From assembly GCF_001194135.2 (NCBI RefSeq), contig NC_068992.1, positions 35,417,819 to 35,454,240 of the forward strand: 36,422 nucleotides of DNA, in the 5' to 3' direction. Positions within the stretch are counted from its first letter, which is position 1. The number at the start of each line of letters is the position of its first letter. This document shows positions 1-36,422 of this stretch, one piece after another. A model generated the notes under the pieces. The model worked only from the letters and a program-made list of their open reading frames with translations, was not told the origin of the DNA and did not search any database. Origin of the DNA: Octopus bimaculoides. Taxonomy: Eukaryota. Made by a program: the position numbers and the translations under genes.

Positions 1-82
<82 letters not shown>
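1..82. repeat. (TAT)n microsatellite
   Basis: Perfect trinucleotide run running off the window start. Confidence 0.98.
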
Positions 83-628
83 GAGTGACTAAACGAGTAA
101 TGCATGCCATCAACGTTACACTGGGGTACAAATATACGAAGCCCAATATACCCATTATGACTACCCGTCCGATAAGGATACACCAGGCACATGCATCACA
201 AACATATGTACGCGGTATGGTGATCATTATTATTATAATCAATCTCCATTTGCCTCCAGTTTGGTTGAACGTGTTGCCAACAGAATTTCAATTCAACATC
301 CAGATCAACGCATGGTTTTTACTTAAAATTAAATTGCGATTTAAACTTCGGCTATTGTCTGTTGATCCTCAGGTATACCCTATTCTTCTCTGGTTATTCG
401 CTGGAGATTTGAGCAGGCTGTGAAGTAGGCAAATTCTAAAGTGCAACACATGATAGCAATCTTGTTACAAAGTAACAGCATATTCTTCAGTAGAAGATTT
501 CTCTAATACATTTGTGTATGTATATATGGCTAGATATACACACACACACACGCACATATATCCATAAGTATATAACTATATATGTATATTATATTATATA
601 TGCATACATATACAGACACATATATGTA

Positions 629-672
<44 letters not shown>

Positions 673-3600
673 NNNNNNNNNNNNNNNNNNNNNNNNNNNN
701 NNNNNNNNNNNNNNNNNNNNNNNNNNNNNNNNNNNNNNNNNNNNNNNNNNNNNNNNNNNNNNNNNNNNNNNNNNNNNNNNNNNNNNNNNNNNNNNNNNNN
801 NNNNNNNNNNNNNNNNNNNNNNNNNNNNNNNNNNNNNNNNNNNNNNNNNNNNNNNNNNNNNNNNNNNNNNNNNNNNNNNNNNNNNNNNNNNNNNNNNNNN
901 NNNNNNNNNNNNNNNNNNNNNNNNNNNNNNNNNNNNNNNNNNNNNNNNNNNNNNNNNNNNNNNNNNNTATATATATATATACATAAATACTTACATACAT
1001 GTATATATATCTATGATAAAGATGTTCTATTTACATGCATTATAGTGAGTATGCGTGTTGACGCTCTCATGCATGCGTGTTATCGTAATATAAGCTTCCT
1101 AATTTTTGCCTGAAGTAATTCCATTAATTTGCTTACAGATATTCCTAATAAATCAATACAATTCGGATATTTTGCCTTGTGTTTTTCCTTTAATATATGC
1201 ATATTTTTGTGTTTGCTTTCAATTCGGATAATACATGGAAAATACATTCAAATTTTTTCTAATTCATCACCAGTTGTAATATTGTGATAATTTATTACGA
1301 CTCTAACTGCTCATCTGTTTAACTTGTTATTACTCGAAGCTAATAGCTGAAAATATAAGAAGAAAAGAAAAAGAAATTACTTGAATTTTTAAATGAGGAA
1401 AAATTATTACTGATTTAAATATTGATATGTATGTCTATATCAGCAAGAGAATCTGTGAGCTTGTATTTCATTATGAGTGTGTTTTCATTGTGAAACGTTG
1501 CAATTTTGCAACAACGAAAATATATGCCACATGCATGTCCGTATGTGCGTGTGTGCGTGTAAAACAATAAACAAACTAAATATACAAATGTAATATATTT
1601 TTAAAGAACGACGTACCTTCTTTTGCATCTTAAAACAATGTAGTGAAATTCTGTTTTGAGTGTGTATGTGTGTATTAATTCATTGTTATTGACGAAATGT
1701 ATCTACTATCTTAAAATGTAATGTTTAGCGAATTTTTGCTTTTCGAACACCACTAATAAATGATTACCATATGAATGTATATTACTTGTAGAGAAATTTA
1801 GCTGATAGTAACATATAGGAGTAATTTTCAGTGATGATAAAAATATTAAATGTGATGCATGTTAGTTGTATTGAAGAAGCTGCTAATAAAAATGAAGTGT
1901 ATTTGTGTGCAATAGCATTATTTAAATAATTATATAACTTTTAACATATTTTAGCAGAAGAAGTATAAATTAGAAAACCCATTCTCCTTGCGTATCTGAA
2001 AAACATCATCCATAATTATTTTGAATGCTCAATTAAAACAAATTCAGAACATTCACCACTTAAATACGTTAAATGCGCTTATCTTCAAAGACCTTCTAGT
2101 TTTATTGCTTGCAACTTTGTAAATGAGGAGAGTATATGCATGTTTAACATGATATTTTCACGTAAGTTGCAAAAGAATTACTCAGTGTCTCATCCGCAAT
2201 ATACAGTGCGATATGAGTTGTCATTTAGAAAATAAAGAGGGTCTCTTAGAGCATAAGTGTCCATTTAATATTTGTGATGATAAGAATGTTAGATAAAAGA
2301 GTAATAAACAGGGTTCGATTCATCCCGGCATTCATCCCGGTTTCAGTAAGACGATATCATAATACAGATTTCTTTTAATAAGTATTGTAAAATGTAAGTT
2401 TCTGACAATTAGAGGCCATGCATATTATGCCTTCCGATTCCCTATTTGACACAATATCAATACAACTACATGGCTTGTACTGTTGTCTTTCAATATTTAG
2501 TACCGTTACACACACTACCTGCTAACCTACAGATATTTAATAACTTTTTCCATAATCTTTCACCCATCACAAAGCGATTCAACTACTATGCATGTTGGGT
2601 GCAATTTTATCGAATAAAAATAAAAGCAAAATTGAACAGAAATATAAAGAAATACTACAATATTTTTGACTCAATGAAAGTTATTTCACTCGTATTCAGC
2701 CAATAAAACGAAAATATTTTGCCACTAACTCACTAGGAAATCCTAGAATTCCAAATATAAAAAGTCACAAAATTCGACTTTATTGAACACCGATTCCCAA
2801 TAGAGGAAACGCCGCCAGTTTCCATGGTAAATTACAGAGTTTGTACATATACACACCCGCTAGCATAGCAATGTTTTCTATGTAAATATTATTCACAGGT
2901 ATTTCATTTTAATTGTAATAGTTCTAAGTACTACTCATTCAAACATTGCTGAAAATGGAACAGAACAGTATTTTGTTCATCCAGAATTGTCCTGTGCTTG
3001 CACATGGTTGTTTGACAATTCTCTTTCATATAATGAATAAAATCACTCTTCAAACTTTTCAATTCTGAGACAAAAGTTTTGTACTATGAGAAAGGAGAAA
3101 ACTGTATCTTAATTAATACTTGACTAATCCTTAGTAATGATTTTTAAAAAACATTTCCCTGTAAATGCACAATGATAATATCGCATCCCAAATGTCATAT
3201 TTTCATATTCTTGGCATTGAATGTTAATGAACGAGTAAGTAAAGCGCTCATTGTTGATCATTTTCAAAATGTAAATTAATTGTTTTCATACTATTAGGCA
3301 ACTTTCTTCACGTGTATTTTATCTTAGTCTGGGGAAATGGTAAATACGATTCTTACATAATTTCTACTATATTTACAATTTATCATATTGTAAAATTACT
3401 AACCTATCTTCAGTTCATTAAATAGGCAACCTTTGAGAAAAGAAAACATTTTCTTATTAAGTCATTAATAAAATAGGTGGCCAAAAGATAATAATGGATT
3501 ACGTTACTTTAACTACATAGCATATCCTAAAATATACACATACCGTTCAGAATTCAATAGATATAGTAAAATGATATTGAATATGAACATGGTTTTATCT

Positions 3601-4065
3601 TCTTATAGATGTTGCCCAGTGGAGTATTATTCCGATGAATGACCCATATTGCAGCAGAACCTTGTTGAGTATTTGGTGCAAAAGGAGGCTTTATTCTCAC
3701 TCCGATAAATCATTTTAAAAGCTGCCTAGAATGCGTTTTAGGTTTGAATAAATCCACTGGCTGTCCTCATTAGGTTTCACATAAAAGGGACAACTAATGA
3801 GGGAATTCTAAAATTCAGTTATCTATTTCAATAAGTTTTCAGTCATTTGAATCTTGTGATAAGAAATAATCACATTGACCGACACAAATGAAACAACTTC
3901 TCGGAAATAAATGATTAAAAGACGATATTCCGAAACAACTTTTATACATTTCGATTTCTTTCTAGAATTCATGCCATATCAGTATCCACATTGACAAACA
4001 AAACAAAACATAGAACAGGGCTAGCTAAAAATGTTGCCGAAAGATGTACTCATCTCCATTAGCTT

Positions 4066-4501
4066 ACAATCTTCTTCTTCTTCTTCTTCTTCTTCTTCTT
4101 CTTCTTTGTCTTCTCCGTTTTCTTTTTCTCCTATTCTTCCTATTTTCTTCCATCTTCTTCATATGTTTCTTTTTCTCCTTCGTCTTCTCCTTCTCTTCCG
4201 TCTGTCTTTTTCTTCGCCTTTCACTTCGTCTTTATCCCCTTTTCTTTTTCTTTTTCTTTTTCTTTTTCTTCTACGTCTTCTTCTACTTCTCCTTCATCCT
4301 CATCTTGGTCTTCTTCTTTTCTTCTTTTTTCTTATTCTTCTTGTTCATTTTTCTTTCATCTTCTTCTTCCCCTCTACTTCACATTCTTCTTTTCTTCTTC
4401 TTCATCTTCTTTTCTCTTTATTCTTGTTCTTGTTCTTTTTTCTTTCTTCATCCTCTTCTTTATTTTCTTCGTCTTCCCCTCTTCTTCTTCTTCTTCTTCT
4501 T

Positions 4502-4532
<31 letters not shown>

Positions 4533-4925
4533 TTCTCCTTATTCTGGTTGTTGTTGTTCTTCTTCTTCTTTGTCTCCTTCTTGTTCTTCTTTGTTTTCTT
4601 AATCTTCCCCTCCTTCTCCTTCTTCTTCTTCATCATTTTCTCCGTCTTCTCCACCTCCTTCTTCTTCGTCTTCTTTTCTTCTACTTCTTTGTCTTCCCCT
4701 TTCCTCCCCCTTCTTATTTTCTTCTAATTCTTTTCTTCTACTTCTTCTTCCCTGTCTTCTTCATCTTCCCCTACTTTTCCTTATTCATATTCTTTTCCTT
4801 CTTGTATTTCTTCTTCTCCTTTTCCTGTTCCTCCTTCTCCTTCCTCTTCCTTTCCTTCGTGTTCTCCTTGTTCTTTTTTTCTTTTCCTTCGTCTTCTTCG
4901 TCTTCATTTTCTTCTTTTATCCTTG
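4066..4925. repeat. ~860-bp (CTT)n-based polypyrimidine low-complexity tract
   Basis: Almost entirely C/T on the + strand, with perfect (CTT)n cores near 4070-4105 and 4478-4530. It accounts for the 304-aa and 227-aa L/F/S-rich ORFs. Confidence 0.95.
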
Positions 4926-5369
4926 TTACTTTTAAATATTTGTAAGCACATGTAGAGTATGGAGACTAGCTCATTCAAACGCTCATGGCACAAAACTAAT
5001 ATTTAACTGTCTCACATTGATTTTGCAAGTTTTCGCAACGGTGGCACCTTCGCATTTACATTCAAACCTTTGTTTTCCAATACAAGAATTATCGCCATAA
5101 ATATAAAAAGAATTGGTGGTTAATCTAGTTCTTGAAAAATTCTTATTCATTCTTTATCGTTCGAAAAAGACCTGTACACACAGCAAACCTTTAGTAATAT
5201 TACGAAAAATAGAATATTGATATTAGCACGTTTAATGCCCTTTTTGTTTTGAACAATAGTTTTATGTCCTAACTAAGAGTGTCCCTGTATGTAAAGACTA
5301 ATTTGATGTTTTGTGGTAAGATGTGCCTTCGTTTGATGTATTAGCATCAATGTTAGCTTTTTGATAATT

Positions 5370-6390
5370 CTGTTAATAGGTTGAAATATATTGTGAAAAC
5401 CGGAAAAAAAGTATCGATATTTAACAGATACACAATGTTGTTCATGACCAATGCAAATATCGCACCAAATATGCGTCCTTGAAGGAAATACAAGAACAAG
5501 ACGGAATTCTAAAGAAGATGACAGAGTAATTTAGTTGTAGCAATTCTTATCGGATTCTTGATCCGTAGCGATTTCTTCCAAATCAATAGAATCTTGCTTG
5601 AGTACAGAAAATCTACATGATGTTGGGACAGGACCTCAGACATATAATTATTATCTGTAACAAATATCAACAGTAAACTGCGATACAAAATCAAGGTGTC
5701 TAATTTCCCTAGGGGAATGTTTATCCGATTTAGATCGAAGATCAAAAGTTAACGACTTCGGTCAGTATAAAGGACAATGTTCTTTCATTCCAGAAAATGC
5801 TTAACAGATAAATATGCTGATAATATAACTATGTCTAGTTTCGCGAAAGTACAATATATAGTTTCAACCAATCTTAATAGTTTGGCGACAAAGAACAGAA
5901 GCGAACAAAAATTATCGAGAGTCTTGAGTATGTTGTAAAATAACACCGATTCTTACGTCAGAATCATCCCCAATTTTAGAAAGATGTGCATCGAGTATCG
6001 GGTGAGTTGATAAAAATAGCCTTGGTTAATTACTCTTTTTATCTTGTAAACGTTATTTTCAGGTGTTAAAAGGCATGTTCTCATTTTATTTGTATTTTTT
6101 TTTAATTACTTTGCAGATTATGTTAGCAATTCCTTCGAAGGGTTAGTCTGTTTAATGCAGAATAAAAGACCTACGTCAAGAAATTTACGTAATTTTTGTA
6201 TTGATGTGGGAAATGGAAGCTTTTCCGTCATTGAGCGAATATCATTGCTATCAGTAATGTAGCCACAAAAGAGTGGAAATAAGTTACTGAAAAGGAATTT
6301 ACCAAGGTTAATCCCCACTCTGAACCATAGATTTAGATGATATTTGTCTTCTGATTCCAAAGTACTAGCGGCCCTAATACTAACCTTAAC
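5370..6390 (-). mobile_element. Degenerate Ty3/gypsy LTR-retrotransposon pol fragment (RT C-terminus, RNase H, start of integrase region)
   Basis: Manual minus-strand translation across frameshifts and stops gives, in pol order: INLGKFLF..GYITDSNDIRSMTEKLPFPTSIQKLRKFL (RT), GDDSDVRIGVILQH and LLFFVAKL..ETIYCTF..AYLSVKHF..LYTD (RNase H), RSKSDKHSPREIRHLDFVSQFTVDI, IDLEEIATDQESD, SSSLEF..IWCDICIGH..FHNIFQP. No LTRs seen. Confidence 0.88.
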
Positions 6391-6437
6391 CTTAACTCTA
6401 GTACATCGTGTGCCGTAAAATGCAACATATGTGAGCG

Positions 6438-6502
6438 TATGTGTGTGTGTGCATGTTTGTGTGCGTGCGTGTTTGTATGTGTGTGTGTGTGTGTGTGTGT
6501 GT
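6438..6502. repeat. (GT)n-type microsatellite
   Basis: Imperfect GT/GCGT dinucleotide run next to the gypsy fragment. Confidence 0.9.
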
Positions 6503-7169
6503 ATACACACACAATTGGTGTGCATCTTAAAATCAACATCGATGATATAATTGAATGTGAATTATGAAACACGCGAAGTAAGCATTTTTTTTTCCTCCCG
6601 TTTCTTGATTTTAATTATTGTTATTATTTAATCCACAAGAGGCATTCCTAGATTTTCTGGAGCGTAGTCATTTTAATTTGCATACTAAATCTATCTGCCA
6701 CCCGATCGCCCAGGGGAGTGTTTACACTGGATTCTGTTTGATTCTTGGAATCGTTCTCTCCACTTGCATATATGGGGAAGTGCATTTTTCTGCCAGTGTT
6801 GAAGCGCGATGTGATGAGTCTGTTTGTGTCACATGTTTTTCCTATCCCATTCAGTAAAAAAGCACAGATGGATAAAATAAGAAATAAAGTGGATGATGTA
6901 GGCTTATTTTCCGTTGGTGTTTTCATAACAATTGTCCGATACGTATTTCGAACGCATTACATGAATATTTTTGAAGATATATATATATGCTGCGACTTAT
7001 TCATTATTAGTACGATCTCTACAGGATGTATACTTATGGCATTTTTCGAAGAAGATCTTCCCTCCGTTATTAGTTTGAATTAGGCTCAGCAGCAGTAGTA
7101 GGTTTGGAAGCAGTGAACGATAACGCACATCGATGAGCTGTTTTTCACAACAATATATATGCTTATAAA

Positions 7170-7385
7170 GGCGGCGAGCTGGCATAAACGTGAGCACGTC
7201 GGACGAAATGCTTAGTGATATTTCGTCTGTCTTTACGGTCTATGTTCAAATTTCGACGCGGTCGACTTTGCCTTTCATGCTTTCGGGGTCGACAAATTAA
7301 GTACCAGTTGTTTTCAGGGGTCGATCTAATCGACTGGTCCCCTTCCCCAAAATTTCCGGCCTTGTAACTCGAGCAGAAAAGAATA
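7170..7385 (+). mobile_element. tRNA-derived SINE, octopus type, family A (diverged copy)
   Basis: GGCGGCGAGCTGGC head, B-box-like GTTCAAAT, body GGTCGACTTTGCCTTTCAT..TTTCGGGGTCGA..AAGTACCAGTT. Homologous to 12334-12565. Confidence 0.85.
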
Positions 7386-7987
7386 TATATGTATTATATA
7401 TACACATATTAGAAATGGAAACCAAAATAGTAAATTGAACAATTAGATAATTTAATCATTAAATGATAAATTCTATTCAATTTTATTTTTTTATGCAAAC
7501 AAATGACACATCTAGTAAATTACAGCTGTTTCAACACCAGTAATAAAAACAGGTTTTTCAAGAAAAATAAAATAACGTTTTAAATATGAGTTTTCATCAG
7601 ACAGTCATATCTTTTTGAATATTTTACGAAAAATAGCAATTGAAAATGTTTATAACTACTAACGCATTTCAAAAAAATAAAACGCTTTGTAAGAACGATC
7701 TTAATCCTAAATAAATGATCTAACTGAAATGTCGTAAATTCCTAAATTTAAATCTATTAGTATCTACTTCTATAAACTGATTTTGTTGCATAATNNNNNN
7801 NNNNNNNNNNNNNNNNNNNNNNNNNNNNNNNNNNNNNNNNNNNNNNNNNNNNNNNNNNNNNNNNNNNNNNNNNNNNNNNNNNNNNNNNNNNNNNNNNNNN
7901 NNNNNNNNNNNNNNNNNNNNNNNNNNNNNTATATATACACGTACATCCATCCATTTTTGTATCTATACATACACATACACGGACGTA

Positions 7988-8018
<31 letters not shown>

Positions 8019-8036
8019 TCACATATACAAGTTTAC

Positions 8037-8079
<43 letters not shown>

Positions 8080-8269
8080 ATGTATACATATACTGCTTCA
8101 TACACACATATTTCTGATAAAACATTACTTTATATATTGATTCAAATCTAAATAAAGGAATTTATAATATAAATCAAACTTGCAATTTATTGAAGTTACA
8201 GCTTAAAGTAACTACAGTGGAGATAACTATTTTTCCAATTTTAGAAACAAAACGAAAAACGAAACCAAC

Positions 8270-8530
8270 TCGATGCGGACACCGAAATGCATACAACAAA
8301 ACCAAAGTAATACAATTACCAATGAAATGGTCCAAATACGAACATCGCGCCCAAACAAGTTAAGCAAGATAAACACGCTATATCTTCGTGTATGTCACAC
8401 TATACATTCAATAATATACATAAACATATCGATACGTATACACCCACACCCACACGTACCCTTAGATGTCGACACATACACATGTACATACACACACACA
8501 CACACACACACATATATATGTATGTATATG

Positions 8531-8584
<54 letters not shown>

Positions 8585-9445
8585 NNNNNNNNNNNNNNNN
8601 NNNNNNNNNNNNNNNNNNNNNNNNNNNNNNNNNNNNNNNNNNNNNNNNNNNNNNNNNNNNNNNNNNNNNNNNNNNNNNNNNNNNNNNNNNNNNNNNNNNN
8701 NNNNNNNNNNNNNNNNNNNNNNNNNNNNNNNNNNNNNNNNNNNNNNNNNNNNNNNNNNNNNNNNNNNNNNNNNNNNNNNNNNNNNNNNNNNNNNNNNNNN
8801 NNNNNNNNNNNNNNNNNNNNNNNNNNNNNNNNNNNNNNNNNNNNNNNNNNNNNNNNNNNNNNNNNNNNNNNNNNNNNNNNNNNNNNNNNNNNNNNNNNNN
8901 NNNNNNNNNNNNNNNNNNNNNNNNNNNNNNNNNNNNNNNNNNNNNNNNNNNNNNNNNNNNNNNNNNNNNNNNNNNNNNNNNNNNNNNNNNNNNNNNNNNN
9001 NNNNNNNNNNNNNNNNNNNNNNNNNNNNNNNNNNNNNNNNNNNNNNNNNNNNNNNNNNNNNNNNNNNNNNNNNNNNNTATATATATATATATATATGAAT
9101 ATATATATATATAATGACTTTTTAGTTTGTTTTTATTTGTTTTTATTATCATTATTAAAAATAGCATCTGTGCATTGGTTCATGTATGTGAGGATGTGTA
9201 TATGTATGTATGAGTATATATATGTGTGTGTGTATACGTATGGATATCTAAGTGAACGTGTAAGAGTGGGTGTATATGTATCGATATGTATGTGAGTGAA
9301 TGAATATGTTATACATGATGTTGTGTGTTTATATAGTTTAATTTGTTGTTTGGGTTTGTTGTACGTATTTGGGACATTTTTTTTTTTGTATTTGTATTCC
9401 TTTGGTTTTGTATGTATTTAGATTGTTTTTCATTATCCGTATTGA
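8270..9445. repeat. Diverged inverted repeat pair (~8270-8485 and ~9229-9445) around a TA tract and gap
   Basis: The reverse complement of the right arm (..CAAAACCAAAGGAATACAAATAC..CCAAATACG..CCCAAACAA..ACATATCGATACATATACACCCAC..CTTAGAT) aligns to the left arm (..CAAAACCAAAGTAATACAATTAC..CCAAATACG..CCCAAACAA..ACATATCGATACGTATACACCCAC..CTTAGAT). Ends are not sharp. Confidence 0.75.
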
Positions 9446-10285
9446 AACAGGAGGTGACAGAAAAATATTAATACAGTTTATTAACCAGCAATTTTCGCAA
9501 ATCTCTGATGTTTCTTGATCTTCTCTATCTCATTCTGAATGGCTCGGTATTGTCAAACAGGCCCGGTGTGATTTGTGTAAAAGTTACCACTGCAATTCGA
9601 ATTTGGACAGTTACATTTATACATCAACTTTAATTGATATTTCCTCCTTCCTTCTACCTCTGTTACTCGAGTGATTTCCTCAATACATACTGTCTATAAG
9701 CTTTTATGAGAATGAAAATAAATCCGTTGTAAATCAGGGAACAATTTACATGTTTTCTGCAAGTCCAGCTTTGGGAAGAATTCTAATGTTGTCCCGCAAT
9801 GGTTGGCGTGGATGTGTCTTTTTTTTCCCTTACAAGCAGGTCAGTTTAACTAACATAACGTAAACGATGTGTTGCAATAATGGATTTCGTTGTGTGGCAA
9901 GCATTTCCTGCAGGCTCATAGGGGACAACTCTGTGACCTCTCAACACAACAGCTTATCCTTTTACTAAACATTTAAACGATTTATGGCCAAAATTTCTAA
10001 AAATTGTTTATCTAACCTGCTCTTACATACTGACTTTCCAAGTGTCTGTTTAGGAAACACAAGCATGAATCATATCTTGATCTCACTATTAGGAAGAGGG
10101 AGCTACTTACTGAGAGTGGGGAGAATTTTACTGCTCATACGAAAATATGAAAAATGAAGACCTTGATGAACCAATAAATCTTGGCACACGCACGCACTCA
10201 AATATATACTTACACACATAACGTGTGTGTGTGCGCGTGTGTGCGTGCGTGCGTGCGAGCGCGTATATATGTGTATGTGTGTGTC

Positions 10286-10316
<31 letters not shown>

Positions 10317-10503
10317 GCATTAACCCAGTAAAGAAATTGTTCTCTATAGATACAAGTGATTGAAATAGAAGCAACTAGATATTCGGCAATATTCTAAATG
10401 ACACGGTATCTTTTCATCTTCAGTTTATGAATATTTTGAAATAATTTCTTGTGGAGACTAATATAATAAAACTAATCAATTTATTTTTGTAACTCACTTT
10501 TGA

Positions 10504-10541
<38 letters not shown>

Positions 10542-10973
10542 NNNNNNNNNNNNNNNNNNNNNNNNNNNNNNNNNNNNNNNNNNNNNNNNNNNNNNNNNNN
10601 NNNNNNNNNNNNNNNNNNNNNNNNNNNNNNNNNNNNNNNNNNNNNNNNNNNNNNNNNNNNNNNNNNNNNNNNNNNNNNNNNNNNNNNNNNNNNNNNNNNN
10701 NNNNNNNNNNNNNNNNNNNNNNNNNNNNNNNNNNNNNNNNNNNNNNNNNNNNNNNNNNNNNNNNNNNNNNNNNNNNNNNNNNNNNNNNNNNNNNNNCGGG
10801 ACTTTTATCTAGTTTTGTGTCTCAGAGCTTTGTATTACTTATCTTCACGAACTATTAACAAATATTTGTGAATATACGGAGGAAATAGTTTCGTTTGAAA
10901 ATGTTGCAAAATTATTTTCATTGGAAAACTAGACAACATTTAGTGAACATTAACGTGCCAATTCAGACAGTTA

Positions 10974-12194
10974 TCAGGTCATCCCAAAAGTTCTGTCTGA
11001 ATTTTGAATAAAGAAAACAAGTGATCAAATGTTAAGTTTAATTGAAATTTAATCAGCAATGTACTTTCCCTGATTATCTGTGACTTCCTTCCATCTATTT
11101 ACAAGATTTTTAAACTCATCAATGTAAAACTCTTTTGGTTTCAAAGCGAAGAACTCTGAAATGTCAGTTTCGACCGCCTCCTTCGTTGCGAAAGTTATGT
11201 CCCCCAAATGTTTCTGTAAACTACAAAACAAATGGTTGTCTGAAGGAGCAAGGTCGTAAGAATAAGGTGGATGTGGAATTTTTTCGCATCCATGCTCTTC
11301 GATCTTCTACTCCTTTTCGATTCACTAAAGCGGGTCTCTTTTCTTCAAAGCTTGGTTCAAACGCTCTAATTTCTGACAGTAGACTTGAGCATTAATTGTT
11401 GCATTAGGTGGTAACATTTCAAAGTGAATTACTCCTTTGCAATCCCACCAGATAGAGAGAAGAACCTTTTTCCCATGAAGTTCCCTTCTCGGTTGTGGTT
11501 GAACTTTTTCTCTTTTACCAAGCCACTGTTTACGACGTTTAACATTTCGATAGAAGATCCAGTTTTCGTCACCAGTCACAAGTCTATCCAAAAAGGGTGA
11601 AATGAGTTTGCGAGAATGGACAGAAGAGCGGATGCCAATTCGGGATTTGCGGTTGCTTTCAGACAATTCATCAGACGCTCATTTTTCCAAGTTTAGGAAG
11701 CTTTCCATGTTGTCGAAGATGACGATGAACAGTTGTATGGTTTTAAATAAGCGTTATTGCCAATTCTTCAACTGATAATGCAGGATTTTCTTCAATGCAG
11801 GATTTTCATCAAACTCAACTGGATGTCCTGATCAATCTTCATCTGCAAGGCTGAAATCTCCATTTCTGAATTTTGCAAACCATCTTCTGCAAGTTCTTTC
11901 ATTCAGGCATTCTTTCCCATAAACTGAGTGTATGTTTCGAGTCGCTTCGGCTGCAGGAGTTTCCTACTTTGTACTCATAAAGCATTAAGTGCCTCAAATG
12001 CTATTTGGATACTTCCATGTTAGAAAGGGTTTTAATCAAAAAAATATTAAATCCATTATTCTGTAAAATAATATTTAAGTAGTTTAAATGTACACAAATG
12101 CACAAAAAATAATTTTTAATTCCATTAGACATTCTAAAATACTATTAAATTTCTTAAAAAGGTAAAATGGGCCAGAACTTATGGGATGAACTGA
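10974..12194 (-). mobile_element. Near-full-length mariner DNA transposon
   Basis: Terminal inverted repeats TCAGGTCATCCCAAAAGTTCTG and TCAGTTCATCCCATAAGTTCTG (reverse complement of right end), a TA dinucleotide on each side (10972-10973, 12195-12196), length 1221 bp, internal transposase relic. Confidence 0.95.
11049..12018 (-). pseudogene. Mariner transposase pseudogene
   Basis: MEVSK*HLRHLMLYEY..AAEATRNIHSVYG..RRWFAKFRNGDFSL (HTH), FLDRLVTGDENW (first catalytic D), LLSIWWDCKGVIHFE, PHPPYSYDLAPSDNHLF (third D), ..NQGKYIAD*. Contains stops, frameshifts, a ~17-bp tandem duplication near 11774-11807, and lacks the HDNARPH segment. Confidence 0.93.
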
Positions 12195-12333
12195 TATTCC
12201 CTTCCACTTCATAGTTGTTGGAACGATACGTTATCGTCTGTATTTGAGTCATATACATTGTAATATTTATCTTTTCATAAAATAATCTATTCTTAGTAAA
12301 ACGTTAGACACACTACTCTACACACACTAAAAA

Positions 12334-12565
12334 GGCGACGAGCTGGCAGAAACGTTAGCACTCCGGGCGAAATGCTTAGCGGTATTTCGTTTGCCGCTAC
12401 GTTCTGAGTTCAAATTCCGCCGAGGTCGACTTTGCCTTTCATCCTTTCGGGGTCGATTAAATAAGTACCAGTTACGCACTCGGGTCGATATAATCGACTT
12501 AATCCGTTTGTCTGTCCTTGTTTGTCCCCTCTGTGTGTAGCCCCTTGTGGGTAGTAAAGAAATAA
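12334..12565 (+). mobile_element. tRNA-derived SINE, family A, apparently full length, with candidate target-site duplication
   Basis: GGCGACGAGCTGGCAGAAACGTTAGCA..GAGTTCAAATTCCGCCGAGGTCGACTTTGCC..GTAGTAAAGAAATA. The 13-mer ACTACTCTACACA occurs on both sides (12312-12324 and 12567-12579). Confidence 0.9.
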
Positions 12566-12944
12566 TACTACTCTACACAAAGTTCTTTTTACAAATAACA
12601 GAATAACACTGGACGACATGCATTTGCTCCATTTAGTTAGTATATCAACAACATCCAGGTAAATCTTTAAACTTACATGTAAAACACAGGCATTGCTACT
12701 CAAATAAAAATAGATATCGATGAATTACTTAATATTTTAAAGAATACGTGAAACCGATAATGTCAGTCTGTAAAATTGGGTACTAGTCGAAGGTAACTAT
12801 TCTGTTATGACACTAATGCATTTCCATATTTCTCAGATGCCCGAACCATTGAATTTGAGCAGTGAAAAACATCAAGTTTACGCATCGGGTAAAAACATTA
12901 ATTGGACATCATAGCAACTAGCTTACTGACAATCTCCTGATGTA

Positions 12945-13440
12945 CATATTGAAATTCCTCTTGAAGGCTCTGGATTTGGCAAGGCAATTCACCAATACAA
13001 GCATCCTCCATGTCAGAATCATGAACACCAGAAAGTTAATCCTGGTTCACAACGATCCTTCCTTCTGCGTGAAGAAAGAAAGCGATCCAATGTGTTCGAC
13101 ATATCTATAGGGTGCTACAACGGGTCTGAAATCGCCGACCTCATCGGGTTGCATATCTTGGATACCATCAAGAAACGCACATACTTACACAGGTCACCCC
13201 TTTACAGGGACGACAGCCTGGAAATATCTAAACCAGTTGAAGGGCCACGCCATGAACAACTTTAGGAAGGACCTCATGAAAATAGCCAAAGCAATTGGTC
13301 TGTCCCTAATAGTTACCACCAACTAGACCACGGTCGACTTCCTAGACGTGACTGAAAACAGGCAAGTATTAACCACACAAGAAGCCCAACGAGGAAACTG
13401 TGTACATTGACAGAAGCTTCAAGCAGCCCCACCCCATACT
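12945..13440 (+). mobile_element. Penelope-like element reverse transcriptase fragment
   Basis: Manual translation: LLKALDLARQFT..; FDISIGCYNGSEIADLIGLHIL..LYRDDSL; FRKDLMKIAKAIGLSL..TN*TTVDFLDVT; KKPNEETVYIDRSFKQPP. These match the PLE RT pattern MGSYDGAE..LYRDDGL..VDFLDVT..KPN..YI..SNHPP. Confidence 0.85.
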
Positions 13441-14020
13441 CATATTTACTCATATTTACATACTCACATTTACCAATCATCCATACGCACACACACACAT
13501 CCATACATGCATCTTAAACACGTATGCTGACACACATACGGGCATTAACGCACACATATTCGCACACACACACACACATTCTGACATACAGTCATACAAC
13601 TGATACATTATTACGGCGCCAGTGTTAATCGTAAACTAATTTTGATAAGTTGTTTTAAATTGCATGGTTGTGTAATCTCTTAGTTACTCTTTTGCCCGTT
13701 TTAAGTGCACCTTATTCTCCTCAATTTTCGAATGTTAAGTTTAAATGAACCACTGTTCCAATTGACATTGGATTTCTCCAGATCGATGTAAGAAATCTCA
13801 CTTGTGTGAAGCCTTTCCCGTTTAAAATGTAAATGATGATGGTGGATCATATATTACGATGCAATCTTCTATGAGTGCATTGAAAAAAGTTTACTGATAT
13901 AGCTGTCGCAAATATGGAATGTCATTTGTGTTAACTTTTTATACCTTCGGACAGCAAGGTCCAGCCACAGAATCGGACTTACGGTGTAAATTGGATTTGC
14001 TACCTGTATATCTACAATGT

Positions 14021-14340
14021 GGAGGCATATGCCCTGGTGGTTAGAGCAGCGGACTCGCGGTTGAGGGATCACGGGTTCGAATCTCAGACCGGACGATGTG
14101 TGTGTTTATGAGCGAAACACCTAAGCTCCACGCGGCTCCGGGTGAAGGTAATGGTGAACTTCTGCTGACTCTTTCGCCACAACTTTCTCTCGCTCTTTCT
14201 GTCTGCATCTAGCAGCTCACCTGCGACGGATCGGCGTCCCATCCAGGTGGGGAAACTATACGCCAATGAAACCGGGAAACCGGCCTTTATGAGCTAGGAA
14301 TGACTCGAGAAGGATAAAACAACAACAACAACAACAATAA
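14021..14340 (+). mobile_element. tRNA(Arg)-derived SINE, family B, full length, with (CAA)n tail
   Basis: A box TGGTGGTTAGAGC, anticodon-loop-like GACTCGCGG (TCG), B box GGGTTCGAATC, core CCTGCGACGGATCGGCGTCCCATCCAGG..GAAACCGGGAAACCGGCC, (CAA)n tail. ATATCTACA flanks both sides (14008-14016 and 14342-14350). Confidence 0.9.
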
Positions 14341-15019
14341 CATATCTACAGTATCGTACCAGCACTTAATGTCTTCAANNNNNNNNNNNNNNNNNNNNNN
14401 NNNNNNNNNNNNNNNNNNNNNNNNNNNNNNNNNNNNNNNNNNNNNNNNNNNNNNNNNNNNNNNNNNNNNNNNNNNNNNNNNNNNNNNNNNNNNNNNNNNN
14501 NNNNNNNNNNNNNNNNNNNNNNNNNNNNNNNNNNNNNNNNNNNNNNNNNNNNNNNNNNNNNNNNNNNNNNNNNNNNNNNNNNNNNNNNNNNNNNNNNNNN
14601 NNNNNNNNNNNNNNNNNNNNNNNNNNNNNNNNNNNNNNNNNNNNNNNNNNNNNNNNNNNNNNNNNNNNNNNNNNNNNNNNNNNNNNNNNNNNNNNNNNNN
14701 NNNNNNNNNNNNNNNNNNNNNNNNNNNNNNNNNNNNNNNNNNNNNNNNNNNNNNNNNNNNNNNNNNNNNNNNNNNNNNNNNNNNNNNNNNNNNNNNNNNN
14801 NNNNNNNNNNNNNNNNNNNNNNNNNNNNNNNNNNNNNNNNNNNNNNNNNNNNNNNNNNNNNNNNNNNNNNNNNNNNNNNNNNNNNNNNNNNNNNNNNNNN
14901 NNNNNNNNNNNNNNNNNNNNNNNNNNNNNNNNNNNNNNNNNNNNNNNNNNNNNNNNNNNNNNNNNNNNNNNNNNNNNNNNNNNNNNNNNNNNNNNNNNNN
15001 NNNNNNNNNNNNNNNNNNN

Positions 15020-15096
<77 letters not shown>

Positions 15097-16322
15097 GATA
15101 GATACACTCACATACACTCACACATATACACAAAGACATATGTGATTGACATACGCATAAATGTATTTAATCACGTATGTGCGCGCACGCGTAAAAGTGC
15201 GTGTGTATGTGCATGTGTTTTTGTGTGCCTGTGTGTACGTGCATGCGTGTACGTGCATGCGTGTGTGTGTGTGCGTGCGTGCGTATATATGTCGATGGGG
15301 TCCGTATATGCATTTACTACTCTGCTGAAACAAGATTGCAATAAGTGGATCTGCTTTATGAACTAAAGAATTGATAACTTCATCATTTACTTGATATCCT
15401 TATTTGCTATTGCCATAGCATATAAAAGCAAATAGATTTGCAGGAATATGGTGCGCATAAGGAAGAAATATTAGATGACAAAGTACGATTAGCTTCGAAA
15501 ATGAAACACTCATAGATTCATTGAAGCAGAAAGTGATGTGTACTCAGATACACAGGAAAAAGTAAAGGAAAATGATACTTTCGACTGAAATATACATTAC
15601 TGTATACCAGGCAACATATATGAAAAACGACATGAGTATTATAGAGTAATGCAGACAAACTACAACAAAACTAGATCGAGTTAAACAATAAATTCCGGAA
15701 AATTGTTCTACCTAATTCTCATTTAAGACATGTCAATATTTCTCTAAAATTTTGATGAAAAATATAACTTAATATATTTAAAAAGTGCTTTTCATAAAAA
15801 AAAAAAATTGTAAAATGAGAGCTCGGAAATCGGGCAGAGACAGTAGGTTTTCAAAGTAAATATATTCAATTTCCAGCTTATACTCCTCTACATTCTCAGT
15901 GACTCGACTAACAACGTTTTTCATAAGAAACAGTGGACTGTGTCGGAAAGAAACCCATAATAAAAGTTTTAATTGCCTTACTTCATAATACGTAAATGAA
16001 TTCTTATGTCAAAAATTAGAATTAGCAGGTTGCACAAACACTAGTATGTATGTCCTTAAAAGTAATGTAATCTAATATTTTGTAATCTTGTCAAGCAACT
16101 CCATCACTAACCAACAATAATTTTCAAGTATCTTTCTCAAGGATCTATATTTCAGTTTAACTGTTACTCTCACAAATTCGTAATATCGATGTAGACAGAT
16201 GCACTAGGTTCTTGCATTCTTCCTACGACAATAATGATTGGCAACGTTTTAATAGCTTACTTTCCAAATTGTTTGCGCCACTTTATTTCATCATCCACAT
16301 GTATCTTACACTATGACCCGAT

Positions 16323-16385
16323 GCGGCGGCGGCGGTGGTGGTGGTGGCGGCAGCGGCGGTGGTGGTGGTGGCGGCAGCGGCGGTG
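16323..16385. repeat. GGC/GGT trinucleotide repeat with a duplicated 24-bp unit
   Basis: GGCGGTGGTGGTGGTGGCGGCAGC occurs twice in tandem; a GC-rich spot in AT-rich DNA. Confidence 0.9.
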
Positions 16386-17244
16386 ATGGGTTAGTGAAAA
16401 TGGTATTTTTTATTGAACTAAGTTCAGTTCTATGAAATATTCACGCTTACTTGTATGGCAGGTTGTGTCATACGTACAGAATATTTTTGTTTATGGGGAA
16501 ACGGAAAAATAAAAGTGAATATTTATTTTATGAGTGCTGTGTATAAACTCTATAAAACTGTGCATAAAGTAGACAAAGTGTATATATAAAATGCATTAAG
16601 TAATCATCGTATTCCAATTTCTTTCACTTTTCAATGAATAGCAGATGAGCAACTATCTTTCCATGCAGATATAACACAGGCTAGGTTTACCATTAATTCT
16701 GTGAAATATTCACTGGTCTCGCAAGTGTTATATAAATTCACTTGTAGGAAAACTTAACGAAGAAAAACGCGTTTCATTAATTATAAGCCCCGTTATCAAA
16801 ACCATGGAATGGAATTATAAGAGGGAAAATATAATCCCTTACTTGATATTGCTGACTTCAAAACCTCATGCCAAAAGGTGCAGATGAGATTTGGTTCGGT
16901 GCTCAAAGTAAAAATATCAGCAACCTTTATACCGTTGAGTCATTAAACCTTGTATACTTATTTTCTTTCCATAAACCGTCATTTACCACACACATCAATC
17001 ACATTCATTAATTCTTGATGCTGCTGCATATTAAGCAGCATGAGAGTTCATTGTCTAAACAGTACACTGCAAATTAAAACTCATCCGATGTGACTAAGTT
17101 ATCTATGGTGTCCTAGCTACGCCACACACAAACACGCACGCGAACACACACACTCACAGACACAGACACACATATATGTGTGTATGTATGTATGCATGCA
17201 TACATACATACACACGCACATACATATACATACATATATACAAA

Positions 17245-17690
17245 GGCGATATAATGTCGTATAATATCCCTTCGGCAACATCTTTTAACCACAAAGTCTT
17301 GATGTGCATCCCTTGACCAATTTGAATACATGAGGCTGATAACATCATAAGACTTGGAAGGCAGCTCCTTGAGTAACATTCCTTGTCTGATAATCTAAAA
17401 TACATGCCCAAAGGAGTTGCACAACGCCACCGCAACGTATCATCAGATGAAAGGATAAACCTATATGAGCGGAAAACTATGCATGGATATGTTAGTAGAA
17501 AGCTCCGAAATGATAGTAAGATTGATCACCAAAGCAATCTATCATGGACCAATAGCTGGATTACTACCTCCCACTTTGAAGGGTATTCGTTTGCAATCAA
17601 GGAACAGGAAATATCAAGCAAATACCTGATGCGCAAAAGGGATAGAGATGCAGGAAAAGCAGTAAAATGTGACAACCGACGCATCTCTAT
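17245..17690 (+). mobile_element. Non-LTR retrotransposon fragment, post-RT region, R4/Dong-like
   Basis: RIISLRQHLL..HEADNIIRLGRQLL..KTMHGY..SWTNSWITTSHFEGYSFAIKEQEISSKYL resembles the K.MHG..W......EG...AIQEQ.I.T.Y segment that precedes the CCHC finger and restriction-like endonuclease in R4/Dong-type LINEs. Truncated just before (TA)n. Clade call is from memory. Confidence 0.7.
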
Positions 17691-17698
17691 CCCTTTTA

Positions 17699-17701
<3 letters not shown>

Positions 17702-17766
<65 letters not shown>
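17702..17766. repeat. (TA)n microsatellite
   Basis: Perfect run separating the LINE fragment from the Helitron-side sequence. Confidence 0.97.
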
Positions 17767-17769
<3 letters not shown>

Positions 17770-17919
17770 CAGGCTTGGAGGTAATAATGTTGCTGGCTGG
17801 TGCGATTTTGTAGTTTGATGGTATGCCGAGAGAGATCCAGCAGGCCTCTAACTGGTCCCCCGATTTTAAAGGTGTAATGTGGATGTGTAATGAAGGAGCA
17901 GCTGGTGTGGTGGTTTTCC

Positions 17920-18640
17920 TCACAGTACTTCACGGTAGACAATATTTTGTGTGTATGTCACACCACGTTTTTGGCCTTGTCTGTTATCCCAATTGAGTAT
18001 CATGACTCTTACTTTGATATTGTTCATAGCTCGTGCTCTTGAAAATGCGACATAATTGGCCATGAGGAAATACCGGTTGAGGCAAATGTATTCCAACTGT
18101 TTCAAATGTTTGCCCTTGAGCCTTATTAATTGTCATTGAATATGCAAGTCGAAGTGAAAACTGAAATCTGTTTAGTGTAAATGGAATATTTGCATCACTT
18201 GGGCTAAGTTAAATTCTGGGAATTAGAACTGTACGACCTCTGTTGGAGTCCGTTACCAATGATGCCGCTACATAACATTCATAAAGCCTTTGCACTTTCA
18301 TGCGAGTTCCATTACATAATCCTTGACTGATCGAAAGATTTCTTAGCAGCATTATAATAGCCCCTACTTTTAAGTTGAAGCGATGAGGAGGCGTACCGGA
18401 TGGTGTGAGTGAGTTTATGAACTCAAATGGATAGTTCTGAACCTCATCTTCATTATTGAAGGACACTGAAACTGCGCTTAAGTACGTTTTAAGTACGTCT
18501 GGTATAATATTAAGAACTTTGTCATTTATTCCAAGACAGTCGGAATTTTTAGGAGATATAATTACTCGTTTTACCATTTCTTCTGGCGTGCAGTTGTTGA
18601 AAATTTCTGGATTAAAATGTACAAATTGACATGCAAAAGA
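17920..18640 (-). mobile_element. Helitron Rep/helicase fragment (PIF1-like helicase C-terminus)
   Basis: ISPKN..INDKVL..YPFEFINSLTPSGTPPHRFNLKVGAIIMLLRNLSISQGLCNGTR..TVLIPRI*LSPSD..RFQFSLRLAYSMTINKAQGQT (motif V), HGQL(fs)VAFSRAR (motif VI), TQNIVYREVL*. One in-frame stop and one frameshift. Confidence 0.93.
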
Positions 18641-19298
18641 ACGAAATAATAAATGGATTTATAAAAGAAAGTTTGGTAATTGCGTTTATTTCCACCACGC
18701 GATACTTATTGCAAACATGTTTAACTGACCTACACACACAAATACATTCATATATATATATGTATATGTCTTTAGATGTAGCTGTAATTCAAAAGGGCCA
18801 GCTTTTTCATATTCTATGTGAGGTTGAATCTCCTTCAGAACTAGTTAATGTTATGCATTTCTGTGGAGTGCTCAGCCATTTGTGAGTTAATTTTATCCTT
18901 GTGAGGTAATGAAAAGTGAAATTGACAGCCAATATTTGCTGTGTCTATGTATTTATGTATGAACTTTATGTATCTCCTGTATCTTTCACTTTATCTCTTT
19001 CTTTTTCACTTCCTTTGTGTCCCTCTTCTCTCTCGCTTTTAATTTTACAATGTATGTATGTACCTATGTATCTACTTCTCTTGCGATGTGATAAACATTT
19101 AAAAACACAGAACGAACGCCGTCACCACTCACTGTCTCTTTCACTCTCTTTCTCTCTCACTCTTTCACATTCTCTCTTACTCTCTCTCTCTCTCTCTCAC
19201 TTCCTCTCTGTCCTCCTCTCTCTCTCTCTCGCTTTGCCACTTGTTTGAATTAAGCGTGACGTGCACAACAGGTAGTACGAAAACAAAAAGTTATCGTA

Positions 19299-19341
<43 letters not shown>

Positions 19342-19385
19342 CTATTTGTAAATCTCTCAAAGAGAGATATTCAGTAACGTTACTC

Positions 19386-19512
19386 TATAGTAAAGATTAT
19401 TTGGCAACATAACGTAGCAATCCTGGTTAAGACGACAATAATAACAATAATAACAGTAACATTCTTCCTAACCAGGACTACCCCGTTATGTTGGCAAATA
19501 ATCTTTACTATA
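19386..19512. mobile_element. Small MITE (~127 bp) with ~44-bp terminal inverted repeats
   Basis: TATAGTAAAGATTATTTGGCAACATAACGTAGCAATCCTGGTTA matches the reverse complement of 19469-19512 (TATAGTAAAGATTATTTGCCAACATAACGGGGTAGTCCTGGTTA). TA ends; AAT-rich interior. Confidence 0.85.
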
Positions 19513-19516
19513 TATA

Positions 19517-20805
19517 GAGAGAGTGGGGAAGCATAGCTTGGAAAATAATAGATAATTCCCCAAATTGTTTATTTTATAACAACCTGACATAAATATAATT
19601 TTAACCCAAGTTTATAGAGGTATAAAAAGACAAGTTATTCAATATGTTCAGGTTTATTGTTCACCACAGCCTTCACACGCCCTCTGAAGGCATCACAACA
19701 CTTCATGATGAAGTACTCAGACTTGTTGTCGCGCTCTTCCTTCAGAATTAGTTTAGATTATCAACATTTGGATGCGAAGTTCTGTTGATAGATTGCTCTA
19801 ATTTCTAATTTTCTCCATGTCGTATAGTCCAAGGGGTTCGAGTGTGGGCTGCAAGAAGGCCAGAGGTTGGCAGGTCAAATGTTGGCAAAGTTGTCTTCGC
19901 AGAGTTTCTGCATTTACATCACGGTATGAGTAGGAGCACCATCTTGGGTCCACACATAATTACCATTGGGATAGTCAAACTTCAGCCAAGGCAAAACCTT
20001 ATACCGCAGAACTCTATAATAAACTTCAGCCCCCACCTTTTCCCCAGACTTGGAAAAATGGAGAGGCATCTGTTTTCCGTTAGACGCCATGATCAGAGTA
20101 CCATGACTTGAGCTGGAGTTAGGGTGCTTGGTCCTAAAGACGCCCTTTACTTCAGAAGGTGAGTTAGCAATGTATCGATCATTGCGACGGTTTAAAACAG
20201 CATCGATGTTAAAGATTTTTTCAACTGAAAAGATTTTGACGGTTTCTCCATTGTGCTTCAGGTATCACAACAATTTTTTGATCCGTTCATGCCTTCTGGC
20301 TTTCATTGCATGGATCAATAGGTGTCTCGGGATCTTCACATATGACCCCAACAATAAATCAGTGTGTACAGCATTTCTGATGGCCTTTGGATCAACTTTC
20401 ATGTCTATGGATAGTTTTCTAGGATGTTGTTGGGTCTTTCGAAATTTTGGCTTTGAGAGATTTAAGAAATGCATTATCCCGTTCTTTAATTTATGCCTCA
20501 TTTCCTTGCTTTCACTCGATGCTTCCCATATCCAGCATTCGGTTTTTAACGCTGTAGACAGTGCTCACAGAGACCCGGACAGTCTCAGCAATACGTTTAA
20601 TTGCAAACCCTGCACGAAGCAAATCTGCAATGCGTTGTCTCTTTGCTCCTTGAGTGGACATGCAAAATCGTATAACTCGAACTTCTGTTTAAATTAACTC
20701 TATATACCTCCACCCTGAAATAGAAAACAATATTTTTGTCTTTACGTTCAGGAATATATGAAAATAAGGCTTCCAAAATATTCGAAGTTTTGCTTCCCCT
20801 CCCAG
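19517..20805 (-). mobile_element. DD37D (maT-family) Tc1/mariner DNA transposon, ~1.29 kb, degenerate
   Basis: Imperfect TIRs (..GTGGGGAAGCATAGCTTGGAAAAT and, as reverse complement, CTGGGAGGGGAAGCAAAACTTCGAATAT) next to TA runs, enclosing a transposase relic. The left boundary is ambiguous by a few bases. Confidence 0.85.
19635..20661 (-). pseudogene. maT/DD37D transposase pseudogene
   Basis: MSTQGAKRQRIADLLRAG..(HTH); KIFSVEKIFNIDAVLNRRNDRY (FSDEK with D changed to V); WTQDGAPTHT..LWPSCSPHSNPLDY with exactly 37 codons between the QDG and PLD aspartates (counted by hand); ..AFRGRVKAVVNNKPEHIE*. Multiple stops and frameshifts. Confidence 0.9.
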
Positions 20806-20887
20806 TATATATATNNNNNNNNNNNNNNNNNNNNNNNNNNNNNNNNNNNNNNNNNNNNNNNNNNNNNNNNNNNNNNNNNNNNNNNNN

Positions 20888-20982
<95 letters not shown>

Positions 20983-22979
20983 GTATGTATCTATGTATAT
21001 ATGTATGCATGTGTGTATATATGTATGGATGTATGTATGTATATAGTATTGCTCTGAAACGTTATGTCTGTTATTAAATAGAATTATTATCTACGTCATT
21101 AATTACTCTGAATTGCATATCAGCATAAAAGGAACGCGCTCTTTTTCGTTGACTAAATAGATCTTTTGTATTCATCATTCTCGCATAGCCCACAGCCATA
21201 TAGCTCACCTTCCCTGACGCCCTTTGATTTAAAAAATGTTTAGATGTATATTTCATATTTATTTTTTATTCATTCATAAATTCAATGTAGACTAATCTTG
21301 TCAATTCACGTTACTCCAAACTACTATGAAGTGCAAAGACTTGCAGAGGCTTAATCGTTTACTTTCCTTATAGATTCTCACCAGTTAATTTTGTACTCTG
21401 CATGTATTCCTGCTCAACTTATACTCCATACATCAATGAAATAATACTCTCTACAAAACCAATATTTATCCAAAAATAAGTACTTTCGTTAAAGGCTGAA
21501 TCAGTTAATCCAAAATCGCAAAACATGCCAATGACATATCGGAAGTAATACGATATTTTGTAAACCTTACTAGCTAACGAATTCTCTTTCAACATTATTT
21601 GCAGACAAACAGTTTTATCCTTTCCAAAATCTTTCGATCAAATAGTAAAATTTTGCTATTCACCTCCCCAACAATAGAATGGGGTTGTCTGAAGCAGTTC
21701 ACAGCTAGATCCATCAAAATAGGAAATAATCTCTTGTATGAAAAAGGGAATGTGATAAACCTAACCCGATGGATTCAGTAAAGTATTGATTCAAAATTCA
21801 AAGAAAGTTACAGAATATAAAAGCACTGAAAGAACATTTGATGGGTAGAAAACTAAAACGTTTGGTATAAAATCCAAGAACAAACCAGTCTGAATCTGTC
21901 ATTGTATAATAATATTTCGTCCATCCACCTACTGGGGCAAAATTGGTAAAATATGTTAACCCCATTCCCCTACTATGAAACTGAGCCTCCCACACAAATG
22001 CATATGGGAATAGCCTTGAGCCTTGAGGTAGGTGAAGCGCGACTAAACTTGGAAAATATATACGTATGCAGTTGAATGTATGCGTATATCTATTTAGGTG
22101 GATTTATACATATTTGTATGTATATCTGTGTCTGTGTGTATGAATATCAATATGTATTTATAAAGACTTAAGTGCGTGTGTATCGAAGTAGGCTTGCAAG
22201 CATATTTTGAATGTGTATGCACACCGACGATTGCCTCACAACATGCGACAATGATTGTATTAGTGTGCACTCTGTACGAGTGTACACATGATGTAAGATC
22301 ATCTCATGACAACGCCCGGGTATACAAAAACAGAAAAATGGGCCTTGGTATGTAGACAATCATGCATATATATTTGTACATATATCTCATTTATTATATG
22401 TTATTTTCAGATTTTATTGCTAGAATGTATTATCACTTATGGTGTTCCTTGTGTACGTCGTAATACTAACATACTTAAACTGATGCAGACGGTCTGCATA
22501 TGAATAGAATATCTGATCTGTGCATATTAGATATATGTGTCAAAATTTGAATCGGTAATAGTATCCAGTTGCTCAACTTTTTATTAATTAAGCACACTTT
22601 AAGCACCCAAGGTACTACCTGTGTACGAATTACATGCCTTAATTCTCTACCTTTGAAGCTCATTTTCAATTTTCTGTGTTTAAATGTCAATCTCTGTAAC
22701 AACGATCACCCTTATGGTATTATACTTTCACATCTTCGCGAAATTTATAGTAATTAATTGAATGATTATATTCGGCACGACACACTGTTTATAGCTGTTC
22801 GTCTCAAATCAAAGTGATTGACTGATAATGCATACTTTCCTGTGCGTTTAAAGTTAATAAATTTCGTCGAATCGACCTTGTTATACAAGTTCAATAGTTA
22901 GTTTATAAGCTACAATAAACCTATTATTAGTTTTGGTTTCATTGACACATGACAATACATATATGACTCTGTGTGTGTA

Positions 22980-23345
22980 ATTAATTAAAAACAACGAAGA
23001 AAAAAGACAAGAAAAATCAACCCGAGGACGTAACATATGCAAAGTATTAATAAGACGCTCAGAGAAGGAAAGAGTGGTTGTTTTACGTTAAGTGTAGCTC
23101 TTCGTCGGAAACAGGAGACATAGGAAAGTCCAAAAGAAGAAGAAGATGCAGAAATCATATAGTTACATTTTTGAAATGACCAGAAGCAGATGGACAAAGA
23201 GAAAGTGATTTCTGGGGAGGAGAGTTTGATTAATTAAAAACAACGGAGAAAAAAGACAAGAAAAATCAACCCGAGGACGTAACATATGCAAAGTATTAAT
23301 AAGACGCTCAGAGAAGGAAAGAGTGGTTGTTTTACGTTAAGTGTA
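22980..23345 (-). repeat. 117-bp direct repeat pair (22980-23096 and 23229-23345), period 249 bp; probable PLE pseudo-LTR remnant
   Basis: The copies differ at one position (GAAGA vs GGAGA). They lie downstream, on the minus strand, of the PLE ORF at 24608-25770. The pseudo-LTR call is inference. Confidence 0.8.
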
Positions 23346-23568
23346 TCTGTGTGTATGTATGTGTGTGTTGGTGTGGGTGTTTTTGCATGTGTGCGTAGAT
23401 GGGATGGTCAGTAGTGAGTCGGTGCTCCGCTAGAAGGGTGTCCGAGAGGTAGTCTGAAGGGTGTGTGAATGGGTGGGTATGGATGTGTGTGTGTGCTGGC
23501 CTATTTAAGTACACGGAGTGGGGAATGTGTGTGAGTGTGAACAGGTGTATGAGTGCGCATGTGTCTCA

Positions 23569-23618
<50 letters not shown>

Positions 23619-24600
23619 GTCTGTCTGCGTGTGTATGCGTGTGTGAGTGAGGATGGAAGTGTGTGTCTGTGCGTTTACATATGTGTGTGTTGTTGTGTGT
23701 GTTTTGTATGTTCAGGTATATGTGTAGAGGTATATGTGCATTCATGTGTGCGTGCGTGTGTGTGTGGGTGGGTGTATGTATGTGTGTGTGTGTGTGTGCA
23801 TGTGTGCGTGTGTGTGCGCGTGTATGAATGATGGAGGGGAGAGGTGGAGTGTGGGTGCGTGGTCTGAAGATGGTGTGAATGGATGAGAGTGGCTGCATGT
23901 GCGTGTTAACATGTGTGCATAGACGGAGTGGGAATACGTATATGTGTGTGTGTACGTGTATGGGTGTGCGTGTGTGTTTCCATCTTTGTGTGTCATTCTG
24001 CTGCTCTCTCTTCCTCTGTATTAATATGTGTGTGTAACTATCTCTTTGTTTCTCTGTTGAGTGTGTGTGTGGAAGTGTATGTACATGCGTGTATATGTGT
24101 GTATATATGTGTTTGTGTGTGCGTTGTGTGTGTATTATGTGTGTAGAGGTAGTGTGTGTGTTGAAGGTTGTGTGGATTTCTGTGTGTGTGCATGTGTATG
24201 TACGTGCGCGTGCGTATGTGAGACGGAGAGCGAGTGGTATGTGGTGTGTGGTGTGTGGTATATGAATATGTGATATTAAAATTAATACAAATAATAGGTA
24301 ATACAAATTATACAAATTATACAAATAATATGTAGGAATTGGTAAAATATAACCATAAAGGAAAAAGATTATATAAACAAATCAGTGACACAAATAAATA
24401 AAAACACAAAAACAAAAACAATAAAAAATAAGATAAAATAAGATAATAGAAGAAAATTAAAATAAATAAATAAACTAATAAAAAAGCGAATGAAAAGTCG
24501 GATAAAAATAACCGAATGAAAGAATAAAAGAATAAACGATAAAAAGTCGTAAATAAACAATAACAGTTATAAAAAAATAGGGTAAAATGTTATTTTCTAA
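23346..24600. repeat. Complex GT-rich cryptic repeat (to ~24275) followed by an A-rich (AAAT-type) tract
   Basis: Degenerate GT/GTAT/CT repeats with reiterated blocks such as ACGGAGTGGG(G)AAT, then low-complexity A-rich sequence. Explains the H/T-rich and C/V-rich ORFs. Confidence 0.85.
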
Positions 24601-24607
24601 GGGACAG

Positions 24608-25770
24608 TCATTCAGAGGAGGTGGGTTGCGTTGAGTCGGAAAGGAGTTTGTGTATGTAGAGTAAAAATGTAACGCTGTTCCAGGAGAAGTCTAGAGTTGG
24701 TGGATCCATTGTGTAGAGCAAGGCCAAAGACGGTGATATTTGAGGTGGAGTGAGTGGCCAAGCGAAAATGACGGGCGACGCTGGTGTTCGGAAGTAGACA
24801 AACACTTCGTAGATGTTCAAAGAACCGGTCGGTTAGCTAGCGGTCCGTCTGACCAACGTAAAGTTTGTTGCAGAGATTACACCTCCTGCAGTAAATAATG
24901 CTGGAAAAAGTTCAGGAGAAGGATTTCCTAATGTAGAAGGTTTGCTGGTTGGATCCGGTGAGGGAATTGGTATTAGTTATGGAAGAACAGCTCTGGCAAC
25001 TGGATCTGCAACAAGGAAAGAGAGAGTGCTATGGACTAGTAGATCGTTTAGGGCGCGTTTGAAGAAAGGTAAGGGTGGGTTGGGGAAAATAGGGAGGGTG
25101 CTGGAATCTAGCTGGAGGTGACGGAAGGTCCGCAGGAATGCGGGTAAGGGCAGTTAGGTGGATGAGTATCCGTGACGCATGAACAAGCGGTCGAGGTACT
25201 CGAAATCCTGGTCCCAGCTGCATAGGCGTCAGAGGTGGAGGAACTGGGAGTAGGGGATGGCCAGTTTGTTGTGGCAAGAGTGGGAGGAGGAAAAATTGAG
25301 GTAGATTTGGGAGTCCGTGGGTTTGAAGAAGTTGGAGTTGGTGAGAGGGTTGGAGGAGGAATCAATGGAGAGAGAGATATCCAAGAAGTTTTGGAGGTAG
25401 TATCGCTCTGGAATCGGTGCGGATATTGTGAGAATATTTGGGCCTCAACGCAAGCAACAGATAATTTGGCGAAATTGGGGCCTATTATCTTTCCTATAGC
25501 GACGCCAGGGAAATGTTTGTAAATCACTCCCGCGAACGTAAATCAGTTGCGGGTGAGGACGAGTTCTGCTAGGCGAAGAAGGGTTGATGTGCTGGGGTGG
25601 GCTCAGAGCGACAGTCAAGAAAGTATTATAGGGTTAAGAAACCGTCGTTGTGAGAGTTCACCGTATACGAGGATTTTCTGTCCCAGGTGAAAAGGGGGCA
25701 TGAAGGGCCGGGACGGAAGGAGAGGGAATTGAACAGGCGAAGGAATGGTTTGTGTCACGTATGTGGAATG
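24608..25770 (-). mobile_element. Penelope-like element, RT plus GIY-YIG endonuclease relic, 5'-truncated
   Basis: Across frameshifts: LPSHIRDTNH..YFLDCRSEP..STLLRLAELVLT.N.FTFAG..GVAIGKIIGPNFA (RT), FLDISLSI, then SIIYCRRCNLCNKLYVGQTDR*LTDRFFEHLRSV..VARHF (GIY-YIG with the PLE-typical CxxC between its two strands). Ends at a (TA)n tract. Confidence 0.9.
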
Positions 25771-25857
25771 GGAGGCAGTTTTATATATATGTATATATAC
25801 ATATATAATGTGTATATATATGTATATATACATTTATGTGTATATATATGCATATAT

Positions 25858-25913
<56 letters not shown>

Positions 25914-26224
25914 NNNNNNNNNNNNNNNNNNNNNNNNNNNNNNNNNNNNNNNNNNNNNNNNNNNNNNNNNNNNNNNNNNNNNNNNNNNNNNNNNNNNNNN
26001 NATATGTATATATCGACTTTAAATGGAGCTCAAAACTTATCCATTGAAAATACTTTATTATAATATTAATAATAATGAAAAAGACCTATGAAAATTTCGA
26101 TGCAATATCCAGAATGATTCATACATATAAGATATTATAAAATACTATATTCTTTTGCCAAAATTTTTGGTATATAAAAAAATATATATAAACATATATA
26201 TGTATATATATATATATGTGTGTG

Positions 26225-26420
26225 TGTGTCTCTGTGTTTGTACCCCCACCATCACTTTCAACTGATGTTGCTGTGTTTACGTCCCCGTAACTAAGCCGTT
26301 TGGCAAAACTAACTGATGAAAGAAGTACTAGGCTTAAAAAGACTAAATCCTGCGGTCGATTTCTTCGACGAAAGGTGGTGCTGCAGCATGGCCTCAGTCA
26401 TATGACGGAAACAAGTGCAA
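26225..26420 (+). mobile_element. 3' half of an octopus-type SINE, family C
   Basis: GTGTTTGTACCCCCACC..GTGTTTACGTCCCCGTAACT..GTACTAGGCTT..GGTCGATTT..GGTGCTGCAGCATGGCC.CAGTCA..GAAACAAGT after a TA/TG microsatellite. The family link to 29558-29678 is recalled, not demonstrable inside the window. Confidence 0.8.
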
Positions 26421-26555
26421 CAATAAAAAATCTATGCCATTTTAATCCCGAGCAACGCCGGGTATCTCTGGTATCACACACATACACACACACATGTATG
26501 GCAAATGAAAGACTGAAGATGGAATATACCAGGTGTAACCCTTTCGTTTTATTAT

Positions 26556-26592
<37 letters not shown>

Positions 26593-26598
<6 letters not shown>

Positions 26599-27282
26599 CC
26601 TTCAAACACTGAGATTTGAAGTTAGATGTCACTACTGTTCATATCATCTATGGATAAATTCAAAGTTTGATGATATCACCAGTAGTGGCATGGGTGGAAC
26701 GCAATTATAATAGCTTTAAGCAGCTATGAACTATAAATTTGCACGAAGTGTAATGATGCTTAATAAGCATCTACCTGCTAGAAATAAGAGCTAAGTCTTA
26801 AAATAATCCACCGTAGCGCACCAATATAACAGAGAAAAACAGTATGCCAGGAAAACAGAGAATTAAAATATTTAACAGCACAAATAAAAATATTATGCAA
26901 TTAGGGATATCCACAAACCAGGTTTCGGCTTTTGGGTATTTAACCCTAAGCCTCGTCAGTGTGGACCACCAGTTTAAATCCGTGACTGTTCATGTTAATC
27001 TCTGACTGTGCAACTGGTTTTGTTTTGCGCCAAAAACAGAGCACTTGGTGCATAAAAATGTATAAATGAAACATTCAAACACTGTGATTTGAAGTTAGAT
27101 GTCACTACTGTTCATATCATCTGTGGATAAATTCAAAGTTTGATATCACCAGTAGTGGCATGGGTGGAACGCAGTTATAATGGCTTTAAAGAGCTATGAA
27201 GCGTAATGCACGAAGCGTAATGATGCTTAATGAGCATCTACCTGCTAGAAATAAGAGCTAAGTCTTAAAATAATCCACCGTA
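26593..27282 (-). mobile_element. Retrozyme-like element: ~220-bp direct repeats (26593-26815, 27066-27282) around a 250-bp spacer holding a hammerhead motif
   Basis: The repeats differ by about 12 substitutions and two 3-bp indels; period 473 bp. (TA)n lies directly on both outer sides. The repeat structure is seen directly; the retrozyme call is inference. Confidence 0.7.
26910..26965 (-). ncRNA. Minimal type I hammerhead ribozyme motif
   Basis: Minus strand reads TCCACA-CTGACGA-GGCTT A GGGT TAAAT ACCC AA AAGCC-GAAA-CCTGG-TT-TGTGGA. It has both conserved core boxes, a perfect 6-bp stem I, an extended stem II, a near-palindromic stem III (ACC-T-GGT) and a GUU triplet. Predicted cut between 26916 and 26915. 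Confidence 0.85.
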
Positions 27283-27424
27283 TATATATATACAAACATA
27301 TATATTGCATAATATATCAACAATATTAATAATGATTACTATGAAGTTGCATAGCACTACCTTTATTTCTTTAATTTATATACAACTTTACACTGACCCT
27401 TGGCATTTACAAATATATATATGC

Positions 27425-27471
<47 letters not shown>

Positions 27472-27782
27472 TGCGTATGTGTATGTGTGTGTGTATGGAT
27501 TGATAGATTTCCAAATCCTTTAATAATAATCATAATTAAGAATGCTTATCCTTCTATTTTGAATGATCTATCAAACTATCTTCAATGAGTTTCACTTTAA
27601 ATAGATAATTCCAAGTATGCTGAAGACGTTTCGAGTATATTTATAATGTTTTGAAATGAATATAACATCCTCATATATTGAAAGATTTTATTGCATAACT
27701 TGATGGTTCCATACAAAGAATATTTTTCTTTAATACACTATTTTATGGTCTGTTTCACACTTTCTTCACTTTCTTTTTCTGC

Positions 27783-27855
<73 letters not shown>

Positions 27856-28355
27856 GCTTTCTCTGTCAGTGGATTCACACTGGGAAAATACTTAATGGAC
27901 TCCTTTGATTATATGAACGGCAGTACTTGATAGGTACTTATTTGACCCAATTTTGAAGTGTACCAATACCTTCGGGGAAATATGAAATTAGATAGTAAAG
28001 TATATGCTAATACTATAAACTGTGCAGCTTTCTGAAGCCCATAGTAATCGCTTTATATATTTCACACACAATTTACAAATTTTTTCAACATGAAAATAAC
28101 ATACAAACGAAGACTGATTGAAAATAGAAAAAGAAAAACTCTGCTGTGCGTGACTGTGGCTTTGAACTGTTTGATCACCGTTTCTGAACTCCTGGTTTGG
28201 CCCCATCTGACAATCAGCTATTCCCTAACAAACATCCGAACGGATACTTAATAGAACTTTCCATAACTATCTAAACAAATCAATGGTTTTGTGCAAGCAT
28301 GCGGTTTCAGGCCCAAAGACCAAATTTTCAGATGCTCATTTTTCTTTTAGACACT

Positions 28356-28452
28356 AAAGACAAAGTTGACCTCGGCGGAAATTGAACTCAAAACGTAAAG
28401 ACAGACGAAATACCAGTAAGTACTTCGTGCTAACATTTCTGCCAGCTCGCCC
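28356..28452 (-). mobile_element. SINE family A, 5' fragment
   Basis: Reverse complement GGCGAGCTGGCAGAAATGTTAGCAC..GGTATTTCGTCTGTCTTTACGTTTTGAGTTCAATTTCCGCCGAGGTCAACTTTG matches the heads at 7170 and 12334. Confidence 0.88.
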
Positions 28453-28499
28453 TGACTATAAAATATTGATTCTACTTATGCATTATAAGTAACGTATAA

Positions 28500-28850
28500 T
28501 ATTTCGTGAAAAACCTATTCTTCCAATTTGGCAGACGAAATGAGAAGAACTTTAAAATTTTTGTCGGCGCCTTGTGTGAGAGGCTGGGTAAAGGCACAAT
28601 AAAACCGTTCATCCATTCTCCAGAAGTGTCCTGTTGGTGTCTCACGTTTCCAATCCTGCACAACGCAGCATGGCCCGGCAGCATGTCGGTTTTCTATGTC
28701 ATCCATGGCTGAACTGTATAATGCAAAATTGTCATACAAAAAAGCAAACTGCTGTTGTGACACACAGCCATTTGAGTTTGACTGCATGATCACTATCGAA
28801 AGCTACGCTCGCCACCTGCCTTTAGTCATCCCTTGTATTCCCTCCGTCGT
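28500..28850 (-). mobile_element. Possible heavily decayed RTE-like LINE RT N-terminal fragment
   Basis: Frameshifted pieces AMDDIENRHAAGP, GEWMNGFIVPLP and NFKVLLISSAKL loosely follow the KAAGPD..W..G.I.PLPKKGD..NYRGI.L.S..AK order. Weak. Confidence 0.4.
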
Positions 28851-28869
28851 TTAGTCGGACGAGTAAATA

Positions 28870-29430
28870 CAGGGTGTCCCAGAATTAATGATGATTTGAG
28901 TGAAATCGGATGCATTCTTGTAAAACTCAATTTTATTTATTTTTATCATGTTTAATATGAGTTAAAAGTGTATAAATTTTGAATTTTGTTTATAAGAACA
29001 GAAATAAATTTATTTCTCAATAAAAAAACTTTGTTTACTTTCATCGTAAAGTTGAATATTTGTTTATAATTTTACTTTCATTCCTGTTGGACCCCTCTTA
29101 TTTGTCCATGAAAGCTTTTTTTTTTCTTTCAATTTGGAAGCAGTCATTTTCTTAACCTCCATTCCCAAGATGGAGTAATCGTTTAGCTGAGTTTAAAGAA
29201 CACATTCAGTTAGCAGTGCAGGAGCTAATTCCAGAAATGCTTCAAAATGTGTTTCACAACGCTAAGGAGAGACTTGAAGTATGGAGGGATACAAACATGT
29301 TGAAAATTTTCAATAAAAGTTTGAAGAAAGATGTATAAATATATTTGCTTTGGTAATAAACATAAAATTCTGTCAGTATTTTTTAAAATTTGCTCAATTT
29401 CATTGAAACAGATAGTTAATTATGGTGTAG
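28870..29430 (+). mobile_element. Non-autonomous Tc1/mariner deletion derivative
   Basis: Left end TA|CAGGGTGTCCCAGAATT; transposase C-terminal relic LAEFKEHIQLAVQELIPEMLQNVFHNAKERLEV..(fs)KHVENFQ* at ~29180-29315; only a degenerate, terminally incomplete right TIR near 29395-29430. Confidence 0.7.
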
Positions 29431-29557
29431 CGTTGTTAGTTTTTGCGTTGGTCGAGTAGATATTAAAACCAATGGTCTTCTCGCAGTAAACATCCCTTCT
29501 TTTTGTAAAGCATATTGTATCAAGGAGTATATTATCCAAAATGTATTTCTCCTTTAT

Positions 29558-29678
29558 AGGCGTGGCTATGTGGTTGAGAAGCTTGCTATCCAATCATGTC
29601 GCCTTGGGTTCAATCCAACTATGCGGCACGTTGGGCAATTCTCTTTCATTACACCTCCGTGCCGACCAAAGCCTTGTG
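29558..29678 (+). mobile_element. tRNA-derived SINE 5' head, family C type, truncated
   Basis: GGCGTGGCTATGTGGTTGAGAAGCTTGC (A-box region), GGGTTCAATCC (B box), GGCACGTTGGGCAA..GCCGACCAAAGCCTTGTG. Confidence 0.8.
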
Positions 29679-29837
29679 TATTATATAATTGCCATTACTG
29701 TATTAATATTCAAATAACACATACAACTCACTTATTATTGTCATAATAAACAAACAGTTCTTGTATGAATTGATCTTTTTCCTACTTCAATTATTAGGGG
29801 TCTTTTTTAATAATAAAATACACACATACAGGAGGTG

Positions 29838-29880
<43 letters not shown>

Positions 29881-30845
29881 ATTTTTTCCCAGATGTGATG
29901 AAGTACAGCATGATGTCTCATGTATGTTTATGTATGTGCAATTATGCATATATGGATGAGTGCATAAAAGAGTGTGTGTGTGTGTGTGTATATATATGTA
30001 TGTATATGTATGTGTATGTATATATATATATGTATATATATGTGTGTATGTATGTGTATGTATATGTNNNNNNNNNNNNNNNNNNNNNNNNNNNNNNNNN
30101 NNNNNNNNNNNNNNNNNNNNNNNNNNNNNNNNNNNNNNNNNNNNNNNNNNNNNNNNNNNNNNNNNNNNNNNNNNNNNNNNNNNNNNNNNNNNNNNNNNNN
30201 NNNNNNNNNNNNNNNNNNNNNNNNNNNNNNNNNNNNNNNNNNNNNNNNNNNNNNNNNNNNNNNNNNNNNNNNNNNNNNNNNNNNNNNNNNNNNNNNNNNN
30301 NNNNNNNNNNNNNNNNNNNNNNNNNNNNNNNNNNNNNNNNNNNNNNNNNNNNNNNNNNNNNNNNNNNNNNNNNNNNNNNNNNNNNNNNNNNNNNNNNNNN
30401 NNNNNNNNNNNNNNNNNNNNNNNNNNNNNNNNNNNNNNNNNNNNNNNNNNNNNNNNNNNNNNNNNNNNNNNNNNNNNNNNNNNNNNNNNNNNNNNNNNNN
30501 NNNNNNNNNNNNNNNNNNNNNNNNNNNNNNNNNNNNNNNNNNNNNNNNNNNNNNNNNNNNNNNNNNNNNNNNNNNNNNNNNNNNNNNNNNNNNNNNNNNN
30601 NNNNNNNNNNNNNNNNNNNNNNNNNNNNNNNNNNNNNNNNNNNNNNNNNNNNNNNNNNNNNNNNNNNNNNNNNNNNNNNNNNNNNNNNNNNNNNNNNNNN
30701 NNNNNNNNNNNNNNNNNNNNNNNNNNNNNNNNNNNNNNNNNNNNNNNNNNNNNNNNNNNNNNNNNNNNNNNNNNNNNNNNNNNNNNNNNNNNNNNNNNNN
30801 NNNNNNNNNNNNNNNNNNNNNNNNNNNNNNNNNNNNNNNNNNNNN

Positions 30846-30876
<31 letters not shown>

Positions 30877-30878
30877 CT

Positions 30879-30910
30879 ACTAGCAGCTAAACCCGGTTTC
30901 ACCCGGTCTG
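30879..30910 (-). mobile_element. Helitron-like 3' terminus
   Basis: Minus strand reads ..ACCGGGTGAAACCGGGTTTAGCTGCTAG|T: an imperfect GC-rich hairpin about 8 nt before a terminal CTAG, followed by T. Confidence 0.5.
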
Positions 30911-33368
30911 TTTGGATGATGTGGCTGTGATCGTTTTCGGTTAGGCATAATCTATAACAACGTTTCTCAACCGTATCATTTCGGGTCCCCTGTTTCGATT
31001 GGAGCCTCTAGCTATATGAAGATTTCCCCACCCTGTCAGAAAATGACTTCATGAGTTGTGAAGAAAGAATTTCTAGGAAGTCTGTTTAGGGGAACTATTC
31101 TATTGGACCTCTGTCTAGTCATGTCTTTTAAGGTACACACACATAAATAGAAAATGTGAGGTCATGGTGGAAACTTTTTACGATAGTTGATTTATGGAAA
31201 AGATTATGTTAAATGTTTGAAATGAAAATTAAGTTCAGACCTCTACATAGTAGCTAGACCTGGTAGAAATAACAGCCAAATCTCCCTCAAAACACCCTAC
31301 TGTATTAATGCGACAATTCTCCGTATTATGTAGTCTGAATGAGAAACTGTAAGGTGTGTAAGCAATTGGTTGTGTTAATGGCAGAAGAAAGGGGATTTGC
31401 ATTAGAAAAAGTTTTAATCGCTGTTCTCGGTAAGTATGCTGGCTAGGAAAAGTACAAGAACTATTAAGTAGTTGACGTTAAGAATTGCTTAAGCAGAAAA
31501 TGAAGCTCTAAGAATTAATGGGGAAATTGTATGTAAGAATTAATAGCAGACGTATCCAATTTAAGAAAGTGAACATAAAAAGCTAAGTGGAGAAGTATGG
31601 AATAAGTAATTGTTACACACTTATAGAAAAAGAATTTATATTATAGAATAGATGCATGCCTGTTGAAGACGAAAATGTATGTGAGAGCTATTGTATTGGA
31701 CGTGTGTATAATCACAGAGAAAGTTAATGAAACATGAAATGGATGTGTGTGTGTTTTTTGCGGCTAATTTGGCGGGAGTTTTGCAGTCAGCAGGAGGTGG
31801 TTTGTGTTTTATCTCTCGATCAATGGCCGGACAAGTGAAAATATTTTTTAATATGTGTTTTGGGGAAAGGGGATCTTTTGAAGTGGATGTCAAATGAAAA
31901 GAGACATGGACAGTTTTATGACTGAACTTCTTTTGAAGTTGGCGTGAGATGGAAGAATTGATGTGTATGGGTATGTGTGTGTGTGTGTGTATGTTTGATG
32001 GTGTGTGCGAGACAGAGAGAGTAATGTTGATGGTATGTGTGTATATGANNNNNNNNNNNNNNNNNNNNNNNNNNNNNNNNNNNNNNNNNNNNNNNNNNNN
32101 NNNNNNNNNNNNNNNNNNNNNNNNNNNNNNNNNNNNNNNNNNNNNNNNNNNNNNNNNNNNNNNNNNNNNNNNNNNNNNNNNNNNNNNNNNNNNNNNNNNN
32201 NNNNNNNNNNNNNNNNNNNNNNNNNNNNNNNNNNNNNNNNNNNNNNNNNNNNNNNNNNNNNNNNNNNNNNNNNNNNNNNNNNNNNNNNNNNNNNNNNNNN
32301 NNNNNNNNNNNNNNNNNNNNNNNNNNNNNNNNNNNNNNNNNNNNNNNNNNNNNNNNNNNNNNNNNNNNNNNNNNNNNNNNNNNNNNNNNNNNNNNNNNNN
32401 NNNNNNNNNNNNNNNNNNNNNNNNNNNNNNNNNNNNNNNNNNNNNNNNNNNNNNNNNNNNNNNNNNNNNNNNNNNNNNNNNNNNNNNNNNNNNNNNNNNN
32501 NNNNNNNNNNNNNNNNNATATATATATATATATATATATAATACCATTTTGAGTGTGACTCCCGAGAAAAAGTAAAAGTAATTACCCGATCAACGACGGG
32601 TATTACTGGTACGCGCCTATATAATCAGCTTTCAATATTTACGAATATTTACGATAAACTGTGAATCATCCAATGGACGATGCAAAACGTGCAAAAATTT
32701 ACACATCATCGTAATCAGAAATGTCTTCCACCATTGACTTCTGAAATAGGCATGAAATAGTTTTATAGCTGAATATCATATCCGAATGCCATACATTGAA
32801 TAACTAATTAGCAAATTTAAAACCATTTGGTAACATAGAACATACACACGTACATATATTTTTGTGTGTGTGCGCGCGTGTGAAGGATATATATAGATGC
32901 ATACATACATACATACATATATATTTATATTAAAAGGTTTTTAACTTTTAAATTTTCATATTCAAAAGAGACAGAGACTTCAAACTCGATATATCGATTT
33001 ATTCACCACTCTATGTTAACATTTCTGTGCCAAACTTATCCAGTGACTGGTCCATTGGATTTAGACATTTGGCACTTCTTCAGGAGTGGTTACCAACCGA
33101 ACAAAACACGAAATAACACATACATAACGATCATTAAATCCTTAGAATCTCGTTAAATTTCATCTTTGTTATTATAGGGGAGATAACTCCTTAATTTTCT
33201 ATTTTTATTGCTCTCCTGTGAATTTCCACTAGATTAATTAATTAGTTTGTTTATTTCTCTTTACTATACTATATTACCCGTTCCTTTACCCGTATACTTA
33301 TCCATATATACATAAACACACACATATACGATGAGTAAGACAGTTGGCGCCATCCCCCACCACTTACT

Positions 33369-33407
<39 letters not shown>

Positions 33408-34149
33408 CACCAAACTCTCTCTTTCTCTCTCTGGGTTTCCACGCCAGGTACCAAGTCGTGTACATGTGTGCAACGAACATGGTCGACGATGAGGCTGCCC
33501 CGCAGTAGCTGATTACTTGCTGGTGTGGGTGCCGTTCTGTATTACAGTGAGGTTTGTTCCAATACCTTATGGAGGTAAGTTGTAATAATCTCCCACGTAT
33601 ATCATAGATACTAATAATTTCTACAAGTCTGACCAAGGTTATGAGTTTTTTTCAGGATTTGAGGATGCAAGTGATGGTCTATAATATTGCGTTTTATTGA
33701 TCTTTAAGAATACGAATGATTTCGATTGCTCTGAGCGCTAGTAAAATAAAGCAAAACAACTTCGACAGAGTTACACTAACATAGCATCAGTGTCCATACT
33801 CTTATAGTAGCGAGAGTAAGAGTAATGTTTCGTTGTAGAGGATATAATGTTGTAGGTTTTGTTGGTTATTTTCAAATTCAAATGTGATGGAAGGAATTAA
33901 GAAACAAGATGGGATTTCATCATATTATGCAGATCTCCAAATGTTTTAACATTCCACTTACATTCCATCACTGTTACACTTCTCCGTAACATAGCGTAAA
34001 ATCTGTAGGCATTTTAAGGCATAAGGTACAAGCCGTAAATCAAAAATGAGCTTTATTTCATGTAATTAATGTCTGGTAGAGTATTTTGAACTCACAGCAT
34101 ACTTCTTAAACAGAATAACGAATTATTAGTGCTAAGCAGTGTTTAGGTA

Positions 34150-34587
34150 TGAGCAGAATTGAGTAAGTTGGAAAATGTTTGTCATATATTTCAACTGCTA
34201 AAATACATGGCAGTTACCGTGGAAAAAAGTCTCTCTTGTGGTAAAAAGATGTAAAATTACCCAGTCCGTTCAGTGACACCATCTATTAGGAATCTCAGAC
34301 ACCGATGTTTCAAGCTCCTTGTCTATCTTCGATGAGGTGTACCTAAGACAGGCAATTCTAAACGGACTTACAAAGCTACAGCTTTAAGTAAATCTCATCG
34401 AAAATAGACAAGAAGCATGAAACATCGATGTCTGAGATTCCTAATAGATGGCGACACTGATGGACCAGGTGATTTTACACCATTTTACCATAAGAGAGAT
34501 ATTTTTCTCCACAGTAACTGCAATGTATTTGCCTCTTAGCAGTTCAAATATGTGAGAAACATATTTCAACTTTCTTAATTCTGTTCT
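34150..34587. mobile_element. 438-bp foldback element (MITE) with ~190-bp inverted arms
   Basis: 34150-34336 aligns to the reverse complement of 34394-34587 at roughly 85% by manual count, including an exact CCATCTATTAGGAATCTCAGACA block. Spacer is 57 bp or less; TA flanks both ends (34148-34149, 34588-34589). Confidence 0.9.
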
Positions 34588-35133
34588 TAAATAGAATTAT
34601 TCTCAAACCAGGCATGGGGTTGAAAACATTCATTTATATTCTAAATGCCATTTTACGCGGCATTTCCACTGCATCTGTAAATTAAATACCAGTCATATGC
34701 TGCTTTTAATCAATCAATTTTGTAAAATGCCCCATAAAACATAATCTTGTACAATGTCAATAGAAAATACAAGAATTTCTTTTTCTATACACGAGTTTTA
34801 AGACATTAATGCAATTCTATGACGATTCAAAGAACATATTATATAAATATATGATTTAACAGCTTCACAGAGTTGAGTACTATCTGATTATTTGTTCGAG
34901 TTAGAAAAAAATAGATAGTAATAAAACATAAAAATAAAACGAATTAAAATCAACTTTTTAAAAAAAGAAACAGACGAAGTATGGAAAACTATTTTCATAT
35001 CACTGTCAACAACGAAAAAGGAAAGAAAAATCTTGGAATTAGCTTATATTGTTTGATAGCTGCTACACCCTACAATCTCACTTCCTTTTAGCTTTTAAAT
35101 CATGTCAGAATCATGTCAATTACGACATATCTG

Positions 35134-35165
<32 letters not shown>

Positions 35166-35318
35166 ACACATACACATGCAGTCATGCAGGAACATACACA
35201 TATTTGTGTTTTTATATGCACAAGTACGCACACACACATACGCACAACCAGTCTTATATAAATATTCATAAACACATACATATGTACATATATTTATATA
35301 TAATAAATACATATGCAT

Positions 35319-35396
<78 letters not shown>

Positions 35397-35406
35397 NNNN
35401 NNNNNN

Positions 35407-35477
<71 letters not shown>
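35407..35477. repeat. (TG)n microsatellite
   Basis: Perfect run after a 10-N gap. Similar CA, TA, GT and CT tracts occur throughout, e.g. 633-672, 8490-8584, 10510-10541, 15020-15092, 20888-20937, 23570-23612, 25867-25913, 27428-27468, 27787-27855. Confidence 0.95.
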
Positions 35478-35479
<2 letters not shown>

Positions 35480-35870
35480 CTTTATCCAAAGTAACCGCAC
35501 ATTGGTTCATTGAATATATCTCATTAAAGTTAGCACCAGAGTGCAAAACGGAAAGAATTTTACTTTAACGTTTCAGCTAAATAGCAATCTTAACAATCTG
35601 AGAAATCATTTCTTATACATAAACGTATGTATGGCAGGTCTAGGCTGCAGTGTCCAAATTTCTGTAAGTGTAAGTGTGCCTAGAAAAGCATGTTCAGTGT
35701 ATGATATAAACTCTAGTAAACAGACACACACAAAGACACACACACATACACACAAACAACCAGAACATACATACACGCATACATGTGGAAATATACAGAA
35801 AATCATATAAATATACATACACACATATGTACATACATATATATATATATATGTATAGATAAACAGATAG

Positions 35871-35882
<12 letters not shown>

Positions 35883-35951
<69 letters not shown>
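35883..35951. repeat. (GATA)n tetranucleotide microsatellite
   Basis: Perfect ATAG run. Confidence 0.96.
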
Positions 35952-36353
35952 CACATACAAATATATATATGACATAACACATTGGAAATACTTTGTTCAA
36001 TTTTTTTTTTTATCATTTAAGAGAAGTCCTGATAAACTTTTAGATTATGAGAATCTGGAACACCAGCACCTCTATCATCACCATCATCATCATTAAGATC
36101 ATTACAGCTACGTTATCAATATCATTATCGGCATGATTTATTTATTTATTTATATTTTTGCTTTCAGGAAGTTTTACAGAATAAATTTAGTTTTATTTTG
36201 AAATCGATTACGTTTATGATGATTTCATGTAGATTATCTTTCTGCTGCCTCTTCTACCTCTTTTCTTTCTTCTCTCTGTCCCCCCTCTCTGTCTCTCTGC
36301 CTCTCCTTCTCTGTGCATAAACATACCTGCATATGGCCACAGCTCTGAGCTGA

Positions 36354-36385
<32 letters not shown>

Positions 36386-36422
36386 CATACATACATATAT
36401 ACATACAAATATATATATATAT

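What the first reader, a model, noticed from the sequence alone, without database searches (positions are those of the whole stretch)
26593..27282. Retrozyme-like 473-bp unit present as a ~1.5-mer within a (TA)n tract
Seen: repeat A (223 bp), a 250-bp spacer holding the hammerhead, repeat A' (217 bp), about 93% identity by manual count, no meaningful ORF, and TA runs at both outer junctions. Established: metazoan retrozymes are non-coding tandem units with one hammerhead per monomer; they yield circular RNA and are thought to be mobilised by Penelope-like RT, whose remnants lie about 0.8 kb away and at 12945. Inference: a greater-than-unit-length cDNA of a circular or multimeric ~470-nt RNA, i.e. 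a candidate cephalopod retrozyme family. Alternatives are a PLE pseudo-LTR remnant or an ordinary local duplication. I cannot tell whether it is already catalogued.
Basis: partly seen in the sequence, partly recalled or inferred. Interest (0 to 1): 0.82.

Follow-up and report, generated by a model that had tools for sequence, protein, structure and literature searches.

The report
Solo hammerhead-ribozyme retroelement copy in octopus-like DNA
This is a real but dead 1.46-unit copy of a ~473-nt non-coding element with one intact-looking hammerhead ribozyme, inserted into a TA microsatellite; it fits the known animal retrozyme / Penelope-like-element world and is of modest interest.

Summary
A (26595-26815) and A' (27068-27282) are direct repeats, 91.9% identical with gaps counted, 473 bp apart. 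They enclose a 252-bp unique segment and are flanked by (TA)18 on the left and (TA)5 on the right. The hammerhead lies on the minus strand (26966->26909). It is type I with a complete catalytic core, a 7-bp helix I, a long helix II and a minimal helix III. My descriptor finds exactly one such motif in the window, against 0.003 expected by chance. It stays far below Rfam's curated thresholds.

The unit is non-coding, 36% GC, and strongly structured as RNA (z about -4). A decayed Penelope-like element (RT thumb plus GIY-YIG) lies 0.9 kb away on the same strand. The claimed PLE remnant at 12945 was not confirmed.

Best reading: an old, more-than-unit-length cDNA copy of a hammerhead-bearing, PLE-dependent non-coding element (a non-LTR retrozyme, or the closely related terminal region of a PLE), integrated into an AT-rich target.

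The locus has only one ribozyme, so it cannot release a unit-length RNA itself. Whether a family, arrays or circular RNA exist could not be tested, because no octopus genome data were reachable. Verdict: new member of a known kind at most.

The parts
26559..26594 (.). (TA)18 microsatellite, left flank. This is the target-site side next to the element's 3' end on the minus strand.
   Evidence: TRF period 2, 18 copies, 100% matches; sequence
26595..26815 (-). Repeat A (221 nt). It is the 3'-terminal part of the complete unit when read on the minus (ribozyme-sense) strand.
   Evidence: blastn 91.9% to 27068-27282, E 1e-88; alignment; families D5-D7
26626..26691 (.). Imperfect ~20-bp hairpin inside A. 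The equivalent hairpin in A' is at 27099-27161.
   Evidence: self inverted match, 73% over 66 nt; it forms in the MFE folds of both polarities
26816..27067 (-). Unique 252-nt segment of the unit. It carries the hammerhead.
   Evidence: only a self-match in blastn/nhmmer; no similarity to 27 PLE proteins
26909..26966 (-). Type I hammerhead ribozyme motif.
- Helix I: GUCCACA/UGUGGAU, 7 bp including one G-U.
- Core: CUGACGA and GAAA.
- Helix II: GGCUU/AAGCC plus GGGU/ACCC with a 5-nt loop.
- Helix III: minimal, A-U and C-G around CUG.
- Cleavage triplet: GUU, cut between 26916 and 26915.
   Evidence: structural descriptor finds 1 hit in the window, 0.003 expected per random window; relaxed scan finds no other; helices I and II appear in MFE folds; Rfam gives only 18.4 bits to Hammerhead_3 (gathering 48.5) and 16.1 bits to RAGATH-1-hammerhead
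27068..27282 (-). Repeat A' (215 nt). On the minus strand it is a 5'-truncated upstream partial unit, and it lacks the ribozyme.
27283..27292 (.). (TA)5 run, right flank, followed by AT-rich sequence
   Evidence: sequence; alignment end point
24600..25685 (-). Decayed, frameshifted Penelope-like element remnant (RT motif B, HTH_animal thumb, GIY-YIG endonuclease). It lies on the same strand as the ribozyme, 0.9 kb downstream of it. This is context, not demonstrably part of the unit.
   Evidence: protein search hits all carry PF26215 HTH_animal, with or without RVT_1; the best hit is an Octopus bimaculoides UniRef protein; tblastn map

Best explanation
The 688-bp block is a dead, more-than-unit-length (1.46x) DNA copy of a ~473-nt non-coding RNA whose sense strand is the window's minus strand. 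The RNA carries one canonical-type type I hammerhead ribozyme per unit. This makes it a non-LTR retrozyme-type element that depends on a Penelope-like element.

Proposed life cycle (all steps inferred from published work on such elements, none shown here):
1. Tandem source copies are transcribed.
2. Hammerheads of adjacent units pair through their minimal, near-palindromic helix III (ACCUGGU) into an active dimer and cut the multimer into 473-nt monomers.
3. A tRNA ligase (RtcB type) circularises the monomers.
4. The RT/GIY-YIG protein of an autonomous PLE nicks AT-rich DNA, here a (TA)n microsatellite. It then copies the circular or multimeric RNA for more than one turn. This gives A'-unique-A flanked by TA repeats.

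Since insertion, the two overlapping parts have diverged by about 5.6% plus two 3-nt indels. That is roughly 8 My on the published octopus TE clock, if they were identical at insertion.

Only one ribozyme is present. A transcript of this locus could therefore be cut once but could not release a unit-length RNA. The locus is a fossil, not a source copy.
For: Shown here:
- The direct repeat at 473-bp spacing is far beyond chance.
- The type I hammerhead has every conserved core position (C3-A9, G12-A14, A15.1-U16.1, H17=U, G10.1-C11.1). It is the only such motif in 33 kb, against 0.003 expected.
- The architecture is a 6-7-bp helix I and a 1-2-bp helix III with a small near-palindromic loop. This matches the 'canonical metazoan type I' hammerhead that PMC4209133 describes in tandem repeats and as active in dimers. 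It does not match the PLE 'min-HHR', which has no helix III and a bulged base before helix II.
- There is no ORF above 63 aa and no protein relatives.
- GC is 36%, as published for animal retrozymes (<45-50%, PMC7229834).
- The unit length of 473 bp lies inside the 51-972 bp range of retrozyme consensus sequences in 10.64898/2026.07.22.740005.
- The monomer RNA is unusually structured: -126.8 kcal/mol, z -4.3, 0 of 100 shuffles as stable. The hammerhead helices I and II are preserved in the global fold.
- TA repeats sit on both sides. AT-rich/(TA)n target preference is published for PLE endonucleases (PMC8557442; PMC11167929).
- A PLE remnant lies in the same window, and PLEs are abundant in octopus genomes (PMC13282606).
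Against: - Only one locus was seen, with 1.46 units and a single ribozyme. There is no array.
- No other copy could be found: none in the window and none in any reachable collection. Family status, register, permuted ends and RNA are therefore untested.
- The hammerhead scores far below Rfam gathering thresholds (18.4 vs 48.5 bits).
- The cleavage triplet GUU is allowed but is not the commonest.
- The RNA structure signal is almost as strong on the other strand (z -4.0), so it does not identify the sense strand.
- The same anatomy is produced by a 5'-truncated partial-tandem PLE insertion.
- 473 nt is above the 170-400 nt range first reported for animal retrozyme RNAs.
Confidence: 0.5

Rival explanations
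1. This is the terminal (pseudo-LTR) region of an autonomous Penelope-like element: two heavily 5'-truncated copies joined head to tail, the usual partial-tandem product of PLE integration. A' would be the last 215 nt of one copy. Unique segment plus A would be the last 473 nt of the next copy. Full-length relatives would continue upstream (minus-strand sense) into the GIY-YIG/RT ORF.
For: PLEs are found as partial tandems that form pLTRs. They carry hammerheads in those terminal regions, and most PLE hammerheads occur as single motifs from truncated copies (PMC4209133; PMC8557442). (TA)n/AT-rich targets are a PLE trait. A PLE remnant lies 0.9 kb away on the same strand. Retrozyme consensus sequences in Xenopus match PLE termini.
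Against: There is no PLE coding similarity inside 26595-27282. The neighbouring PLE remnant shares no sequence with the unit and is separated from it by TA/TG microsatellites and an assembly gap. The hammerhead is of the canonical tandem-repeat type, not the min-HHR type typical of metazoan PLEs. It sits in the unique part, not in the repeated arms.
Confidence: 0.3
2. The true locus is a longer tandem array of 473-bp hammerhead units (a satellite-like retrozyme array), and the draft assembly collapsed or truncated it to 1.46 units.
For: The window is a gap-rich draft scaffold with 10 N runs totalling 3237 N. Published PLE work notes that tandem insertions are mis-assembled in short-read assemblies (PMC8557442).
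Against: There is no N gap inside or next to the block; the nearest is 25914-26001. Both outer junctions run directly into TA repeats and unique flanks. A and A' differ at 12 sites plus 2 indels, so they were assembled as distinct sequences.
Confidence: 0.08
3. This is an ordinary local duplication of about 220 bp in AT-rich DNA, unrelated to retrotransposition. The hammerhead-like motif would be a chance match or a relic of something else.
For: Only one locus is known. Rfam does not reach threshold. Microsatellite-rich DNA is prone to slippage and rearrangement.
Against: A motif meeting the full type I descriptor is expected 0.003 times per window. Its falling inside a 688-bp block is less likely still. 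A simple tandem duplication would give two whole copies, not A-unique-A bounded exactly by TA runs. The RNA structure z-score is about -4.
Confidence: 0.05
4. This is a miniature LTR-type element (TRIM, or a plant-style LTR retrozyme), with A and A' as LTRs and the 252-bp segment as the internal domain.
For: The LTR-internal-LTR geometry and sizes resemble TRIMs. Plant retrozymes have this layout (PMC4918200, listed).
Against: By direct reading:
- The arms do not have TG...CA termini.
- No primer-binding site abuts either arm on either strand.
- There is no convincing polypurine tract.
- The ribozyme is type I and lies in the internal part, not type III in the LTRs.
- No discrete 4-6-bp target duplication can be read in the TA tract.
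Confidence: 0.02

Closest known systems
Animal non-LTR retrozymes (Cervera & de la Pena 2020, PMC7229834; Li, Clavereau & Pollet 2026 preprint 10.64898/2026.07.22.740005)
   Same: Non-coding, low-GC unit of a few hundred nt with one type I hammerhead per unit. Head-to-tail, more-than-unit arrangement. No LTR, PBS or PPT. Co-occurrence with PLEs. Solo or 'monomer' derivatives that cannot transpose are reported as common.
   Different: Here there are only 1.46 units and one ribozyme, with no array. The unit (473 nt) is longer than the 170-400 nt RNAs first described, although within the 51-972 bp consensus range of the 2026 preprint. No copy number, RNA or circularity data exist. I found no report from cephalopods in the searchable library.
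Penelope-like element pseudo-LTRs with hammerheads (Cervera & de la Pena 2014, PMC4209133; Craig et al. 2021, PMC8557442)
   Same: Partial-tandem direct repeats, a hammerhead in the terminal non-coding region, insertion into AT-rich/(TA)n DNA, and frequent truncated solo copies.
   Different: No RT/EN ORF lies between or next to the repeats. The hammerhead has a helix III and no bulged base before helix II, unlike the metazoan PLE min-HHR. The ribozyme lies outside the duplicated arms.
Classical hammerhead-bearing repeats: newt/salamander satellite 2 and Schistosoma Sm-alpha (own knowledge, plus the summaries in PMC4209133 and PMC7229834)
   Same: Type I hammerhead with a very short helix III that needs a dimeric conformation. 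Units of ~330 nt, tandem or dispersed, non-coding.
   Different: Those are high-copy families with demonstrated transcripts and self-cleavage. Here copy number and activity are unknown.
Plant LTR retrozymes / TRIMs (PMC4918200)
   Same: Small non-autonomous element with direct terminal repeats and a hammerhead. Proposed circular RNA intermediate.
   Different: The plant elements carry type III hammerheads inside the LTRs, have a PBS and PPT, are GC-rich and are mobilised by Ty3/Gypsy. None of these applies here.

Membership tests
Hammerhead ribozyme, type I | Conserved core CUGANGA ... GAAA with A15.1-U16.1, H17 not G, and the G10.1-C11.1 pair | tested here: met
   CUGACGA 26959-26953, GAAA 26926-26923, U16.1 at 26917, U17 at 26916, G10.1 (26952)-C11.1 (26927). 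Read; descriptor hit.
Hammerhead ribozyme, type I | Three helices in type I topology (helix I open, helices II and III closed) | tested here: met
   Helix I 7 bp, helix II 5+4 bp, helix III 2 bp. Helices I and II appear in the MFE folds. Helix III is too short to be stable as a monomer.
Hammerhead ribozyme, type I | Reaches the curated Rfam score for a hammerhead family | tested here: not met
   No hit at gathering score. The best hits are 18.4 bits to Hammerhead_3 (cut-off 48.5) and 16.1 bits to RAGATH-1-hammerhead (cut-off 56.3).
Hammerhead ribozyme, type I | Self-cleavage activity | not testable with these tools
   Needs in vitro transcription of monomeric and dimeric constructs.
Animal non-LTR retrozyme | Tandem head-to-tail units, each with its own hammerhead (at least two ribozymes per locus) | tested here: not met
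   1.46 units and one hammerhead at this locus. TRF calls no 473-bp array. Other loci could not be examined.
Animal non-LTR retrozyme | Non-coding, low GC, no LTR/PBS/PPT | tested here: met
   Longest stop-free stretch 63 aa; no protein relatives; GC 36%; no PBS or PPT on reading.
Animal non-LTR retrozyme | Multi-copy family dispersed in the genome | not testable with these tools
   There is no second copy in the window.
Animal non-LTR retrozyme | Expressed as unit-length linear and circular RNA | not testable with these tools
   No transcriptome access.
Animal non-LTR retrozyme | Co-occurrence with autonomous PLEs in the same genome | tested here: met
   Decayed PLE copy at 25685->24600. Active or ancient PLE expansions are reported in Octopus (PMC13282606).
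PLE pseudo-LTR pair | Direct repeats flanking (or continuous with) an RT + GIY-YIG ORF | tested here: not met
   tblastn of 27 PLE proteins gives no hit in 26595-27282. Continuity with an ORF in other copies is untestable.
PLE pseudo-LTR pair | Hammerhead located within the repeated (pLTR) arms | tested here: not met
   The motif lies in the unique 252-nt segment. A and A' contain none.
Plant-type LTR retrozyme / TRIM | Type III hammerheads in the LTRs, PBS and PPT, 4-6-bp target duplication | tested here: not met
   The motif is type I and lies in the internal part. No PBS or PPT adjoins the arms. The flanks are TA repeats.
tRNA-derived SINE | tRNA-like head | tested here: not met
   ARAGORN finds nothing in 26000-28000. 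There is no Rfam tRNA, 5S or snRNA hit.

The most novel reading that the evidence does not exclude
The block is a fossil of a so far undescribed cephalopod retrozyme family. Its source arrays would produce ~473-nt circular RNAs, larger than the classical animal retrozyme RNAs, using a dimer-dependent canonical type I hammerhead. Octopus Penelope-like elements would spread it into (TA)n microsatellites.
Probability: 0.3. Interest if true: 0.45.

Novelty: new member of a known kind. Interest (0 to 1): 0.3.

Why it matters
If a family stands behind this locus, it would extend hammerhead retrozymes to cephalopods. Cephalopod genomes are repeat-rich and have documented PLE expansions. It would also add a class of small, highly structured, possibly circular RNAs to octopus transcriptomes. 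Finally, it would give a clean example of PLE-type integration into (TA)n.

This single locus only adds one more solo hammerhead-bearing fossil to a phenomenon that is already well described across metazoa. It does not open a new question.

Tried and rejected
1. Rfam at gathering score over the whole window: nothing. Only sub-threshold hammerhead matches appear in E-value mode.

2. Search for further copies in the window by blastn and nhmmer: none.

3. Reaching other genomic copies through spurious ORFs. A concatenation of all stop-free stretches of the unit was searched against 5.8 billion proteins: no hit.

4. Pattern scans:
- Hammerhead pattern in JGI metagenome contigs and IMG/VR: 7 loci, all unrelated sequences.
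- A 22-mer conserved between A and A' in GTDB genomes and IMG/VR: nothing.

5. Reaching octopus PLE loci:
- Two protein searches (PLE remnant; O. bimaculoides P0007) returned only distant relatives, at most 46-61% identity over short stretches.
- Their contigs (L001, L002, L010-L012) share no nucleotide similarity with the window or the unit.
- Ten window ORFs are not in the protein collection.

6. The 12945 'PLE remnant': no Pfam hit, no tblastn hit from 27 PLE proteins, and hhalign probability 0.14%. It looks RT-like by eye, but PLE membership is not supported.

7. tRNA/SINE origin: ARAGORN negative.

8. TRIM/LTR reading: rejected, because no TG..CA ends, PBS or PPT can be read in the sequence.

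9. RNAcofold of two hammerhead segments predicts a more stable dimer (-52.1 vs 2 x -22.3 kcal/mol). The predicted pairing is a domain swap rather than the textbook extended helix III, so I do not lean on it.

Full report
OBSERVATION

Repeat A (26595-26815, 221 nt) and repeat A' (27068-27282, 215 nt) are direct repeats. blastn gives 91.9% identity over 221 columns, E 1e-88. The repeat finder splits them into three in-register pieces with spacings of 473, 470 and 467 bp. The MAFFT alignment shows 204 of 216 aligned bases identical, 8 transitions, 4 transversions and two 3-nt deletions in A'.

Between the repeats lie 252 unique bases (26816-27067). On the left is a perfect (TA)18 tract (26559-26594). 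On the right the homology stops at ...CCACCGTA and runs into (TA)5 followed by CAAACATATATATT. The left boundary is uncertain by up to about 10 nt, because the unit itself ends in ATGTATAAAT, which resembles the TA tract. That is the kind of microhomology expected if cDNA synthesis was primed in the microsatellite.

No N gap touches the block; the nearest is 25914-26001. There is no other copy of A or of the unique segment in the 36-kb window by blastn or nhmmer. TRF does not report a 473-bp repeat because there are only 1.46 copies.

THE RIBOZYME

The hammerhead is on the minus strand. Read 5'->3' on that strand it is:

GUCCACA CUGACGA GGCUU-A-GGGU-UAAAU-ACCC-AA-AAGCC GAAA C-CUG-G U U | UGUGGAU

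- Helix I has 7 pairs (26966-26960 with 26915-26909).
- The 5' core is 26959-26953.
- Helix II is bipartite and 9 pairs long (26952-26927).
- GAAA is at 26926-26923.
- Helix III is minimal (A-U and C-G around CUG).
- Cleavage is predicted after U17, between 26916 and 26915.
- Every conserved core position and the G10.1-C11.1 pair are present.

A descriptor I wrote required helix I of at least 5 bp, helix II of at least 3 bp, helix III of at least 1 bp, and H17 not G. It finds exactly this one motif on both strands of the window. It finds 0.003 motifs per composition-matched random window. A relaxed scan, which allows core variants, a bulged base and no helix III, finds no second one.

Against this, Rfam's curated models are not satisfied. 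There is nothing at gathering score. E-value mode gives only 18.4 bits to Hammerhead_3 (cut-off 48.5) and 16.1 bits to RAGATH-1-hammerhead; the latter alignment does follow the type I reading. The long helix II and the near-absent helix III explain the low scores. I report the motif as structurally complete but not curated-model-positive.

Its architecture is a 6-7-bp helix I, a 1-2-bp helix III and a small near-palindromic loop (ACCUGGU). PMC4209133 calls this the canonical metazoan type I hammerhead of tandem repeats, inefficient alone and active as a dimer of adjacent copies. It differs from the PLE min-HHR, which has no helix III, a bulged base before helix II and a 4-5-bp helix I.

THE UNIT

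The unit is non-coding. The longest stop-free stretch on any frame is 63 aa, and a protein search with all such stretches found nothing. GC is 36%.

I took a 473-nt monomer starting at the predicted cleavage site. It folds to -126.8 kcal/mol, against -102.5 +/- 5.6 for dinucleotide shuffles (z -4.3, 0 of 100 as stable). Hammerhead helices I and II are kept in the global fold. The complementary polarity is almost as structured (z -4.0), so this supports 'compact structured RNA' but does not name the strand. Part of the signal is a ~20-bp imperfect hairpin inside A (26626-26691) that recurs in A'.

SURROUNDINGS

A composite translation of a decayed ORF on the minus strand retrieved proteins that all carry PF26215 (HTH_animal, the PLE RT thumb), with or without RVT_1. 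The closest is an Octopus bimaculoides UniRef entry.

tblastn of all 27 retrieved PLE proteins maps them to 25685->24600 only. They cover RT motif B, the thumb and the GIY-YIG endonuclease, with several frameshifts. So a PLE fossil lies 0.9 kb from A, on the same strand as the ribozyme and downstream of it. It is separated from the unit by TA/TG microsatellites and an assembly gap, and shares no sequence with it. I treat it as evidence that PLEs were active in this genome, not as part of the unit.

It has no Pfam hit, no tblastn similarity to the 27 PLE proteins, and an hhalign probability of 0.14% against their profile. It is not confirmed.

HOW IT MOST LIKELY AROSE

Published work supplies the following:
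- Type I hammerheads in animals sit in non-coding, AT-rich tandem units. These are transcribed, self-cleaved, circularised by a tRNA ligase and thought to be copied by PLE RT (PMC7229834).
- PLEs integrate as partial tandems, and their endonuclease prefers AT-rich/(TA)n DNA (PMC8557442; PMC11167929).
- Circular templates would explain more-than-unit copies (PMC4209133).
- Retrozymes are related to PLE pLTRs, and non-mobile monomer derivatives are common (10.64898/2026.07.22.740005).

The locus fits this scheme. It is a 1.46-turn cDNA of a 473-nt hammerhead RNA, or of a multimer, primed in a (TA)n tract. The steps from transcription to integration are inferred, not shown.

If A and A' were identical at insertion, their JC distance of 0.058 corresponds to about 8 My. 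This uses the clock in PMC13282606 (JC 0.09 = 25 My), where distances are measured from copy to consensus, so I halved the pairwise distance. If the template was a multimer of already diverged units, the date is meaningless.

Only one ribozyme is present and it is of the dimer-dependent kind. The locus therefore cannot release a unit-length RNA.

RIVALS

The main rival is a pair of heavily 5'-truncated PLE ends joined head to tail (a pLTR fragment). It predicts the same local anatomy. Only three weak points count against it: the absence of any coding remnant, the canonical rather than min-HHR ribozyme type, and the ribozyme lying outside the repeated arms. I give it 0.3, against 0.5 for a separate non-autonomous retrozyme family. 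The 2026 preprint suggests the two grade into each other.

Assembly collapse of a longer array (0.08), a plain local duplication with a chance motif (0.05) and a TRIM/LTR-type element (0.02) are less likely, for the reasons given under each rival.

WHAT COULD NOT BE DONE

The decisive test is other copies in the genome, and it was out of reach:
- Metagenome, viral and prokaryotic genome scans gave only unrelated sequences.
- The protein collection holds essentially no octopus genomic ORFs.
- The PLE-bearing contigs I could fetch come from unrelated organisms.
- In the searchable literature I found no paper linking cephalopods with hammerhead retrozymes. That is absence from this library, not proof of novelty, and I could not consult Dfam or Repbase.

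VERDICT

This is a new member of a known kind at most, and the locus itself is a fossil. Interest 0.3.

Noticed in passing
window 24600-25685 (minus strand): Decayed Penelope-like element copy with several frameshifts: RT motif B, HTH_animal thumb and GIY-YIG endonuclease. The closest relative is an Octopus bimaculoides UniRef protein (61-70% identity). No hammerhead was found downstream of its ORF end.
   Followed up: yes
window 12930-13500 (plus strand): RT-like remnant (FDISIGCYNGSEIADLIGL...LYRDDSL...KKPNEETVYIDRS) spread over two frames. It has no Pfam hit and no detectable similarity to 27 PLE proteins, so its family is unknown.
   Followed up: partly
window 11325-11666 (minus) and 18209-18577 (minus): A mariner-type transposase fragment (Pfam Transposase_1, E 8e-27) and a Pif1 2B-domain fragment, probably from a Helitron-type helicase (E 8e-20).
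   Followed up: partly
window 28356-28451; 12339-12439 (minus); 7173-7275 (minus): A dispersed repeat of about 100 bp present three times in the window at 77-80% identity. It may be a SINE and was not classified.
   Followed up: no
window 26626-26691 and 27099-27161: An imperfect hairpin of ~20 bp inside A and A'. It lies 30-95 nt from the element's 3' end on the ribozyme-sense strand. A' has lost 3 nt of one arm. It might be an RT recognition structure, but this is untested.
   Followed up: partly
L007 32-64 (JGI Ga0315909_10380144) and L009 7845-7877 (IMGVR_UViG_3300042691_025948): Two unrelated environmental contigs share the same complete hammerhead-like motif (CTGATGAGGCTT...AAGCCGAAAC GAGCC...GGCTC GTC). 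The pattern scan picked them up; they have nothing to do with the window.
   Followed up: no
whole window: This is a draft-quality scaffold: 10 N runs (3237 N), 35% GC, and very dense TA, TG/CA and TC microsatellites. Tandem structures elsewhere in it may be collapsed.
   Followed up: no

What the first reader, a model, noticed from the sequence alone, without database searches (positions are those of the whole stretch)
26910..26965. Intact minimal type I hammerhead ribozyme on the minus strand
Seen: TCCACA / CUGACGA / GGCUU-A-GGGU-UAAAU-ACCC-AA-AAGCC / GAAA / CC-U-GG / UU / UGUGGA. Both catalytic boxes are perfect, stem I has 6 Watson-Crick pairs and stem II is a bulged 9-bp helix. Stem III forms only 2 bp within one molecule, but ACC-U-GGU is self-complementary around one U. 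Established: minimal type I hammerheads with short palindromic stem III occur in Penelope-like elements and metazoan retrozymes and cleave as dimers. Inference: a self-cleaving RNA cutting after GUU (26916/26915). GUU is a weaker triplet than GUC or GUA, so activity may be low.
Basis: partly seen in the sequence, partly recalled or inferred. Interest (0 to 1): 0.88.

Follow-up and report, generated by a model that had tools for sequence, protein, structure and literature searches.

The report
Hammerhead ribozyme in octopus retroelement relic
The sequence is an intact-looking type I hammerhead ribozyme motif inside a small non-coding retroelement (1.47 tandem copies of a ~470-nt unit, inserted in a TA microsatellite) in an octopus genome, which is an ordinary new example of the ribozymes already known from Penelope-like elements and animal retrozymes.

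Summary
Minus strand 26965->26910 reads stem I / CUGACGA / bulged 9-bp stem II / GAAA / ACC-U-GGU / U17 / stem I. It is the only such motif in the window. A relaxed hammerhead descriptor is expected 4e-4 times per window by chance, and a descriptor as strict as the observed motif gave 0 hits in 2.34 Gb of random sequence.

Rfam does not call it: Hammerhead_3 scores 18.4 bits and RAGATH-1-hammerhead 16.1 bits, both far below gathering.

The context points to a retroelement. The motif lies in the single-copy part of a partial tandem (26595-27282) of a ~470-nt, 36% GC, ORF-less unit with (TA)n on both sides. The genome is an octopus genome, most likely O. bimaculoides, and octopus genomes carry Penelope-like elements. 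The virtual 472-nt monomer is strongly structured (z = -4.25). Two copies are predicted to dimerise through the AAACC-U-GGUUU palindrome.

My reading is an old, probably dead insertion of a non-autonomous Penelope-like/retrozyme element. With one ribozyme, a 2-bp helix III and a GUU site, efficient cleavage at this locus is unlikely.

No second family copy could be retrieved, so conservation and covariation remain untested. It is a new member of a known kind, of low to moderate interest.

The parts
26910..26965 (-). Complete type I hammerhead motif, with helix I open, and helices II and III closed.
   Evidence: Read directly. It is the only hit of the structural descriptor in the window. The strict descriptor gave 0 hits in 2.34 Gb of random sequence.
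26960..26965 (-). Helix I, 5' strand (UCCACA). G26966 extends it by a G.U pair.
26953..26959 (-). Catalytic box CUGACGA (C3-A9).
26927..26952 (-). Helix II: GGCUU/AAGCC (5 bp, G10.1-C11.1), internal loop A/AA, GGGU/ACCC (4 bp), loop UAAAU.
   Evidence: It forms in the MFE folds.
26917..26926 (-). G12 A13 A14 followed by the helix III segment A15.1-CC-U-GG-U16.1. In cis it forms 2 bp and a CUG triloop. It is the centre of the 11-nt palindrome AAACC-U-GGUUU.
   Evidence: An intermolecular helix is predicted by RNAcofold.
26915..26916 (-). Predicted scissile bond, between U17 (26916) and U1.1 (26915). The cleavage triplet is GUU.
   Evidence: Position follows from the hammerhead numbering applied. 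Cleavage itself was not tested.
26910..26915 (-). Helix I, 3' strand (UGUGGA).
26595..27282 (-). The whole element: 1.47 head-to-tail copies of a ~470-nt non-coding unit (36% GC).
   Evidence: Direct repeats D13-D15 at spacing 467-473. Self-BLAST. Alignment A1. The longest ATG/GTG/TTG ORF is 53 aa and the longest stop-to-stop frame is 63 aa.
27067..27282 (-). Upstream (5') repeated arm R, which reads as a 5'-truncated partial unit.
   Evidence: It differs from the other arm by 12 substitutions in 217 positions and 2 indels.
26816..27066 (-). Single-copy part of the unit, which holds the hammerhead.
26595..26815 (-). Downstream (3') repeated arm R. It contains an internal hairpin (26626-26691) and ends in the stem-loop CTTCAAA-TCTCAGTG-TTTGAAG, immediately before the (TA)n.
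26559..26594 (.). (AT)18 microsatellite abutting the 3' end of the element; presumed target sequence.
   Evidence: TRF row; sequence.
27283..27296 (.). Short (TA)n run abutting the 5' end of the element; presumed other half of the target microsatellite.
   Evidence: Sequence.

Best explanation
This is a relic insertion of a small non-autonomous retroelement of the Penelope-like / non-LTR-retrozyme kind, in an octopus genome. It carries one copy of the element's type I hammerhead ribozyme.

Proposed life cycle of the family (inferred from the named literature, not shown here):
1. Loci with two or more units are transcribed on the strand that is 'minus' here.
2. Helix III is only 2 bp in cis, so two ribozyme copies pair through the palindrome ACC-U-GGU into a double hammerhead.
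3. Each active site cuts after U17, giving 5'-OH and 2',3'-cyclic-phosphate ends.
4. The ~470-nt unit is released and joined by a host RNA ligase into a structured circle, or is used unprocessed.
5. A Penelope-like RT/GIY-YIG endonuclease nicks AT-rich DNA and copies more than one unit length. This leaves a partial tandem, as seen here: 1.47 units in a (TA)n microsatellite.

At this locus there is a single ribozyme, a GUU site and about 3% decay per arm. It can at most nick a read-through transcript once, and only with a partner RNA or protein assistance. I consider it non-functional for the host.

Shown here: the motif, its improbability by chance, the partial-tandem anatomy, the (TA)n flanks, the lack of ORFs, the strong predicted structure, the predicted dimer, and the octopus origin.

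Inferred: transcription, cleavage, circularisation, and mobilisation by a PLE.
For: - The motif is exact and is unique in the window.
- Chance expectation is 4e-4 per window for a relaxed descriptor. A descriptor as strict as the observed motif gave 0 hits in 2.34 Gb.
- Two of the three best Rfam matches to a 96-nt slice are hammerhead models.
- The element is a partial tandem of a ~470-nt unit with one ribozyme per unit, 36% GC and no ORF.
- Both ends abut (TA)n. PLEs form partial tandems and prefer microsatellites such as (TA)n, which hides target-site duplications (PMC8557442). A Poseidon PLE cuts AT-rich DNA and starts reverse transcription internally next to a stem-loop (PMC11167929).
- Features listed for PLE and metazoan hammerheads are present: long helix II, G10.1-C11.1, and palindromic 15.2-16.2 plus loop 3 (PMC4209133).
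- The virtual 472-nt circle folds at -121.6 kcal/mol, against -96.2 +/- 6.0 for shuffles (z = -4.25). Hammerhead stems I and II are part of that global fold.
- The predicted dimer is 7.5 kcal/mol more stable than two monomers, with an intermolecular palindrome helix.
- The genome is an octopus genome. Octopus genomes carry old and recent Penelope-like families (PMC13282606).
- Retrozyme units of 51-972 bp and 'monomer derivatives' are common (bioRxiv 10.64898/2026.07.22.740005).
Against: - No second copy of the unit was found. Searches covered the rest of the window, 124 kb of O. bimaculoides and O. sinensis DNA, and pattern scans of the viral, metagenome and prokaryote collections.
- Multi-copy status, conservation and covariation are therefore unproven.
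- No PLE RT/EN ORF is in the window.
- Rfam scores are far below gathering.
- The unpaired nucleotide between A9 and 10.1 that is typical of PLE min-hammerheads is absent.
- The insertion ends do not coincide with the ribozyme cut site. A processed linear monomer was therefore not the template.
- GUU is a rare and slow natural site (my own knowledge of the NUH rule).
Confidence: 0.68

Rival explanations
1. Live retrozyme locus. The real locus is a longer tandem array that the gap-rich short-read assembly collapsed to about 1.5 units. It is transcribed, the ribozymes act as dimers, and ~470-nt circular RNAs accumulate in octopus tissues.
For: - The assembly has 10 N gaps, and repeats are poorly resolved.
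- The monomer is strongly structured, the dimer is favoured, and all core positions are intact.
- Non-LTR retrozymes are highly expressed as circRNAs in other molluscs (PMC7229834).
Against: - The two arms differ by 5.5% plus 2 indels. That argues for two distinct old copies rather than a collapsed young array.
- Both ends run into unique (TA)n flanks with no gap nearby.
- The site is GUU.
Confidence: 0.12
2. A genuine hammerhead-bearing repeat fragment, but the 1.47-copy arrangement arose by a local DNA-level tandem duplication (slippage or unequal exchange between microsatellites) or by mis-assembly. It would not reflect more-than-unit reverse transcription.
For: - The region is full of microsatellites, which promote slippage and mis-assembly.
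- Another nearby 249-nt-spaced duplication exists at 22975-23348.
- No target-site duplication can be defined.
Against: - The duplicated block starts and ends exactly at the (TA)n borders. This is what is expected if the whole block was inserted as one piece.
- Partial tandems are the typical PLE/retrozyme signature (PMC8557442, PMC11167929).
Confidence: 0.12
3. Chance occurrence of the hammerhead consensus in AT-rich repetitive DNA, with no ribozyme ancestry.
For: - Rfam models stay far below threshold.
- The relaxed descriptor is expected about 22 times by chance in a 2-Gb genome.
- Sequence-only patterns do hit by chance in large collections (L001, L002).
- No homologue was available to show conservation.
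Against: - The strict descriptor gave 0 hits in 2.34 Gb. My analytic estimate is below 0.1 per 2-Gb genome, even before counting the second 4-bp segment of helix II.
- The motif sits in exactly the kind of element that is known to carry such ribozymes.
Confidence: 0.05
4. Host-domesticated ribozyme that processes a host transcript, as with intronic or 3'-UTR hammerheads of vertebrates.
For: The core is intact despite an old insertion.
Against: - At about 3% decay per copy, a 13-nt core stays intact about two times in three by chance (inference).
- The only gene model found in the window is a chimera of two transposon ORFs.
- No host exon was recognised near the element.
Confidence: 0.03

Closest known systems
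Hammerheads of Penelope-like elements (min-HHR and 'small palindromic helix III' variants; Cervera & de la Pena 2014, PMC4209133)
   Same: - Type I topology and a perfect core.
- Long helix II (here 5+4 bp) and G10.1-C11.1.
- Palindromic 15.2-16.2 and loop 3, so a dimer is needed.
- The carrier is arranged as a partial tandem and inserted in a (TA)n microsatellite.
   Different: - There is no unpaired nucleotide between A9 and 10.1.
- Helix I is a full 6-7 bp rather than 4-5 bp.
- Helix II has an internal loop.
- No RT/GIY-YIG ORF lies between the repeats; the whole unit is only ~470 nt.
- The site is GUU.
Metazoan non-LTR retrozymes (Cervera & de la Pena 2020, PMC7229834; Li et al. 2026 preprint, 10.64898/2026.07.22.740005)
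   Same: - A short (~470 nt), AT-rich, ORF-less unit with one type I hammerhead per unit, arranged head to tail.
- Strongly structured predicted monomer.
- Host genome contains PLEs.
- Single-ribozyme 'monomer derivatives' are described for these elements.
   Different: - Only 1.47 units and one ribozyme are present here, so no unit can be excised.
- The unit is at the upper end of the 170-400 nt range first described, though within the 51-972 bp range of the preprint.
- Family copy number and circRNA expression are unknown.
- I found no description from cephalopods in the searchable literature.
Satellite hammerheads of newts and salamanders (satellite 2), acting as double hammerheads
   Same: Weak helix III capped by a palindromic loop, with efficient cleavage only as a dimer (PMC7229834).
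   Different: - The amphibian motifs have a 4-bp helix II and conserved loop 1-loop 2 contacts, and they use GUC.
- Those loop contacts are not recognisable here.

Membership tests
Hammerhead ribozyme, type I | Conserved core: C3 U4 G5 A6 N7 G8 A9, G12 A13 A14, the A15.1-U16.1 pair, and H17 not G. | tested here: met
   All positions are present. H17 is U. This is the only such site in the window.
Hammerhead ribozyme, type I | Three helices around the core, with helix I open-ended and helices II and III closed. | tested here: inconclusive
   Helix I (6 WC pairs + G.U) and helix II (5+4 bp) form in the MFE folds. Helix III has only 2 bp and a triloop in cis. A full helix III (6 bp + U.U) forms only between two copies.
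Hammerhead ribozyme, type I | Score at or above the gathering threshold of an Rfam hammerhead covariance model. | tested here: not met
   No hit at gathering. The best scores are Hammerhead_3 at 18.4 against 48.5 bits, in a permuted and non-functional register, and RAGATH-1-hammerhead at 16.1 against 56.3 bits, in the type I register.
Hammerhead ribozyme, type I | Compensatory changes in helices I and II, and core conservation, among homologous copies. | not testable with these tools
   No homologous copy could be retrieved. No eukaryotic genome can be searched by DNA here.
Hammerhead ribozyme, type I | Site-specific self-cleavage that gives 2',3'-cyclic phosphate and 5'-OH ends. | not testable with these tools
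   This needs in vitro transcription or RNA end mapping.
PLE-type hammerhead (Cervera & de la Pena 2014) | Palindromic 15.2-16.2 positions and loop 3, with a minimal helix III. | tested here: met
   A-CC-U-GG-U. AAACCUGGUUU is self-complementary apart from its central U.
PLE-type hammerhead (Cervera & de la Pena 2014) | G10.1-C11.1 pair and a larger than usual helix II. | tested here: met
   GGCUU...AAGCC closes on G-C, and the helix has 9 bp in all.
PLE-type hammerhead (Cervera & de la Pena 2014) | An extra unpaired nucleotide between A9 and 10.1. | tested here: not met
   A9 is followed directly by G10.1.
PLE-type hammerhead (Cervera & de la Pena 2014) | Location in the pseudo-LTR of an element that encodes RT and a GIY-YIG endonuclease. 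| tested here: not met
   Only 251 nt lie between the repeated arms. No RT or EN ORF was recognised in the window. This is compatible with a non-autonomous derivative only.
Non-LTR retrozyme | Head-to-tail repeats of a short unit, each with a type I hammerhead. | tested here: inconclusive
   The arrangement is head to tail with a period of ~470 nt, but there are only 1.47 units and one ribozyme.
Non-LTR retrozyme | Low GC content (<45-50%) and no coding capacity. | tested here: met
   GC is 36%. The longest ORF is 53 aa.
Non-LTR retrozyme | A dispersed multi-copy family in the genome. | tested here: inconclusive
   No other copy was found in 33 kb of resolved window sequence or in 124 kb of octopus DNA. 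The sample is far too small to decide.
Non-LTR retrozyme | Expression as unit-length linear and circular RNA. | not testable with these tools
   No RNA data are available.

The most novel reading that the evidence does not exclude
The unit belongs to a still-active cephalopod retrozyme family. The locus would be a collapsed tandem array, or would have live tandem relatives elsewhere. Its ~470-nt RNAs would be cut by double hammerheads at a natural GUU site and would accumulate as circular RNAs in octopus tissues. I found no description of retrozyme circRNAs from cephalopods.
Probability: 0.12. Interest if true: 0.45.

Novelty: new member of a known kind. Interest (0 to 1): 0.25.

Why it matters
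If the family is confirmed, it adds cephalopods to the animals known to carry hammerhead-bearing Penelope-like or retrozyme elements. It would also give a concrete unit (472 nt, GUU site, bulged 9-bp helix II) to look for in octopus total-RNA data. It does not change what is known about hammerheads or their carriers. As a single old locus it has no evident consequence for the host.

Tried and rejected
1. Rfam at gathering over the whole window found nothing. E-value mode gave only sub-threshold hammerhead hits. The Hammerhead_3 alignment needs H17 = G and a 2-bp helix I, so I rejected the type III reading.
2. I looked for family copies outside the window.
   - A pattern scan of IMG/VR gave one chance hit in a GC-rich phage coding region.
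   - A scan of JGI metagenomes gave one chance hit and two unrelated genuine microbial hammerheads.
   - A scan of GTDB genomes gave none.
3. I used translated ORFs of the element as a handle on Logan/NCBI contigs. There were no exact records and no homologues of the 53-aa antisense ORF.
4. I sampled the same genome through neighbouring transposon proteins. This yielded 124 kb of O. bimaculoides and O. sinensis DNA, with no copy of the unit and no hammerhead-like motif. It does establish the octopus origin.
5. A literature search for the exact core and stem strings found nothing, and no supplement is held for PMC4209133.
6. A tRNA/SINE-head origin of the unit is not supported: ARAGORN found nothing and there were no other Rfam hits.
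7. A nearby PLE ORF was not found. The recognisable ORFs in the window are mariner, Pif1/Helitron and a Tc1-like remnant.
8. The CRISPR-DR39, DicF and HIV-1 SL4 hits are weak chance matches.

Full report
**The observation.** On the minus strand the window reads TCCACA (26965-26960), CTGACGA (26959-26953), GGCTT-A-GGGT-TAAAT-ACCC-AA-AAGCC (26952-26927), GAAA (26926-26923), CC-T-GG (26922-26918), TT (26917-26916) and TGTGGA (26915-26910). In hammerhead numbering these are helix I 5' strand, C3-A9, helix II with G10.1-C11.1, G12-A15.1, the rest of helix III, U16.1 with U17, and helix I 3' strand. The order is that of a type I motif. A 76-nt slice folds into helix I (6 Watson-Crick pairs, one G.U, a 2x2 internal loop, two more G-C pairs) and helix II (-23.1 kcal/mol, z = -2.15). 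In cis, helix III can form only A15.1-U16.1 and C15.2-G16.2 around a CUG triloop.

**Chance.**
- The sequence pattern CTGANGA-N(8-38)-CGAAAC occurs once in the window, against 0.06 expected.
- A structural descriptor of my own finds only this site on either strand. It required a 5-bp helix I, a 4-bp helix II, both boxes, A15.1-U16.1 plus one more pair, and H17 not G. It found none in 300 Markov windows.
- In 2.34 Gb of random sequence of the window's composition it hit 13 times. That is 4e-4 per window, or about 22 per 2-Gb genome.
- A version as strict as the observed motif hit 0 times. It required a 6-bp helix I, a 5-bp helix II closed by G10.1-C11.1, and a palindromic 15.1-16.1 segment.
- The descriptor recovers two genuine microbial hammerheads and rejects two chance pattern matches met during the searches.

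Chance is therefore a poor explanation even genome-wide.

**Rfam.**
- Nothing in the window reaches a gathering score.
- With permissive settings the best match is Hammerhead_3 at 18.4 bits against a gathering score of 48.5. Its alignment is permuted, needs H17 = G and a 2-bp helix I, and is not a workable ribozyme.
- Two of the three best matches among 4,227 families being hammerheads is suggestive, but it is not a call.
- Helix III reduced to a few nucleotides and a helix II with an 18-nt insertion cost most of the score.

**Surroundings.** The motif is not isolated.
- Direct repeats with a spacing of 467-473 nt, a self-BLAST and an alignment show an element at 26595-27282 with 1.47 head-to-tail copies of a ~470-nt unit.
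- On the minus strand it consists of arm R (27282->27067), a single-copy part with the hammerhead (27066->26816), and arm R again (26815->26595).
- The arms differ by 12 substitutions in 217 positions (K2P 0.058) and two indels.
- The unit is 36% GC. It has no start-to-stop ORF above 53 aa, and the longest stop-free frame is 63 aa. It has no tRNA-like head and no other copy in the window.
- Both ends abut TA microsatellite: (AT)18 at 26559-26594 and a short (TA)n run at 27283-27296. No target-site duplication can be defined.
- The 3' end lies just after a 7-bp stem-loop.

**Host.** The window is animal DNA dense in microsatellites, with 10 N gaps.
- It holds remnants of a mariner element (Pfam Transposase_1) and of a Pif1/Helitron helicase.
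- Its interspersed repeats match 20-kb samples of the O. bimaculoides chromosomes at 75-90% identity.
- The best named protein hits are from O. bimaculoides and O. sinensis.
- P0018 is 100% identical to two window ORFs spliced together.
- The source is therefore an octopus, most likely O. bimaculoides.
- Octopus genomes carry Penelope-like elements. O. vulgaris had an expansion about 56 My ago and has 31 recently active Penelope-like families (PMC13282606).

**Mechanism.** Each piece of the anatomy matches what is described for Penelope-like elements and their non-autonomous derivatives.
- PLEs insert as partial tandems and favour microsatellites such as (TA)n, which masks target duplications (PMC8557442).
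- A purified Poseidon enzyme cuts AT-rich DNA and starts reverse transcription inside the RNA next to a stem-loop (PMC11167929).
- Their hammerheads have a long helix II, G10.1-C11.1 and a palindromic minimal helix III. They work poorly unless paired as dimers (PMC4209133).
- Animal non-LTR retrozymes are AT-rich, ORF-less tandem units with one type I hammerhead each. [quoted passage not shown]
- A 2026 preprint derives retrozymes from PLE pseudo-LTRs. It reports unit lengths of 51-972 bp and frequent single-ribozyme derivatives (10.64898/2026.07.22.740005).

Two computations fit this picture.
- The virtual 472-nt monomer, cut site to cut site, folds as a circle at -121.6 kcal/mol against -96.2 +/- 6.0 for shuffles (z = -4.25). 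Hammerhead helices I and II are part of that global fold.
- Two 66-nt copies are predicted to pair at -52.1 kcal/mol against 2 x -22.3. They do so through an intermolecular helix on the palindrome AAACC-U-GGUUU.

I therefore read the locus as an insertion made by more-than-unit reverse transcription of such an RNA. The ends of the insertion do not coincide with the ribozyme cut site. The template was therefore either a circle or an unprocessed multimer, not a processed linear monomer.

**State of this copy.**
- There is one ribozyme, so there is no partner in cis and no second cut to release a unit.
- Helix III has 2 bp.
- The triplet is GUU, which is cleavable but slow (my knowledge of the NUH rule).
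- The arms have drifted by about 3% each. On the calibration used for O. vulgaris repeats (JC 0.09 for about 25 My; PMC13282606) that suggests very roughly 8 My. This assumes the arms were identical at insertion.
- An intact 13-nt core after that much decay is expected about two times in three by chance, so it is not evidence of selection.
- I consider the copy a relic. A caveat is that a short-read assembly can collapse tandem arrays, so the true locus may be longer.

**What could not be done.** The decisive comparison with other copies failed for lack of a searchable eukaryotic genome.
- Pattern scans of viral, metagenomic and prokaryotic collections gave only chance hits and two unrelated microbial hammerheads.
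- ORF-based look-ups gave nothing.
- The 124 kb of octopus DNA reached through transposon proteins holds no copy and no hammerhead-like motif.
- The literature searches found no description of hammerheads or retrozymes in cephalopods, and no match to the motif's strings.

**Verdict.** It is a new member of a well-known kind.

Noticed in passing
window 18212-18600 (-) and 19917-20264 (-): A database protein (P0018, 229 aa) is 100% identical to these two ORFs joined. They are a Tc1-like transposase remnant and a Pif1/Helitron helicase remnant. It therefore looks like a chimeric, transposon-derived gene model predicted on this very sequence.
   Followed up: partly
window 10964-12197 (-): Frameshifted mariner transposase remnant (Pfam Transposase_1, 93 bits). 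It is 89% identical in DNA to a Logan contig (L005, SRR20902413) that carries an intact 342-aa transposase, and 74% identical to an O. bimaculoides copy (L006).
   Followed up: partly
window 17746-19178 (-): Helitron-type Pif1 helicase remnant (Pif1_2B_dom, 70 bits). It has many O. bimaculoides and O. sinensis paralogues at 60-84% protein identity.
   Followed up: partly
window 26193-26416; 12329-12565; 7168-7386: Short interspersed repeats. The first has three copies in a single 20-kb O. bimaculoides sample (L006). The other two have several copies in L006 and L007 at 75-90% identity. They are probably octopus SINEs. One lies about 180 nt from the hammerhead element.
   Followed up: no
window, whole: Microsatellite density is very high (68 TRF rows). 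There are 10 N gaps totalling 3,237 bases, nearly all abutting dinucleotide repeats. This is typical of a short-read scaffold, so tandem repeats may be collapsed.
   Followed up: no
window 22975-23099 and 23224-23348: A 125-nt direct repeat, 97% identical, at a spacing of 249 nt. It is another local tandem duplication of unknown origin.
   Followed up: no
L003:3139-3192 (+) and L004:624-676 (+): Two metagenomic contigs carry textbook type I hammerheads, with a GUC site and helix III CCCC-UUCG-GGGG. They share the stem II sequence GGCUU...AAGCC with the octopus motif by coincidence and are otherwise unrelated to it.
   Followed up: partly
window 12930-13262 (+) and 28518-28802 (-): Two high-complexity ORFs (111 and 95 aa) with no Pfam match. 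Neither could be assigned to a transposon or to a host exon.
   Followed up: no
window 4070-4916: An 850-nt imperfect (TCT)n tract with nested 20-, 32- and 56-nt periodicities. It gives long spurious Ser/Leu/Phe-rich ORFs.
   Followed up: no
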